DNA of 64,000 nucleotides from a virus. A model generated the notes under the pieces. That model did no database searches and was not told where the DNA came from. It saw nothing but the letters and a program-made list of their open reading frames with translations. Position 1 is the stretch's first letter, and every line of letters begins with the position of its first letter. Below, in pieces: positions 1-64,000 of the stretch. Both the position numbers and the translations under genes were made by a program. The stretch lies in the IMG/VR virus record IMGVR_UViG_3300027509_000012; one strand, written 5' to 3'.

Positions 1-726
1 GAACGCTGGGTATTTAAGGCAGACATTGATGTGGTCAATACATCCACTGTTAAGATAAACACGTTGCCATACGGCGTTCAACATGCGAAGTATATTACTA
101 CTCTGCATAAATTCATTGAAGCGGATAAGATCGCATCCTATACTGATGATTCAAAAGATATATATGATATTACAGTTAAATTTAAACGTGGTGCATTGAA
201 AGGTAAGACCGTTGATGAAGTTAGATCAATGTTAGGACTGACTGTACAAATAAAAGAGAATTTGAATGTGATTGACTTCGATGGTCAGTCTATCTATCCA
301 TCATCATTTAAAGAGATTGTCCAAGACTTTACCGATTGGCGTCTATCTTGGTATAAGACTCGATATGAACATAAACGAGATTTACTCAAAGTTGATATCC
401 AGCGATACTTAGATATTATAAAAGCGATCAATAAAAACGTTGGTGGTTTGGCTAAGAAAACTGAATCGCGAGCAGAATTGAAGGAACTACTTGCTAGCTT
501 CGATATTGTTATGTTAGATTATATTGCTGATCTACCTGTTTATCGATTTACACAAGCTGAGAAGCAAAAGATCCAAGATAAATTGACAGAAGCACAAAAG
601 GTATTGAAGCAATATAACCGAATCATAAAGAATGAAAAACTTCGAGTTGATATCTATGTTGATGAACTCACGGAGTTAGCAGCGAAAAGTAAGAAGGGTA
701 TATATTCACAAGATTTTTACGACTAA
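1..726 (+). CDS. Type II DNA topoisomerase, A/gp52-like subunit, C-terminal part (5' truncated by window)
   Basis: Frame is open from base 1. INTLPYG, 'IVQDFTDWRLSWYKTR' and 'IADLPVYRFT' plus coiled coil resemble the GyrA/ParC/gp52 C-terminal region. Confidence 0.8.
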   Translation, partial: ERWVFKADIDVVNTSTVKINTLPYGVQHAKYITTLHKFIEADKIASYTDDSKDIYDITVKFKRGALKGKTVDEVRSMLGLTVQIKENLNVIDFDGQSIYPSSFKEIVQDFTDWRLSWYKTRYEHKRDLLKVDIQRYLDIIKAINKNVGGLAKKTESRAELKELLASFDIVMLDYIADLPVYRFTQAEKQKIQDKLTEAQKVLKQYNRIIKNEKLRVDIYVDELTELAAKSKKGIYSQDFYD

Positions 727-735
727 TAAATATTA

Positions 736-777
736 TGTGAAACGAATCACACCAATAATTAATTATAATGGTATGAT
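736..777 (+). promoter_or_regulatory. Perfect CRP-type palindrome plus extended -10 element
   Basis: TGTGA-AACGAA-TCACA at 736-751; TATAAT at 764-769; TG-n-TATGAT at 769-777. Confidence 0.55.
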
Positions 778-783
778 TAATTA

Positions 784-1047
784 TTGATTTTTAACCGAAG
801 AAGGGCAATGCGTAACAACAAAAACGAGTTTGATCGACAGATTCTATCTGATATTAAAACAATGGATGCTGATGAATTGATGAAGATTCATGGCATATCT
901 ATTAATGAAGAAACGAAAGAAGTATACGATCAGACATACGATAAAACTTTCTCGGATATTAACGAGTGGATTTATTTTTCCTCTGAAGATCAGGAAAGTG
1001 AGTTTGAAAAATTTGGTGTAGACGATGAATACTACGACGATTACTAA
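784..1047 (+). CDS. Hypothetical acidic protein (start probably ATG at 808)
   Basis: ORF co-oriented with neighbours; GAAGGG precedes ATG 808; no recognisable motif. Confidence 0.6.
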   Translation: MIFNRRRAMRNNKNEFDRQILSDIKTMDADELMKIHGISINEETKEVYDQTYDKTFSDINEWIYFSSEDQESEFEKFGVDDEYYDDY

Positions 1048-1468
1048 CGATGATTCAGAAAATAATGATACTGATGAAATAGCCAACCAGAAAAAAGGTT
1101 GGGCTGGAATATTTCTTCTTGAACGTCATAGAGATTTTATCTATAGAAAGTTCAAACCCAAATTTGAAAAGCAAACAGATTGCCACATAACCACAGCTTT
1201 TAATGTTACTGGCTTAGATGAAGATTTTAATCTAGAACGTTTAAAGATAATCGGATATGCTGGTGGTGAAACTATTGAATGTATTGTTGTGGAAGTAAAC
1301 AGTAAATTGTTTAGACCATCAGGTGGCTATTACCATATAACACTATCTTATAATCCTGCGCTTGCTACTCCAAAGGATAGTAACGTCTTACTAAAGCAAG
1401 GCTTCAATGGTATCGATCATATTCATTTACCACCAAAAGGTTGTGAATATAAATTTGTGGAATTTTAA
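1025..1468 (+). CDS. 2H phosphoesterase (cyclic phosphodiesterase-like)
   Basis: Two HxT motifs (CHITTAF, YHITLSY) followed by 'PKDSNVLL', as in tRNA-ligase CPDase-type 2H domains; 147 aa. Confidence 0.7.
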   Translation: MNTTTITNDDSENNDTDEIANQKKGWAGIFLLERHRDFIYRKFKPKFEKQTDCHITTAFNVTGLDEDFNLERLKIIGYAGGETIECIVVEVNSKLFRPSGGYYHITLSYNPALATPKDSNVLLKQGFNGIDHIHLPPKGCEYKFVEF

Positions 1469-1743
1469 TGACCATTGAATTTCTAAATGAAATAAACGCA
1501 ATGATCCTACTTCCAGATAAGCCGTTGGTTGGTGATTATATAGCAACCGATTGGGATGAACAGCATCCATCTGATTGGAAGGATCAAAATATAAGTTGGT
1601 ATTGCGCTCAAGTAATTGAGGTTGATGGTGATAAATATAAAATGAGCTATGATGATTCATGGTATACGTTTACTGAATTTGGTACGCCCAAACCAAGTAA
1701 ACTTCAATTAGTAAATATCTACCCAGCAATACCAGCGATATAA
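1468..1743 (+). CDS. Hypothetical protein
   Basis: TAATG coupling to the upstream ORF. Confidence 0.6.
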   Translation: MTIEFLNEINAMILLPDKPLVGDYIATDWDEQHPSDWKDQNISWYCAQVIEVDGDKYKMSYDDSWYTFTEFGTPKPSKLQLVNIYPAIPAI

Positions 1744-1752
1744 GGAACGACA

Positions 1753-2004
1753 TTGATATTATATAACATGGAAGATGTAAAAAAATTACTACACTATAAT
1801 TCCATGCTATTTTTTGGAATGATATTGTTGCTGTTCTTGGCTGGCAATGTAATAATTAATAATGAATTTCTAACAGGAATATTTTCATTGATATTCAATA
1901 TCAGTTATATGGTATTCTTACTATCTGTTTGGTTAATGGGTTGGAGATTTATTCAATTTCAAGAATTTATAAATCGACCTAATCGAGTAGTAGTTAAAAT
2001 CTAA
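1753..2004 (+). CDS. Small membrane protein with two predicted TM helices
   Basis: Two long hydrophobic stretches; AAGGA upstream. Confidence 0.6.
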   Translation: MILYNMEDVKKLLHYNSMLFFGMILLLFLAGNVIINNEFLTGIFSLIFNISYMVFLLSVWLMGWRFIQFQEFINRPNRVVVKI

Positions 2005-2195
2005 GATTTCTTTTTGGGTGTCTCATGTACCACTGCATGAGAAAATGATCTATGACAGCATTTATCTAAAACTTCTTTTTGTTGGGCTTCGTTCATTGAA
2101 GCCCAATTATTAATTTCTTCTAAAGTTCTATAACAGCCTGCGCACCTACCATTGCGTATTTCGCATATACGAATACATGGTGATAGGTTAGCCAC
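2001..2195 (-). CDS. DUF1289-like Cys-rich protein
   Basis: SPCIRIC...CAGCYRTLEEINNW signature; likely GTG start at 2195 overlapping the RNR stop. Confidence 0.8.
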   Translation of the reverse strand: MANLSPCIRICEIRNGRCAGCYRTLEEINNWASMNEAQQKEVLDKCCHRSFSHAVVHETPKKKS

Positions 2196-4092
2196 ATTTA
2201 GATCCACCACAGTCAGCACAAACGCTACATCCGCTTTCATATCGAACGTTTTCACTTCCACATTCTAAGCAAGTCGCGTTTTCTACTTTTTCACCATCAT
2301 TGACATAACCTGATAGTAATTTCTTTATTGCATATGTGAATGATCCTGCCACTGCATTTTCACTTCGATCAAGAGTTGCTACGATATTCTTAATGAACAC
2401 GCCATGACGTAGATTGAGACTTACAAGACGTGCAACTTTATTAATGTTGTTATCTTTATTCATCTTCTTTACTTGATCATCAATGTGAACCTGTGGAATG
2501 CCTTTGGATATGGCAAGTTCTAAAAGAAGATCAACCGCTTCGTCTGCGACTAATGAAGTTTCTGTATAGTTTGATTTAACAAACAATGCAAATGGTCGAT
2601 TTGAATCTGGAAGCATACTGACAGTACAATATAGTTTCTTCTTTTCAGCTCGAAGTACTTTAACTTCTGCTGGTGATGATTCTGGTAATTTAACATCTTC
2701 TAAGATGATTTCTTCTTCATCTGGAGAAGCAGTCTTTTCTTCGGCGGCAGACAATACAGAAGTCATGGTATTAGCTCGGTATGTAGTTAACCCTTTCAGG
2801 ACTTCTGAATTATATCCATCAAGATAAAGATTTTTAAATTTTTCATATGGATAATCTTCTGGGATATTGATCGTTTTGGAACAACTAGAATCTATCCAAT
2901 AAGCAAATCCCTTTAAATCTATAAGATGATCTTCTACTGATAAATCTAGTGTCGAAACTGCCCAATCAGCATCTGGGTTCCATTCATTTGATTGATTTAA
3001 TGAATGTACACCATAATCTTCACACAGAGTTTCTTTTGTTAAGCCACGATTTGTGTCTATTTTATAAACCGTCCCATCTGGGCCGATGCCTTTAAGGATT
3101 GTTTCATCCCCCTCTTTTGTAAATTTAAACATTTCTGTTTCATGAAATTCACCTTCATACCATTTCGGACAAACATCAGCTATATCATCTGGCATAGAAT
3201 TTATAATACTTGTACGCACGTAAGATGGCATAAAGATTGGTTCTAAACCACCAGAAACAATATTAGCCGCTATTCCAGTGTTACCCGTAGGTTGAATAGA
3301 TAATAAGTTTGAATTTCGAATGCCAGTAGTTCGAAGTTTCTGCATATATTCTTCTGGGAGGTTTAATCTTTTTACAAATTCCGCTTCTGCGTGTAATTCG
3401 GGTTTGCAATAAGTATACATACCTCTTTCTATTGCCAAATCAATTGATGACATGTATGCTTGCTGTGCTATTGCCGACATAATTTGTTCTTTAATCACTT
3501 CTGCCTTTTCTGATCCAAATTTAACTTGTAACATATATAAAGCTGATCCCCAACCCATAATTCCAATACCGATTCGACGTTTATGATCGCGAGAATAATC
3601 ATATTCAGGTAATGGTGTTAAAGATACGTTGTTTACATTATCTAAAAACCTCACCAGATACGAAACAGTTTTTCTTAACTCAACAACATCGAAACCACTT
3701 TTATCTTCATTAATAAATTTAGTAAGATTGATACTAGACAAGCAACAAATACCACCTGATAATGCTAAAAGCTGCTCTCCACATGGGTTACTGGCTTTAA
3801 TTTTTTCGCTCGGTTCATACGTTGATGGTGCTAATTTATTTGCACGCTCTAAAAACAATACGCCGGGTTCTGCTCGATTATAAGTGCTTTGCATAATCAA
3901 ATCCCAAAGATAAGAAACTTTCACTGTTTTATGTACAATAACTGGATATTCTAATTCTTTCCAATCAGATAAAAATCCATTCCATTTTTCTGCATACATT
4001 TCATGTGTAGTATCAGGGAATTCTAAATTCCAATTCTCAAGTTCTTCAATTTCTTTATCTATATCTGCTATCTGCTGTTCAATATTATTCAT
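2188..4092 (-). CDS. nrdJ: Class II (B12-dependent) ribonucleotide reductase, C-terminal fragment
   Basis: AEPGVLF, NPCGEQ, CCLSSINL, RRIGIGIMG, IQPTG, GLEP, SKTIN, single-Tyr TYR; TSCPD-like domain and C-terminal Zn ribbon (CLECG...CADCGGSKCG). Confidence 0.9.
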   Translation of the reverse strand: MNNIEQQIADIDKEIEELENWNLEFPDTTHEMYAEKWNGFLSDWKELEYPVIVHKTVKVSYLWDLIMQSTYNRAEPGVLFLERANKLAPSTYEPSEKIKASNPCGEQLLALSGGICCLSSINLTKFINEDKSGFDVVELRKTVSYLVRFLDNVNNVSLTPLPEYDYSRDHKRRIGIGIMGWGSALYMLQVKFGSEKAEVIKEQIMSAIAQQAYMSSIDLAIERGMYTYCKPELHAEAEFVKRLNLPEEYMQKLRTTGIRNSNLLSIQPTGNTGIAANIVSGGLEPIFMPSYVRTSIINSMPDDIADVCPKWYEGEFHETEMFKFTKEGDETILKGIGPDGTVYKIDTNRGLTKETLCEDYGVHSLNQSNEWNPDADWAVSTLDLSVEDHLIDLKGFAYWIDSSCSKTINIPEDYPYEKFKNLYLDGYNSEVLKGLTTYRANTMTSVLSAAEEKTASPDEEEIILEDVKLPESSPAEVKVLRAEKKKLYCTVSMLPDSNRPFALFVKSNYTETSLVADEAVDLLLELAISKGIPQVHIDDQVKKMNKDNNINKVARLVSLNLRHGVFIKNIVATLDRSENAVAGSFTYAIKKLLSGYVNDGEKVENATCLECGSENVRYESGCSVCADCGGSKCG

Positions 4093-5618
4093 TATAGTGC
4101 CTTTAGTTTATATTTTATTAATCCACAATCCCATATTCTATAGAATCCATTATTTTTACAATTTACATATTCACTTACATTTTCATCATAGTTTTTTAAT
4201 TTCTTTTTTAATATAGATTTTCGAAATGAAAATTTATGTATTCGTTTTGTTCCTACTTTATATCTGTAATCAGGTTTAGTTATGTATTCAATTTTAAATC
4301 CAGTTTTTTCGTATAAATTACCGTTACTCCATCGACGATCTGCAAAGGTAAATAAATCATAATTTCTATATTTTGATATTATCTTAGAGAAACCACCAAC
4401 TACGTGTTTTGATGATGCATAGCGAGTAATCATTAATCCATCCTTTTCTTTTTTAAATAATGCAAGACATACTAATTCATCGTTATCATCAACTAGCCCG
4501 GTTCTAATGGATGATCCACCATATCCTTGAATATGATATTTAGACATAAAGTTTTTAGCTGAATCAACATCAATATTATATTTTATATTTGTTTTTCTGG
4601 CGTATACTTTCTCTCTATTATCTGTTTTTAATAAACTTAATATTTTAGATTTTACTAATTCTTTTGAATGTAACCATTCATCCTCAAAGATTGTAATAAG
4701 CTGAATTCCAACTTCTTCACACATTTGAGTTTTTCTTAAATGATATTTTTTGTCTATTTTATGCTCGATTGCTTCTGAATGCCAATAAAGTCCACAATAT
4801 TCAAACGCTATATTTTTATCAGGTATGTTTATGTCTAATTGATAAGGTGCAATTGTTTTATTGTCTGAAGTTATTATTGGGCAATCACAAATAGTATGAA
4901 TAAATTCAGATAATTCTCTTTCTTCTGTTGAAATAAAATGGGTTTTGGGTTTAATATTATGTTTATTAAAATATCGAGAAACCGTTGTTCTATTTACTGA
5001 AAGGTGATTTGCAATTTTACCCAAATGCATAGTTTTATTTAATTTTTTGAGTAATTCTACATTCATTAAATCATCATGTGGAAATTCTTCGTTTAAATGA
5101 TAATTATAATTTAGTGTGCCGAATTTATCAATCATTGTTTCCTGTTGTTTTTCTAAAAGTTTTTTATTCTTTAACGGAGAGGTCACTCCAAATTTATCAA
5201 TCATTCCATCAACAACTTTTTGTTTTCCTTCATCTGAACTAAAAAAATAATCTGAACCATATTTTTCTTTACATGTAGTTCTTATTTTATCGCTAACAAA
5301 ATTTGAGTTTGCGGAACATTTTAAAGAACAGAAACGATTATAACCTTTTATTCTACTAGGACTTGGTTTGTTGGCACGATCAACCCATGTAGTTATGTTT
5401 TCACAAGATTCATTACCACATATAATGGGTTCTTTAATATTAAGCCTAACATTATGTAGCTTTTGAAGGTGGGAAATATTTGATGGAAATTTTTCATTCC
5501 ATTGATCTAATAAATCAGAAACTGTAGAGTTACTTTTTAATAAGCGAACTGCTTTTTGACTAACTCTACCCGATTTAGTAATAATTCCAGCATCAATTAA
5601 GTGATCAGTTAAATTCAT
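4092..5618 (-). mobile_element. Free-standing putative homing endonuclease between the two RNR fragments
   Basis: N-terminal C-x4-C...CSLKC Zn motif, 'KYG/KFG' repeats, PD-(D/E)xK/Vsr-like 'LDINIPDKNIAFEYCGLYWH', C-terminal 'FADRRWS...RIWDCG' domain; AT-rich; abuts both RNR fragments. Confidence 0.8.
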
Positions 5619-5619
5619 T

Positions 5620-6354
5620 TTATAGTTGTTTTTCTAATTCTACCTTTTTTGCTTTGAGTTCAGCTATTCGATTTACTCTGTCCATAAATGCATCGGTGCA
5701 ATTTACTGAAATATTAAATTTACTTAAACGGCCTGCGGTTTGTTTAGCAGTAATAAACTCAACAATATCTGGATGAGTTACATCAAGAATTCCCATCATC
5801 GCACCTTTGCGGATCTTAGTTTTCTTTGCAATGTTTTTAGAATCTGTGTCCGCACCAGCTCCACTGGTTATAACATCACTGCTTTTATCAAAAAGTTCCA
5901 TAAATTTTACAGCGCCGGGTGTGGCAGCACCAACTCCCATTATATCCGCACCACGAGGGCGAATATAAGAAAAATTCTCTCCCCAACCACCTTCACTTTT
6001 TAATGTCTGAGCTTGTGATCTTAAATGGGCCAAAATACCATCAAGTGAATCAATATCGTATTTTTCGGTTGGGCCAACAAAGCAATTAAATTGCGTAGTC
6101 TTACCATATCCAGCTCCAGCGTTTGATAAAATCCGGCCACCCGGCACGACTTTAAAGCCATTTAACATCTCATAAAAACGATCTTCCCAGACTTCTTTAT
6201 CTTTTTGGTTATCTTCTCCATCAGCGATTCCTTTAGCTACACGTTGAAAAGTGTCGTCTATCGTTTCGTCTGAGTGATACTTGTAAGTGGTTTCCCAGAT
6301 TTCTTGTGAAAAATCATTCGTAAATTCAGTTGGGGGCAGATTGGACTTTGACAT
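5620..6354 (-). CDS. nrdJ: Class II ribonucleotide reductase, N-terminal fragment
   Basis: VPGGRILSNAG, FNCFV, GGWGENFSYIRPRG, RKGAMMG, HPDIVEFI, FNISV. Confidence 0.9.
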   Translation of the reverse strand: MSKSNLPPTEFTNDFSQEIWETTYKYHSDETIDDTFQRVAKGIADGEDNQKDKEVWEDRFYEMLNGFKVVPGGRILSNAGAGYGKTTQFNCFVGPTEKYDIDSLDGILAHLRSQAQTLKSEGGWGENFSYIRPRGADIMGVGAATPGAVKFMELFDKSSDVITSGAGADTDSKNIAKKTKIRKGAMMGILDVTHPDIVEFITAKQTAGRLSKFNISVNCTDAFMDRVNRIAELKAKKVELEKQL

Positions 6355-6392
6355 TAAATGGTTTCCTATTATTGTTTATTTTCTAGTAGGGT

Positions 6393-6455
6393 TATTTATA
6401 TTGACCCGATTACATTCATGTCATTAATCATATCTGATTGTGTGACATGTTTCAA
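6393..6455 (-). promoter_or_regulatory. RNR promoters: sigma70-like TTGAAA-17-TATGAT and late-type TATAAATA
   Basis: -35 at 6455-6450, -10 at 6432-6427, TATAAATA at 6400-6393 on the minus strand. Confidence 0.5.
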
Positions 6456-6487
6456 TATGTTAATTAGTTTTATTTTGAATTAAAATA

Positions 6488-6503
6488 TGTGATATACTTC
6501 ACA
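6488..6503. promoter_or_regulatory. Perfect CRP-type palindrome
   Basis: TGTGA-TATACT-TCACA in the divergent intergenic gap; weaker TGTGA half-sites at 6441 and 6513. Confidence 0.55.
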
Positions 6504-6513
6504 TTAATATTTT

Positions 6514-6747
6514 GTGACAATTTTAACTAAATACATAATATATGTCGAGATAATAATAATGAATAAAAAAGATGTAGCTCTTATGAATTACCTAGAATTC
6601 AATTTGATTGGACTTATCGAAGAAATACGTCCACATATTAAAGATGATACTAACATTGAAGATATTTATCGTCTAGCATATAATATGCATGATGATATAA
6701 AAAAGACTGTCGCTGAACCATCCGGATTAATGTCAGAAAGAAATTAA
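6514..6747 (+). CDS. Hypothetical protein (start probably ATG at 6559)
   Basis: Short ORF after a TAAATA element. Confidence 0.5.
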   Translation: MTILTKYIIYVEIIIMNKKDVALMNYLEFNLIGLIEEIRPHIKDDTNIEDIYRLAYNMHDDIKKTVAEPSGLMSERN

Positions 6748-6782
6748 TTTAACATACTCAAAATACCTGTATATATACATAT

Positions 6783-7337
6783 ATGAAGTTATACAACTTA
6801 TTAAAAGATGATACTGGTTTATTGAAAGCAGTAAAATTAAATTGTCAAGAATTTATTGAAGTCTCAAATGATCTACCGTTGATAAAATGGTGTTCCTCTC
6901 ATTATGCTGACGTACACAAAGTTAAAGTACGAAAACGAAAAACTGATGATGAATTTACTCAGATGTTTAATTCTGCATTCACTAAAGATTATCCTTCATT
7001 AATTAATCGTTCTATTGTTATCAATCCAGAACAAGAAGCCAATGGCTCAGAACAATTCTATATATTCCCGACTGATGGATTTAAATTTATATACAACACA
7101 GAGATAGTTAATTCTCGACGACAATTAACTGATACATTAGAAGAAATTAATCAGAACATGCCCGATGGTGGTTCAAATATCATCACTGATGTTTTAAGTT
7201 TAACTTACCAAAATACAAATCTGTCAAAAGCAATCATGGACAATGTTGAAATTATCGTTTACAATATCCCTGTTTTTTATGCTGTGCGAACGAACGTAGA
7301 GTATTCAGTCCTTTTGGAGATATTAAAAGATGGTTAA
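6783..7337 (+). CDS. Hypothetical protein
   Basis: 184-aa ORF coupled to the next gene; no confident motif. Confidence 0.6.
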   Translation: MKLYNLLKDDTGLLKAVKLNCQEFIEVSNDLPLIKWCSSHYADVHKVKVRKRKTDDEFTQMFNSAFTKDYPSLINRSIVINPEQEANGSEQFYIFPTDGFKFIYNTEIVNSRRQLTDTLEEINQNMPDGGSNIITDVLSLTYQNTNLSKAIMDNVEIIVYNIPVFYAVRTNVEYSVLLEILKDG

Positions 7338-7626
7338 ACCTATAATGGTAGTTGATGAAGTTGTTGCTCTTAAATTAATTTCGGGTGAAGAAATGGTGGT
7401 CCGTGTGACTGGTATTGGTGAAGGTGTGGTTGCTGTTAAAGATTCAAGAACTTTAATGCCAAGTCAAAATGGTCAAGGCGTTGATATGATTCCAACCTAT
7501 TTTCTTGGTGGTGAGTTGCAAGAAGGTCAAGTATATCTTGATAAAATTATTGCCATAAGTAAATTAAATCTAGAAAATGAAAATAAATATCTCTCTGCTG
7601 TTTCTGGGTTACAATTGCCTAAATAA
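7330..7626 (+). CDS. Small beta-barrel (Sm-like) phage protein
   Basis: 'VVALKLISGEEMVVRV' pattern recurs in T4-like phage small proteins; GGAG SD. Confidence 0.5.
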   Translation: MVKPIMVVDEVVALKLISGEEMVVRVTGIGEGVVAVKDSRTLMPSQNGQGVDMIPTYFLGGELQEGQVYLDKIIAISKLNLENENKYLSAVSGLQLPK

Positions 7627-7629
7627 GAG

Positions 7630-8607
7630 ATGAGAGATATAACCGTATATAAATGTAATGTATGTGATCGCGAAGTTCAGTTAGTACGAAAACCACAGAC
7701 TATTGAGACTGTTGGTAAATGTATAATCACTGAGAATTGTCGCGGTCAATTATACATAGAAAAATTAATTCAAACTTCAGAACCTAGAATTAAACGAACT
7801 CCTGATGAAGTAGGAGTTGATAATTTCTATGCTCGACCAAAACTAAGAAAATTCACTCAGCCATACAATAAAGATAATTGGTACATAAATCATCAACTAG
7901 AAACATTTCCAATCATATCGGTTTACAGTGATGATGACGATCAGACTCCAATATCTGATCTTAATTATGAAATTGAGTTAGTCGATAATAATACTGTTAT
8001 ATTACAATTTAATGCACCAACATCTGGAACAGCGGAGTTATATGTTCGCGAAGTTGCACCAGTAGAATCGGTAGTGGCTGCACAAATCACTGATGAAGTA
8101 TTTTCACCTGTTAGCACAAACCTATTAACTGGAACTATAACGCTAGCATTAACAGAAACGATATTAGATGAACTTGCAGAGGCAGACACTCCAGATGTAG
8201 TTCGAATTAAATTTACTGATGCTAATAAACAAATATTATTTGGTACATTTGATTTAGAATCAACAAATACAAACTCTCCGTGGAATAGTGTTAATAAAGT
8301 AGTTTATAAAAATAAATCTTATTTTCTAAAAACAATTAATATATTTTCTTCTGGATATAATGCTGCATTAATATCAAACGGAACTACAGCCGAAATATTA
8401 AAATCTGATAATTCACAATTTGACTCAAATCAAGTGATTGCACTTTTAGCGCAAGACCCATTTGATCCTGCTGATATTATCACTAATGAAATAGTAGAAA
8501 TTGATAAAATAAATTCTTCTACCAACATTCTTTTCTTTGACAACGATGAATTGTTTTGCAATAATAATGCGAAGACCAGCACATTTCCTAATTTGCTGCT
8601 CTCTTAA
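7630..8607 (+). CDS. Putative virion-associated protein with N-terminal Cys cluster
   Basis: CNVC...C...C, then a 'WYINHQL..FP.ISVY...NTVILQF...SGTA' beta module typical of phage structural proteins. Confidence 0.5.
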   Translation: MRDITVYKCNVCDREVQLVRKPQTIETVGKCIITENCRGQLYIEKLIQTSEPRIKRTPDEVGVDNFYARPKLRKFTQPYNKDNWYINHQLETFPIISVYSDDDDQTPISDLNYEIELVDNNTVILQFNAPTSGTAELYVREVAPVESVVAAQITDEVFSPVSTNLLTGTITLALTETILDELAEADTPDVVRIKFTDANKQILFGTFDLESTNTNSPWNSVNKVVYKNKSYFLKTINIFSSGYNAALISNGTTAEILKSDNSQFDSNQVIALLAQDPFDPADIITNEIVEIDKINSSTNILFFDNDELFCNNNAKTSTFPNLLLS

Positions 8608-8621
8608 TTATTTGAGCAAAT

Positions 8622-10046
8622 ATGAAATTTAAAAAACAAAAAGAATTAATCGAAAATTTAGTTTCCTCTCCTGATGCATTTGCATTATGCAATGCGATAA
8701 TAGATTACGAATATTTTGACGTTGAGCTTCAGCCGACGATGAAATTCATTCTAAGCTACTTTGAAAAATATACTGACCTACCATCTATATCTCAAATAGA
8801 AGCTGAGACTGATGTTGTGTTGGAGCTTAAAGAGATTAAAGAACATCATTTACAATATACTGTAGATGAAGTTGAAATGTTTTGTAAAGGCATGGCACTA
8901 CAAGATGCTGTAATGGAATCGGCAAAGATAATCACAGAAGGTAAGGATTCTGAGCTTATAAGAGAGTTAGTTGAAAATGCTTTATTAGTATCAGTCAAAA
9001 AAGATTTAGGAATTGATTATTTTGCTACTGTTGAAGAACGACTTGCGCGTATGCAGGAAGAAGCAGAATTATTACCTACCTGCTGGCCTATATTTAATGA
9101 AATTATATTTGGTGGATTGGCGAGAAAAGAACTTGTGTTGTTTGCTGCAAATTCTGGTGTTGGTAAATCAGTTGCGCTTGCGAATCTAGGGATGCATTAT
9201 GCCGAGGATGGATTAAATGTGTTATGTATAACATTGGAACTTGCTGAAGATCTTATAGGACAACGATTTGATACCTCAATCACTAGAATATCTAGACGCG
9301 ATTGGAGAGATAATATTAGAGAGATAATAGCTGGTGTTGAAGAACATAAAAAAGAATGTCGTGGTAATTTACAAGTTAAATATATGCCCACAGAAACAAA
9401 GGCTGTTGAGATTCGGACTTACTTAGAACAATATAAATTACATTATGGATTTTATCCTGATGTTATATGTCTTGATTATCTTGATAAGATGACACCAAAC
9501 GCAGCAGTTACTGGAAATGCATTTGATGTTGATAAGAAGATAGCAGAACAACTTCGCCAGATAGCAGTAGATTTTAATCTTGTGATGATCACAGCTTCAC
9601 AGTTAAACCGAGATGCTATTGGTAACTCACAACAAAACCATGCACATATAGCTGGCGGTATCTCTAAAATCAATGAATCTGATTTAGTGGTATCTCTATA
9701 CAAACCCGGCTCCGTTGAAAGTGATGGAAAACAATCAAATGCGCTGCCAGATGCCCTTAATGAAGTAACATTTAAATTTCTCAAGACTAGAAATAGTGAT
9801 GGAGTCGATAAAATTATCGATATGAAATTTAATTCCAACAAAATTCAGTTTGAAGAAGACTCTGAACGTAGCAGAGAATTAAAATTAATTGATGATATGG
9901 ATAGACGTGACAAAGATAAAAATGATATAATTAAAAACAGAACAACATTCGATAAAATAGAAAGCGGTCAATTAGGAATTTCAAATGACAATGACAGCAG
10001 CGAATCCGTATCGTCCGACGACTTATCCAACTTCGAGTTCGGATAA
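8622..10046 (+). CDS. gp41: DnaB-like replicative helicase
   Basis: Walker A AANSGVGKS, ITLEL, Walker B ICLDYLD, TASQLNR, KTRN. Confidence 0.92.
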   Translation: MKFKKQKELIENLVSSPDAFALCNAIIDYEYFDVELQPTMKFILSYFEKYTDLPSISQIEAETDVVLELKEIKEHHLQYTVDEVEMFCKGMALQDAVMESAKIITEGKDSELIRELVENALLVSVKKDLGIDYFATVEERLARMQEEAELLPTCWPIFNEIIFGGLARKELVLFAANSGVGKSVALANLGMHYAEDGLNVLCITLELAEDLIGQRFDTSITRISRRDWRDNIREIIAGVEEHKKECRGNLQVKYMPTETKAVEIRTYLEQYKLHYGFYPDVICLDYLDKMTPNAAVTGNAFDVDKKIAEQLRQIAVDFNLVMITASQLNRDAIGNSQQNHAHIAGGISKINESDLVVSLYKPGSVESDGKQSNALPDALNEVTFKFLKTRNSDGVDKIIDMKFNSNKIQFEEDSERSRELKLIDDMDRRDKDKNDIIKNRTTFDKIESGQLGISNDNDSSESVSSDDLSNFEFG

Positions 10047-10653
10047 CGATTATCATACAATTAATAAAAAGTTAAATGACATATATTTCGACCACGTAAG
10101 CAACTACCACAAATCTCTATTAACTTTTGCAGGCCCATACTGTACTAGTTTGGCTGTGATTGAGAATATGTGTTATCTACTGGCGAAACAAAATCCAGAT
10201 ATTAAAATCGATGTATATGGATTTGGTGGTATGCATATTAAACATACCAGAAAACATTATGATGATTATTCGTTAGAAGCAATGATAACAAAGATTTGGA
10301 AAGATCCACCAGATTTTTTTATTGCTGATTCTCATTCGTCACATGATAAAAGTATACATAATTATTTAATTAGAGCTATTAAAGTTTGTAATGGTATATT
10401 TCTTATATCGCCGAATCGAAATGGTAATTTAACGCAAACAACTATACTAACAAATTCATCGATAGTATTAAAAATTGATGAAGTAATTCAAGATACTGGT
10501 GAAATAAAATTTACTACCTATAAACATATACACTTTGTTCCAAACTCAAATGAATATAATTTAGATTTATATCTTGACAGACAAAGCGACTGTGTATACA
10601 ATTTCGACTATATCAATATGACCGACAACATTAAAGAACTAATTAATTCATAG
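9985..10653 (+). CDS. Degenerate DnaB/RecA-fold paralogue lacking Walker A GK[S/T]
   Basis: Five blocks are colinear with the upstream helicase (see findings); AGGA precedes the ATG. Confidence 0.45.
   Translation: MTMTAANPYRPTTYPTSSSDNDYHTINKKLNDIYFDHVSNYHKSLLTFAGPYCTSLAVIENMCYLLAKQNPDIKIDVYGFGGMHIKHTRKHYDDYSLEAMITKIWKDPPDFFIADSHSSHDKSIHNYLIRAIKVCNGIFLISPNRNGNLTQTTILTNSSIVLKIDEVIQDTGEIKFTTYKHIHFVPNSNEYNLDLYLDRQSDCVYNFDYINMTDNIKELINS
10574..10602 (+). promoter_or_regulatory. Sigma70-type promoter
   Basis: TTGACA-17-TACAAT upstream of 10666. Confidence 0.65.
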
Positions 10654-10665
10654 GAGAACCTTTAA

Positions 10666-10974
10666 ATGTCTGATGAGAACAACCAAAAAGAACAAACAAT
10701 TACAATCGATGGAGTAGCTTATCCAGTCTCTACGCTTTCAGAAAAAGCACAGAGTTTGGTTATTATGTACAATGATTGGAAGGGCGATTTAATTAAAGCT
10801 GAAAAACGTTTCAACCAATTGCAGGTTGCGGTAGAAGGATTAACAAATCAAACCGTACAACAAGTTAGAGCTGATAACCAAGAAAAGGTTAATGCTGAAG
10901 CTAATAGTAAAAAAGCTGATTCTGGTGGTGATGGTGACGGTGCTAGCACTGGTACACCACAAACTGCTGAGTAA
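10666..10974 (+). CDS. Hypothetical coiled-coil protein
   Basis: AGGAG SD; 'ITIDGVAY...LSEKAQ' N-terminus followed by heptads. Confidence 0.7.
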   Translation: MSDENNQKEQTITIDGVAYPVSTLSEKAQSLVIMYNDWKGDLIKAEKRFNQLQVAVEGLTNQTVQQVRADNQEKVNAEANSKKADSGGDGDGASTGTPQTAE

Positions 10975-10990
10975 TATCCCCGTTTTATCA

Positions 10991-11024
10991 ATAGCAATGA
11001 GATGATTAATTGTCTCATTGCTAT
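10991..11024. terminator. Long hairpin (terminator or processing site)
   Basis: 12-bp perfect inverted repeat ATAGCAATGAGA/TCTCATTGCTAT; no strong U-tract. Confidence 0.45.
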
Positions 11025-11104
11025 CTACTTGTTCAAAAATACATTAAAGCAGGCATTTCTGACATAAATATAGTTTATACACTATAGTTGGGAACCTGTG
11101 AAAT

Positions 11105-12238
11105 ATGTCATTACTTAATCAATTAATTAAAGAATCTGCTTCTGCTGGTGCATCTAGTGCTGGAGGAATTGCTAATTCTCGTGACTCTCTGTTTGGTGGT
11201 GGTAGTGGCGATAGCGCAAATACAGGCGTTACTAAGATGATGAAGCGAATGGGCTTTATCGATCTTTCTGAAATACCTTCAAAGAAAAATAAAAAGAAGT
11301 GGATGAAAATGGTGGAATCTACCACCACATATGATTCTGAAATGAAATCATATGACTACAATGATGTAATGTCCAAATTAAATCAAGCAGCAAAAACAGC
11401 CAAGAACGATGGAGATGTTGCTGTGTTTGGTGTTGAAGATGATGAAGGTGCTATTGTAAAAATCTATGTCCCGACTGATCAAGCCGAAGAATTCCAAGTT
11501 GCATTAGCAGAACTTCTTGCTGGTGAAAGCGAAATGTCTCCGACTGGAGAATATGAAGCTGTATCATCTAAAGATATTGCTGAGATAGTTTATGATTTAA
11601 AAACTAAATTTGACATCATCGATGCTGACTGGGGTGAGATTCAAGGCACCGAGGAAGAAGAAGTTGAAGGTGATGTTGTTGCTGGTGATGCTGTAGAAGA
11701 TGATCTTGAAGGTGGTGAGGATCTTGAAGGTGAAGACCTAGAAGGTGGAGATGATCTTGGTGGTGAAGATGAAGCACAGGCCATGACTGCACTACAAGCT
11801 GTTATACAGGCACTTCAGGGTGATGCTGAAGCTAAAAAGGCTGAAGCTGAAGCAAGAAAAATGGAAGCTGAAGCTAAGATTGCACAATACTCTGCTGATG
11901 CTGCAATGGCTAAAGTAAAGCAAGAAGAAGATATCATGGATATGGAACAACATGAAAAGGCTCAAAAGGATGCAAAGAAAGAAGCCGAGACATTAGCAAA
12001 GCTTGCCAAATATAGAAAAGAAACAGATGAAGATGATGTAGATGTTGATTCTAGCGACTTTGTTAGTGATCAAGATGTAGATGATTTTAAATCTCTTGAA
12101 GGTAGTGATCTGGGTGATGATTTGGAAGATGTACCAGAGCCAAGTAAAGAGGAAGAAGAACAATCTGATGATATACCAGAATTAAACAAAGATAAATTAA
12201 TTGAATTGATTTTTAAAAGCTTATCGGCTAACGGATAA
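11105..12238 (+). CDS. Acidic putative internal head/prohead protein
   Basis: ATAAATA late element upstream; N-terminal LIKE-SASAG matches MCP YLTE-SASAG; very D/E-rich. Confidence 0.55.
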   Translation: MSLLNQLIKESASAGASSAGGIANSRDSLFGGGSGDSANTGVTKMMKRMGFIDLSEIPSKKNKKKWMKMVESTTTYDSEMKSYDYNDVMSKLNQAAKTAKNDGDVAVFGVEDDEGAIVKIYVPTDQAEEFQVALAELLAGESEMSPTGEYEAVSSKDIAEIVYDLKTKFDIIDADWGEIQGTEEEEVEGDVVAGDAVEDDLEGGEDLEGEDLEGGDDLGGEDEAQAMTALQAVIQALQGDAEAKKAEAEARKMEAEAKIAQYSADAAMAKVKQEEDIMDMEQHEKAQKDAKKEAETLAKLAKYRKETDEDDVDVDSSDFVSDQDVDDFKSLEGSDLGDDLEDVPEPSKEEEEQSDDIPELNKDKLIELIFKSLSANG

Positions 12239-12242
12239 TAAT

Positions 12243-12539
12243 ATGAAACGAGAACGAAAATTTATTAAATTTCTTTCTGAGGCCGGTGAAAAAATGGTCA
12301 CAGTTGATGCATCTGATCGCAGAGCGGCTGCACAAGAAGTAAATCGGGCGGCTAACAAGAATAGTGCGCAGCTTAAAAAAGCAGAAAGAGCAGACGCCGA
12401 TAAAGAAAAGGCTGAAGCTAAAGCTGAAGAAAATCCTCAATTAAGAGCATTAAAACAACGTCGAGCTAATATGCAGGCTCAAATGGCTGGTATTAATGAT
12501 CAAATTTCAAGAATAGAAGGAAATGGTGGCGAACGATGA
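12243..12539 (+). CDS. Hypothetical helical protein, possibly virion-internal
   Basis: 'KFIKFLSE' N-terminus; A/K/E-rich. Confidence 0.55.
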   Translation: MKRERKFIKFLSEAGEKMVTVDASDRRAAAQEVNRAANKNSAQLKKAERADADKEKAEAKAEENPQLRALKQRRANMQAQMAGINDQISRIEGNGGER

Positions 12540-12934
12540 AATTAAATGAAATAATCGGTGAAGAAATTTCGCTTGAAGAATGTGAAGTAATATGGTGTGA
12601 CGAAGCTGGAAATGAAATACTAGATGAAAGTGCTATTCGGCAATTCAAACGAGTTGGTGCAAAATTAATTAAGAAATTTCGCTGTACAAGCGGTCCTAAG
12701 ACTGGAAAGATGGTAGCTTCACCACAGGCTTGTGGTATGCGAAAAGATCCCGCTAAGGTACGCAGAGGGCGTAAGGTGATGCGAACTAAAGGCGCTATAA
12801 TTAAACGTAAATCAGCGATTGCAAAGAAGAAGTCTAGTTCTAAAATTGTTGCAAGATTAAATGCTCGAATTCGAGGTGATAAACCAAAAGGATCGAATAT
12901 GGGATCTAGAAAGCCGGTAATGAAAAGACTTTAA
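12536..12934 (+). CDS. Highly basic protein, possibly gp68-like prohead core/DNA-binding
   Basis: Acidic N-terminus ending ILDE, then a K/R-rich body. Confidence 0.5.
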   Translation: MKLNEIIGEEISLEECEVIWCDEAGNEILDESAIRQFKRVGAKLIKKFRCTSGPKTGKMVASPQACGMRKDPAKVRRGRKVMRTKGAIIKRKSAIAKKKSSSKIVARLNARIRGDKPKGSNMGSRKPVMKRL

Positions 12935-12967
12935 ATTAATTCCCTTTAGCAAACACTTGCTAGAAAT

Positions 12968-12997
12968 AAAGGTGGTCTTAGGATCGCCTTTCTTTTT
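12968..12997 (+). terminator. Intrinsic terminator
   Basis: AAAGGTGGTC/GATCGCCTTT stem followed by a T-run. Confidence 0.65.
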
Positions 12998-12998
12998 G

Positions 12999-13027
12999 TT
13001 GACGATAAAGCAGTTTTGTTTTAAAAT
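12999..13027 (+). promoter_or_regulatory. Sigma70-type promoter
   Basis: TTGACG-17-TAAAAT. Confidence 0.65.
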
Positions 13028-13053
13028 AGCTCATCGACAAAGAAAATTAATTA

Positions 13054-13743
13054 ATGTTCATACATAAACCACCCAAAATAAAAATTCCAGAAATATACGA
13101 TACCACCACTGAAGATGGTAGAACATACAAAGTAGATGGTGGGAAGATCTATCCATCAATAACAACAGTATTATCGATTAATGATCAAGAATGGTTAACC
13201 GAATGGCGAAATGCTGTTGGTGAACCAAAGGCTAGAGAGATATCAGACATTGCTACGATTCAAGGCAATGCTGTTCATGATATGGCTGAAAAATATCTGG
13301 ACAATGAAGCAATGAAAGATATTTTGATTAACCGTGAAGAAGAACATAAATTTATGTTCCATCAATTGAGATTAGAACTAAAACATATAAACAACATTGT
13401 TTTGCAGGAAGTAGGTTTATACAGCCACGTATTGAAAACGGCTGGTCGAGTTGATTGTATTGGTGAATATAAAGGGATGCCAGCAATTATTGATTTTAAA
13501 ACATCAAGTAATATCAAGGAAAGAGATAAGATATCGAACTATTTCAAGCAAGGGGCTGCATATTCGTTAATGTGGTATGAGCTAACAGGAATAACTATAG
13601 ATAAGGTAGTTATTTTAATGGCTGTTAAAAACAGTCTGTCGCCATTATGTTTTATTGAGCCAGTAGATAAATGGATTAATCCATTACAGAGTGATATAAA
13701 TCGCTTTTTAAGCTCAGCACACAAATTAGAGGTCATATTATGA
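13054..13743 (+). CDS. PD-(D/E)xK exonuclease (Cas4/RecB-like)
   Basis: YPSITTVL, GNAVH, AGRVDC, IIDFKTS, QGAAY. Confidence 0.85.
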   Translation: MFIHKPPKIKIPEIYDTTTEDGRTYKVDGGKIYPSITTVLSINDQEWLTEWRNAVGEPKAREISDIATIQGNAVHDMAEKYLDNEAMKDILINREEEHKFMFHQLRLELKHINNIVLQEVGLYSHVLKTAGRVDCIGEYKGMPAIIDFKTSSNIKERDKISNYFKQGAAYSLMWYELTGITIDKVVILMAVKNSLSPLCFIEPVDKWINPLQSDINRFLSSAHKLEVIL

Positions 13744-14732
13744 TTAAGTATAATAGCTTAAAAGAGTTAAACACAGCATTCACAAGTAAAAGAAGTATTG
13801 TCACAGAAGATAGATTTGAATTAGATGGATCTGTTTATACGTATATGGACTCTACATCCACTCGTCTGCGAGATACATATAAAAAAACACCAAAGCCAAA
13901 TGTCATCGTATATAAAATGACTGAATCTCGTGGTGTTGCTACTAATAGTAATAATGCAATTGTATTTTTATATGAATCATCGATTCAAGGTGCGCGACCT
14001 AAACAAGCAAAATCAATAAGCTTAGATCCTTTTATTAAAAAAATAACTGAAGATGAAGGTAAAGATCCTAATGCAAATAGAATGGTTCTTGGTGATAGTG
14101 TTGAAGTTAGATTCACTAATCTAACAACATCTAATTTCATTAAAGGTAAGGTTGATACTGGTGCGACCATATCATGCTTACATGCTGATGATTACAGTGT
14201 TGATAAATCAACAAATCAAGTAACATTCAAATGCTCTTACTTATCAAATAATTCTCTTACATTATCTTTGGTTGATATGCAATCTGTGCAATCTGCCAAT
14301 GGTACTGAGTTTCGTCCTGTAGTTGAAATGGATATTAAAATTGGCGAAGTTGCATTATCTAAAATGAAATTTAATTTAAATAATCGTGGTGAGATGGATA
14401 CTCCAGTTCTAATAGGACAAAATGTATTGGAAGCAGGTAAGTTTTTAATAGATCCTACTGTTAATGAAAGTTCTGTAATTTCTTGGAGTGATCTTAATGC
14501 TTATATCATAGAAAATATGGAATTCGAATTCTCTCCAACCGCTGGTACTAGCGCTGATGGTCCAAGTAATGATACTATGGCTCCACCAACTGGCTCACCA
14601 GAAGATTTTGAAGCCAGTGAACAAGAGCCTGAACAACACAGTGAAATTGATGATGTATATCAGTTATTGCGTGGTTCTGATATTAAGTTTTCTGATCTAA
14701 TCGAGTACGCTAATACCTATAATGCGGATTAA
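13740..14732 (+). CDS. Retropepsin-like protease (RimK-associated 'Zn protease' family)
   Basis: KVDTGATISCLHA, RPVV, 'FNLNNRGEMDTPVLIGQNVL'. Confidence 0.75.
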   Translation: MIKYNSLKELNTAFTSKRSIVTEDRFELDGSVYTYMDSTSTRLRDTYKKTPKPNVIVYKMTESRGVATNSNNAIVFLYESSIQGARPKQAKSISLDPFIKKITEDEGKDPNANRMVLGDSVEVRFTNLTTSNFIKGKVDTGATISCLHADDYSVDKSTNQVTFKCSYLSNNSLTLSLVDMQSVQSANGTEFRPVVEMDIKIGEVALSKMKFNLNNRGEMDTPVLIGQNVLEAGKFLIDPTVNESSVISWSDLNAYIIENMEFEFSPTAGTSADGPSNDTMAPPTGSPEDFEASEQEPEQHSEIDDVYQLLRGSDIKFSDLIEYANTYNAD

Positions 14733-15303
14733 AAGCCCATTTATAATTAATAAAAAAATAGTTCCTTCAAAGTTATGTGAGGAACTAGTGGATAGCGCGT
14801 TTATAAAAGAGAATGATTTTTACAGTGATCCGTTGAGTAATTTAATAGTAGATGCTATTGCGTTTGAAATTAGCAAACAAATAAACAAGCACTACGATAC
14901 TAAGATAAAAAACTTTTCAGTTACTAGTGAAACATACGATGAAGGTGTTGAGGAAATACATCGTGCAGATAATTCTGTTTATAGTAATGGTAACTGGTAT
15001 AGAAATAAAGATATCGATTTCACGACTATAATTTTCCTAAAAGATTTTAATACTAAACCACCACTTGATCCTAACACTGAAATATTCGGTGGTAACTTAG
15101 AATTCCCCACATTTAATTTTACATTTAATCCTGAAGCTGGTACTGCTGTAACGTACCCTGCATATCCTAATTTTTTAAATGTTTTTACCCCTCCAAAAAT
15201 AGGTACGAATCATATATTGCGAATCTCTTACGAGTCTGATACTATGTTTGTATACGATCATTCAAAGTTTCATGGTAAACCGAATGATTGGTTCAACATT
15301 TAA
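14722..15303 (+). CDS. 2OG-Fe(II) oxygenase-like protein
   Basis: 'H..DNS', 'FTTIIFL.D', 'GGNLEFP', 'P.AG..V.YP'; the distal His position reads Asn. Confidence 0.65.
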   Translation: MRIKSPFIINKKIVPSKLCEELVDSAFIKENDFYSDPLSNLIVDAIAFEISKQINKHYDTKIKNFSVTSETYDEGVEEIHRADNSVYSNGNWYRNKDIDFTTIIFLKDFNTKPPLDPNTEIFGGNLEFPTFNFTFNPEAGTAVTYPAYPNFLNVFTPPKIGTNHILRISYESDTMFVYDHSKFHGKPNDWFNI

Positions 15304-15329
15304 ATTAACATATATCAGGAGTTAAATTT

Positions 15330-15647
15330 ATGAGTGATATTATCATTCCATCGAATCCAAAAGATCGTCAAAAATTAAAAGCTGGAATTACTGAAATCGT
15401 TGACGTATTGACAATGATGGATGGACTCAAAGAAAAGAAAAAGGATATTGTCGATACCCTTAAAGAAGAATATGAATTAAAACCTTCGGTCATCAATAAG
15501 ATGGCAACGATAATGCACAAGCGTTCTTATTCACAACTACAACAAGAAAACGAAGACTTTGAAACAATGTATGAGTCTGTAATTGAAGGTGCTTCGTTAC
15601 CAGAAGATGCGGAAGATGCGGAAGAAGTAGAAGAAGAAACTGAATAA
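15330..15647 (+). CDS. dsbA: T4 DsbA-like dsDNA-binding protein
   Basis: 'KDIVDTLKEEYELKPSVINKMATIMHKRSY...FETMYE' pattern; CAGGAG SD. Confidence 0.7.
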   Translation: MSDIIIPSNPKDRQKLKAGITEIVDVLTMMDGLKEKKKDIVDTLKEEYELKPSVINKMATIMHKRSYSQLQQENEDFETMYESVIEGASLPEDAEDAEEVEEETE

Positions 15648-15649
15648 GT

Positions 15650-17248
15650 ATGAGTTACATTTCTGCTGTAAAGAAAAACGAAACAGTATTTGTTTGGGAG
15701 CGAGATAACGATGGTAACAGGGTAACTAAATCTTACCCTGCCCCGTTTTATTTTTACTCTGGCGATAAGAATGGAAAGCACACCAGTCTATATGGTGAAC
15801 CACTCGAACGCTATGATTTTACTTCCGACTCTGAGTTTTATAATACGAGAAAGAAAGCTATCCAACATGGATATGATTTGTATGAATCAGATATTCCACC
15901 AGAATTAAAAATCTTATCAGAACATTATTATAATGTTCCCGCACCCAAGCTAAATGTGACCTTCTACGATATAGAGGTTGATTACGATACTAGTATAGGA
16001 TTTAGTTCACCATCTAATCCATACGCGGCTGTGAACGCGATAGCTATGTTTCACACTCATAAAAACCAAATGGTAGTTATTGCCATCCCACCAAAAGATG
16101 CCAACTGTGATGTGCCTGACGTTGGTGTTGCTGGTGAAGATTACATTAAAAAAATGAACGACATTACTCCCATTATAGATGGAGTAGACATTGTGATAGA
16201 ATTCTATAAAACTGAAAAAGAAGTTCTTGAACGGTTTTTATTAGAAATCGAAGATACTGATTTAATATGTGGTTGGAACAACAGTGGATTTGATGATCCA
16301 TACATGGGCAAGCGATTAGAATTAATGGGTAAGAAATATTTTAATAAAATGTCATTTGTTGATGCTCCCAATCCGAAATGGAAAATGGTTGAAATTTTTG
16401 GTAAGGAACAACCAGTCATAGAATTGTTTGGTAGAGTATCATTAGATTATCTTACGCTGTTTAAAAAGTATATGATTGAAAATCAACCATCATATAAACT
16501 AGATAACATTGCAGATAAGTTCTTACGTACTGATGGCAAGCCAGATATGCCAAAATTGGAATACGAAGGATCGCTAGCTAGATTATATAAGGATGATTTT
16601 GATTATTTCATTCGATACAATATCCGTGATACAGAAATTCTGTTTGGTTTTGAAAATAAATTAAAATATGTTGCGCTGGCTAATGAAATGGTGCATTTAT
16701 CTACTGGTTTATTTCAACACGTAGCTGGAACAATCAAATTGCACGAACTATCTGTAATAAATTATTGCCATCACGAAATGGGTGGAGTAATCGTTAACGA
16801 TAAAAGAGATAATGATTGGGGTGAAGAAAAAATCAAAGGTGCAATTGTTTTAGATCCTGTTACTGGAATGCATGAATGGAGTAGTTCAATAGATTTAAAT
16901 AGTCTATATCCTTCTGTAATTCGTGCTAATAATATATCACCAGAAACAAAAATAGGACAATTTAAATTAGAAGAAGCTGCGGTGGACCACATTCGAAGAA
17001 AGAGTGATACCCAATTGATATTTGAAAAGGTTAACGGAAAGATAATATCAAAAACTGGAGCTGATTGGAGGAAGTATTTACTTGATCATAATTGGTGTAT
17101 TAGTGGATTTGGCACAGTGTTTAATATGAATAAGCAGGGAGTTGTTCCTAAAATTTTGGAAGATTGGTATGCTAAAAGAAAAACGTATCAAAAACAAATG
17201 ATAGAAGCTAAAGATGCTGCTGCCAAAATATTAGAGAAGTATAAGTAA
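15650..17248 (+). CDS. gp43: Family B DNA polymerase, N-terminal fragment (exonuclease, motif A, first fingers helix)
   Basis: YDIE, GWNNSGFDDPY, YNIRD, SIDLNSLYPS, 'GVVPKILEDWYAKRK'. Confidence 0.92.
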   Translation: MSYISAVKKNETVFVWERDNDGNRVTKSYPAPFYFYSGDKNGKHTSLYGEPLERYDFTSDSEFYNTRKKAIQHGYDLYESDIPPELKILSEHYYNVPAPKLNVTFYDIEVDYDTSIGFSSPSNPYAAVNAIAMFHTHKNQMVVIAIPPKDANCDVPDVGVAGEDYIKKMNDITPIIDGVDIVIEFYKTEKEVLERFLLEIEDTDLICGWNNSGFDDPYMGKRLELMGKKYFNKMSFVDAPNPKWKMVEIFGKEQPVIELFGRVSLDYLTLFKKYMIENQPSYKLDNIADKFLRTDGKPDMPKLEYEGSLARLYKDDFDYFIRYNIRDTEILFGFENKLKYVALANEMVHLSTGLFQHVAGTIKLHELSVINYCHHEMGGVIVNDKRDNDWGEEKIKGAIVLDPVTGMHEWSSSIDLNSLYPSVIRANNISPETKIGQFKLEEAAVDHIRRKSDTQLIFEKVNGKIISKTGADWRKYLLDHNWCISGFGTVFNMNKQGVVPKILEDWYAKRKTYQKQMIEAKDAAAKILEKYK

Positions 17249-19467
17249 TGCCAATTAGAAAAGGAATAAAAATAAGCAAAGAAGATGCAATTGAATATGA
17301 TCGTTTAATTGCGGAAGCTGAATACGCAGACAGAATTCAGTATGTACTGAAAATAAAATTGAATGGTTTTTACGGCGCACTTTCTAATCAACACTTCAAA
17401 TTTGGTGATAGAACATTGGGTGAATCTACAACTGCTGGTGGGAGACATATAGTAACGCATCAACATCGAAAAGTTAATGAACTTTTGGCTGAAGAATATG
17501 ATGAATTTGGTGATGGTATCATATATGGAGATTCAGTAGCTGGTGATACTATTATAAAAACTTCTACTGAATCATTAAAAATTGAAGAATTATTTACCCA
17601 TATAGATGAAATAAAGAATAATAAAGAATATTGCAATCGTGGTGATATAAAATCATTAACCTTTAATGAAGCCACTCAACAAAATGAATATGGAACTATA
17701 AAATACGTAGTTCGTCATGCAGCAAAAAAACAAATGTATCGCATTCATTATGGAAACTTGCGCTATATTGATGTTTCTGAAGATCATTCTCTTATTGGAT
17801 ATGCTAATACTAAATCAAAAACACCCGGTCAATTAGTCAATGTAAAACCTACAGAAATAGGCAAGAATGGTATTAATAGTATGTTATTGAATACTAATAA
17901 TTTACACACACCAACTGATATTACTGAATATCCAAAAGAGTTATATATATTAATGGGTCTTGTATTGGGTGATGGATATGCCGATAATAAAACAAACGGT
18001 TGTACACATTTGTCCACTGGATCTAAAGATAAAGAAGAAATCGTTAAACATGTATTAAATCCCCTGATAGATGCCGGGTGGATTACTAGTATTGGTCATA
18101 GAAAAAATGATCATGATATTAATTTACACGGTGCAAAATTAAGAGTGTTCTTACGTAATCATTTATATGATGATGAATCTATAATAAAAAAAATTCCTGA
18201 TTTTTTATATAATGATTCAATTGAACATATTGGATTATTTTTAAATGGGTTATTTACCGCTGATGGTACTGTCATCAAGGGGATTCCAAGATTATCTTCA
18301 ATAACGATTAATCATATTACTGGTGCAAATGAACTACTTAAATTGTGTGGTATTGGTTCTAATTTTTGGCAAGAAAATACCGAAAATTCATATGATGGAA
18401 TTAAATCTGGAACATTTAGTATTATTCTTAACGTATATGATGCTGTCAGATTTGAACAACTTGTTGGTTTTTCTTTAATAAGAAAACATAACGCAATTAA
18501 ACTCGATTGTAGTACTAGAAAAATACATTTAATTGGTCAAAATGGTTATACGCATATAACTCCCACTAATATAGAAAAGATAGAATCACCAAAATATATT
18601 TACGATATTGAAGTGGAAAATACCCATATGTTTTATGGTAACGATATATTGTTACACAACACTGATTCAACCTACTTTCATACTTTCACTGATAATACAG
18701 AAGATGCTCGTGAAGTAGGAGATGCTATTGCTGATGGTGTAAATAAATCATTTTCTAAATTCATGAAAGAATCATTCTTAATAAATGATGATTTTGATGG
18801 AATAATTCAGTGTGGCCGTGAGATTGTTTCCAAGCGTGGTATTTTTGTCATGAAAAAGAAATACATGCTTCATCTAGTTGATCTAGATGGTTATGATGTA
18901 GACAAACTAAAAGTAATGGGCTTAGATACAAAGCGAACCACAATCCCAAAAACAATATCCACAAAACTAGAAAAATTCATAGAACGATTGCTTAAAGGTG
19001 AGTCGTGGGATGATATTGAACAAGATATTGTTGATTATAAAGATGAATTATTAACTGGAGAAAGTATTCTGGATATCGGAATACCATCTGGAGTTAATAA
19101 GATAGAAGAATACACACAAGCTCTAAAGCTAGATCCAAAGACTTATTTGCCCGGCACTGTTGCGCCCTGTATACACTATAATCAGTGTAGAGAGCTGCAT
19201 AACGACAATGAGAGTCCCATGATAACTTCTGGAATGAAAACAAAGAAGTTTTTCTTAAAAAAGAAGAATGGTAGATTTGGAACTATTTCATTGCCAACTG
19301 ATATGACAATATACGAAATCCCTGAATGGTTTAAGGATTTTGAAATTGATAAAGACACTCACATGGATCGACTTGTCGATGCTCCAATTAATAATGTTAT
19401 TAAGGCTATTGGTGAAGAATCACCAACAAAGCAAAGTATGCATTTAAAATCTTTATTTGAATTCTAA
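17248..19467 (+). CDS. gp43: Family B DNA polymerase, C-terminal fragment, intein-containing
   Basis: Motif B QYVLKIKLNGFYG; motif C YGD//TDS interrupted; KKKY, KVMGLD. Confidence 0.92.
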   Translation: MPIRKGIKISKEDAIEYDRLIAEAEYADRIQYVLKIKLNGFYGALSNQHFKFGDRTLGESTTAGGRHIVTHQHRKVNELLAEEYDEFGDGIIYGDSVAGDTIIKTSTESLKIEELFTHIDEIKNNKEYCNRGDIKSLTFNEATQQNEYGTIKYVVRHAAKKQMYRIHYGNLRYIDVSEDHSLIGYANTKSKTPGQLVNVKPTEIGKNGINSMLLNTNNLHTPTDITEYPKELYILMGLVLGDGYADNKTNGCTHLSTGSKDKEEIVKHVLNPLIDAGWITSIGHRKNDHDINLHGAKLRVFLRNHLYDDESIIKKIPDFLYNDSIEHIGLFLNGLFTADGTVIKGIPRLSSITINHITGANELLKLCGIGSNFWQENTENSYDGIKSGTFSIILNVYDAVRFEQLVGFSLIRKHNAIKLDCSTRKIHLIGQNGYTHITPTNIEKIESPKYIYDIEVENTHMFYGNDILLHNTDSTYFHTFTDNTEDAREVGDAIADGVNKSFSKFMKESFLINDDFDGIIQCGREIVSKRGIFVMKKKYMLHLVDLDGYDVDKLKVMGLDTKRTTIPKTISTKLEKFIERLLKGESWDDIEQDIVDYKDELLTGESILDIGIPSGVNKIEEYTQALKLDPKTYLPGTVAPCIHYNQCRELHNDNESPMITSGMKTKKFFLKKKNGRFGTISLPTDMTIYEIPEWFKDFEIDKDTHMDRLVDAPINNVIKAIGEESPTKQSMHLKSLFEF
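17533..18660 (+). mobile_element. Intein (376 aa) with LAGLIDADG homing endonuclease in polymerase motif C
   Basis: Begins SVAGDT; block B 'VSEDHSL'; LMGLVLGDG and FLNGLFTADG; ends 'YDIEV...LHN' before Thr+1. Removal restores YGDTDS. Confidence 0.93.
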
Positions 19468-19486
19468 GAACTGGTATACTTATATA

Positions 19487-20209
19487 ATGACTAAAATTAA
19501 TTCTGAAGTAACTAAATTTTTAACAGAAGCAGTGAAAACCGCTCATTCAGTGAATGTGCCTAATATCGTTATAGATCAAGATGGTCTACGTGGCTTAGAT
19601 CCAAATAGTAAATTAGTTGTCATACTAAAGCCTGTTATCGATATCAAACTTCCATTTGAGTCATTGGCATTAGGTGATGTATCTAAATTTCTACAACGAA
19701 TGATGATTCACCAAGATAATGATGCTAGCGAAATTTCTTTAGATCAAGATGATAATGGTGGTGTTAAATTAATTAAATTCAAATCAAAAGGTTTGAATAT
19801 AGAATATCGTTGTGTTAAAGCTGCTCTATTCAATAAAATTATACCTAAAAAAGTAAATGATACTTATATTGGTGTTATTACATTAGATGATAATGCAGTT
19901 GAAATGTTAAAGAAGGGTGCTAATACGATGAAATCTGAGCACGTTCTTTTCTATAAACCCAAAGAAGAAAATTCAGTTCAATTTGTATTAAAGGATGATA
20001 CTAAGAGTGAATTCACCTTTGATATAGAAGAAGATTTTTTAAGTATAGAGGAAGATGTAGACATTACATTTGCTAATAATTATCCAGTGAAGACAATTCT
20101 TTCTGCCATGAATGACGCCGACAATTTAGAATTATTAATAGGAGAGAGCGGTACATTAACAATTAAAAAGAATGGTATCGATATTGTCATACCACGGAGA
20201 CTAGTATAA
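19487..20209 (+). CDS. gp45: Sliding clamp (gp45-like)
   Basis: About 240 aa directly after the polymerase; 'LALGDVSKFL', 'IEYRC' pattern; ATG at 19487 preferred over TTG 19457. Confidence 0.6.
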   Translation: MTKINSEVTKFLTEAVKTAHSVNVPNIVIDQDGLRGLDPNSKLVVILKPVIDIKLPFESLALGDVSKFLQRMMIHQDNDASEISLDQDDNGGVKLIKFKSKGLNIEYRCVKAALFNKIIPKKVNDTYIGVITLDDNAVEMLKKGANTMKSEHVLFYKPKEENSVQFVLKDDTKSEFTFDIEEDFLSIEEDVDITFANNYPVKTILSAMNDADNLELLIGESGTLTIKKNGIDIVIPRRLV

Positions 20210-20811
20210 TGAATGACCAACACGATTTAACACCGAAGGATGTTGAGGATGATACTCCCTTAATGTCTGAAGCAATGAAAGCAGATCCAGATGATGTACA
20301 GATGGATGTAAATGTTAATTTAAATGAACCTGTATCAGAAGATGATACTCCATTAATGTCAGAAGCCATAGAAAATTCTGATTCAGCCGATATAGACGTA
20401 AATGTAGAAAATCTTAAAGAATCTACATCCGAATCAGTAGAAGGGTTTTCCGAAGTAGGAGAATACATGAAAACTTCTGATGTTCAATCTTATATACAGG
20501 CAGAATTCGAACGTATCTATAAATCTAAATCTACACAAGCTCAAATGGAGATAGATGCACGTAGAGCAATCGAAGATGCTTCTAGGGAAGCATTTGTCGG
20601 ATTGATGAAAGATTCTCCTGAACCGTGGGTTGAAATGACATCATTTAGAATAGACGATAATGGACAAATTCGTACTGAAGTTGATTGGAACGATGCATTC
20701 ATTGCCGAATTAAAAAGAAACAAGTATGAAGGAATTACTGATGAAGAATTAGTTCAGAAGTGGCTTCTCATTATTTTAGCACAAACATCTGAAGGGATTG
20801 CGGAGGAATAA
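20209..20811 (+). CDS. Hypothetical protein with duplicated acidic N-terminal motif
   Basis: EDDTPLMSEA occurs twice; C-terminal 'EPWV...DWNDAFI..L' domain. Confidence 0.65.
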   Translation: MNDQHDLTPKDVEDDTPLMSEAMKADPDDVQMDVNVNLNEPVSEDDTPLMSEAIENSDSADIDVNVENLKESTSESVEGFSEVGEYMKTSDVQSYIQAEFERIYKSKSTQAQMEIDARRAIEDASREAFVGLMKDSPEPWVEMTSFRIDDNGQIRTEVDWNDAFIAELKRNKYEGITDEELVQKWLLIILAQTSEGIAEE

Positions 20812-21734
20812 TGCGATATTTAATATTTGATGTAAGTAATATTTTACATAAAACCTTTTATGCTCATACTACTGAGGATGATATCACTATTGGTGGTATT
20901 GCTGCTCATAGTGCATTGCTTACGATAAACAAATATTTCAATCTTTATAAACCAGATAAAATCATAATGGCGTTTGATCGTTATTCATGGAGACATGATT
21001 ACACTGCTTCTGATAAATGTATAAGTGGTTTAAAATATAAAGGTGAGCGTCGTAAAAATCAAACACCAAAACAAGAAGAAAAGTATAAACTATTCAAACA
21101 ACATGTAGATGACTTCGAAGATTTAATAGATAAACATACTAAGATAATCAATTTGGCTGCTGATGGTTTAGAAGCTGATGATATTATTTCTGGATGTGTG
21201 CAGACGTTAACTCTAGAAGAAGAAAATGAAGTTTTAATAGTAAGTGCAGATAAGGATTTTATGCAACTTCTTCGCTATGACAATGTACATTTAATAGATC
21301 CTGCTACTGGTGATGAGCGAGACTTATCAGAATATAACAATGATGCTGATTATTTTATGTTTATCAAATGCTTTCGTGGTGAAGGTGCCGGTGGTGATAA
21401 TGTGCAAAGTGCTTATCCTAGAGTAAGAATCAAGAAGCTAGAAGAAGCTTGGAGAGATGAGTTTGCACGTCAAACGATAATGGAACATAAATGGGAACAT
21501 CCCATTTCTGGTAAGAAATTTGTAGTGAAGGATCTACATAAAGAGAATCGATTGCTAATGGATCTAGAAGCCCAACCAGAGGATATAGAAGAATTAATTT
21601 TTGATACTGTAACTGATGGTCTTGCCAGAAAGAAGAAGTTTGATTTCTTTGAATTTCTAAAATTTTGCGGTAAATTTGATCTTAAAAAAGTACAAGAAGG
21701 ATCTGATCATTATATAGATATGTTGTCTCTGTAA
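20811..21734 (+). CDS. rnh: RNase H / 5'-3' flap exonuclease (T4 rnh-like)
   Basis: IFDVSN, AFD, YKGER, EADDII, SADKDFMQL, GDNV. Confidence 0.88.
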   Translation: MRYLIFDVSNILHKTFYAHTTEDDITIGGIAAHSALLTINKYFNLYKPDKIIMAFDRYSWRHDYTASDKCISGLKYKGERRKNQTPKQEEKYKLFKQHVDDFEDLIDKHTKIINLAADGLEADDIISGCVQTLTLEEENEVLIVSADKDFMQLLRYDNVHLIDPATGDERDLSEYNNDADYFMFIKCFRGEGAGGDNVQSAYPRVRIKKLEEAWRDEFARQTIMEHKWEHPISGKKFVVKDLHKENRLLMDLEAQPEDIEELIFDTVTDGLARKKKFDFFEFLKFCGKFDLKKVQEGSDHYIDMLSL

Positions 21735-21815
21735 TATTTGTCAGGATCGCCCTATTTTTTTGATGCTAAATAAAAGTATAATAACAAAAACATCTATTTT
21801 TAGGAGATACATAAA

Positions 21816-22253
21816 ATGGCACGTACTAGACCATTAGAAATTTTTAAAACAAACATTCCACATGTAGTTCGTATGGATATCGATGACGATGGTGTAACCC
21901 ATGAATGTGCCGTTGTTAAACAAGATCAACATGGTAATATAATTTATATCAAGATATCTTCATTAGATATGATTGATAGAGAGCGTCTTGGTAAGGTGCT
22001 ACGCAATCGATTTGCTGCTCAACTACCATTATGGGATCTTCTAAGTCAAACTACATTAAAAAATGGTGTAAATGCTTTGGACTATTTTCATCAGGTAGTA
22101 GCTGGAATTAATTCAGATGGAAATAAATTCATACCTAGAGTTGGTACTGCTGGATATACTTCAGTAAACCACACTTTACAGGGACAAGCGCAAACTGCTG
22201 CAACTCAAGCTGCACACGCAGAAGCTAAAAAGGCTGAAGCTAGCTCTGAATAA
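21816..22253 (+). CDS. Hypothetical protein
   Basis: AGGAG SD, TAAATA upstream, terminator downstream. Confidence 0.7.
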   Translation: MARTRPLEIFKTNIPHVVRMDIDDDGVTHECAVVKQDQHGNIIYIKISSLDMIDRERLGKVLRNRFAAQLPLWDLLSQTTLKNGVNALDYFHQVVAGINSDGNKFIPRVGTAGYTSVNHTLQGQAQTAATQAAHAEAKKAEASSE

Positions 22254-22278
22254 TAATTAATTTTTAATTATGTAAATG

Positions 22279-22307
22279 AAAAGGCCAGATTATTTCTGGC
22301 CTTTTTT
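22279..22307. terminator. Bidirectional intrinsic terminator
   Basis: AAAAGGCCAGA-TTATT-TCTGGCCTTTTTT between convergent genes. Confidence 0.85.
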
Positions 22308-22316
22308 GTGGGTTAT

Positions 22317-23486
22317 TTAAACAGTTCGACCGACTGAAACAGTCAATGTATACGTTATGGTTATTTCGCGGGATTCACTTTTAAATATTGGTGTGAAAAT
22401 TAAATGTGTAAGCAATCGCTCACCTTCTAAATCCGAATCTGCGACATTATTCTGAACACCAGCGGCTTCACCTGTTACTGGAGTTAATATAACACCACCC
22501 AACGCTGTAAATAAGTCTGCTGCTGAGCTATCAGCGGTTGGTGCCACAACAACTGACGATGTTGCTCCTGTGCTTCCACTGAGGAATTGTAGGAATCCAA
22601 AGGTTTCTGCGCTTCGAGTAGTTGTAAAACCAGTGCTTCCATCATCAGAAATTTTAATAACAGAACCAGCAGGTAATGGAGATGTTGACCAATCAGAATT
22701 CCATGCTGAATCGCCAGAATTAATTGCTTCTACCAAATCACCATATAAAATCTCACCACTATCACCAGATCCTGCGACTGGCGTAAATGGTATTTCAAGT
22801 TGAGTTCCACTGGTATCTACTTCAATACGAAAACTATATTTCTGACCTACTATTAATCCTGTATCATCAGTAGAAGATTTGGTGCCAACGTTGATATTGG
22901 CATAACCTATGCTGTCAGCCACTCCACGGCCCGATGTGTAGAGTCCTAGCTCATCAAAAGAGAATGATCCGTCTACAGCACTAACGCTCTGAGAGAGCTG
23001 TCCTTGTGGCTCATTGGCATTTAATATCGAAGTTATAACGACTTCGGACGTAATACCTAGATCATTTGATACTACACCAGTACCAAAATCGGCAGTTGGG
23101 TCAGATCCACCACCAGCTCTTGAACCAGATGAATCAGATGAACCTAAATCTTGGCCTAATAGTGAATTTGAATCATCAATTACTTCTGAATAGGTTTCAT
23201 TATATAATCGACTGTTCCAAGTTCTAACATCTGGTGGCTGTCCATCATTTGGTGTTCTAAAGGATACATTAAAACTGGCATCCGTTGATGTTCCACCATT
23301 ACCTAGAGCTATACGGAAAATACTAGAATTATCTTCATTCGATAATGCTCTAGCTATGATTCTAGCCAAGTTTTGTGGATGTACTGCATTTTTCTTGTCT
23401 AGTAAAACTTTGCCAGCATCATCTTTAATTAATACGTGACCTTCTACTCCGACTCCTAAAGTTTCATTTGCTGTGTTTTTTGTCAT
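22317..23486 (-). CDS. Virion structural protein (baseplate/tail)
   Basis: 'VEGHVLIKD...KKNAV', 'FDELGLY', 'LLTHLIFTPIFKS...ITYTL'; lies in the tail operon. Confidence 0.65.
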   Translation of the reverse strand: MTKNTANETLGVGVEGHVLIKDDAGKVLLDKKNAVHPQNLARIIARALSNEDNSSIFRIALGNGGTSTDASFNVSFRTPNDGQPPDVRTWNSRLYNETYSEVIDDSNSLLGQDLGSSDSSGSRAGGGSDPTADFGTGVVSNDLGITSEVVITSILNANEPQGQLSQSVSAVDGSFSFDELGLYTSGRGVADSIGYANINVGTKSSTDDTGLIVGQKYSFRIEVDTSGTQLEIPFTPVAGSGDSGEILYGDLVEAINSGDSAWNSDWSTSPLPAGSVIKISDDGSTGFTTTRSAETFGFLQFLSGSTGATSSVVVAPTADSSAADLFTALGGVILTPVTGEAAGVQNNVADSDLEGERLLTHLIFTPIFKSESREITITYTLTVSVGRTV

Positions 23487-23504
23487 TTTAATATATACTC
23501 TGTT

Positions 23505-24821
23505 TTAAGTTGATTCTAGCCAGCCGCCACCAATAGAATCTATTAATGTGGATGATACTGTAATATTGCTTGTTTGTCCAATTACTTCTATGTCTACAAT
23601 TGTGTGGTTTCCATCATTAGATTCAGAATTAATTGCATTCACCACATCACCATTTTTAAAATACTTACTTACATCGCCATTGACTGTAAATGTATCAGTA
23701 TTAATAACTTCTCTAATAACATATTGAGCGCCATCAATTACGTCATCAGTTCCAACCTCACCCCAGCTAAACGAAATACTTTCTGATAGAGAAGTTTGAA
23801 CTAATCCTTCTGCTTGATCACTAGTAGTTGAATTTGCATTAGCATAAGCTTCATCAATACCATAGAATTTCTCTATTACTTTAGAATTAGCGTAATCATC
23901 ATCTGGATCGATTGTTTCATTAACTCTGATTATAGTCTTATCCGTAGATGCATTATAATAAGTTGCTGCTACAGTAAATTCTCTAGTTTGTTCATTTTCT
24001 AAAAGAGCTACTAACTTAGCTCCAAACGGATATTCTTTTGCAACATCTTCAAATAATAAAATAGAATTTGTATACGTACCATCTTCTATACTTTCATTAG
24101 GTTCAGAACCAACCGTGGTATCTTCAGGGTATGGTAATGGTGCACCGCCCGGTGGTACACTAGTATAAGCAATCTGTTTAGTATTCCCATAACCAGTTAT
24201 AATTGAATGAATGTCTACTGGTTTTATTTGCACAATAGCAGCGTATTCTTCATCGTCACCTAGTGGTGGAATTGCTGATGTATCTTCTAAATCAGTTGTC
24301 ATTTTAAGTAACGTTACAGGATTATTTAAAATACCAAGTATCTGACCAGTTGGTACATATGTAGAAGAAGCTATTACATATTCCGTTTGAACACCAGTCG
24401 TTCTTTCACCAGTTGTAATGTCAATTGCATACAAATCAACTTCTATAGTTCTCCCAGCTCTATAAACAGCCGTTTGATTATCTGGTATTGATACTGAATT
24501 ATTTGAAACATTGTAACTAGGATGGGTTGTGTCAAATGCACCATCTTCTAATGATTGATTAATTGATACTACAGGCCATCCATCAGATGTACCATAACCA
24601 CCTTGACCGAATGTTCCATTTAAAGAATTTAACAATGATGCATTAGTAACGTTGGCTCGACTTGAAATAACAATACCAAAATTAGTAATTAAACTTTCTG
24701 TTATAGCTACCTTTATATCTTCATCATGCACATACTCAGTTAATACCTCTATCACCTTAGAGTGATATGGTTTTATTTCATTTGCATAGTTTATTAAACC
24801 ATTAATTGGATCAGTCATCAA
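23505..24821 (-). CDS. Virion structural protein
   Basis: 'YANEIKPYHSKV' N-terminus, beta-rich; tail operon. Confidence 0.6.
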   Translation of the reverse strand: MMTDPINGLINYANEIKPYHSKVIEVLTEYVHDEDIKVAITESLITNFGIVISSRANVTNASLLNSLNGTFGQGGYGTSDGWPVVSINQSLEDGAFDTTHPSYNVSNNSVSIPDNQTAVYRAGRTIEVDLYAIDITTGERTTGVQTEYVIASSTYVPTGQILGILNNPVTLLKMTTDLEDTSAIPPLGDDEEYAAIVQIKPVDIHSIITGYGNTKQIAYTSVPPGGAPLPYPEDTTVGSEPNESIEDGTYTNSILLFEDVAKEYPFGAKLVALLENEQTREFTVAATYYNASTDKTIIRVNETIDPDDDYANSKVIEKFYGIDEAYANANSTTSDQAEGLVQTSLSESISFSWGEVGTDDVIDGAQYVIREVINTDTFTVNGDVSKYFKNGDVVNAINSESNDGNHTIVDIEVIGQTSNITVSSTLIDSIGGGWLEST

Positions 24822-27800
24822 AGAACCTCTGTGTTTCTAATACCTTAACACCATAAACCGAAATCATTGATGTTTTAAGGAATTTTTCATATTTATTTTT
24901 TAATGATAACGCATCATTTAATATTAAAAAGAATATTCTATTAATATCTTCAGATTTAAATGTGTTATACATATTTTCCATTAACGTAACGATATCATCT
25001 GGCGTATCAAATGAATTTAACGTTAAGAAGCTTGATATATCAATACCAATAAATTCATTTTCCAAATTATTTAAATCTGCTAGTATTGTATTAATAGCTA
25101 TTGTACCATCAGTGAATGATTGACCAGTTTTAATCCCAAATCTAGTATCAGAACCAGTTTGTTGATCGTATATAGATCTATCAATGCTAGGAACTCTCAC
25201 AGAACTATCAGTTAGAGTATATCCAATCATACTTTCTGTGATTTTATCCCATAACTCTCTATCTACTTTAAAATTCTGGTGCTCTCTAAATAACTTCCAC
25301 TCTTTATGTAGATTTTTATTATTAATATCACTCGAAGAATCATCTTGAGTAAAATCCTTTCTGAATCTAACAGTATATCTATTTGATTCCGATATATACG
25401 ATCTGATGTTTCTAATAATCGCCTGCGTATAACGAGCTGGCAATACTGTAGAATCTGTTGCACGTTCAGATGTATATTCCAAAGATATATTTGAATCGAC
25501 AGGTAAATCAACCATTATATCAATATTTCTAGCAGTATCATCAAGTCTATATTGTGAATCAACATTAAGTTCGGTTCCATTAACCGACAGTTTAAAATAA
25601 ACTGGTGTTTCATCAGAAACATATTTTATAGGAACACTTAAATTCATATAAAGTCCACCAATGTTAGCTCTATTCGGTCTTATAGTAAAACCAGTCCCAG
25701 CACCAGTAGTGGAAGCCTGAGTCAATACTTGATGTTGAGTTACTAAGTCACCAGTATATGTGATAGTAAAACCATTAACTTTGCCAACCGGAACTAATGT
25801 TGTTATTTCTACTGTAGCACCGTTGGATAGAGTTACTTCATCACCAACTTCATAATTAGAACCAGTTGTGAATATTCCATTAAATCCAGAACCATCATAT
25901 TTAGATTGAGTATCTAATTGCAAAGCAGATACAGTATTTTCTCGTAGTTTTGTTGATACATTATCATTAAAAGATACTACATATTCTTCTGTTTCAACAG
26001 ATAATACTTTTGATCGAGCTACTGGCTTCTGTAGAACAATATAAGGATAATCTACATTGGACCATGTGTTTTCTATATTTTTTGGTGAAATATTTTTATT
26101 TCTAGATCTAGTAAGTTTATTTTTAACCCAGAAATAATAGTTTGTTATTTCAGAACCATTTTTATTGAATGATGTTTTTTCCGTGTATTCATAACCCACT
26201 TGAACAATCTCTAATTCGAGAGCAGTTTCAAGTTCTTCTTCAGTATATGAATGTTCGTGAAGTAAAACAACAGTATCTTTTTCTGTTAGACCATCTACGG
26301 TCACAACTAAATCAGCTTCGGGTACAGGCATTTCTATATTAGATGTTTTTAATATTCCATTAACAATGATATCATAGGTTCTAGTACCAAAAATCGGGCT
26401 ATTTAAAAAATCTTCATCTAATGGGAATTCAAATTCACCAGACGTTCCAGTTGAGACACCACTTTCTAATACAGTAAATTCTCTCACTTCATTTTTCAAT
26501 CTTTGTAATTCAAAAGGAACATCTACATCATCTGTTAAAACTTTACGATAAACAATTCTATCAGCATTACCAGATAGACGATTAAATTCTCTAATATCAG
26601 CATCACCTTCTTCAGCTTCCGCTATTTCATCGTATTCACTTGGATGTACTGGTGATTCAACCCATTCCCATGCAGTCAATCTAGAATTGTATGCTTGCTT
26701 ACCCCAGTAACGTAATCTATCATCTACATTAGAGAATACTGATTCGTCGTAATAAGGCATATAGCTTAATTCAGATGTATCTACCCAAATAGTTCCAACT
26801 TCATGTTTACCCCAGAAATCTTTGTTTATAAATTCATCAACTGGAGTTTCATCTATTATGTTGTCCAATTTAGTAGTTGTTGTTGCTGGATTGTATTCAG
26901 AGATTATATCAATAGCATTAATAATTAAAGTATTATACATACCACGAGCAGGATCGAATAGATTAAGATTACTAACAACCGTATCTGATTTATTGTCAAT
27001 CAATTTAGATGCATTGTTTGATTCGAAATTAGGCTGTGTTCCATACATAACTATTTTAGCAGACGTTGAAAAGAGTTCGTTGCTTTTAAAACGAACTGCA
27101 TTTGAATTAATTTGTAAGTAGTGCAAATCACTGATCAAAATAGAATCATTGTATGACACTTCGATTACATCCCCAGCAACTAAAGGTTTAGTAAATTTAA
27201 CTTTATCAGAAAATACAGTGGTGCCAGATGTATTTGTTGCTACATAATAATCTGTGGTTTCTTCTAAGATCAAACCATTTTTAACGACTATTACTGGGCT
27301 GGTAAATGGCAATACCTTATTTCGTATTGTCAAAGTATTAGTATCGACAGTAAAATCTGAGTCATCATATCGATCATACGCATCATAACCAAAATCAACC
27401 GTGATTATTAATTGATCAGATTTGAAATTGTGTATAATCAATGGTGCATCTTGAGATACTAATGATGTATTATCTAATTCAATAGATTTATTAGCTAATG
27501 ATTCAAAATACATTACCAATCCATTATCTGAAAGAGTTGCAAATTGATCGGGTTGGCGATACCAACGTTCATTGTCATTTATCGTAATTGGCGTGAATCC
27601 TACTTCAGATGTCAAATCAGTACCATCAGTAGCATCGAAAGAGATAACGTCATATGGGTTGTTATCGAGGCCGGGTGTGCTGATAGATGCGTTTTCAACA
27701 AATTCTAATTTAATATTGTTGTCAGTTACATCTTCAACACCCACAAATAGTTCTGGATATTCTTGTTCTTCAACCGAACCATACTCTGCTACTTCGTAAG

Positions 27801-30800
27801 CCCAAAATTCATCAAGCTTGGCGTCAATAAATTGCTTGGAATTTATAAAAGCATCTATAGAGCGAGTGGATCCTTTTGTTTGGATCAGTCCCTGCCAAAA
27901 TTGAAATTGAGATTTTTCATTAATATTTAAATCATTCAAATAATTTTCTGTTGAATTAATATCATAACCCAATGTTCTTTTTGCAAATGGTGCGAATCTG
28001 TTACTTTCATTTCGCGTAGGTGAACCATATGCTTCTCGTAGATCTGTTATAGATCGTTCTAAATTATCGAAAGTTTCTAATTTGTTAGTATTCTTGACTA
28101 AAGAACTACCACCAATATTAGGTCTACAAGTATTAGCTGTTTGTCTATTAAAATTCACACTCAATGTGTCTAGATTTAATCCAATAAATCCATCATAGAT
28201 CAATTTATTATCAATAGTATAGTTTTTGAATTCCACAACATGTTCATACGTGTCAATAAACAAAGTAGCAGCGCTTATATAATGATATTCTTCTACATTT
28301 ATTGGATCTAAAACGTTAGGTATAAATGAAAGATCAGATCGTAAATCATTTGCTAGAAAAATTTCTGTCTTTTTATCAGTTCTAGTGATAACCAAATCTC
28401 GAATACTTAATGGATCGCCATTTCTATCTAAGATTGTTTTTGCTATCTGAATATCATCAAAAGGACCACTAATTATATCCGACACAACTCCGTATGAAGG
28501 ATTAAACACTAGTTTATCCTTGAATGAGTTAACTTCTATTTGAGGATATTTTATTGTGTTTTCAACAGCAACATGCAATTCATACTTTTCTGCTGATCCG
28601 ATATCCAATAACGGAACCTCAACACCAAGCTCAGATCTAGTAGCTGAATTTGCTAAATTGAAAGTACCATCACCATTGTTAATAACATAATATGGAATTT
28701 TTTGTAAAAATGGAGTAGGCATATTACCATCAGTTGCAACAATATTAACTGGTGTGCTAGTTGGAAATGGTGTGCCTGTTACACCTAAGAATGACCAACT
28801 GCCATTTTCTACACTTGGCTTAATCTCATATAAATTATCTATTGTTCTATTTCTTAATAGATTTCTAGAGCTATAACAATAATTAATAAATTCTTCAATT
28901 TGACTTTGCCATTTATTAACGTTGTCCGAAAAATCAAACCCTTTTTCGGACAAAATCTTTACATAACCATCGATTAAATCTATAAAACTTTGAATGCCAG
29001 TTATGACGGTTGGCATTTTAAAGCTGTAAACACTTCTAGTATCTAACTTATAATGTCTCCAGTTTATAACTGTATTTTTACCGCCGTTTGCCATAAACGT
29101 ATTATTAAATTCACCTATGTGATGAACTTTATCACCAGAATTTATTATGTCTATTGGTAATAGAGCTGTAGCTGCTGCTAATGTCTCTGCCAACTGAAAT
29201 TGAGTGTCATTTATTTTAATAATAAAATATTGAACTGGTCCAATTCTACCAGTATCACCTAATAATGGAGCTGGTAATGTTCCGTTGGTTGTTAACCAAA
29301 CACTATCACCAGTATTCCACGGCAATATTCTATTATCTACGGTTATCAAATCATTGCCTGTAATGCCAACTGGAAGTTCGCGTACTTTTATCTGTGTTCT
29401 TTTCAAACTATCATTATAGTTTGATGAATCAATAGTAAATTCAACAGCACCATCATCAGATGATATAGTTTGACCATTTACTAATATATCAGTAATGTCT
29501 CCATCTACTTCTATTACTTGTTGGATTAATTCAATGTTAGCTATTTTATATTGGTATATGGTACAAGTGTTAGTTGTGGTATTAACATGAAATGGAAAAT
29601 TCAGGGTTGGATAATAATCAAACGTAACATTGTTAGATGATTTATTTGATAATTGTATTTTCCACTCAGATGAATTGTCGTTGTTTATTGATTTAGGTGG
29701 AATTGATATTAAAGTCGCAACCAGTCCTTGTGCAGAAATACTTTCAACTCCACTAGATTTCTTTATAAAGATATCATAATCTACATTTTGTTCAATATCT
29801 ACAGAATTGTTTGTTACATCAAATGTATTCACATCTATGAACGAATTGAATTGATATGATAATGGTGCAGTCCATGTTTTCCATAATTTATGGAAATTAG
29901 AAAAGTTAGTATCGATACCAGTATATCTATTATAGTTTATATACCATTGATTCAATCCGCGCACTTTAGTTAATTCATTATCTAAAATAGAACCATGAAA
30001 TGTTACACTTTTGTTTGATGGAACATTCTTTGTAGTCTTGTCTATCGACAATCCACCCATTGAAAGATATTCACCTCCAAAAGTATTCAATAAAAACTTT
30101 ATTGGGTTTTCTAGATAAATCTGAATAAGAGTACTATATAAATATTGAGAAGAAACTCTCCAGTCATATTCGTATATACTATTTTGTCCGAATGTATAAT
30201 CCGCATTGGGGCTTATTACATGCAAACTAAAATTATCAAATAATGATCTAGTTGTAGAAATCAAATCTAATGATTCAACTGCTGAATGATCAAAATATGG
30301 TGGTAATAGATCGTCTGGATTATAAAACACTACGCCATCATCTGAAATTGGTGCATCTGTTATGTTTACACTAAAATAGCTATACTTAACTACGCTTCCA
30401 CTAGAGCCATCAGAAGTATCTCCATTGGGGAGGTCTTTACCACTGGGAACTATACCCAATCGAATATTTTTCCACATTCCTTCATCAGAATCTTCTATAT
30501 GTCTCCATTTACGATTTCCATAAATTGATGGTTCATAATTTAAATATTCTTCATCCCACCACGCCGGTTTACTATTATAACCCTGTAATATCCACGGTTC
30601 TTGATTTGGATATGGAGTTCCATAAAATCTAAGATATAATCCCTTCCAATAAGCTGAAGATTCGGCACCAGTGTTATTGGTTGATGGGAAAACTCCCTTA
30701 TATAAAATCCCTGTAGCAGTACTAGTAACATCTTCCTTTACCGTAATTACAGTAGTTGACGATGTTTCTTCTACAGATTTAACAGTCCACTCACCATCAT

Positions 30801-33800
30801 TAGCTCCTGCATTTTTGATTGAAAATGTTGAACTTGTTGCGAATGATCCTGCGGTTAACTGATCCAATGTAAACGTATTGGTATCTGGGTCGGCAAAAAT
30901 CATATCGTAGCCGGTGCCGGGTATTGAATTGTAATAGTTCCAAGAAAATGCATCAATTGGACTATAGATAGAATTAGTAAACGGCAAATCAATATTCTGA
31001 TCATTAACATATTTCAAAAAATATGATTCTAAAAATGTATCTGTAGAAAGAGGAAAATCCTTTTCTTTACTTTGAGTAAAAAGATCTTGTTCGAATGATA
31101 ATATAGATTTAACCATTATTTCATTTACATCAACTATTTCCCACATAGAAATATCAGATGTCGCGATATCATCTCCAATGTATAATGCACCATCAGATAA
31201 TTCATTATCGTTTAGTTCCCATTTAGAACCATCTAATACATGAACCCAATCAGTTCCATCTGAGTATAGTAACGCTCCTAATTCTGTGTTTGTGTTAAAC
31301 CAAAATGTATCTTCTACTGGTGTAGGAACATTTGGTTGAATATAGTCAATTACTAATTGATATAAAACATCAGTAGCTGAATTATGCCAAAAATACTCAT
31401 TAGGTAGATTACTACCTATCTCAGATAATAAATCTTGATATAATTTAGGTGCATCGACAGTCTTAACAACTATTTTTTCTTTTTCTTGTAAAGCATCAAT
31501 TACATTTGATAATACTGTTGCTTTCTCTGCACCATTCATTATGTAATTAGTTCGATGACTATCGTGATGTGATAGTTCATATAATTGAATTGCTTTATCT
31601 ATGTTTAGATTAGGCTCTACAGGAGACACTATACCAAAATTTGGTAGTGTTGCAATCCAGTTTTTAGCTCCCGAAGTTGTATCTCCATATAAAAATTCTA
31701 AATTAGAATCTTCAGCATATAATTTTTTTGTAATATCAGATAACTTAGAAGTGGTATCGAAATTCCCAAGATCTTCAGTAATTGCCTGAACTAATGATTG
31801 AGTAGATATTTTTCTTACCTTATCTAACAAAATTTCATATTGAGTTTGAGCAAAGTCTATTAAATCAGGAACAATAACATTGTCTATGAATATAGATGAT
31901 AAGAACGTTGAGAAGTTATTATTGTATTGTCGAATTGTTCCACCACGACCGTAATCAATATTTTCTGCCTGTAGTGCATGAAATTGTGTTTGCTTATTAC
32001 CTAAAAATCCAGAAATTTTATCTTGATCTTCGATAATTGATGAAAAATGCCCAACAATTTCAGTGGTGGTAACATCTACACGATTTTCATTTTCAACATT
32101 ATAATAAAAATAGTCAGGTAGAGTCCAATCACCAACCCACGAACCATCTTCTGAAAATGAATTTTCTTGTGACATTAACCATTCTGATAATGCTTGTGAT
32201 TCTACTTCAGCATCAGAAAATAATGGATTATTAAATTTAATGCTTTCTTCTGTTACAGATAAGAAAGCATCTTTTTCTTCGTTGTATTCAGATAAAGATC
32301 TTCCGTACCAATCACGCTTGACTGGAATATATTCTTCGTTAGATTTTTTCCATATACTGTTAAGAGCTGGATTTTCATACACAACAACCATATCAGACGA
32401 TTGAAAGAATTTGGCTGCTGATTCCGAATATTCATAAAGTTTTCTAGCAGTAGAATCATACCAAATCATACCATTGAAAGGTTTTGATGGTTGAGTTGAA
32501 CTATACTCTGCTTTATTAATTATATTGGTTCCCTGCAAAAAGAAATCAGTCCACACAAAGTTGTCTAGTTTGTATACTGTTTTATTAGCTTCATCAACCC
32601 AATAATCAACACTATCATCAATCAAATTATAACCATATAATGAATTATCTGAGCCAAGCAAATCTTGTGTAAATGTGAAAACACCAGTAAGAGAATCATA
32701 TATTACTCGCTTACCAAGTTCTGGAATAACCGAATAACTTTGATCTGTTTTAAAAGAAAATATTTCTGATGTTTTATTAAGTGGTGATCCATCTACATCA
32801 AACAAATTAAATATAGGTGCTTGGTTAACAGATGTTTTTATCTGCTCTATTTTTTTAAATTTATTCAAGCTAACTGTTTCTAATTCTAATGTTGAATTAT
32901 ATACCGAATCATTTAATTCTGTTCTTACATTAATCGTGTTATAACCCAAGTCACTTAATGTGGCTGGAGCAACTTCGATTATAAGTTCATCTAGTTCCTG
33001 CACTCCACTCATTCGTATTCCGATTACATGTTTCCCTTCACCAGCCAAACTTCGAAGTTCTTCATAAGTTCCATATTGACGTTCACCGTTTAGATATACG
33101 CGAATAGAATCTGAATCGGCAACAGCTTTATTTCTTAACGTTGTATCGCTGAATATAAAAGTTGTGTTTACATTGCTTTTTGATATAAACAATTGCGCAT
33201 ACGTGCCTAACTTATAATCAAAATGAGTTTTCTCAGTATTTAATATGGCGTCATCATTGATAGTGTTTTGTGTGTTAAATACTTTATTCCCAGTTGGTCT
33301 ATCATAATCAACACCTTCATAAACCCAATGTTGATTGTAACCAATCCAAAAATCACCATATGATGTACGTATTGGATTGAAAGTAGCAACATCACCTTCA
33401 GCTAAAACTTTATCTATTTCAACTATTGTTGAGTATGTTCCATCGTCTAATATTTCATATCTTGAACTTATAACAGTATAAATGTCTGCTGTATCTGCTG
33501 TAAATTCATATCCAGTTTTAAATGTATCAGTAAGATTTCCATGTATAGCATCAAAAACAATTTCACTATCAGAATTTATTTCAAAGCGATGTAATCCAAC
33601 TAATTCAAATAATACTGGATCTTTATCAGCAGTAACAAATGGAAGTGATTTTTCTGATCGATACTTCCATTTATGGACAACTTCAATATATTCGTTAATT
33701 TCAATACCAGATAAAAATTCAATAATTGGATAACTTGCTTGTCGAGCCGATGCAAAATTTGATACACCATTTCTATGAACCCACTTGTTATTTGAAGTCC

Positions 33801-35151
33801 ATTGAATTTGTGCTGGTGGTACTTCAACTTCACATGATTCAGAAAAATCAAATGTTGCATTACCTGTCACACTAGATAATACAGTACTGAAATCTGCGAA
33901 CAATGGCTTCCATCCAATATTTGCGCCCTTTTGAAATATTGTATCTGAATCTTTACTATACCAAAGATCTTCATTATCACCGTCAGTTATTTTCGGATCT
34001 TCATCATTTGTAATTTGCGTTAACAGTTCTTGATAATCACCATCCCATATACCAGAGTTGTTAGGATTATCATCATACAGGGCTACTCCGTAACCACCAC
34101 CAGAGTTAACACCACATTCACAATCTGCTGTTGCTTGTGCAAGGCTTATTTGTTCTGATAGAGAAATTATCCCACCAGTAACCTTACTAGAAAAAGAAGC
34201 ATCGATAATAATATCAGTTACTGAATCGTCAGTTGTAGATGATTTAACTGTAATAAATTTATTGTTTAATTGAGTGTTATCTGAATCTTTTACAAATAAT
34301 ACAAAACCTACTTCGAATAGACTAGTAAGATCACCAGATACTTGAATTCCAGTATGTGTTGTTTTTGCTATTGTACCAATTGATTCATTTTCAACTATTG
34401 AATCTTCGGTCACAGTGATAAGAGTATGTGGATCTGTGTATTCGATATTAACAACTTCAACTTCTTTATTTGTAAATGAAGTTCCTTGAACAGTTATAAA
34501 ATCGCCGATCTGAATATCATCAGTTTTATCTTCTAAAATTCTGATGATGTCAGTTCCTTGACTAATAGATACTATTTGAAAAGTTTCAACTTCTTTACTT
34601 GATATATTACCGATTATTTCAAAATTATTACCAAACCGTTCAACCATTGCATTCAAACCATCTACCTTTGCTTGTGCAGCGCTACAATGACTTTTGATTG
34701 TTATGTATTCAAGTTGACTGTTTGCATTAGTATCAACCCAGAAATAATCTCTATAATTAATTATTTTGTCTATGTCAATTGGTGGAACCCAATTAAATTT
34801 TTCTGCACTACCCCAATCCGAAAACTTCTCCATGTCCACGCCTTGAAGAGTTAATTCATTTATCACATCTTCCCACGACAAATATTTTTTCTCTGAACCT
34901 AGTTTGGCTGATAATATCGGTTGAAGTTGATTTGCTTGACGGATTATTGAGCTTTCTGGTATTTGTCTAGAATTGATTGCTTGGCGATTGTTTTGGCCCA
35001 CGTAACCATCAACAAACGTAGTCTCTTTTGGAGATAACATTCGATTGATAGTATTTTCTAGAATAGACTCGTTTATTTCTGACTGATTTGGTTCAGGCAG
35101 TAATTTATCAATACGAGTTCGTACTTTATTGTAATCTGAATTATTTGACAC
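24811..35151 (-). CDS. Giant (3446 aa) baseplate-associated structural protein
   Basis: Uninterrupted 10.3-kb ORF after the wedge gene; 'PPIDIDKIINYRDYFW', 'YYFWVKNK', repeated beta modules. Confidence 0.75.
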   Translation of the reverse strand: MSNNSDYNKVRTRIDKLLPEPNQSEINESILENTINRMLSPKETTFVDGYVGQNNRQAINSRQIPESSIIRQANQLQPILSAKLGSEKKYLSWEDVINELTLQGVDMEKFSDWGSAEKFNWVPPIDIDKIINYRDYFWVDTNANSQLEYITIKSHCSAAQAKVDGLNAMVERFGNNFEIIGNISSKEVETFQIVSISQGTDIIRILEDKTDDIQIGDFITVQGTSFTNKEVEVVNIEYTDPHTLITVTEDSIVENESIGTIAKTTHTGIQVSGDLTSLFEVGFVLFVKDSDNTQLNNKFITVKSSTTDDSVTDIIIDASFSSKVTGGIISLSEQISLAQATADCECGVNSGGGYGVALYDDNPNNSGIWDGDYQELLTQITNDEDPKITDGDNEDLWYSKDSDTIFQKGANIGWKPLFADFSTVLSSVTGNATFDFSESCEVEVPPAQIQWTSNNKWVHRNGVSNFASARQASYPIIEFLSGIEINEYIEVVHKWKYRSEKSLPFVTADKDPVLFELVGLHRFEINSDSEIVFDAIHGNLTDTFKTGYEFTADTADIYTVISSRYEILDDGTYSTIVEIDKVLAEGDVATFNPIRTSYGDFWIGYNQHWVYEGVDYDRPTGNKVFNTQNTINDDAILNTEKTHFDYKLGTYAQLFISKSNVNTTFIFSDTTLRNKAVADSDSIRVYLNGERQYGTYEELRSLAGEGKHVIGIRMSGVQELDELIIEVAPATLSDLGYNTINVRTELNDSVYNSTLELETVSLNKFKKIEQIKTSVNQAPIFNLFDVDGSPLNKTSEIFSFKTDQSYSVIPELGKRVIYDSLTGVFTFTQDLLGSDNSLYGYNLIDDSVDYWVDEANKTVYKLDNFVWTDFFLQGTNIINKAEYSSTQPSKPFNGMIWYDSTARKLYEYSESAAKFFQSSDMVVVYENPALNSIWKKSNEEYIPVKRDWYGRSLSEYNEEKDAFLSVTEESIKFNNPLFSDAEVESQALSEWLMSQENSFSEDGSWVGDWTLPDYFYYNVENENRVDVTTTEIVGHFSSIIEDQDKISGFLGNKQTQFHALQAENIDYGRGGTIRQYNNNFSTFLSSIFIDNVIVPDLIDFAQTQYEILLDKVRKISTQSLVQAITEDLGNFDTTSKLSDITKKLYAEDSNLEFLYGDTTSGAKNWIATLPNFGIVSPVEPNLNIDKAIQLYELSHHDSHRTNYIMNGAEKATVLSNVIDALQEKEKIVVKTVDAPKLYQDLLSEIGSNLPNEYFWHNSATDVLYQLVIDYIQPNVPTPVEDTFWFNTNTELGALLYSDGTDWVHVLDGSKWELNDNELSDGALYIGDDIATSDISMWEIVDVNEIMVKSILSFEQDLFTQSKEKDFPLSTDTFLESYFLKYVNDQNIDLPFTNSIYSPIDAFSWNYYNSIPGTGYDMIFADPDTNTFTLDQLTAGSFATSSTFSIKNAGANDGEWTVKSVEETSSTTVITVKEDVTSTATGILYKGVFPSTNNTGAESSAYWKGLYLRFYGTPYPNQEPWILQGYNSKPAWWDEEYLNYEPSIYGNRKWRHIEDSDEGMWKNIRLGIVPSGKDLPNGDTSDGSSGSVVKYSYFSVNITDAPISDDGVVFYNPDDLLPPYFDHSAVESLDLISTTRSLFDNFSLHVISPNADYTFGQNSIYEYDWRVSSQYLYSTLIQIYLENPIKFLLNTFGGEYLSMGGLSIDKTTKNVPSNKSVTFHGSILDNELTKVRGLNQWYINYNRYTGIDTNFSNFHKLWKTWTAPLSYQFNSFIDVNTFDVTNNSVDIEQNVDYDIFIKKSSGVESISAQGLVATLISIPPKSINNDNSSEWKIQLSNKSSNNVTFDYYPTLNFPFHVNTTTNTCTIYQYKIANIELIQQVIEVDGDITDILVNGQTISSDDGAVEFTIDSSNYNDSLKRTQIKVRELPVGITGNDLITVDNRILPWNTGDSVWLTTNGTLPAPLLGDTGRIGPVQYFIIKINDTQFQLAETLAAATALLPIDIINSGDKVHHIGEFNNTFMANGGKNTVINWRHYKLDTRSVYSFKMPTVITGIQSFIDLIDGYVKILSEKGFDFSDNVNKWQSQIEEFINYCYSSRNLLRNRTIDNLYEIKPSVENGSWSFLGVTGTPFPTSTPVNIVATDGNMPTPFLQKIPYYVINNGDGTFNLANSATRSELGVEVPLLDIGSAEKYELHVAVENTIKYPQIEVNSFKDKLVFNPSYGVVSDIISGPFDDIQIAKTILDRNGDPLSIRDLVITRTDKKTEIFLANDLRSDLSFIPNVLDPINVEEYHYISAATLFIDTYEHVVEFKNYTIDNKLIYDGFIGLNLDTLSVNFNRQTANTCRPNIGGSSLVKNTNKLETFDNLERSITDLREAYGSPTRNESNRFAPFAKRTLGYDINSTENYLNDLNINEKSQFQFWQGLIQTKGSTRSIDAFINSKQFIDAKLDEFWAYEVAEYGSVEEQEYPELFVGVEDVTDNNIKLEFVENASISTPGLDNNPYDVISFDATDGTDLTSEVGFTPITINDNERWYRQPDQFATLSDNGLVMYFESLANKSIELDNTSLVSQDAPLIIHNFKSDQLIITVDFGYDAYDRYDDSDFTVDTNTLTIRNKVLPFTSPVIVVKNGLILEETTDYYVATNTSGTTVFSDKVKFTKPLVAGDVIEVSYNDSILISDLHYLQINSNAVRFKSNELFSTSAKIVMYGTQPNFESNNASKLIDNKSDTVVSNLNLFDPARGMYNTLIINAIDIISEYNPATTTTKLDNIIDETPVDEFINKDFWGKHEVGTIWVDTSELSYMPYYDESVFSNVDDRLRYWGKQAYNSRLTAWEWVESPVHPSEYDEIAEAEEGDADIREFNRLSGNADRIVYRKVLTDDVDVPFELQRLKNEVREFTVLESGVSTGTSGEFEFPLDEDFLNSPIFGTRTYDIIVNGILKTSNIEMPVPEADLVVTVDGLTEKDTVVLLHEHSYTEEELETALELEIVQVGYEYTEKTSFNKNGSEITNYYFWVKNKLTRSRNKNISPKNIENTWSNVDYPYIVLQKPVARSKVLSVETEEYVVSFNDNVSTKLRENTVSALQLDTQSKYDGSGFNGIFTTGSNYEVGDEVTLSNGATVEITTLVPVGKVNGFTITYTGDLVTQHQVLTQASTTGAGTGFTIRPNRANIGGLYMNLSVPIKYVSDETPVYFKLSVNGTELNVDSQYRLDDTARNIDIMVDLPVDSNISLEYTSERATDSTVLPARYTQAIIRNIRSYISESNRYTVRFRKDFTQDDSSSDINNKNLHKEWKLFREHQNFKVDRELWDKITESMIGYTLTDSSVRVPSIDRSIYDQQTGSDTRFGIKTGQSFTDGTIAINTILADLNNLENEFIGIDISSFLTLNSFDTPDDIVTLMENMYNTFKSEDINRIFFLILNDALSLKNKYEKFLKTSMISVYGVKVLETQRFFDD

Positions 35152-35232
35152 AGAAACCCCAATTAACAGTTTATGAATAGTATTTATTCTAACTGTTTGT
35201 TATTAAAAAAGCCATGTTTTAAGCTTAATTAA

Positions 35233-38200
35233 TTACTGGTTTATATTGGTAGCTGTAAGAGAAGTTACAATTTCAATATCAGAGGCATTTATATCTGGAA
35301 CAAAGATTTCATCTTCTCTAGCATCGATTTGATATAAATCTCCGAACTGCGTTCCTGTACTGACAGGAACCAATACAACACTATCTATACTAGCATTTAA
35401 TTGTGCATGGATTGCAGCGGATAATTCACTGAAATAAAATGTCTCACCAAAATTCCAACTCGATATATCGAAAAAGCTTTTAATTATCGATATGATTTGA
35501 TTTTTAATATCATTATCAGAGAATGTATTTTGGCTAGATATGATTATTTTTATCTTTGCTCGATCTTCATTTGTTGCCTTGGTGCCGAATATAGGCCGTA
35601 GGTTGCCCGAATGCATTACTATGGTGTCAGATATCATTTTACTCTTTAAAAGCTCTCTAAACGTCTGTTTTAGCGTGTAGCTTGATGGTTTTTCTGGAAC
35701 ATAATCAATAACTTCGTTCAAATAAGCTGAATGATCCCTATAATATCCATCTGTAATAACAAACATATCGATGATATTACTAGGAGCAGGATCAATTAAA
35801 TGTAATCTAGGTGTTGAATGAAACCACGAGAAATTTAATGGAAATCTACCTTCATATCTATTATAACGGCGTTGCGTTGAACCCGTAGTAGCTTCTTGGA
35901 AATATAAAAGCTTAACATTGTCAGTATCTGGTTGGACGGCAAACGGATCATTAATAGTATCTCGCTTCAAATAAACATATTTTTTAGCTTTAATTAAATA
36001 TACATCATTTGGTTGAATTTTTGACGGTTGTATTTGAATCCAAGTTCGTAAAATTGTACTAACGTCAGTATTAATCGGATCACCAATAGCAGGCGTTGTC
36101 CAACCAGAACCAAATTCTAGTTTTACTCTATTCGCACTATCTATATCAACCGACTCTAGTGCACCACCTCTAATCACATAAACAACAACATCTTCATTTT
36201 CAAATCCCTGTAAATACTCTGTCGGTAATTCGAAACTGGCTGGTACATCTGGATCACTGGTCAATGTTCTTGAATCTATTAAATCTCCGAAAATTAACGA
36301 CTGAGTTAAATCATCTGGGATATCATCACTGTTTTGATCGATAGGCAATATCGAAAGACTATTATACGAATTAGTCCCAATTCCAAATTCTTCTTGTTTT
36401 GTTACATTAAATTTAATATCATTTTCCAATAAACCAGTTTTAGTACTATTTAAATTAGCACCAAGTACAGTTAACGTGTCTGCTTCATTTAAAAGATTGT
36501 TTATATTTAAAACAGTGTCTGGGCCGTTAGTATTCCAAAACCTTGTTGTATCACTGTATGCAACAAATGATTCTGTTGCTTGGTTGATGGTCCAACCAGA
36601 TAAAATATTTCCACTAACAAATGTTGGTTGAATTTGAAAAACCAATAAACGTTCTGTATCTGGAGCATTAACATACCAAAGCTCATCTGCTACAGAATAG
36701 TATAAACTAACCTGTCCATCAATTGAATCAGTATCACTGTCGTTTATTAAAGATTCTAATGCTTCAATTATAACTTCTTTATTGTTGAATACTGTTTTAT
36801 AATTTTTATCCTTTTTGTTTAGTTCTTCCAATTTGGAAACAACCATTACAAAGAAATCTATTGAATTCAATAATGGTTCAATAGTATCTTCAACTAATTC
36901 TTCTGGCTCCACTGCGGTGTTTACTAAAGTAGTAGTTCCATTAATTGGTGGTTCGCTGTATTTAAAAAGAGCCAAATCATTACCAAACAATTTAGTATCT
37001 TCATAATATTCTTTTGGGTCGTGCCAAGCAATATACTTAGAATCGCCTGCAAATGTTCGATTTATTGCTTTCATTTTAACTATGCGAGGATCTTGTAACA
37101 TATGAGAATTATAATCTCTTGCGTTAACCATACGATCTTGCGTGTAATATACGGAGGGTGCTACACGTCTTATATGTTCAATACTTTCAGAAACACTATT
37201 ATTTTGTAATGCATTTATTAATGAAAAAGTAAATGTAAATGTCTGCGATCCACCATTACTATCTTGATAAGAGAATGATGATTCTTGTCCTATTACAGAA
37301 GCTTTTGGAATTGTTATATCCTGATTTGCAGAACTTCTAAACCATATATCAAAAGCGCCGTTTGGTATTTGAGAAAATTCTCCATCACCAAATATAATAC
37401 GAACAGCATCGTTTTCTAATGTTTCAACTTCAAATTTTCTTCGATTATCTTCAGAGTTAAATATAACGCTTTCATAATTATCGGCACCGACTTCAAACCA
37501 TTCTCCAAACTTGGTTGTGTTTGATTCACGTAATAAATCACCAAATGGGTTGGTTGATAACAATTCTCTATCATCACTGTTTACGTTGTTTACAAAAACA
37601 TCAGTGTTATTAATATTTTCAACTGAAATTTCTAATGCTTGGTTTGGTGTTATACCATCAAAGAATGCTTCACGTTTTTGTAAAATTCCTTGTTTGGTAA
37701 GAGCTAAAAATCCACTTGTGTCTGAACCATCACCCAATCCATCTGTTGCGTATAACAAAGAAAATGGAGCTGATACTTCTGGGCGGCGTTCAACAGGACC
37801 ATCTTCGGTTAATCTTGATGGGACTAATTCCATAGCAAGAGAGCTATCAGAAACTCTAGCACTATAAGGGAATATAGAAGAATTACCACCAGTTAATGCA
37901 GTATTACTCAAGGTGTATAATTCAAATAATACATTATCAACTTGTGCTCTGTTGCCAGCACCCACTGTTCCGAATGGTTGGCTTAATACTTGATTCATCA
38001 ATTGAATGAATTGATCACGCCACTTAACATTATTACTGTCATTCCAATTGATTGTCTTATTTGCTAAGTTTTCACCATCAATGTCAAAAACTGGTTCAGT
38101 TGTTTTGATTGCTGTGATTTTTACAAGACCACGGTGTGGAATATTTCGTGTTGGTTTATATGATACTAATTTTGCAAGACGTAGAATAGACTCTTTTCTT

Positions 38201-38460
38201 TGAGCCGTTGACATAAAGTTCTCTTGAGCATTTATATCAATTCGATAAGATAGTAATTCAGCCACATACGCAAATGTTTCAATTATTGCAATTAATTCTG
38301 ATGATTCGATGAAATCATTAAAATCTTCAGGATGATAAATCTTCAAATAGTCAATAAGAGACTTTTTGACAGTATCATAATCAAAAGCATTAAAATTAAT
38401 TTGGCTGAAACTTTGATGAACTGTCGCGTATGATTCCGCTTTGTTAATTTGTCTGCTCAT
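35233..38460 (-). CDS. Baseplate wedge protein (gp6-like)
   Basis: 'DYDTVKKSLIDYL...DFIESSE', 'TAQRKESILRLA...Y.P', 'ESIEHIRRVAP...QDRMVNARDY'. Confidence 0.85.
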   Translation of the reverse strand: MSRQINKAESYATVHQSFSQINFNAFDYDTVKKSLIDYLKIYHPEDFNDFIESSELIAIIETFAYVAELLSYRIDINAQENFMSTAQRKESILRLAKLVSYKPTRNIPHRGLVKITAIKTTEPVFDIDGENLANKTINWNDSNNVKWRDQFIQLMNQVLSQPFGTVGAGNRAQVDNVLFELYTLSNTALTGGNSSIFPYSARVSDSSLAMELVPSRLTEDGPVERRPEVSAPFSLLYATDGLGDGSDTSGFLALTKQGILQKREAFFDGITPNQALEISVENINNTDVFVNNVNSDDRELLSTNPFGDLLRESNTTKFGEWFEVGADNYESVIFNSEDNRRKFEVETLENDAVRIIFGDGEFSQIPNGAFDIWFRSSANQDITIPKASVIGQESSFSYQDSNGGSQTFTFTFSLINALQNNSVSESIEHIRRVAPSVYYTQDRMVNARDYNSHMLQDPRIVKMKAINRTFAGDSKYIAWHDPKEYYEDTKLFGNDLALFKYSEPPINGTTTLVNTAVEPEELVEDTIEPLLNSIDFFVMVVSKLEELNKKDKNYKTVFNNKEVIIEALESLINDSDTDSIDGQVSLYYSVADELWYVNAPDTERLLVFQIQPTFVSGNILSGWTINQATESFVAYSDTTRFWNTNGPDTVLNINNLLNEADTLTVLGANLNSTKTGLLENDIKFNVTKQEEFGIGTNSYNSLSILPIDQNSDDIPDDLTQSLIFGDLIDSRTLTSDPDVPASFELPTEYLQGFENEDVVVYVIRGGALESVDIDSANRVKLEFGSGWTTPAIGDPINTDVSTILRTWIQIQPSKIQPNDVYLIKAKKYVYLKRDTINDPFAVQPDTDNVKLLYFQEATTGSTQRRYNRYEGRFPLNFSWFHSTPRLHLIDPAPSNIIDMFVITDGYYRDHSAYLNEVIDYVPEKPSSYTLKQTFRELLKSKMISDTIVMHSGNLRPIFGTKATNEDRAKIKIIISSQNTFSDNDIKNQIISIIKSFFDISSWNFGETFYFSELSAAIHAQLNASIDSVVLVPVSTGTQFGDLYQIDAREDEIFVPDINASDIEIVTSLTATNINQ

Positions 38461-38498
38461 GATTTTCTCATTTGTATGTCGCTAGTATTTATCATTTT

Positions 38499-39488
38499 TT
38501 ATCTTTCTGTAATTATAGGATTAATTTTATTAATAAAATATTCCAATTTTTTATTTTCAGGCATATTTTTTGAAAATTCGAAATATGGAATTCGAAATAT
38601 TTCAATTTTATTATCTACTGCTAATCGATTTTTAATTAAATCCGCTTTTTTTAATTTAATAAAATTCAAAACTCCACCAAAAAATTTAATAGGTTTATAA
38701 TGCTGTCTTCCATCTAATTCAAATATTACATCAATATCTTGCAAATAAAAATCATAACGACCTTTTTTATTTCTGGGGTTATTACTCAGATTTAATGTAC
38801 TATATTCCCGAATATAATTGATATTTGGATGTAATTCATTTAAAAAATATTCAAATGAATTTTCTGTTTCCTTTCCAATTCCGCATTTCGGACATCCCTT
38901 ACGATTCAAGTGATCATTAGGGCGTTGATTAAACGATCCGTGTTTTTTACAATTAATTTTTACCTTAATATTTGATTTTATATAATCAACATCATTGTAA
39001 CTATATAAGTCATTATGAATTATTTTAGCTTTTTTTATAAATTCAATAGTATTACTTGTTTGATTATTTGAAATTTTATATTTCCCACATTGAGGACAGC
39101 CTTGACCAGATATATGAGTTGACGGTAACTGCCAAAAATATTTTTTATGAAAATTACAATAAATTTTTATTTTTGTTTTTGCGTTAATATATTTAACTAA
39201 ATTATAATTATATAAATCACCATGTGTATTTTTTGCTTTAATATTGAAATCATTTCTTGCTTTTTCATTTTTAGCATTGGATCTTTGTTCAATACCACAT
39301 TTTTTACATCCTCTACTATTCAAATGATCGTTTGGTGATTGACTAAATTTTCCATGTATATGACATATTATTGATATTTTTGTATGATTATTTACATAAT
39401 CAACTAATTCATAATTGAATAAATCACCATGAATCATAATTGCTTTAGTAATAAACTCTTTAGTTGATATTGCGTTAAAATGTGGCAT
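38499..39488 (-). mobile_element. Putative homing endonuclease (3 Zn-binding repeats plus Vsr/DUF559-like nuclease)
   Basis: Three 'IHGD..NY..V.Y...KI.I.C..H...HL..GC..C' repeats; 'RYDFYL...FELDGRQHY...D..KN'; very AT-rich; between gp25 and the wedge gene. Confidence 0.8.
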
Positions 39489-39853
39489 TATTGAAAATCT
39501 ATATTCAGGTCTAATACGTCAGTCAAATTTAATTCTACATAAAATAAAGAAACAGACACTATCACTGCACTTTGATCAGCATTAATTTGCATTTGAAAAT
39601 CTAACACCTCAACTCTAGGGTCATAATCAAATACATCACGCAACTCTTGCTCCAACATATCAGTAGTAGCTTCGTCTAATGGTTCGAAAATTAATTCTTG
39701 AACCAATGTGCCAAACGTTGGCATCATCACGCGACTTCCCTTACTAGTGAAGATGTGATTAATCAAGTCAGTTTTAACTAACTCGACATCAGATTCACTA
39801 AATTGCTTGTTCTTCTGAAATTTGAAGGAATTAAATCCATTATAAACTGACAT
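39488..39853 (-). CDS. gp25: Baseplate wedge gp25-like protein
   Basis: 'LINHIFTSKGSRVMMPTFG...LIFEP...YDPRV'. Confidence 0.9.
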   Translation of the reverse strand: MSVYNGFNSFKFQKNKQFSESDVELVKTDLINHIFTSKGSRVMMPTFGTLVQELIFEPLDEATTDMLEQELRDVFDYDPRVEVLDFQMQINADQSAVIVSVSLFYVELNLTDVLDLNIDFQ

Positions 39854-39885
39854 TTTTTATTCTCATACGTTTAATAGTATTTACT

Positions 39886-41556
39886 TTATCTACGCCATTT
39901 TTCATTTCGATCAAAATCTATACTTCTTTGATCACTCTTTCTACCGACATTTGGATCATCATAACCGTATTCTGTAACAGTTGCGATGTTATCAACATTT
40001 AATTTATCAAACAATTCAAGTGATGATTCACCAGCTTGTTCCTTATCAGTTTCATCTTTATTAAGATATGATCGTGGAAATGGTTCGTGTGTCGGCGATC
40101 TTGACACTAGATATGCTGGTAATTCTTTAGCTTCATCATCGGCAGCAGTGTCTGGTGCACCAATAACTGTTGGTGTTGATGTTGCTCCAGATGGAAATGA
40201 TGGAAATGTAGTACCAATTGTACTTGGTGGTGGCTCTGGAATTTTTGGAGCAATATAAAAATGCTCATGAGCGTTTAATGATCTAAGCGGTGATATGCAA
40301 TCACTACCAAATACATTTCCATTGGCTATAACATTAGTACCAGCTCCTAATTCCCCAACAACATTAATTCCTGTACCATTAAAATTATATCCATTCGTCT
40401 TAATCATTAAATCAGTTGCTTTTAAATTTATATTGCCATCAGTTTCTATTGCCACTGAATCTGATTTGATCGATACCTTACCACCAACTTTAAATGCTAA
40501 ATCACCGTCTACTTCTGAAACAGTGTTTGGGCTATGCATTTTTAAATCACCATCTGATCTTACATGAGTTGATTCTTTTGAGTGCATTCTAATATCTTTA
40601 CCAGATGCTAAGTGAATTCCTTTGGCCCCTGCTATTCGAACAGATTTACCAGCAGAGAGATTTAAATCACCATCTGAATGAATGGATGTATCTTCTGATG
40701 AATATATATCAATTGTTCCCTTGCCATCAATTTCAATCCATGTATTTCCTAATGCAGTACCAATGTATATTCGTTCATTAGTATCATCCAAAATAACTTG
40801 GTGTCCAGTTGCAGTTCTAAATCGAATACGAGAATTCTGTGGATCATCGTCCATTACTGAAGAATGTCTACCCGGGGTGGTTGTTGAATATATAGAACTT
40901 CTATTATTAGAATATCCTTGTGTAAATTTTGTTGATTTACCATCAGATCGATCAATGTTAAAATCTATATCGTCTGGTTCTTCACTATATGTTACAGCCG
41001 TACCAATACTTTCTGCTGAGATTGCCGAAACTTGACGATCAATTATTCTAGTTCCGTATTCGTAACTATCAACATTATTGTTAAATGCTTCTCTCGCATT
41101 AGATGCAAGTGGCTCCACTTCTTTTTCGGTAGATGATAAAGGTACTTTACTATCAGCTTTAAATCTTCCATGTGGCATGGTATGCGTGAAATAATCACCC
41201 TGTAAACAACCAATCCATACGCGACGGTTTGGAAGACCATCAACTAATGTTACTAATGCAGTAGCACCAACATCAGGTATAGCCCATGTGCCATATGACA
41301 TAACACCACCAGTTGTATCTTCATCAGGACCAGTAGTTGGGTTTACAGATACGCCAGCGAATGGTGCACAATAAGATGCCCACGGAATATGCTCAATTTC
41401 TGATGCAACGTCGCCATAAGTAGGACAAAATACTTTAATTCTTCCACGCTGAAGTGGATCGTTAACATCAACAACTTTACCAGATGTTATTCCTAATTCA
41501 TAAGCACGTTCATCGGATGACTCGGCCATTTCATCCATTATTCCTGTTCTATTCAT
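39886..41556 (-). CDS. gp5: Baseplate central spike (gp5/VgrG-like; OB fold plus beta helix, no lysozyme)
   Basis: 'GKVVDVNDPLQRGRIKV', 'IPDVG', 'TATGHQVILDDT', beta-helix repeats. Confidence 0.8.
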   Translation of the reverse strand: MNRTGIMDEMAESSDERAYELGITSGKVVDVNDPLQRGRIKVFCPTYGDVASEIEHIPWASYCAPFAGVSVNPTTGPDEDTTGGVMSYGTWAIPDVGATALVTLVDGLPNRRVWIGCLQGDYFTHTMPHGRFKADSKVPLSSTEKEVEPLASNAREAFNNNVDSYEYGTRIIDRQVSAISAESIGTAVTYSEEPDDIDFNIDRSDGKSTKFTQGYSNNRSSIYSTTTPGRHSSVMDDDPQNSRIRFRTATGHQVILDDTNERIYIGTALGNTWIEIDGKGTIDIYSSEDTSIHSDGDLNLSAGKSVRIAGAKGIHLASGKDIRMHSKESTHVRSDGDLKMHSPNTVSEVDGDLAFKVGGKVSIKSDSVAIETDGNINLKATDLMIKTNGYNFNGTGINVVGELGAGTNVIANGNVFGSDCISPLRSLNAHEHFYIAPKIPEPPPSTIGTTFPSFPSGATSTPTVIGAPDTAADDEAKELPAYLVSRSPTHEPFPRSYLNKDETDKEQAGESSLELFDKLNVDNIATVTEYGYDDPNVGRKSDQRSIDFDRNEKWRR

Positions 41557-41578
41557 TATAATTCACCGTACCCATTAA

Positions 41579-43972
41579 TCATCTTGAATCATCCGCTGGT
41601 GTATCATCATCTGGTTCAACTAAATCTCTACCATCATATTGAATGTGAATGTGATTGTTAGATGAGTTACTAAAGGTTTCCCACAACACAGTATATCCTC
41701 GACCCTTCAAACCAAGTCTTAATATATCTCTTATAAGTGTTCCTTGAACATTCGTAAGATTATTTCCTCTTACATCAACTGCTTTATTAAAAGCATGTAA
41801 AGATTTTCGTGGTGGATCTGAGCCAGCCACTGTTGTATTTCTATAAGTGGATGTTATAACTGGTCGTATATTTGGAGCATGTAATGCCCAAGCAGCAGTG
41901 ATTGTCGTGTAAATGTCTAACATAGTTTGATCCAATTCATATGGATGAACTTGAACGCCACGCGCTCCAGTTTTGTATAATAAACTTGCATCAGCATAGC
42001 CATCTGCATTAGGATCATCTGCTGCTATAATCGGCAGATCTAAATCTACCTCTGAAAGTAATCCATCAAATTTTTCTTTATCTTCTTGAATATTTCTTTT
42101 AGAAACTGCTTTTTTTACTGCTTCATCTGGTTGCGTTTCATTTGTTTTGGGTGTCAAGCCAGCGCTAGATTCTCTGTCGCCGGGTACGCTGAACATATCT
42201 ATAACTTGCGTAAATTCACCATTACTAAAAATATTTTCAATTTTAAGTAAGTTATAAAAACCACGATACCAAAAATCTTTTGTACCAACAACTGAATCAT
42301 TTTCTAAGGTTCCAGCTAAATCGGTATTCGTTGGATATTTTATATTAACTTTAATTAATGCAGGTACATGAAACCAATCAGATGCGCCCGTAGCTTCTTC
42401 TGAAATTTGACTACTTTCACCTTCTAAAATATCTTTATAAAAAGGAGTTGTTTCACTTAAAAGTTGTGGATTGCCTGCTATCTTGATAGTTGCAGAAACA
42501 TTTTCTAATGCTGCCTGTCGCTCCAATAAAGAATCAAAAGATAAATCCTTTGTAGGATCAACATGTTCTTGAGCTGCACCTTTCGTTACGTTTAATCCAA
42601 GATATAGAATATCTTTCTTATTAGATGAATCTGCTTTTGTTCCAGCAGTTATATCAACACCTTTACCCTCTCCACCATTATCAGTCGTACTGAGAACTGA
42701 AGTTCCTTCTGTTGTTTCACGTTGAGAATCTGATTTATTTTTAGCACTGCCTGCGGTTTGGAAAAATGATAATCCCATATCCATTTTAATATTAAAATCT
42801 AATATATCTACATTTTTACCAGTGTATATATAATTAAATTCAATAAATTCACCTGCCTTTGGTTCTATTTCTTCATTATGTTTTTGTAGTGTTGTTTTAT
42901 ATCTATTAAGTTTATAAACAACTTCCTGAACATTTGAGTCAGACGATGGTACTAGTGTAGATATTATTTTTGATGTGTATGTTTGCCCAGATGCATTTTC
43001 GCCCTTAGCATCCTTTCCCATCTGTTCAGAGGAACTAAGAATCTTATCAATCATAGTTGTTATGCTTGACTGAGGTGGTGCTTGAATAATAAATTTACCC
43101 AAATCATCATCATTTGATGTTGATGCTTGCCCACCAACCAAATATGGAGCTGAGTTATATGGCTCATCTACTTCTAATCGATATCTAACTTTTTTATAAT
43201 TATCTTGTAAATATTTAAATCCGTCGCTGTAATCACCACCTTCGACTGCTTTATTTGCACTCAGTGTCTGAGCTAACTCTTTATATCTATCTTCATAACG
43301 TGTATTGATTCTTTCCTCTAGAACCTTTAATGCAGCGCCCACTGTTATGTTGCGCTCCAATTTAAGACCCATACCATTTGTTATCATAGAAATTTGTGCT
43401 TGTTTGCCGAGTCCGTTTGCAGTACTAACAAAATCCAACTGATATGTGGCACCACCTTCATCCATGACAGCCTTGATATCAATTGCGTTAAAAGCAAATG
43501 GTTTAATACGTGAAATTATTTCTTGTTGACCTGTTGATGCATCATGTCCAATAAAAATAGTTTTTAATATAAAAACTAGGCCAGATGGTGTTCGTTCTAG
43601 AGAGTCTGTTGATTCAGCTAACACTCGAAGAAACTCAATTCCAAACGGTTCGTGAATCTCCATTGAGCCTGATGATTCTATTGTATTTGCAACTCGAATA
43701 CCATTTTTACTAGATGGAGCTAAAAGTGTTTCCCATTTACATTTATTAATTGAAAAGTTAATATCCTTTCTAGAATCTACTAATATAATGTATTTTCCAG
43801 AGTTTGTTAATTCTATAGGATTGTATCTTACATCTATTGCGTTCGATGGTCGTTCAAAAGCTGTCTCATCATTAATAATGGTATCCACAGTTTCCATGCC
43901 ATCAGTTACCACTAAAACGTGGTGATAAGCATATGAATTAAATTTTGCAAGTGGATTTGGTGGATTTGACAT
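41579..43972 (-). CDS. Baseplate hub-like protein with C-terminal peptidase M15-like domain
   Basis: 'NPL..F.SY.Y', 'YIYTGKN.DIL.F', 'I.G.P', 'F.NG.FTQ'; C-terminal 'ITSTYR...SLH...AVD...HIHIQ'. Confidence 0.7.
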   Translation of the reverse strand: MSNPPNPLAKFNSYAYHHVLVVTDGMETVDTIINDETAFERPSNAIDVRYNPIELTNSGKYIILVDSRKDINFSINKCKWETLLAPSSKNGIRVANTIESSGSMEIHEPFGIEFLRVLAESTDSLERTPSGLVFILKTIFIGHDASTGQQEIISRIKPFAFNAIDIKAVMDEGGATYQLDFVSTANGLGKQAQISMITNGMGLKLERNITVGAALKVLEERINTRYEDRYKELAQTLSANKAVEGGDYSDGFKYLQDNYKKVRYRLEVDEPYNSAPYLVGGQASTSNDDDLGKFIIQAPPQSSITTMIDKILSSSEQMGKDAKGENASGQTYTSKIISTLVPSSDSNVQEVVYKLNRYKTTLQKHNEEIEPKAGEFIEFNYIYTGKNVDILDFNIKMDMGLSFFQTAGSAKNKSDSQRETTEGTSVLSTTDNGGEGKGVDITAGTKADSSNKKDILYLGLNVTKGAAQEHVDPTKDLSFDSLLERQAALENVSATIKIAGNPQLLSETTPFYKDILEGESSQISEEATGASDWFHVPALIKVNIKYPTNTDLAGTLENDSVVGTKDFWYRGFYNLLKIENIFSNGEFTQVIDMFSVPGDRESSAGLTPKTNETQPDEAVKKAVSKRNIQEDKEKFDGLLSEVDLDLPIIAADDPNADGYADASLLYKTGARGVQVHPYELDQTMLDIYTTITAAWALHAPNIRPVITSTYRNTTVAGSDPPRKSLHAFNKAVDVRGNNLTNVQGTLIRDILRLGLKGRGYTVLWETFSNSSNNHIHIQYDGRDLVEPDDDTPADDSR

Positions 43973-44331
43973 TATTCAACAATATTTCCGTTAGCCGATT
44001 TAGATAATACCACACTTTGTAATCTACTAGAAGATGGAAGTGTGATGGTTTTACCTGCGACTAATTCTTCATTGATATCCACAATATTATTAAATTGTAA
44101 AACAACCCATGCGTATTTTGGATTTTTATAAACAGCAAATGCGATTAAATCTGGACGATGTTCTGTGTTTATATCAATATCAAAAAATATGTCAGTTGAA
44201 TGCTTAGGAATAACTCTACGCTCCCACCATCCTAACCGATTGTTGTAAATATCAACTAGCCCACCTTGCGTATAGCGAGTTGATCCTTTTGATGAATTCT
44301 TTAAATTGCTTGTATTAACTACTATTGCCAT
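43972..44331 (-). CDS. Baseplate gp53/LysM-like protein
   Basis: 'RPDLIAFAVY.NP.YAWVVLQFN...G.TI.LP'. Confidence 0.8.
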   Translation of the reverse strand: MAIVVNTSNLKNSSKGSTRYTQGGLVDIYNNRLGWWERRVIPKHSTDIFFDIDINTEHRPDLIAFAVYKNPKYAWVVLQFNNIVDINEELVAGKTITLPSSSRLQSVVLSKSANGNIVE

Positions 44332-44343
44332 TTTAATAATCTC

Positions 44344-45048
44344 TTATAATTCGCCACGTTTAAATTTACTCAAATCAAATTTTTCATATTCTGATGGAGA
44401 GCGAGCTTCAATTAAACTCAAATCAACATTCATTAAAGTTGGCATTGGTGTTGGATTTGCCCCTTCGGTTGGAATGTAATCAACATCTGCTGGATAGTTT
44501 ATATTTAATGATTCTATAACCACTGGTACTTTACGTAAATGTCCAATTGAATCAGTTCCAACTCCCTGACTTACTCCAAGCCTTGAATATGCTGATAGTA
44601 ACAAAAGCTGTGGTGGTGCACCCAAATAACTTTTTGAACTATCTGATCCTATTTCATCAATTAAATTTTTAATTCCCTCGTTACTAAATGGACCATTATT
44701 TCCTAATTTTTCTCGTCGAGCAGCGTCAGTTCGAATATTGGATTCTGACTGGCCGAATGTCGGCATAGTCCAACCACGTAATGTCCATAGCTTAGCTAAA
44801 TTAATTGCTGCTTCTCGTGGTGATCTGGATGCAAATCTAATAGCTGTCAATTGAAAGCGTCTAGCTGCTGTTCCTTGATATACCAGAATCTGGCCGGGCG
44901 CATGGACTGGATCGTACATCTTATAATTAACGTTTCGAGTTTCCGATAATTCCGGTGTTACGTTAAATACAACTGCACGTTTTGCATCACTCACCGAATT
45001 ATTAATTAATGATGGTGCCAATCGTATTTTGTAGTGTTCAGAATCCAT
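44344..45048 (-). CDS. Tail tube initiator-like baseplate protein
   Basis: 'GAPPQLLLLSAY', 'VPVVIESLNINYPADVDYI', 'P.LM.V.LSL.E'. Confidence 0.65.
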   Translation of the reverse strand: MDSEHYKIRLAPSLINNSVSDAKRAVVFNVTPELSETRNVNYKMYDPVHAPGQILVYQGTAARRFQLTAIRFASRSPREAAINLAKLWTLRGWTMPTFGQSESNIRTDAARREKLGNNGPFSNEGIKNLIDEIGSDSSKSYLGAPPQLLLLSAYSRLGVSQGVGTDSIGHLRKVPVVIESLNINYPADVDYIPTEGANPTPMPTLMNVDLSLIEARSPSEYEKFDLSKFKRGEL

Positions 45049-45127
45049 TAATAAGCCTAATAAGTTAGTTGATTATATAGGTTATATTTAGTTTTTTGGA
45101 ACATTTAACAAATTATGACCTCTAAAA

Positions 45128-45156
45128 TTGACATAGTTCATAGATTAATATATACT
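45128..45156 (+). promoter_or_regulatory. Sigma70-type promoter for the late sigma gene
   Basis: TTGACA-17-TATACT. Confidence 0.7.
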
Positions 45157-45179
45157 TTTATGCTAAAGAGGAACAAATA

Positions 45180-45761
45180 ATGTCTGAAACAATTCAATGG
45201 TATGATTCGTCAGTGGATCGATACCTTAAATATAATGAAGAATCAGGTGAACTGATCGCAACAAAAATGACGGAAGGACCATTCAAGGATGTTAAGATCG
45301 TCAAAACACAACCGATTGATAAATCTGTTGAGCAAACTGGTCGTCGAAGAAAGAAAGTTAATTATCTTGCTAATAAAGATTTATTAATTGAATTCAAGAA
45401 AAGTATGGATCAAGGTCAAATGACTGATAAGTTTGCAATGATGTTACAAATGCTAACCCAGCGCATCAGTAAGAAGTCTAATTATGTTAATTATACTTAT
45501 ATAGATGATATGCGAAGTTATGCTATGGTGATGTTGTTAGGTACATGGACTAGATTTGATCCATCTAAGAGTGATAAACCTAATCCATTCTCCTACTACA
45601 CCACATGTATAAACCATTCGTTTATTCAATATCTCAAAAAAGAAAAACAACAAAGAGATATTCGCGATAAAATAATGACTAATAATGGATTGACCGCTTC
45701 ACACTCATATCAGATGGAGCATTCCAACACAAACTATGATGGTAGCTCTGATAAGGATTGA
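45180..45761 (+). CDS. gp55: Late-transcription sigma factor
   Basis: 'NYLANKDLL', 'NYVNYTYIDDM', 'FDPSKSDKPNPFSYYT...F.Q...KEK.Q'. Confidence 0.88.
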   Translation: MSETIQWYDSSVDRYLKYNEESGELIATKMTEGPFKDVKIVKTQPIDKSVEQTGRRRKKVNYLANKDLLIEFKKSMDQGQMTDKFAMMLQMLTQRISKKSNYVNYTYIDDMRSYAMVMLLGTWTRFDPSKSDKPNPFSYYTTCINHSFIQYLKKEKQQRDIRDKIMTNNGLTASHSYQMEHSNTNYDGSSDKD

Positions 45762-45792
45762 ATGATCGCCTGATTTATGGTAAAATCGGGCT

Positions 45793-46887
45793 ATGATAAA
45801 GATCAAAATGACTAAAATGGCGCTGTTCACTGATATTCATTACGGTGCCAAAGATGCTCAGAAGAACGATGCTCAAGACGAAGGACTCCGACACAATCAA
45901 GACTGTGATCGATTTATAGATCATTTTTGTGATGAAGTTCGCAAAGATAAAGAAATCGATTGTATTGGTTTTCTTGGTGATTGGAATCAAAATCGTACAT
46001 CGATTAATTTAGAGACTTTTAAATTTGCCTATGATGGTGCTAAGAAAATAAATGATCTTGGCTTACCTGTCATCGTAATATTAGGTAATCACGATTTATA
46101 TCGTCAAAATTCAAGAACTGTTCATTCACTCCATTTCTTTGAACAGTTTGATAACTTCCATTTAATTGAAGATCCCGAAGTCGTTAAAAATGCAAATGCA
46201 AAAATGCATGATGTTTTCTTCTGTCCCTTCTTAATGCATGGTGAAGAAGCATCATTGCATAGTTTTAAGAAGGTTCCATTGTGGTTTGGTCATTTCGAAT
46301 TCAATGGATATGAAATTACTGCATACGGAACGATGATGGAAAATGGTGCTGACCCTGATGAATTTCCAGAACCAGAATTAATTGTATCTGGTCATTTCCA
46401 TAAACGACAATCAAAGAAAAATAAAAATGTTGTTTATATGGGCAATCCCTTTCCAACTAGCTTTAGTGATGCCAATGATGATAATCGTGGCTGGGCTACT
46501 TATGACTTTAGAAATAATGAAATGCTTTTTAATGTATGGGAAGATGCTCCATCATATAAAAGAATAAGACTCTCTACTATTATCGATAAAGGATTTGATG
46601 ATCTGAATGATCGAACCTACGCAAAAGTTATTGTGGATGTTCCAATATCGTATGAAGAAAGTGCAGAAATTCAAAAAGAATTTATGAAAGATAAAAACCC
46701 TCGTGCCTTTTCATTAGAAGAATCTATAGAAATAGCGGCTGTTATAACCGAATCTGAATCCAGTCAAAAATGGAATAGCGATGAAGGTGCAACGGTAGAT
46801 GAACAGGTAGTTGAAATGTTAGGTGACATTGAATCTGAATATTTAGATACCGATGTGTTAGTTGACGTATACACAGGATTAGAATAA
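45793..46887 (+). CDS. gp47: Recombination nuclease, Mre11/SbcD-like
   Basis: DIH, GDW, GNHD, GHFE, SGHFH. Confidence 0.92.
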   Translation: MIKIKMTKMALFTDIHYGAKDAQKNDAQDEGLRHNQDCDRFIDHFCDEVRKDKEIDCIGFLGDWNQNRTSINLETFKFAYDGAKKINDLGLPVIVILGNHDLYRQNSRTVHSLHFFEQFDNFHLIEDPEVVKNANAKMHDVFFCPFLMHGEEASLHSFKKVPLWFGHFEFNGYEITAYGTMMENGADPDEFPEPELIVSGHFHKRQSKKNKNVVYMGNPFPTSFSDANDDNRGWATYDFRNNEMLFNVWEDAPSYKRIRLSTIIDKGFDDLNDRTYAKVIVDVPISYEESAEIQKEFMKDKNPRAFSLEESIEIAAVITESESSQKWNSDEGATVDEQVVEMLGDIESEYLDTDVLVDVYTGLE

Positions 46888-47090
46888 TGGGCGTATTAGC
46901 GTGTAATAGAAGTGAATGTGAAAACATTATGTGTGATCATCATTCATATGAATATGGTTATATATGTAGAGAATGTCTGGAGGAATTACAGAGTACTCAA
47001 CCAGATAGTGTTATAGAATTTATGGATACACCACGTCAAAAATTGACTCGACCGGCTGTAGATTATTACGAGGTTTTTTGCGATGATTAA
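46887..47090 (+). CDS. Small Cys-rich protein
   Basis: C-x4-C-x4-C...CxxC; overlaps both neighbours. Confidence 0.6.
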   Translation: MGVLACNRSECENIMCDHHSYEYGYICRECLEELQSTQPDSVIEFMDTPRQKLTRPAVDYYEVFCDD

Positions 47091-48819
47091 TTTTAAAAAG
47101 CTAATACTGCAAAATTTTCTTGGTTTTGGTGAGATACCAACTGAGTTTTTATTTGAACGTGATGGTACTACATTAATATGTGGTATTAACGGTGTTGGTA
47201 AATCATCACTGATCAATGGACTTGTTTATACATTATACGGCAAGCCTATGACAAACAGTGTTGGTAAGGTCGATGATCTTATTAATTTTGTTAATCAAAA
47301 GCGTATGCTAACAACTGTAGAGTTTGAAAAGGATGGCTCGTTATATAGAGTAGAGCGAGGCCGTAAGATGAAAACAGGTGCTGCTGGTAACTATGTGCAA
47401 GTATTCAAAGATGGTGAAGATATAACATCTGCTGGTGCTATAAATGGTAATAAGCTAGTAGAAAGTATTATCAATATTCCATACGAGCTGTTTATTAGAA
47501 TAGTTGCCATTTCGTCAACTTATACTCCATTTCTATCATTACCTGTTAAATCTGCCAAAGGTGCTAACCAGACAGACATGATCGAAGAATTATTTAATCT
47601 AACAACATTGACTGAGAAATCTGAAGTATTGAAAGAACAGATTAAAGAAACGAAACGATCTATAGAACATCAGATAGTTAAACGAGATACACTCGAAGAA
47701 GAACGTGAAAAACATACTGATCGAGTTGTCACTGCTGAAGAACGATTGAATAAATGGAATGCAAGCAAAGAAGAAGAATTAGAAGAACTAAATGATCTTC
47801 TTAATAAATTTTCAGCTATCGATGTTGATGCAGAGCAAAAAGTATTTGAAGAACTTGAAAGTCTTGAAAATGAACTACGAGAGCAAAGCTCTCCACGTAG
47901 ATCAGTGAAATCAGTTCTTACTAAGGAAAAGGAAACCAAAGAGAAAACGGAGCACGATCTTAAACATTTGTCTGATGGTAACTGCCCTTATTGTAAACAA
48001 GAAATGGCTGATGCTAAATCTAAAATAAAGGCATGTCAGAAAGTATTAAAAGCATGTAATCAAAGCATTGAAGAAAATACAGAATTGCTCCAAGAGATTG
48101 ACGATAAGATAGAAGAAATCGATCTTAAAATTAATGCACTCGAAGGAACTACTTCAGTTAATTCAATTGCTGAATTATTCGATAGTCGTAATAAGATTGA
48201 GAAGTATTCAGAACGATTGGAAAAACTTAACAATGAAGAAAATCCACATGAAGAAGCATTCGATGAATTATTAGAAATCAGTATTAGTGATTTTGATAAT
48301 GCAACGATAAATGAATTGGATGATTTAATGACTCATCAAAATATGGTTCTTAAATTATTAACTAAGAAAGATTCATTTATTCGAGTTAATCTGATCAATC
48401 GAAGTATTCCTTATTTGAATAAACGATTGAATCATTATTTACATCAACTTAAATTAACTCAGGTTATTGAATTTAAATCTGATATGACTGCAACAGTAAG
48501 TCAATTCGGACGTGGATTAGATTTTGGTAATTTATCGAATGGACAGAAAACTAGAGTTAATTTAGCAGTATCTTTTGCATTCCGTGATGTTTTACAGAAT
48601 TTACATGGACATATAAATATATGTCTGCTTGATGAGCTACTTGATCAAGGACTTGATACCGAAGGTGCGCTTATAGCAGCAGACATGTTAAATCACAAAG
48701 CTGAAAATGAAGATATATCTATATTTGTTATTGCTCATAAAGAAGAACTCCAAAACAGCTTTAAATCTAAAATCAAAGTAACAATGGAAGATTCATTTAC
48801 TAAAATTAATTATGATTAA
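47083..48819 (+). CDS. gp46: Recombination ATPase, Rad50/SbcC-like
   Basis: GINGVGKS, Zn hook CPYC, LSNGQ, LLDE, IAH. Confidence 0.93.
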   Translation: MINFKKLILQNFLGFGEIPTEFLFERDGTTLICGINGVGKSSLINGLVYTLYGKPMTNSVGKVDDLINFVNQKRMLTTVEFEKDGSLYRVERGRKMKTGAAGNYVQVFKDGEDITSAGAINGNKLVESIINIPYELFIRIVAISSTYTPFLSLPVKSAKGANQTDMIEELFNLTTLTEKSEVLKEQIKETKRSIEHQIVKRDTLEEEREKHTDRVVTAEERLNKWNASKEEELEELNDLLNKFSAIDVDAEQKVFEELESLENELREQSSPRRSVKSVLTKEKETKEKTEHDLKHLSDGNCPYCKQEMADAKSKIKACQKVLKACNQSIEENTELLQEIDDKIEEIDLKINALEGTTSVNSIAELFDSRNKIEKYSERLEKLNNEENPHEEAFDELLEISISDFDNATINELDDLMTHQNMVLKLLTKKDSFIRVNLINRSIPYLNKRLNHYLHQLKLTQVIEFKSDMTATVSQFGRGLDFGNLSNGQKTRVNLAVSFAFRDVLQNLHGHINICLLDELLDQGLDTEGALIAADMLNHKAENEDISIFVIAHKEELQNSFKSKIKVTMEDSFTKINYD

Positions 48820-50047
48820 TAATAAATTAAAAAAATTTCCATTCTCAAGTAAAGCATGTATTAAAGAAAAAACTGATATTTTCTTACATAATATGAAAAT
48901 TATTTATGGCGATGAATATGATTTCTCTGAATTTATATATAAAAATTCACATACCAAAGGAATATTCATATGTCCAATACATGGAGAACGAAGATCAACG
49001 CCAAGTTCTTTAATGCAGGGTGTTAAATGTAGAGCATGTACTGGTAATTGTCCAATCCATGCGAAAGAACAATTTTTTATAAAAATGAAGGAATTACATC
49101 CTTCATATGATTTTTCTAAATTTTCTTATAAAAATAATAATACAAAAAGTATTGTCATATGTCCAATACATGGTGATATTAAAATGTCAGCTAATAAATT
49201 ACTTATTGGTAGACGATGTGGTTATTGTTACGGAAATTTAAAAGAGAAAGGAAAAGAAAGATTTTTTAAAGAAGTAAGAACAATACATCCAAATTTAGAT
49301 TTTTCAAAATTTAAATATAATACAATGAAAACAAAGAGTGTTTATATTTGTGATATACATGGAGAAAGATCAGCTATAGCGGAAAGTTTAATTAATGGAC
49401 ATGGATGTTCTGTATGTGCTGGTTTATGCCCTGAACATTCTAAAAAACAATTCCAAAAATCAATGAATGAAATTCACCCTACTCTAGATTTTTCAAAATT
49501 TAAATATACCGGATCACATAAAAACGGGAAATATTATTGTACTAAGCATGGATTTAAATTTGCAACTCCCACGAATTTATTACAGGGAAAGGGATGTATT
49601 GATTGTAATACAATTGGACAAAAAGAAAAAAACGTTTTTAACTATATTAAATCAAATATACAAGATTGTATTATTTTTAGTAATAAAAAACCGCCATTTT
49701 TAAATGGTCTTGAGTATGATATTATAATAATATTACCAAATAATATTATTATTGGAATTGAATATGATGGACATCAACATTTTAAACCAGTCACATTTGG
49801 TGGTATTAGTCAAAGTAAAGCAGAATATAATTTAATATATCAAAGAAAGCGAGATATTATTAAAAATAAACTAAGTTTTGAACATGGGATTCATTTATTT
49901 AGAATTCACCATAAAGATTATGAAAAAAATCATTATGATCTATTAGACGAAATTATTTATGATGTAGAAAATTTAATCGGATATCCTGAATTTGGTGGTT
50001 CTCTTAGATACACAGAATCTTATAATAAATCAGACAAATATTATTAA
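48812..50047 (+). mobile_element. Putative homing endonuclease (4 Zn-binding repeats plus Vsr/DUF559-like nuclease)
   Basis: Four 'YDFS.F.Y....K....CPIHG...L..G..C..C' repeats; 'EYDII...IEYDGHQHF...RD..KN'. Confidence 0.8.
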
Positions 50048-50062
50048 ATAAAGTTATTCGAA

Positions 50063-50563
50063 TTATTGGGAAATCCACAATTTCCCAATGAACCAAGCAT
50101 CAGTCAGATCATATGCACCTTTTGTCTTCAAATAACCGGCATCTAAAAATTTTTGCCCTATTCCTTCTGGTAAAGCCTCAAACATATCTTTTTTAGTGAC
50201 TTTCTTTTTCTTACTACCACCATAGCCTGTTGCAAATTTTTTTACAGATGTTGGTGCCACTTTAGGAATTTCGTCAATACCATATTTCTCATACAATTTA
50301 ACTTCTAACGAAAACAACAAACCGCCTAATGTTCTAGTTGCATTTCCTATAGATCCATAACTTAATGCTTCACTTACGATTGAATCACAATTATAATCGT
50401 CAAATAATTTAATTATTCTATTTGTAATTATCGAAATTCGCTTGACATCAGAACCATCTTCTAATGAAGTTTTAATACATTCAAAATGCATTAATTCACC
50501 ATCTTTAAATATAACGACGCCAGAACAGGATATACTTTGATCTAAACTTAATGTAATTGCCAT
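50063..50563 (-). CDS. ruvC: RuvC-like Holliday junction resolvase
   Basis: SLDQSISCSG, VSE, 'PTSVKKFATG', 'DLTDA'. Confidence 0.85.
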   Translation of the reverse strand: MAITLSLDQSISCSGVVIFKDGELMHFECIKTSLEDGSDVKRISIITNRIIKLFDDYNCDSIVSEALSYGSIGNATRTLGGLLFSLEVKLYEKYGIDEIPKVAPTSVKKFATGYGGSKKKKVTKKDMFEALPEGIGQKFLDAGYLKTKGAYDLTDAWFIGKLWISQ

Positions 50564-50595
50564 ACATGTATTTAGACATATTAAAATACCCCAAT

Positions 50596-51009
50596 CTAAT
50601 ACATCTGTAGTTCGTCTGTAAGCCCTACAAGGACTTCAGGCCATACTGGACCGATACCTATACATGTAGTGGTTGGTTCGCTGAAAACCGTTCTACCGTG
50701 ATCTGTGATCAATTTATGTGGTAATTCAAAGTTAAGACAAAGCTGTTCTAGTTCAAGTAGTTCTTCTAATCCATCAACACGTAAAATTACTTTGGCAAAT
50801 GCATTTTCAATCCATGAAGCTTTAGCATCTGTTAATTTAATTTCCATGCGTATTTCATTTGTGTTATTAAAACGAACGAGTTCAAAATCGCCATGAAAAG
50901 CTGCCATTGATGCATGAGCTACTTGAACTGAAAGTTTGCCATGACGAAGTTTACTACGTAAGTCATTACGCACAACTATAATTTGCTTTGCTTCTCTATC
51001 TGGTTTCAT
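50596..51009 (-). CDS. pth2: Peptidyl-tRNA hydrolase, Pth2 type
   Basis: KQIIVVRNDL, GKLSVQVAHAS, KVILRV, ITDHGRT, TCIGIGP. Confidence 0.92.
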   Translation of the reverse strand: MKPDREAKQIIVVRNDLRSKLRHGKLSVQVAHASMAAFHGDFELVRFNNTNEIRMEIKLTDAKASWIENAFAKVILRVDGLEELLELEQLCLNFELPHKLITDHGRTVFSEPTTTCIGIGPVWPEVLVGLTDELQMY

Positions 51010-51010
51010 T

Positions 51011-51280
51011 TTATATGTTATCTAATTCGTTAATTGTAGCTGTAATATTAGTGATTGTATTATTAAACAAACCTATATGTTGCTGTTGTGGGTAATCTGG
51101 TCCCACATCTTCATCTAATTCTACCACAATATAATTTAGTTCTGGTTGTTTTACATAAACACCAGTACGTGTTTTATTTGTATTAGATATAACCAATATA
51201 TCACCAGCTTTAAAATCTACTGTTGGTTTGAATTCCATTTTTAATTCCTTAACTAATTTGTGTAATTCTTCGGATTTCAT
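51011..51280 (-). CDS. Hypothetical protein
   Basis: Tightly packed co-oriented ORF. Confidence 0.55.
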   Translation of the reverse strand: MKSEELHKLVKELKMEFKPTVDFKAGDILVISNTNKTRTGVYVKQPELNYIVVELDEDVGPDYPQQQHIGLFNNTITNITATINELDNI

Positions 51281-51287
51281 TTCTTAA

Positions 51288-51653
51288 TTAAACTGCGTAA
51301 ATTGAAGTATTGTATGTCTGTATCGATTTAATTAATGCCTTATCGAGATTTGTTTTACCTGCTGTATGCCAATGAACTGATTTTTTTGGGTTATAAAATA
51401 ACCTGACACCACCTTCAACTGGTTCTGGTATTTTTATTAATTTTAATTTTTCACATTGAATCCAAGCACAAACAGTTTTATTTGATCCATTAAATATTTT
51501 CGTAGCTGTTTTTTCTTGATTATGTAATGTGCAATTTGTTAATGACAAACCAACCGATGCTGGATCGAAATATCTAACACCACCATTTAATGACTTGACC
51601 TGCCATTTCATATAATTTGGGCCTTGTGCTAAATGAAATCTAACCTTGTACAT
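51288..51653 (-). CDS. Hypothetical protein
   Basis: GGAAG SD; promoter TTGATT-17-TATAGT at 51714-51686. Confidence 0.65.
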   Translation of the reverse strand: MYKVRFHLAQGPNYMKWQVKSLNGGVRYFDPASVGLSLTNCTLHNQEKTATKIFNGSNKTVCAWIQCEKLKLIKIPEPVEGGVRLFYNPKKSVHWHTAGKTNLDKALIKSIQTYNTSIYAV

Positions 51654-51719
51654 TTATCTTCCAAAAATTTATGAATTAATGCTTGACTATACAGTGTTAA
51701 TTGGGCAAAATCAAGTAGA

Positions 51720-51965
51720 AACCGATTACGCCCCCGCGAGGGTATATAGGACAATGGCACCGTTGGTGCGATTTTTCACGCGATTTCCGAGCAGCAAGTG
51801 CTCTCAATCACGATAAAAAATCCGTTATTTGGTGTTATTTAAAGTAATATAAGACAATTTATTTTTTTAGTTGAAAAGAAATTTCTATGACGATAGAAAT
51901 AGTATTACCCTCTTTTCGATCTAGATAAAAACTAAAATTATCTTAAATAATAATAAACAATATAT
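51720..51965. ncRNA. Candidate structured non-coding RNA or origin-like element
   Basis: No ORF; hairpins at 51733-51742, 51757-51769, 51770-51822 and 51850-51945; flanked by sigma70-like promoters. Confidence 0.45.
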
Positions 51966-51971
51966 TTCTTG

Positions 51972-51999
51972 ATTTTATCATGGAATTTTTCATTGTCAA
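51972..51999 (-). promoter_or_regulatory. Sigma70-type promoter firing into the structured element
   Basis: TTGACA-16-TAAAAT with TGn extension. Confidence 0.6.
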
Positions 52000-52085
52000 T
52001 ACCCAGTTCACACTTTTTTCAAAATAAATTTGAAATAGATATTAATGTGTTGTGTTACCCATACTGAATAGCTATACTCTCCAAC

Positions 52086-53705
52086 ATGAAATTACACAAA
52101 GATATAGCGCCCTTTTGGGTTGGTGGGGATTCAATGCCACCACGTAAGTCTCAAGTAGAAGCAATGAACTGGATGGTCGAACATAAAAAGGCCAAATACT
52201 TAATTTTAGAAATGCCTGTAGGTAGTGGTAAAAGTCTTTTAGGTATGACATTCTCTCGATACCGAGGTAATAGTTCATTCGCATTAACTCCACAAATCAT
52301 TTTACAAAAACAATATGAGAATGATTTTGAAACAGATAAAACATTAAAGTTAAGTTCGTTCTATGGTAAATCCAATTACCAGTGTTATGAAAAAGGTGTT
52401 AGCTGTGCTGCTGGTAGTTTAATTAAACCGCGCTGTCAGTCGTGTCCATATCTTGATGCACGTAAGTTTGCTCAAAATGCAAACAACACAGTAATGAACT
52501 ATACATTGGGATTAAGCGTGTGGTCTTATACCAACATGTACAAATCAGAAGATGGCTCACCTAAAACCAGAAATTTAACAATACTCGACGAAGCTCATAA
52601 GGTAGAACATCATTTAGTACAGTTCGATACTGTTATCATCAATGAGAATTGGTGTTTGGAAAATAATATATCAATTCCTAAATCAACTGAAATGTCCGAC
52701 ATTATTGAGTTTATTAGAGACAAATACAATGAAGCATTGATTAATGCATATGAGCAGATAAATGCAGAGTTGGAATTCATTAAAGAAACAAAGAATACCA
52801 GAGGCGCTTCTTCTAAGGAAATGAAGAAAACCAAAGAGTTGAATTTTCTTGAATCACAAATAACCGTATGTCATGGCATATTAAAGCTTGATGTTGAAGA
52901 TGTAGAGAAAGATTATGTTTTAATCACATCACCACAAGGCATAGAATTAAAACGTTTATACGGTAAGCGCTCATTCAAAACAATCATGGATCCAATGTCA
53001 AAGCAGATGTTATTCATGTCATCTACTATTTTGAATAAAGATGATTTTTGTCGCGATCTTGGTATTAATCCAAAAGAAGCAGAGTTCCTATCACTTGAAT
53101 CTGAATTTGATGCAGAGAACCGTCCTGTTCTTTATATGCCACGTATGAAGATGAATTATGGTTGGAACAAACCAGAAAATGCTGCTGATCGTAAAGAGAT
53201 GCTTGCAACTATTAAAAAGATCTGTGATATGAATGAAGGTGAAAGTGGTGTTATTCATTCAGGTAATTTTGCAGTAGCTGAATGGTTGTGTGAAGAATTA
53301 AACATTGGTGGTACTCATGAAATCATTCAACACAATCCATCTTCGAAGATTAAACGAAATGATGCTATTCAAGATTTTATCGAAACATCAACACCATCTG
53401 TTTTAATATCACCATCGAGTACGGAAGGTTTGGATTTAAAAGATGATTTAGCACGATTTGCTATATTCGTTAAAGTACCGTTTGGGAACATGGGTGATGC
53501 ATGGATTAAGAAACGTATGCAGATATCTAGTGAGTGGTATCAACGTCAAGCTATGATAGAAGTTATTCAAGGTGGTGGTCGTATTGTAAGAACGCCAGAT
53601 GATTGGGGAACTACATTTATATTAGATGGTTCGTTCGGATATCTATACCAACAGAACAAACATAAAGTACCTAAGTGGTGGAAGTCTGCATATCAACAGA
53701 TTTAA
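52086..53705 (+). CDS. DinG/XPD-like SF2 helicase
   Basis: PVGSGKS, Cys cluster (YQC...SC...CQSCPY), DEAH, SST, EGLD, KVPF, QGGGRIVR. Confidence 0.88.
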   Translation: MKLHKDIAPFWVGGDSMPPRKSQVEAMNWMVEHKKAKYLILEMPVGSGKSLLGMTFSRYRGNSSFALTPQIILQKQYENDFETDKTLKLSSFYGKSNYQCYEKGVSCAAGSLIKPRCQSCPYLDARKFAQNANNTVMNYTLGLSVWSYTNMYKSEDGSPKTRNLTILDEAHKVEHHLVQFDTVIINENWCLENNISIPKSTEMSDIIEFIRDKYNEALINAYEQINAELEFIKETKNTRGASSKEMKKTKELNFLESQITVCHGILKLDVEDVEKDYVLITSPQGIELKRLYGKRSFKTIMDPMSKQMLFMSSTILNKDDFCRDLGINPKEAEFLSLESEFDAENRPVLYMPRMKMNYGWNKPENAADRKEMLATIKKICDMNEGESGVIHSGNFAVAEWLCEELNIGGTHEIIQHNPSSKIKRNDAIQDFIETSTPSVLISPSSTEGLDLKDDLARFAIFVKVPFGNMGDAWIKKRMQISSEWYQRQAMIEVIQGGGRIVRTPDDWGTTFILDGSFGYLYQQNKHKVPKWWKSAYQQI

Positions 53706-53887
53706 TAAACTGGGTTCATTGATCCTTTTTGAGATTCTAAACGTTTTTTGATTTGGTCAATTAACATGTCTCGTTCACCCGCAGTCAAATCCTTAGCATC
53801 TTGGTATTGTATTCCTCCACGCATATACCAAGAAATGTGAGCGATTGTTTCTGTTAAATTCCTAGCCTGTGAAGATAACTTTGCCAT
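53702..53887 (-). CDS. gp51-like short ORF, probably a -1 frameshift extension of the upstream gene
   Basis: 'ISWYMRGGIQY..A..L...ER'; frame stays open upstream across the prior stop; no clear SD. Confidence 0.6.
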   Translation of the reverse strand: MAKLSSQARNLTETIAHISWYMRGGIQYQDAKDLTAGERDMLIDQIKKRLESQKGSMNPVY

Positions 53888-53925
53888 AAAGCGTCTTATA
53901 TCTTCGGGTTCGCCCGATCTTAGTA

Positions 53926-54837
53926 CTAGGAAAATAGCACTAAAGGGCTGGTGGGTAATTCCACCTCCATAGTTTCCTTACACGTTCTACACTTGACCTT
54001 AACAGTAGTATTCACACCCCAATTAGCAACTTCTTCTATTTTATCGTTGATAGATCTTATTTGAGCTGATGTTACAATTTCCAACCATTCGCGAATCATT
54101 TTAGTATCAGAAATTTCATCAACCGCTGCGATAACACCAGCTAATTGATCTAGGATTAAATTTTTCTGTTGTTCTTCATCAACATCTTCTCTAGCAGCAT
54201 GTGCCTGTGCTTGCATTAAGTTGACATACACCCCAAAGCGAAGTGGTTCAAATTTAACAATCTGACCTGAATCTAATTCAAGTGTATAGATTTTAGCCAT
54301 CTTAGTAACATTTAATGATTTAGTTACTGATATTACTTTATCCAGATTTGCTTCATATGTCTGTTCGGTAGGTTCTTGATCATCTTCCAATCCCCCACAC
54401 TCATAATGAGTGCGAGTAAATTCAAACTTAGGACCATATGATATTTTTCTCATACACAATAAAATGAAATCCACGTCTTGGGCTAATAGCATTTCTGGTT
54501 TTAATACTGATGGAACACATCGTTTAATAGCTTTAACAATTCCTTCACCAGAATATAGTAATGCTGGACTCGAAATATTAATTTCATCCATCGTAGTCAG
54601 TGGGTGAATATGAACTTCTCCATTTTCAACACTAGAATCTAGTTCACCATCATTATAGAAAACACCACCAGATGGAAGTCTATGATCCTCACCGGGCATT
54701 TGCGCTCGTTCTAGTAACGGGTTAGATGGCGTTGGTGGCAACGGCTTACTGTCTACTTTTTTAGTTTCTATTGACTCAGTATTCTCTGTCGCCACTGGCG
54801 GTAATTCTGTTGTATCGACTGTTTTTTTATCTGACAT
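53926..54837 (-). CDS. gp26-like baseplate hub/tail assembly chaperone
   Basis: 'LPSGG.FY', 'PLTTMDEI', 'DVDFILLCMRKISYG', C-terminal CxxC; TATAAATA upstream. Confidence 0.75.
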   Translation of the reverse strand: MSDKKTVDTTELPPVATENTESIETKKVDSKPLPPTPSNPLLERAQMPGEDHRLPSGGVFYNDGELDSSVENGEVHIHPLTTMDEINISSPALLYSGEGIVKAIKRCVPSVLKPEMLLAQDVDFILLCMRKISYGPKFEFTRTHYECGGLEDDQEPTEQTYEANLDKVISVTKSLNVTKMAKIYTLELDSGQIVKFEPLRFGVYVNLMQAQAHAAREDVDEEQQKNLILDQLAGVIAAVDEISDTKMIREWLEIVTSAQIRSINDKIEEVANWGVNTTVKVKCRTCKETMEVELPTSPLVLFS

Positions 54838-54909
54838 TTTTAAAAATCTCTAATCACCTAAATAAGAATGTATTTATATAGTATATATCATTAATTTAAG
54901 AGCACGTAA

Positions 54910-57348
54910 ATGGCAGCATCAGATCAGCAAATATTTGACGAATTGGTTAAATTAAACCGTACAATGGCTAAAGTCGGTAAATTTATCGATAATTCCGATG
55001 GTGAGAATGCATTGGATGGTATTGCCGAAGGTTTCTCTACAATTACTGACCGAATTGATAAAAAGGGCAGTAAATTAACAAGAGAGATGAATGCCAGCAC
55101 CAGAAATATTGGTGATATGCAAAAGAAATTAAATATCAGTCACGCCGATGCCATTCGAGTTTATGACCAAAATAGAGAAAAATTCCTAAAGACTGGACAA
55201 GTTACTGATGCCATGCGAGCTGATATGGCAGCACTAGGCATGGAAAATGTCAGCTTAACCAGAGACACCCGCGATTTTAGCAAAGAATTAAAAAATTATC
55301 ATACTGAAATGCGAGACTTTGCTAGCTCATATGATGATGCTGCTGATAAAATGCGCCATTCAGATACTAAAACAACAGAGTCTAGAGCAAAAAATAGTCG
55401 CGTAGTAGAGAAAGTATTTACAGCATTAGCTATCGCTGGTAAAGAAGCTTTGGATGTTACAAAAGCATCGATGCAAGCTGGTGTTAAAATAACAGCAAAT
55501 GAAATATACCAATCTAGATTGATGGGAATGAGTCATTTAGAATTAATTGGAACTCAGAAAGAATTTAAACAATCAATTAGTGCATCTGGTATGACTACCA
55601 ACGAATTCACTAAAATGATGTTGGAATCATCAAATGAATTAATGTTATCCACTGGTAGTTTAAAAGATGGTGCAGTATTTGCAGCTAATGCAATGAAACA
55701 ATTTAGAATGCTTGGTGGTGGTACTGAAGAAGAACAATCCGAATATGCAGCAAGAGCATCGCAGGCATTTAACAAATTAAATTCAATTACAGGATCTACG
55801 TTAGAAAATTTCACAAAATTAAATGATGATTTAATTAACAATTCTGATATCCAACAAAAAATGTTTAAGATGGATAAAAAGCGTCGAGCAGGTTATATGC
55901 TCGAATTGATGGATCAAAGAAATCGTTTAGCTAAGATGGGAATGTTTGAAGAACAAGCGCAAGAAGTAATAAAATCTATAGCTGAGATGACATCGAAGGA
56001 TGGAAAAAGCAGACTTCAAGATGCTGCAAAAATGGAAGCAGCACTAGGCGCAATGGGAATGGGCCAAGAAGGTAAAATAGCAGCCGATATTTTAAGAAAA
56101 GGCGCAAGAGCTTCAAAAGAAGAACAAGCACAACTTGCTTTAATAATGACTAAAGCAGCTAAAGAATCAGCCAAACGACAACAAGGATCATTAGGTCAAG
56201 AAATTGCACAAGATCAATTGTTAGATAAAACTGGAATGGACAAATATTTTGGTCCTAATAGTGCAGCAGCCAAAGCGGTAACAATGGCAGGCAACGCATT
56301 AGACGATAGAACAGATCCAACCGCTGATGCAACATGGCAAAGTGAATTACTTGCATCGATTATGAAATTTAATGAACGATTAAGTACATTACTTGGTGAT
56401 GGTTGGATGTTAAAATTTGCAGGAACTCTAGCTACTGGTTTAGCAGCAAGATCTGCTTTTGGTAAACTTGGTACTGCTGGCGGTATGGGAGCTGCTGGAG
56501 CAAGAGCTGGTGGTGGTAAAGGTAGTTTATTAAAAAGATCATGGGGTACAGTAGCAAAGAATGTTGGTAAATTAGCTGGAATTGTAGCACTTGTGTCTGG
56601 AAAATTTACAGCAATAATAGCTGGTATCGGAGGCGCTTTATCAACAATAGCTGGTGCAATAGCATCATCGGCTGTATTGGTTGGTTCTATTGCTGGTGTG
56701 GTTGCTGGAATAACTGGATGGTTAGCAGGATCGGCACTAAACGATTACATAAATGAGCATATGCCTGAAGTCGGAAAAACGATTGGTGGCACAGTTAATG
56801 AAATGGTGGAATCTCTTGACGATGGAACTGTTCTTAGTGATGCTGCCAAATATCATGGTAAATGGATGGGTGATCTTAAAGACAATGTTTTAGGATTTTT
56901 AGGCGGCGGTAAGGATGAAACTAATGAAGACAAAAAAGCATTAAAAGCAGCAACAGATGCAGTCAATGCAAATCAAGATACAACTAGTGCTGTAGAAACT
57001 TTAACAAAAGAACAAAAGCAAATTAAAGAAGCTGGAACTCTTGGAGATGAACTAGCACAAGCAGCTCTATTATCACAAGTAAAAGATCCAGAGGCAGTAT
57101 TTGATCAAAATGCTACATTAAAAACAGATGAAAGCGAAGTAAGATCAAGAACTGAAGCTGAAGAAACAGCACAAGATACACGGGTGCGACAATTAGAAGC
57201 AATATGGGATGTGGCCTTTTTACTTGAAAGATTAAATCGAACAACTGAAAATCATTTCAGAAATCAAGAAGCAATGGGTAGTAGCTTTAAAGATACTGCT
57301 GGATATGATCCATATAGATCTGGTGGTGGCACCAGCGTTTATTCGTAA
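54910..57348 (+). CDS. Tape-measure-like protein
   Basis: 812-aa A/M/Q/K-rich helical protein with a Gly/Ala hydrophobic segment; next to the chaperone pair. Confidence 0.65.
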   Translation: MAASDQQIFDELVKLNRTMAKVGKFIDNSDGENALDGIAEGFSTITDRIDKKGSKLTREMNASTRNIGDMQKKLNISHADAIRVYDQNREKFLKTGQVTDAMRADMAALGMENVSLTRDTRDFSKELKNYHTEMRDFASSYDDAADKMRHSDTKTTESRAKNSRVVEKVFTALAIAGKEALDVTKASMQAGVKITANEIYQSRLMGMSHLELIGTQKEFKQSISASGMTTNEFTKMMLESSNELMLSTGSLKDGAVFAANAMKQFRMLGGGTEEEQSEYAARASQAFNKLNSITGSTLENFTKLNDDLINNSDIQQKMFKMDKKRRAGYMLELMDQRNRLAKMGMFEEQAQEVIKSIAEMTSKDGKSRLQDAAKMEAALGAMGMGQEGKIAADILRKGARASKEEQAQLALIMTKAAKESAKRQQGSLGQEIAQDQLLDKTGMDKYFGPNSAAAKAVTMAGNALDDRTDPTADATWQSELLASIMKFNERLSTLLGDGWMLKFAGTLATGLAARSAFGKLGTAGGMGAAGARAGGGKGSLLKRSWGTVAKNVGKLAGIVALVSGKFTAIIAGIGGALSTIAGAIASSAVLVGSIAGVVAGITGWLAGSALNDYINEHMPEVGKTIGGTVNEMVESLDDGTVLSDAAKYHGKWMGDLKDNVLGFLGGGKDETNEDKKALKAATDAVNANQDTTSAVETLTKEQKQIKEAGTLGDELAQAALLSQVKDPEAVFDQNATLKTDESEVRSRTEAEETAQDTRVRQLEAIWDVAFLLERLNRTTENHFRNQEAMGSSFKDTAGYDPYRSGGGTSVYS

Positions 57349-57365
57349 CATATAATTATTTTCGC

Positions 57366-57373
57366 TATAAATA
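57366..57373 (+). promoter_or_regulatory. T4-type late promoter TATAAATA (copies at 59414-59421 +, 60535-60542 +, 54871-54878 -, 6393-6400 -)
   Basis: Exact T4 late consensus upstream of the portal, protease, scaffold and chaperone genes; gp55 is encoded in the window. Confidence 0.75.
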
Positions 57374-57396
57374 GCTTATTATAGGAATAAAATTTA

Positions 57397-59025
57397 ATGG
57401 CGAAATTTACATCATTTTATAAAATTGTCCAGCCTAAGACTCAAGGCGAATCAATAATTAATAATAATCAAGATCTAGTCGGCGCTGGATCTTATTCTAA
57501 TAATGCTTGGTATCAATCGACAATTAAAGGATTAACATCTAGAATGGTGCAATATCAGCAATATTCGTCAATGGATGCTGATGTTGAAGTTTCTCGTGCA
57601 TTAAATACTATCGCCGAAGAAATGACTGGAAACGATCCTAAAACCAACACACCAATTAATTTAGAACTATTAACGACTGATAAAACAAAATACGACAGTA
57701 CTGAAGTATTAACATTAAAAGCTGCATTGTCTCGATGGAATGATATTCATGATTGGGAAAGTAAATTATTCGCAGTTTGTCGTAATACCGTTAAATTTGG
57801 TGATGTATTTTTTCGCAAGCACAAAGATAAATTTGATCGAAAGTGGGAATACATCGATTCTAAAAATGTAGTAGCTGCTGCCGTTAATCCAGATGATGTA
57901 ACAAAAGTAATTGCATGGCAAGTTAGATCACAAATTAAAAAACCTAAAACTGCATTATCACCGATTCAAAAAGATGTATCTGGAAGTGATGATTTTAATA
58001 CTGTGTGGGTTCCAGCATCAGAAATTGTTCAAATTACTTTAAATGATGAAATGTCTGAAGCAGCACCATTTGGTATTTCTATACTAGCACCAGTATATAA
58101 AGCTTATAAACAAAAAGAATTAATGGAAGATGCTACGATAATCTATCGCGTACAACGCGCACCAGAACGTCGAGTATTTTATGTTGATGTTGGTAATGTT
58201 CCAGCACAGCGAGCAAAAGCTCAAATCGAACAATATAAAAACGATATCAAGCAAAAGAAGATTCCATCATTTAATGGTGGTAAGCAAACAGTTGATAGTG
58301 TTTACAATCCACAAAGTATGAATGAAGATTTTTTCGTAGCTGTTAGACCAGAAGGACGTGGTTCTAGAATCGAATCATTGCCCGGTGGAACTGGTGGTGG
58401 TGATACTGACGAACTAGAATATTTCCAACGTCGATTGTGGGAAGGTCTTAATATTCCTACTTCTTATATGATGACAGGCGATGATTCTGGAGCATCTTTT
58501 AATGATGGCAAGGTTGGTGTTGCTTATATACAAGAATTACGCTTTGCACAATTTATCGGTAGATTACAACGAAATATCGAAAATGAGTTAGATAAAGAAT
58601 TTAAAATATGGTTAAAGAAAGCGGGAATTTATGTAGATCCATTATTATATAGATTGCGTTTACCATCACCATCTAACTTCGGTAAGTATCGTCAGCAAGA
58701 AATGGATGGTAATTTATTGGGTCAATATGGAACAGCAGATGGTATCGAATATATGTCAAAGCGATTTGCCATGAAACGATACTTACAATTAACTGATGAA
58801 GAAATTGTTATGAATGATCGCATGAAGCGAGAAGAATTAGGAATTCCTTTGGATGATAATAGTCCTGAAATGCTAAAACAGATCTACAGTGGTATGCCAG
58901 CAGAAGAAGGTATGGACGGTGGCTTTGGTGGCGAATCATTAGATACCACTTCAGAAACTGAAGATTTGCCAGATGATGACGGTGGAGATGCTGAAGGTGA
59001 AAGTGAATCACCAGATTCGCCATAA
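57397..59025 (+). CDS. gp20: Portal protein
   Basis: 'LMEDATIIYRVQRAPERRVFYVDVGN', 'EDFF', 'I.SLPGG', 'ELRFAQFI.RLQ'. Confidence 0.95.
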   Translation: MAKFTSFYKIVQPKTQGESIINNNQDLVGAGSYSNNAWYQSTIKGLTSRMVQYQQYSSMDADVEVSRALNTIAEEMTGNDPKTNTPINLELLTTDKTKYDSTEVLTLKAALSRWNDIHDWESKLFAVCRNTVKFGDVFFRKHKDKFDRKWEYIDSKNVVAAAVNPDDVTKVIAWQVRSQIKKPKTALSPIQKDVSGSDDFNTVWVPASEIVQITLNDEMSEAAPFGISILAPVYKAYKQKELMEDATIIYRVQRAPERRVFYVDVGNVPAQRAKAQIEQYKNDIKQKKIPSFNGGKQTVDSVYNPQSMNEDFFVAVRPEGRGSRIESLPGGTGGGDTDELEYFQRRLWEGLNIPTSYMMTGDDSGASFNDGKVGVAYIQELRFAQFIGRLQRNIENELDKEFKIWLKKAGIYVDPLLYRLRLPSPSNFGKYRQQEMDGNLLGQYGTADGIEYMSKRFAMKRYLQLTDEEIVMNDRMKREELGIPLDDNSPEMLKQIYSGMPAEEGMDGGFGGESLDTTSETEDLPDDDGGDAEGESESPDSP

Positions 59026-59078
59026 AAATTAACTCATAAATAAACCTATATATTAAGTTATTTTAGGAGATACTGATA

Positions 59079-59327
59079 ATGAGTGATGAATACCGAAAAG
59101 ATAAATTGCGATCAATGTTAGACAACATGGTTGATAACAATGATGAGCAAACTCAGGTTGATTTTCATCAATATGCTACTTCGAAGCTTCAAAACATGTT
59201 GGGTTACGAACCAGTAGATACTGGTGAGATTGATGGCGAAGCCGAAGCTGAAAGCTTTGAAGAAGTTGAAGTAGAAGTTCCAAATATGGACAATGAATTC
59301 CAAACTGAAATAGAAGTTGAAGATTAA
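59079..59327 (+). CDS. Small acidic prohead core protein (gp67-like by position)
   Basis: Between portal and protease; AGGAG SD; acidic tail. Confidence 0.55.
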   Translation: MSDEYRKDKLRSMLDNMVDNNDEQTQVDFHQYATSKLQNMLGYEPVDTGEIDGEAEAESFEEVEVEVPNMDNEFQTEIEVED

Positions 59328-59369
59328 ATAAGAAATTCGAGTGTAATAACAATAATAAATCTCGACATC

Positions 59370-59394
59370 AAAAGGGCCGCTTGGCCCTTTTTTT
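59370..59394 (+). terminator. Intrinsic terminator
   Basis: AAAAGGGCC-GCTT-GGCCCTTTTTTT. Confidence 0.85.
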
Positions 59395-59455
59395 GTGTTT
59401 CAAATTTAATTTGTATAAATAATAGCTATAACATTAATTTAACGGAACTGATAAA

Positions 59456-60076
59456 ATGGACCAAGAACTATTATTTGAAGAATTATCACCATCTACAGCA
59501 AACCTTTTATCAGAAGCGTCTGCGGATGGAAAGACACTTTGGTTAAATGGTGTATTCATGCAAGCGGAAGTTCAAAATCGCAATTCGCGTGTATATCCTC
59601 TTTCTGAAGTAACTGCTGCGGTTAATAACCTAAAAGAAAGTATCCAACAAACAAACGGTGTAATGGGCGAACTTGATCATCCAACATCTATCTCTCTTAA
59701 CCTTGATCGCGTATCTCATGTAATTAAAGATATTCGCATGGAAGGTAACAACGCTATAGGTCGTGCGGAAATAATTAACACTCCTATGGGTAACATTGCA
59801 AAAGAACTTATCAAGTCTGGTGTACATTTAGGTGTGTCTAGTCGCGGTACTGGTTCTGTTAACGAAGGTCGAGTATCTGGATTTAACGTAGTGACAATTG
59901 ATATTGTTGCAAATCCATCGGCTCAAGGTGCAGTACCTAATGCAATTTACGAATCTCTTGATAACAAGCAAGGTAAGAAAGTACTTACTTTGGCCGAATC
60001 TGTACAAACTGATCCAGATGCACAAAAATTCTTTGTTAAAGAATTCGGTAAGTGGTTAACTAAAGAATTTAATTAA
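59456..60076 (+). CDS. gp21: Prohead protease
   Basis: GVFMQAE..NRN.RVYP, GELDHP, VSH, GVSSRGTG, DIVANPS. Confidence 0.95.
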   Translation: MDQELLFEELSPSTANLLSEASADGKTLWLNGVFMQAEVQNRNSRVYPLSEVTAAVNNLKESIQQTNGVMGELDHPTSISLNLDRVSHVIKDIRMEGNNAIGRAEIINTPMGNIAKELIKSGVHLGVSSRGTGSVNEGRVSGFNVVTIDIVANPSAQGAVPNAIYESLDNKQGKKVLTLAESVQTDPDAQKFFVKEFGKWLTKEFN

Positions 60077-60083
60077 TAAGAAA

Positions 60084-60452
60084 ATGAGCGGTTACGACCA
60101 TTCGTATCCAGAAACACTTCTAGATAAAATGGCCCTTCAGATAATGGAAGGGTCATTATCACCAAATGGATTCAACAACAAACATCCTGAATACTACGAA
60201 GAATTATTAATTCGTACCGATTTCCTTCCATCCTACGCATACGTTCTAGAACGCTTTTGGCACATAGCAAATAAGACAGATCAGAAGCCGATTTGCATCA
60301 GAGAAGGTTGTGAAGATGAAACCCACTGGCGTCGAGCAAATAAGGCACATACTGCATGGTGTTCAATGCATTGTCTTAGGAAATATTATTGGGAAAACCT
60401 GCAAAAAGAAGAAGAAATTAATGACGTAAGTACTTGTTTAACGAAAAAATGA
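60084..60452 (+). CDS. Stand-alone Zn-binding module related to the N-terminus of the RNR-inserted endonuclease
   Basis: 'KPICIREGCEDETHWRRANK...WCSMHC' vs 'PIICGNESCENITTWVDRANK...FCSLKC'. Confidence 0.6.
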   Translation: MSGYDHSYPETLLDKMALQIMEGSLSPNGFNNKHPEYYEELLIRTDFLPSYAYVLERFWHIANKTDQKPICIREGCEDETHWRRANKAHTAWCSMHCLRKYYWENLQKEEEINDVSTCLTKK

Positions 60453-60609
60453 AAATTTTCAAAAAGCTGAGAGCCGCATAAACACTGGGTTTCAAGTATA
60501 TAAATTAAGTTTTTTACAAAAACCACGCGCATTATATAAATAATTATCATATTAAAAAAGAACAATTTATTTTTAACCATTTAAAACAATCGATTTTGGA
60601 GAAAAAGAG

Positions 60610-61551
60610 ATGGACGAACTGTTACAAAAACTATTAGAAAAAGAGATTTTGACTCCTGAATCACAGGAAGAATTACGTACAGCATTTGATGATCAAGTTA
60701 AAGCTGCTTCTGACGCCGCTGCTGATGCAGCTCGAATCGAAGTAACTGCTGAACTTACTGAAAGCTTTGTTGCTGAAAAAGAGCAATTAATTGAAGCTAT
60801 CGATCAGAAAGTGACTGATATGTTCGCCAATGAAATTGGCGAACTACAAGAAGATTTCGAAGCTTATAAAGATCTTGAAGCTGATTATGCTGAAAAACTA
60901 GTTGAAGCTAAAGCTTCTCTAGCTGATGAAGTACAGGTTGATCTTGCTAAGCTAGTTGATGAGCTTGATGCTTTCGTTGAAGTTCAACTTGCTGAAGAAG
61001 TAAGTGAGCTACGTGAAGATATCGAAGCAAGTCGTAAAGACCAGTTCGGTCGCAAGATTTTCGAAGCAATGGCTGATGAATTTCGTGATAACTTCCATAG
61101 TGAAGATGACACAACTGAAACAATTTCAAGCATGGCAACTGATCTAGAAGATGCAACTGCCAAGCTAGAAGAAGCAGAAAGCAAAGTAGCTGAGTACGAG
61201 CGAAATGAAAAAATGACTTCTTTACTATCACCTCTTTCTGGAACTCAGAAGGAAATGATGGAAACTATTTTGAAGAACGTGCCAACCCCACGTTTAGACG
61301 AAACATACGAGACATTCATTGGTCGCGTAGTGCGCAAGACAGACGACAACACGGAGAAGGAAGATGGTACGGTACTTTCCGAAAGTTCAGAAGTTAATGG
61401 CGAAAAAGATACTGAATCTGAAGTTCTTGCAGAAGATTTAGTAGTAGTCACTGGTGATACTGGTGAACAAACTGAAACTAAGGTTGAACTAACTGAAACT
61501 GCTAAAGCACAGATTGCTCATGCACGTCAGATAGCTGGCCTTACTGAATAA
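60610..61551 (+). CDS. gp22: Prohead scaffold/core protein
   Basis: Acidic coiled coil, 'FGRKIFEA'; immediately upstream of the MCP. Confidence 0.85.
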   Translation: MDELLQKLLEKEILTPESQEELRTAFDDQVKAASDAAADAARIEVTAELTESFVAEKEQLIEAIDQKVTDMFANEIGELQEDFEAYKDLEADYAEKLVEAKASLADEVQVDLAKLVDELDAFVEVQLAEEVSELREDIEASRKDQFGRKIFEAMADEFRDNFHSEDDTTETISSMATDLEDATAKLEEAESKVAEYERNEKMTSLLSPLSGTQKEMMETILKNVPTPRLDETYETFIGRVVRKTDDNTEKEDGTVLSESSEVNGEKDTESEVLAEDLVVVTGDTGEQTETKVELTETAKAQIAHARQIAGLTE

Positions 61552-61593
61552 TAAATTTTTGACTTAACTTAATAATACTTTGGAGAATATATA

Positions 61594-63078
61594 ATGTCAG
61601 AACAACTATTTGAAAATTGGGACGAAACTAAAAGTGCGCTTTTAGAAAATTTGTCTGGAAACAAGCGTAAGACCGTTGATACTTTGATGGAAAACCAGAA
61701 GAACTACCTAACGGAAAGTGCTTCTGCTGGATCTACTGAAGCTCATAACATCGCGAACTTACGTAAAACTCTTATTCCGATGATTCGTCGTGTAATCCCC
61801 GGCACTATTGCCACTGAGATTGTTGGTGTACAGGCTATGTCTGGACCAGTAGCTCAAGTTTTTACACTTCGTCATCAATATGAAGAAGCTGCAACTGGTC
61901 CTGCTGCTGGTACTGATGGAAATCCTTTTGGTCTTCCTGCTGGTATCGCACAAGGCGACGAGCTATTCGGAAACGGATCACCTGTACGTTCTTGGTACTC
62001 TGGTGGTATCGGCGCTGATAATGCTGCTGGTGCATCTGGCCTAACTGGTGCAGGTAACACTGAAGCTGATATCGCTGCTGCTGGTGCTCACGGTGGACCT
62101 GCTGGTTCTGCGCAAAGTGCTGCTGATGCATCACCTGATGGTTTTGAAGCTGTAACTGGTGGTGGTACTGATCAATATGGTAACGCTGCTACTCTATTAC
62201 CGGGTCATCAAGGTTTCGTAGGAAACTATCGTGGTGGTTCTGGTTCATACCTAGAAGGTACTGGTGGACGTAAAGTTACCATGCGTATTCTTTCTCAGGT
62301 AGTTGAAGCTCAAAGCCGTAAGCTACAAGCTGGTTGGACCCTAGAAGCTATGCAGGACATGAATAGCCAACACGGTCTAAACATCGAAGACGAAATGACT
62401 CGTGCACTAAGTGCTGATATCGTTCAAGAAATTGATCAAGAAATCATCACTGACCTATTAGGTCTTGCTGGTACTGTTGCATCTTTTGATGGAGCTGGTG
62501 CAGGTACTTATGGTGCTAACTACACTCCTGCGTTCTTGGGTGATCGTTTTGCTAATCTTGGTGTTATCATCAACTATGTTGCAAACGAAATCGCACGTAA
62601 GACACGTCGAGGCGAAGCAAACTTCGTAGTTGTATCACCAATGGTGGTTTCAATCCTACAATCTGCTTCTAAGTCAGTATTCGCTCCTGCTGTTGAAGGT
62701 TCTTTCAAAGGACCAAACAACACCATGCTAGCTGGTACTCTTAATGGTCGAATCAAGGTATACACTTACTTGTTTAACCAAGCTGGTGGTGCTGATCTAT
62801 TCTCTGCTGACGGTGGTGTAACTGCTCCAGTAGGTGTTGATGATTCAATCCTAGTTGGTTATAAAGGTGGTGACAAGGAAACTGATGCAGGTTATTTCTA
62901 CTGCCCATATGTTCCTTTGATGAGTTCTGGTACTGTTTACAATGCCGTAACTCACCAGCCTGTAATGTCAGTAATGACACGATACGCAAAGGCTGTCTTT
63001 ACTGCGAGCGAAACCAGTCTAGGCAACAGTAGCGACTATTACGGGAAAATAAATATTGATAACATGGACTTTGCATAA
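61594..63078 (+). CDS. gp23: Major capsid protein
   Basis: 'LIPMIRRV.P', 'GVQAMSGP', 'SRKL.A.WT.E..QD', 'EIDQEII', 'AGYFYCPYVPL', 'MTRY'. Confidence 0.97.
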   Translation: MSEQLFENWDETKSALLENLSGNKRKTVDTLMENQKNYLTESASAGSTEAHNIANLRKTLIPMIRRVIPGTIATEIVGVQAMSGPVAQVFTLRHQYEEAATGPAAGTDGNPFGLPAGIAQGDELFGNGSPVRSWYSGGIGADNAAGASGLTGAGNTEADIAAAGAHGGPAGSAQSAADASPDGFEAVTGGGTDQYGNAATLLPGHQGFVGNYRGGSGSYLEGTGGRKVTMRILSQVVEAQSRKLQAGWTLEAMQDMNSQHGLNIEDEMTRALSADIVQEIDQEIITDLLGLAGTVASFDGAGAGTYGANYTPAFLGDRFANLGVIINYVANEIARKTRRGEANFVVVSPMVVSILQSASKSVFAPAVEGSFKGPNNTMLAGTLNGRIKVYTYLFNQAGGADLFSADGGVTAPVGVDDSILVGYKGGDKETDAGYFYCPYVPLMSSGTVYNAVTHQPVMSVMTRYAKAVFTASETSLGNSSDYYGKINIDNMDFA

Positions 63079-63103
63079 GTTTAAATCAGTATAAGTAAAA
63101 ACG

Positions 63104-63132
63104 AAAAAGCCGCTATAAAAGCGGCTTTTTTT
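63104..63132. terminator. Bidirectional intrinsic terminator after the MCP gene
   Basis: AAAAAGCCGCT-ATAAA-AGCGGCTTTTTTT. Confidence 0.88.
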
Positions 63133-63172
63133 ATTCCAATATTTTAGTTCTGATTTTATTCCAATATTTTAG
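63129..63172. repeat. 19-bp direct repeat
   Basis: TTTTATTCCAATATTTTAG at 63129-63147 and 63154-63172. Confidence 0.85.
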
Positions 63173-63998
63173 ATCCCTTTGAAATATTTTCTTCCCATGT
63201 AAGCATCTGAAGATTATCTATATGAGCACATTCATCAATTGGTATATCATTATCAAAACAATAACGAACTGATTTAATATGATCTAATTGATAAGCACCC
63301 TCAACACCAGCCTTACCTCTTGGTAGATTATCAGGATTTATTAGTTCATGGTGTTTGTCATATATAACTTTAGTTGCTAAATGAACATCAGCTCTATATT
63401 TTTCCCAGTCACTTGCAGTTTTTCTATATTCAATAGATCGATTATTATTGTATTCATTAAATCGTCCTCGTTTTTTAATATCATTACATGTTCGACAATT
63501 AACATTTTTATATTTTAAATTGTCAACTCTACTATCAACGTCATGTCCACATATGTTATTTCTAACTCTGACTTTAAGATGTTTTTCGGTTGTGTTCTCT
63601 TTTTCATAATACCCAATAACCCTAACAAAAGTAAATTTATCACCAATAGATTCAATTAATTTTTTAACAGATTCTTTTTGTCTGTTTATTTTCAAACATT
63701 TAGGGCATCCACTGTTTCCAGTTTCTTTAAATGTTTGAATTTTTCCTTTTGGTGTTGCACTCCATACATGTCCACATTCTAAACATTCCATATCATGATG
63801 ATCACTTGCTTTTGTATATTCACTCAATAATCGTATTTTATTATTAACAAGTAATTTTTCTTCTATTGTTTTAGGTGAAACTTTTATTGCTTTATCGTTT
63901 GTAATTTTAAATCTAAGTTTTCCACTGTCCCATATACGAAATATATCATTATAGAATGTATTCTCATATTCTGTTTTATTTGAATCGAATTTATCCCC
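63156..63998 (-). mobile_element. Putative homing endonuclease with HNH domain, 5' truncated by window
   Basis: Frame is open to the window edge (GDKFDSNKTEYEN...FRIWDSGK); Zn ribbons CLECGH...GCPKC; HNH 'YQLDHIKS...NLQML...EN..K'. Confidence 0.8.
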
Positions 63999-64000
63999 CA

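Follow-up and report, generated by a model that had tools for sequence, protein, structure and literature searches.

How does a ribonucleotide reductase (RNR) come to be encoded by two genes with an endonuclease gene between them, and what would bring the two chains back together? The question is raised by a 64,000-nt stretch of viral DNA (IMG/VR record IMGVR_UViG_3300027509_000012; hereafter the window), which comes from a T4-like jumbo phage. The minus strand carries, in order, nrdJ-a (244 aa), a Vsr-like endonuclease gene (508 aa), and nrdJ-b (634 aa); the frames 6354-5620, 5618-4092, and 4092-2188 agree with the initial annotation, which had described an RNR split in two genes. The features of the locus, in the direction of reading, are as follows.

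6393..6400, minus strand: TATAAATA, candidate T4-type late promoter 5' of nrdJ-a
5620..6354, minus strand: nrdJ-a, N-terminal part of a class II RNR, 244 aa, with Cys91 (T. maritima C134)
5623..5682, minus strand: N arm, nrdJ-a residues 225-244, predicted first hairpin helix, net charge +2
5613..5626, minus strand: left junction ACTATAAAATGAAT, with the stop of nrdJ-a, 1 nt, and the endonuclease ATG
4092..5618, minus strand: putative homing endonuclease, free-standing, open frame of 508 aa, DUF7487, phrog_3339, Vsr-like nuclease domain
4087..4103, minus strand: right junction ACTATAATGAAT, endonuclease stop and nrdJ-b start overlapping as TAATG
4033..4092, minus strand: C arm, nrdJ-b residues 1-20, predicted second hairpin helix, net charge -6
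2188..4092, minus strand: nrdJ-b, 634 aa, with the remaining barrel, finger loop, TSCPD-like domain, and C-terminal cysteines
3745..3789, minus strand: NPCGEQ (N102, C104, E106) to C116, the finger-loop radical cysteine and the second redox cysteine

The C-terminus of nrdJ-a reads FNISVNCTDAFMDRVNRIAELKAKKVELEKQL and the N-terminus of nrdJ-b reads MNNIEQQIADIDKEIEELENWNLEFP. A Shine-Dalgarno match was looked for at the left junction and none was found, while an AAGG ribosome-binding match precedes nrdJ-b within the 3' end of the endonuclease gene. The TATAAATA motif, of the T4 late type as given in the available part of PMC2677866, occurs in 7 copies in the window, and a sigma-70 promoter scan of the window stayed at chance level (29 versus 27.4). 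The three genes may share a transcript, on which translation would be coupled at each of the two junctions. Each is recorded on 3 contigs, the longest of 302,232 nt, which are possibly re-assemblies of one sample. The one DNA sequencing run containing the stretch, possibly of the source sample, had no coverage at the junctions.

Judged by profile, fold, and cysteines, the halves are a B12-type, class II RNR (NrdJ). They tile TIGR02504 (NrdJ_Z) at profile positions 18-211 and 204-601 of 606, and this is the best NCBIfam model of both, with 144 and 289 bits; the rough sum exceeds the cut-off of 400, and the intact relative P0004 scores 439 bits. A fold search places T. maritima NrdJ on top. All catalytic residues are kept, C91 on nrdJ-a and N102, C104, E106, and C116 on nrdJ-b (C104 and C116 being T. 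maritima C322 and C333, numbered via the alignment of P0004), so that the catalytic cysteines do lie on two separately encoded chains, as had been proposed; nrdJ-b also ends in cysteines of the pattern CxxC..CxxC..C. Near-invariant columns are kept at 78/82 in nrdJ-a and 173/182 in nrdJ-b, which places the window towards the lower end of the range seen in 15 comparators that are intact (79-82/82 and 152-182/182), and the changes at conserved columns are mostly conservative. No second RNR was found among the 31 large window ORFs scanned.

The family profile of the endonuclease matches PDB 3r3p (I-Bth0305I) at E 8e-8, and this identifies the Vsr-like nuclease domain. As to the EDxHD motif, all 52 sequences compared have E233, D262, E273, and H280 unchanged, and the residue following H280 is serine. 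The endonuclease sequence alone as query returned no close viral locus; the family profile returned 77 loci, none with nrdJ on the same strand, and no relative situated at nrdJ. The family is mostly intergenic, and no pair among the 42 scanned flank pairs (of 52 listed) matched complementary parts of one PHROG. By eye, the flanks of the loci L208, L222/L223, L240, and L241 resemble fractured polB.

The initial annotation had assumed that intact NrdJ proteins cross the region of the break in a few residues. This is true of cellular NrdJ, in which FN.S to W spans 20 aa in 76/80 proteins, but not of the phage clade, where 103 of 111 distinct intact loops measure at least 30 aa. Among the 119 best relatives, the loop is continuous in 118 (the one remaining protein lacks the upstream motif) and is 22-74 aa long, against 52 aa for the window arms when joined. 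The 56 long loops share hydrophobic positions after FM (fraction 1.00 at +3, 0.95 at +6, 0.89 at +9, 0.88 at +13) and before W (0.70 at -3, 0.64 at -6, 0.75 at -10, 0.54 at -13); the window fits 7 of these 8 positions, the exception being K at +13. In 55/63 intact loops the N arm exceeds the C arm in basic character, which is the polarity of the window. AlphaFold2 models the intact P0004 with a helix at 218-239, a turn at 240-244, and a helix at 245-254 (pLDDT 94-98), and the end of nrdJ-a is equivalent to P0004 position 241, i.e., the break falls within the turn. The loop of intact relatives is hence predicted to be a hypervariable helix-turn-helix hairpin. In trees, both halves fall within the clade P0004-P0010 (support 0.997 and 1.0), all seven members of which have loops of 36-58 aa. 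The terminal branch of nrdJ-a is long (0.37 versus a median of 0.14), and the bit scores of the N- and C-halves over 117 relatives are not correlated (rho 0.09); the trees still agree on the clade. The heptads had been taken for an insertion. The alignment does not bear this out: in position, length, register, and polarity they match the hairpin of uncut relatives, and therefore the arms are not added tails.

The arms nevertheless have features of their own. The heptad I4/I8/I11/I15/L18 of the C arm is present as first described, and this 20-residue head is strongly acidic. The tail of nrdJ-a, with its core of I230, L233, K237, L240, and L244, had been called Lys/Arg-rich; it does hold six K/R in 20 residues, but four D/E stand beside them, and its net charge is therefore only +2. 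The C-arm heptad quality is reached by 0/63 intact loops and the charge difference between the arms by 4/63, whereas the N-arm heptad is ordinary, as 60/63 intact loops reach the same over 14 residues. Since the C-arm heptad stands above all intact loops, selection on a zipper is possible. The hairpin has probably gained about one heptad turn in length, and its acidic side has probably been tidied. Scored over their proximal 10 residues, the arms come closest to P0031, P0117, and P0075, none of which belongs to the window's clade (N-arm mean there 15.7, versus 18.4 overall), which leaves room for an import together with the endonuclease. The GC content of the arms was uninformative.

The predicted nrdJ-a/nrdJ-b complex scored 0.90, with 0.00 for the best of 3 controls; the mark used for such scores is reached by 51/78 solved complexes and 2/108 mismatches. 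The runs share at least 94% of contacts, with partner pLDDT of at least 83, and the high score probably owes to the resemblance to solved NrdJ structures. As anticipated from the heptads, both arms lie in the predicted inter-chain interface with heptad spacing, namely residues 226-231, 233-234, 236-237, 240-241, and 243-244 of the N arm and 4-5, 7-8, 11-12, 14-15, and 18-19 of the C arm. By hand count, the arms make up about 10/110 and 14/112 of the listed interface residues, that is, around a tenth. The idea of the heptads as a special device for re-association is not supported, given this small share and their match to the intact hairpin. The two chains are predicted to dock through the barrel, and barrel complementation would mainly drive the assembly; the arms may pair between the chains as an antiparallel coiled coil that re-forms the former hairpin. 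The hairpin is probably an accessory clasp rather than the main glue.

Another split at the same loop was found on a metagenome contig (L244). It is independent of the window's, involves another endonuclease, and has a non-helical tail borne by the cassette; the cassette with its own tail and head has GC contents of 0.28, 0.27, and 0.25, whereas the host gene has 0.44. The idea that this tail is an intein remnant gained no support, as 11-124 of 200 shuffles reach its score on a rough local profile, and two supposed further carriers (L165 and L166) were false matches. The window's split did not recur among 164 viral loci, many of them redundant, nor among 127 distinct viral loops (15/224 loci being without the search motif), 80 cellular loci, or 6 more loci, and no close endonuclease-free allele turned up at the level of DNA. 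The sole break seen among the 127 viral loops (L294) was a stray nrdJ-like piece within another ORF. The N-fragments P0131, P0133, P0142, P0154, P0170, and P0205 stop within the loop or close to it; since a number of them come from short contigs, these short fragments were left out of the split count.

The reading that best accommodates these results, with a probability of about 0.68, is that nrdJ was broken at the predicted hairpin turn, with a putative homing endonuclease gene between the pieces, and that the chains likely refold unspliced; the presence of a hairpin at the break site would be why a break is tolerated there. The order of events could have been the reverse, the gene being first split by a stop and re-start at the hairpin tip and the endonuclease entering the junction later. 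This history, which agrees with the preferred reading on function and differs on cause alone, is possible but clearly the less probable of the two. In its favour are the recurrence, at each of the two borders of the endonuclease gene, of ACTATAA before and ATGAAT after the border (chance about 0.006-0.008 x 0.04, computed post hoc) and the mostly intergenic habit of the endonuclease family; polB of the same genome is also split, by a bare TAATG overlap, and the same doubt is voiced for phage 25 gp43 in the available part of PMC2988022. Yet the window contains CTATAA(A)(A)TG at 9 places, which makes it an ordinary element of gene junctions in this phage, and the 127 distinct viral loops include no endonuclease-free split allele. 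It is improbable that the arms are zipper peptides that came from elsewhere with the cassette, or that evolved anew under selection once the gene was broken, and that joining requires them. The C-arm heptad that beats 63/63 intact loops, the rare charge difference, the nearness of the arm sequence to another clade, and the L244 cassette, which carries its own tail and head into the same loop, all speak for such an origin, but the intact hairpin, in all seven own-clade members as well, already has the position, total length, register, and polarity of the arms. Moreover, the N-arm heptad is ordinary, the arms form such a small part of the interface, and none of the 77 loci of the endonuclease family lies at nrdJ.

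Two further explanations would deny that two working chains exist. The locus could be a dying pseudogene, with the phage using another or the host reductase. The long nrdJ-a branch and the low-end conservation do make relaxation possible, but both frames are open with the catalytic residues in place and mostly conservative changes, and the second helix begins precisely at the point where nrdJ-b is provided with a start and a ribosome-binding match of its own; decay is accordingly rather unlikely, a little more so than foreign zippers. Least credible of all is an unrecognised intron, intein, or ribosomal bypass yielding a single polypeptide, for which the joined arms of normal loop length would be an argument. 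Against it, the locus has 1 non-coding base and the gap measures 1.5 kb; its proteins gave no Pfam intein match, and the arms were rejected as a split intein, their scores on a local N-intein profile being not above shuffles. Rfam returned no match at the gathering score in the window and none at E <= 1 in 3800-5900, a silence that is weak evidence because an intron-like insert in another locus (L004) was also missed. No splicing element was found, in line with the splicing-free layout of the initial annotation.

Several known systems resemble this arrangement. In the Aeromonas phage Aeh1, according to the available part of PMC3045599, nrdA-a together with mobE and nrdA-b likewise present an RNR barrel interrupted by a free-standing endonuclease gene, with a composite active site whose redox cysteine pair is spread over two chains, a basic C-tail, an acidic N-head, and no splicing; in the window, the sequence shows no element for it. 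Aeh1, however, combines a class Ia enzyme with an HNH endonuclease, in place of class II with a Vsr-like one, and is broken between the equivalents of E. coli C439 and C462, whereas the window is broken between those of C225 and C439. The Aeh1 tails are described there as foreign and missing from intact relatives, whereas the window arms match the host hairpin; the Aeh1 tails are needed for activity but dispensable for the heterodimer, serving tetramer assembly instead (PMC3045599). Similarly, gp43A/gp43B of T4-like phages are, in the parts available, an essential enzyme cut where two helices meet in a variable tip, whether or not an endonuclease gene fills the gap, and the pieces associate and function (PMC3061061, PMC2988022). 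In that family B polymerase the fingers hairpin is universal and catalytic (PMC3061061, PMC2988022), whereas the NrdJ hairpin is a clade-specific insert missing in short relatives. The fractured NrdJ-1, NrdJ-2, and an SbcD-like locus, as far as the accessible text of PMC2677866 describes them, also have host-gene halves around a Vsr-like endonuclease gene that overlaps the downstream half, and nrdJ is among the hosts; but NrdJ-1 and NrdJ-2 carry split inteins by the thiyl-radical cysteine and end as a single chain, and the intein-less SbcD-like locus has extensions missing from intact proteins. Class II RNR from two genes is seen in P. aeruginosa, where NrdJa is described as holding the entire barrel (available parts of PMC4520616, PMC9669993), with the window breaking at profile ~210 of 606, and in the Thermus phage phiYS40, with a 12-nt gap and no endonuclease mentioned in the portion available (PMC3653736). 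The open-licence literature, supplements aside, gave no intein-free split inside the class II barrel, in line with the original statement that none was described for class II RNR; the T4 gp39/gp60 tails treated in the supplement of PMC3045599 may be relevant to how new this is. The principle itself is already published for Aeh1 NrdA and fingertip-split gp43 in the parts of those papers cited, and the zipper is largely inherited, so that the locus is less surprising than it first seemed.

On the preferred reading, splicing-free gene fragmentation would now also be known from class II RNR, within its catalytic barrel, and the clasp would have originated from an existing dispensable surface hairpin instead of random foreign DNA; the origin of such tails is a question that the available part of the Aeh1 paper leaves unanswered (PMC3045599), and the hairpin case bears on it. 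As intact relatives have short, medium, and long loops and a second split allele exists, the role of the arms is directly testable. A bolder and doubtful proposal is that the hairpin is a built-in tear line used repeatedly by unrelated endonucleases, that in the window both arms were lengthened and tidied, turning a hairpin within one chain into an obligatory leucine-zipper-like clasp between the chains that travels with the endonuclease, and that in L244 a portable tail and head of unrelated origin mended the loop. If true, one enzyme loop would present two independent splicing-free solutions next to each other, and class II RNR would have a site at which nature has split it.

The nrdJ locus of this large phage is broken into three reading frames, the positions of which are as the initial annotation had placed them:

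6354-5620, minus strand: nrdJ-a, N-terminal part of the class II ribonucleotide reductase (NrdJ), reading frame of 244 aa
5618-4092, minus strand: putative homing endonuclease gene, reading frame of 508 aa
4092-2188, minus strand: nrdJ-b, C-terminal part of NrdJ, reading frame of 634 aa

A single base separates the nrdJ-a stop from the endonuclease ATG, the right junction between the endonuclease gene and nrdJ-b is a TAATG overlap, and a ribosome-binding match (AAGG) lies ahead of the nrdJ-b ATG, with none ahead of the endonuclease ATG. The NrdJ_Z model is tiled without gaps by nrdJ-a and nrdJ-b, and the catalytic residues are divided between two polypeptides as had been proposed, with Cys91 on the nrdJ-a chain and Asn102, Cys104, Glu106 and Cys116 on the nrdJ-b chain. 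The proposed splicing-free layout also agrees with the searches: no intron match was found at the locus in Rfam (one base is non-coding), no intein match in Pfam, and the arms, i.e., the tail of nrdJ-a (N arm) and the head of nrdJ-b (C arm), score no better than shuffles on a local N-intein profile. A match to phrog_3339 'homing endonuclease' (E 2e-102), together with a family-profile match to PDB 3r3p (E 8e-8), marks the product of the middle gene as a putative homing endonuclease of the Vsr-like type; the GC content of this gene (0.27) is below that of the nrdJ halves (0.39 and 0.35). The three proteins are recorded on 3 contigs of up to 302 kb, and the window belongs to a large phage of the T4-like kind; among its products are portal, major head protein, late sigma factor, SbcCD and gp43. 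Three further endonuclease-like genes (phrog_559) lie at 38499-39488 (-), 48812-50047 (+) and 63156-63998 (-), and a small DUF1289 gene follows nrdJ-b at 2001-2261 (-).

The split NrdJ is likely to be functional. Both parts are placed in the clade of the related proteins P0004-P0010 (FastTree support 0.997 and 1.0; 7 close sequences plus every third of the other 95). Near-invariant columns are kept at 78 of 82 in nrdJ-a and 173 of 182 in nrdJ-b, at the low end of 15 intact comparators (79-82 and 152-182), and the changes are mostly conservative and none is catalytic. The nrdJ-a branch is long (0.37 vs a median of 0.14).

The arms had been read as a charge-complementary zipper added at the break, on the premise that the loop from FM to W is short in intact NrdJ. 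This holds for cellular NrdJ, where 76 of 80 genomes show an FN.S-to-W distance of 20 residues, but not for the nearest relatives (the best 120 of 2,453 matches, the query among them), in which the same loop is continuous in 118 of 119 and spans 22 to 74 residues. Among 111 distinct loops the median length is 44 and 103 have at least 30; the arms of the window sum to 52. The alignment contradicts an insertion of the heptads, as register and polarity are shared as well: the 56 loops of at least 44 residues have hydrophobic positions at +3, +6, +9 and +13 after FM and at -3, -6, -10 and -13 before W, 7 of which agree in the window (Lys stands at +13), and 55 of 63 intact loops have the more basic of their two arms first. 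In the AlphaFold2 model of the intact relative P0004 (102 sequences, mean pLDDT 86.5), helices 218-239 and 245-254 flank a turn at 240-244 (pLDDT 94-98), and nrdJ-a ends at the equivalent of 241, within this predicted turn. Alignment and model together argue that the arms are inherited from the hairpin of intact relatives. Because sister proteins across the tree differ in loop length and loops of 22-27 exist, the insert is hypervariable and probably dispensable in the intact enzyme.

The heptad of the C arm is cleaner than in every intact loop (equalled by 0/63, 0/56 and 0/18 at three window sizes), and its charge lies close to the acidic end of the range, with 5 of 63 loops as low. Arms that differ as much in charge occur in 4 of 63 loops, and the N-arm heptad is ordinary, its score being met by 60/63 over 14 residues and by 4/18 over 20. 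Each arm has one extra hydrophobic turn, at the point where intact loops usually turn. These features are compatible with some refinement following the break as well as with an ancestor that had a longer hairpin, like the one in the related protein P0086. Over their first ten residues, the arms are closer to another clade than to the window's own, a weak hint that the arms may have been imported together with the endonuclease.

The proposed heterodimer was modeled with ESMFold2, alignment-free, from nrdJ-a and nrdJ-b residues 1-450. The complex scored 0.90 (best of 3 controls, 0.00), with at least 94% contact agreement between runs and partner pLDDT of at least 83; the score mark is attained by 51/78 solved complexes and 2/108 mismatched pairs. 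As the fold of T. maritima NrdJ is solved, this score is probably owed to likeness to the intact fold and is no proof of binding. Both arms enter the predicted interface with heptad spacing, at residues 4-5, 7-8, 11-12, 14-15 and 18-19 of the head and 226-231, 233-234, 236-237, 240-241 and 243-244 of the tail, and from these per-chain lists we infer an antiparallel coiled coil. However, by hand count the arms supply about 10 of 110 (head) and 14 of 112 (tail) interface residues, and the surest contacts are all in the barrel; the interface takes in the stretches with Cys91, Cys104 and Cys116.

The break may have been made by the endonuclease, or nrdJ may have split first and the endonuclease invaded the junction later. 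Split-first is suggested by both borders of the endonuclease gene, which carry ACTATAA before and ATGAAT after (a post hoc chance of about 2-3 in 10,000, judged by the ends and starts of genes in the window and of 716 AT-rich phage genes), by the mostly intergenic position of the endonuclease family, and by polB of the same genome, split by TAATG alone; yet related junction words are common, with 9 occurrences in the window.

Other broken genes were observed. The two genes for the gp43-type DNA polymerase (15650-17248 and 17248-19467, +) meet in this TAATG overlap; the break appears to lie at the tip of the fingers, and the second gene holds a cis intein that contains a LAGLIDADG domain. At the retrieved loci L208, L222/L223, L240 and L241, relatives of the window endonuclease directly follow a partial polB gene; at L222, L240 and L241 a C-intein-like peptide, recognized by eye, opens the next gene, suggesting fractured polB. 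Short inserts of about 130-290 nt lie in nrdJ beside the NPCGE motif at L004 (5291-5517), L030, L139, L144 and L149; that of L004 is group I intron-like by eye, yet has no Rfam match. At L028, L043 and L049/L121 (proteins, e.g., P0125, P0137, P0152), nrdJ is broken at NPCGE with long extensions, probable split inteins; several have an intein Pfam match. The nrdJ relative of L053 (3983-7068) lies in two overlapping frames, either split or frameshifted, with the break around position 640 in a late part of the barrel region.

In the cited papers, Aeh1 NrdA is split by mobE, with a foreign basic tail and acidic head essential for activity and unneeded for the heterodimer (PMC3045599); natural splits of gp43 fall between two helices, in its variable fingertip (PMC3061061, PMC2988022); nrdJ is fractured with split inteins, with one intein-less SbcD-like case (PMC2677866); two-gene NrdJ occurs in P. 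aeruginosa and phiYS40 (PMC4520616, PMC9669993, PMC3653736); and the EDxHD family is defined (PMC3239194). The window locus probably works like Aeh1 and fingertip-split gp43, but has neither the foreign tails of Aeh1 nor the split inteins of fractured nrdJ. Neither an intein-free split within a class II barrel nor a description of the NrdJ hairpin turned up in the literature searched (main texts, largely open-licence). The split nrdJ is real, and its interpretation is corrected; an obligatory refined zipper at a repeatedly broken loop is unlikely (probability about 0.22).

The loop is also broken, independently, at locus L244, which encodes P0155:

1406-2224: nrdJ-a
2193-2960: DUF559 nuclease, 255 aa
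2947-4830: nrdJ-b, with a 17-residue head before W

In the N-fragment-sized proteins P0130, P0155, P0172 and P0241, FM is followed by a shared tail some 50 residues long, unlike that of the window; of these four loci, the one analyzed is that of P0155. The L244 tail and head are non-helical-looking, the tail is found again in P0130, in P0172 and, within a divergent host protein, in P0241, and a cysteine-rich ORF similar to the DUF1289 gene follows nrdJ-b (4808-5059, +). The GC content of tail (0.28), nuclease (0.27) and head (0.25) is distinct from that of the host gene (0.44); P0242, of the same 90% cluster, is intact with a hairpin-type insert at the break site; and the two nucleases have no relation detectable by BLASTP (best E 0.05). 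Hence these sequences indicate at least two breaks in the NrdJ loop, one in which the host arms were kept and one in which a cassette-borne pair took their place.
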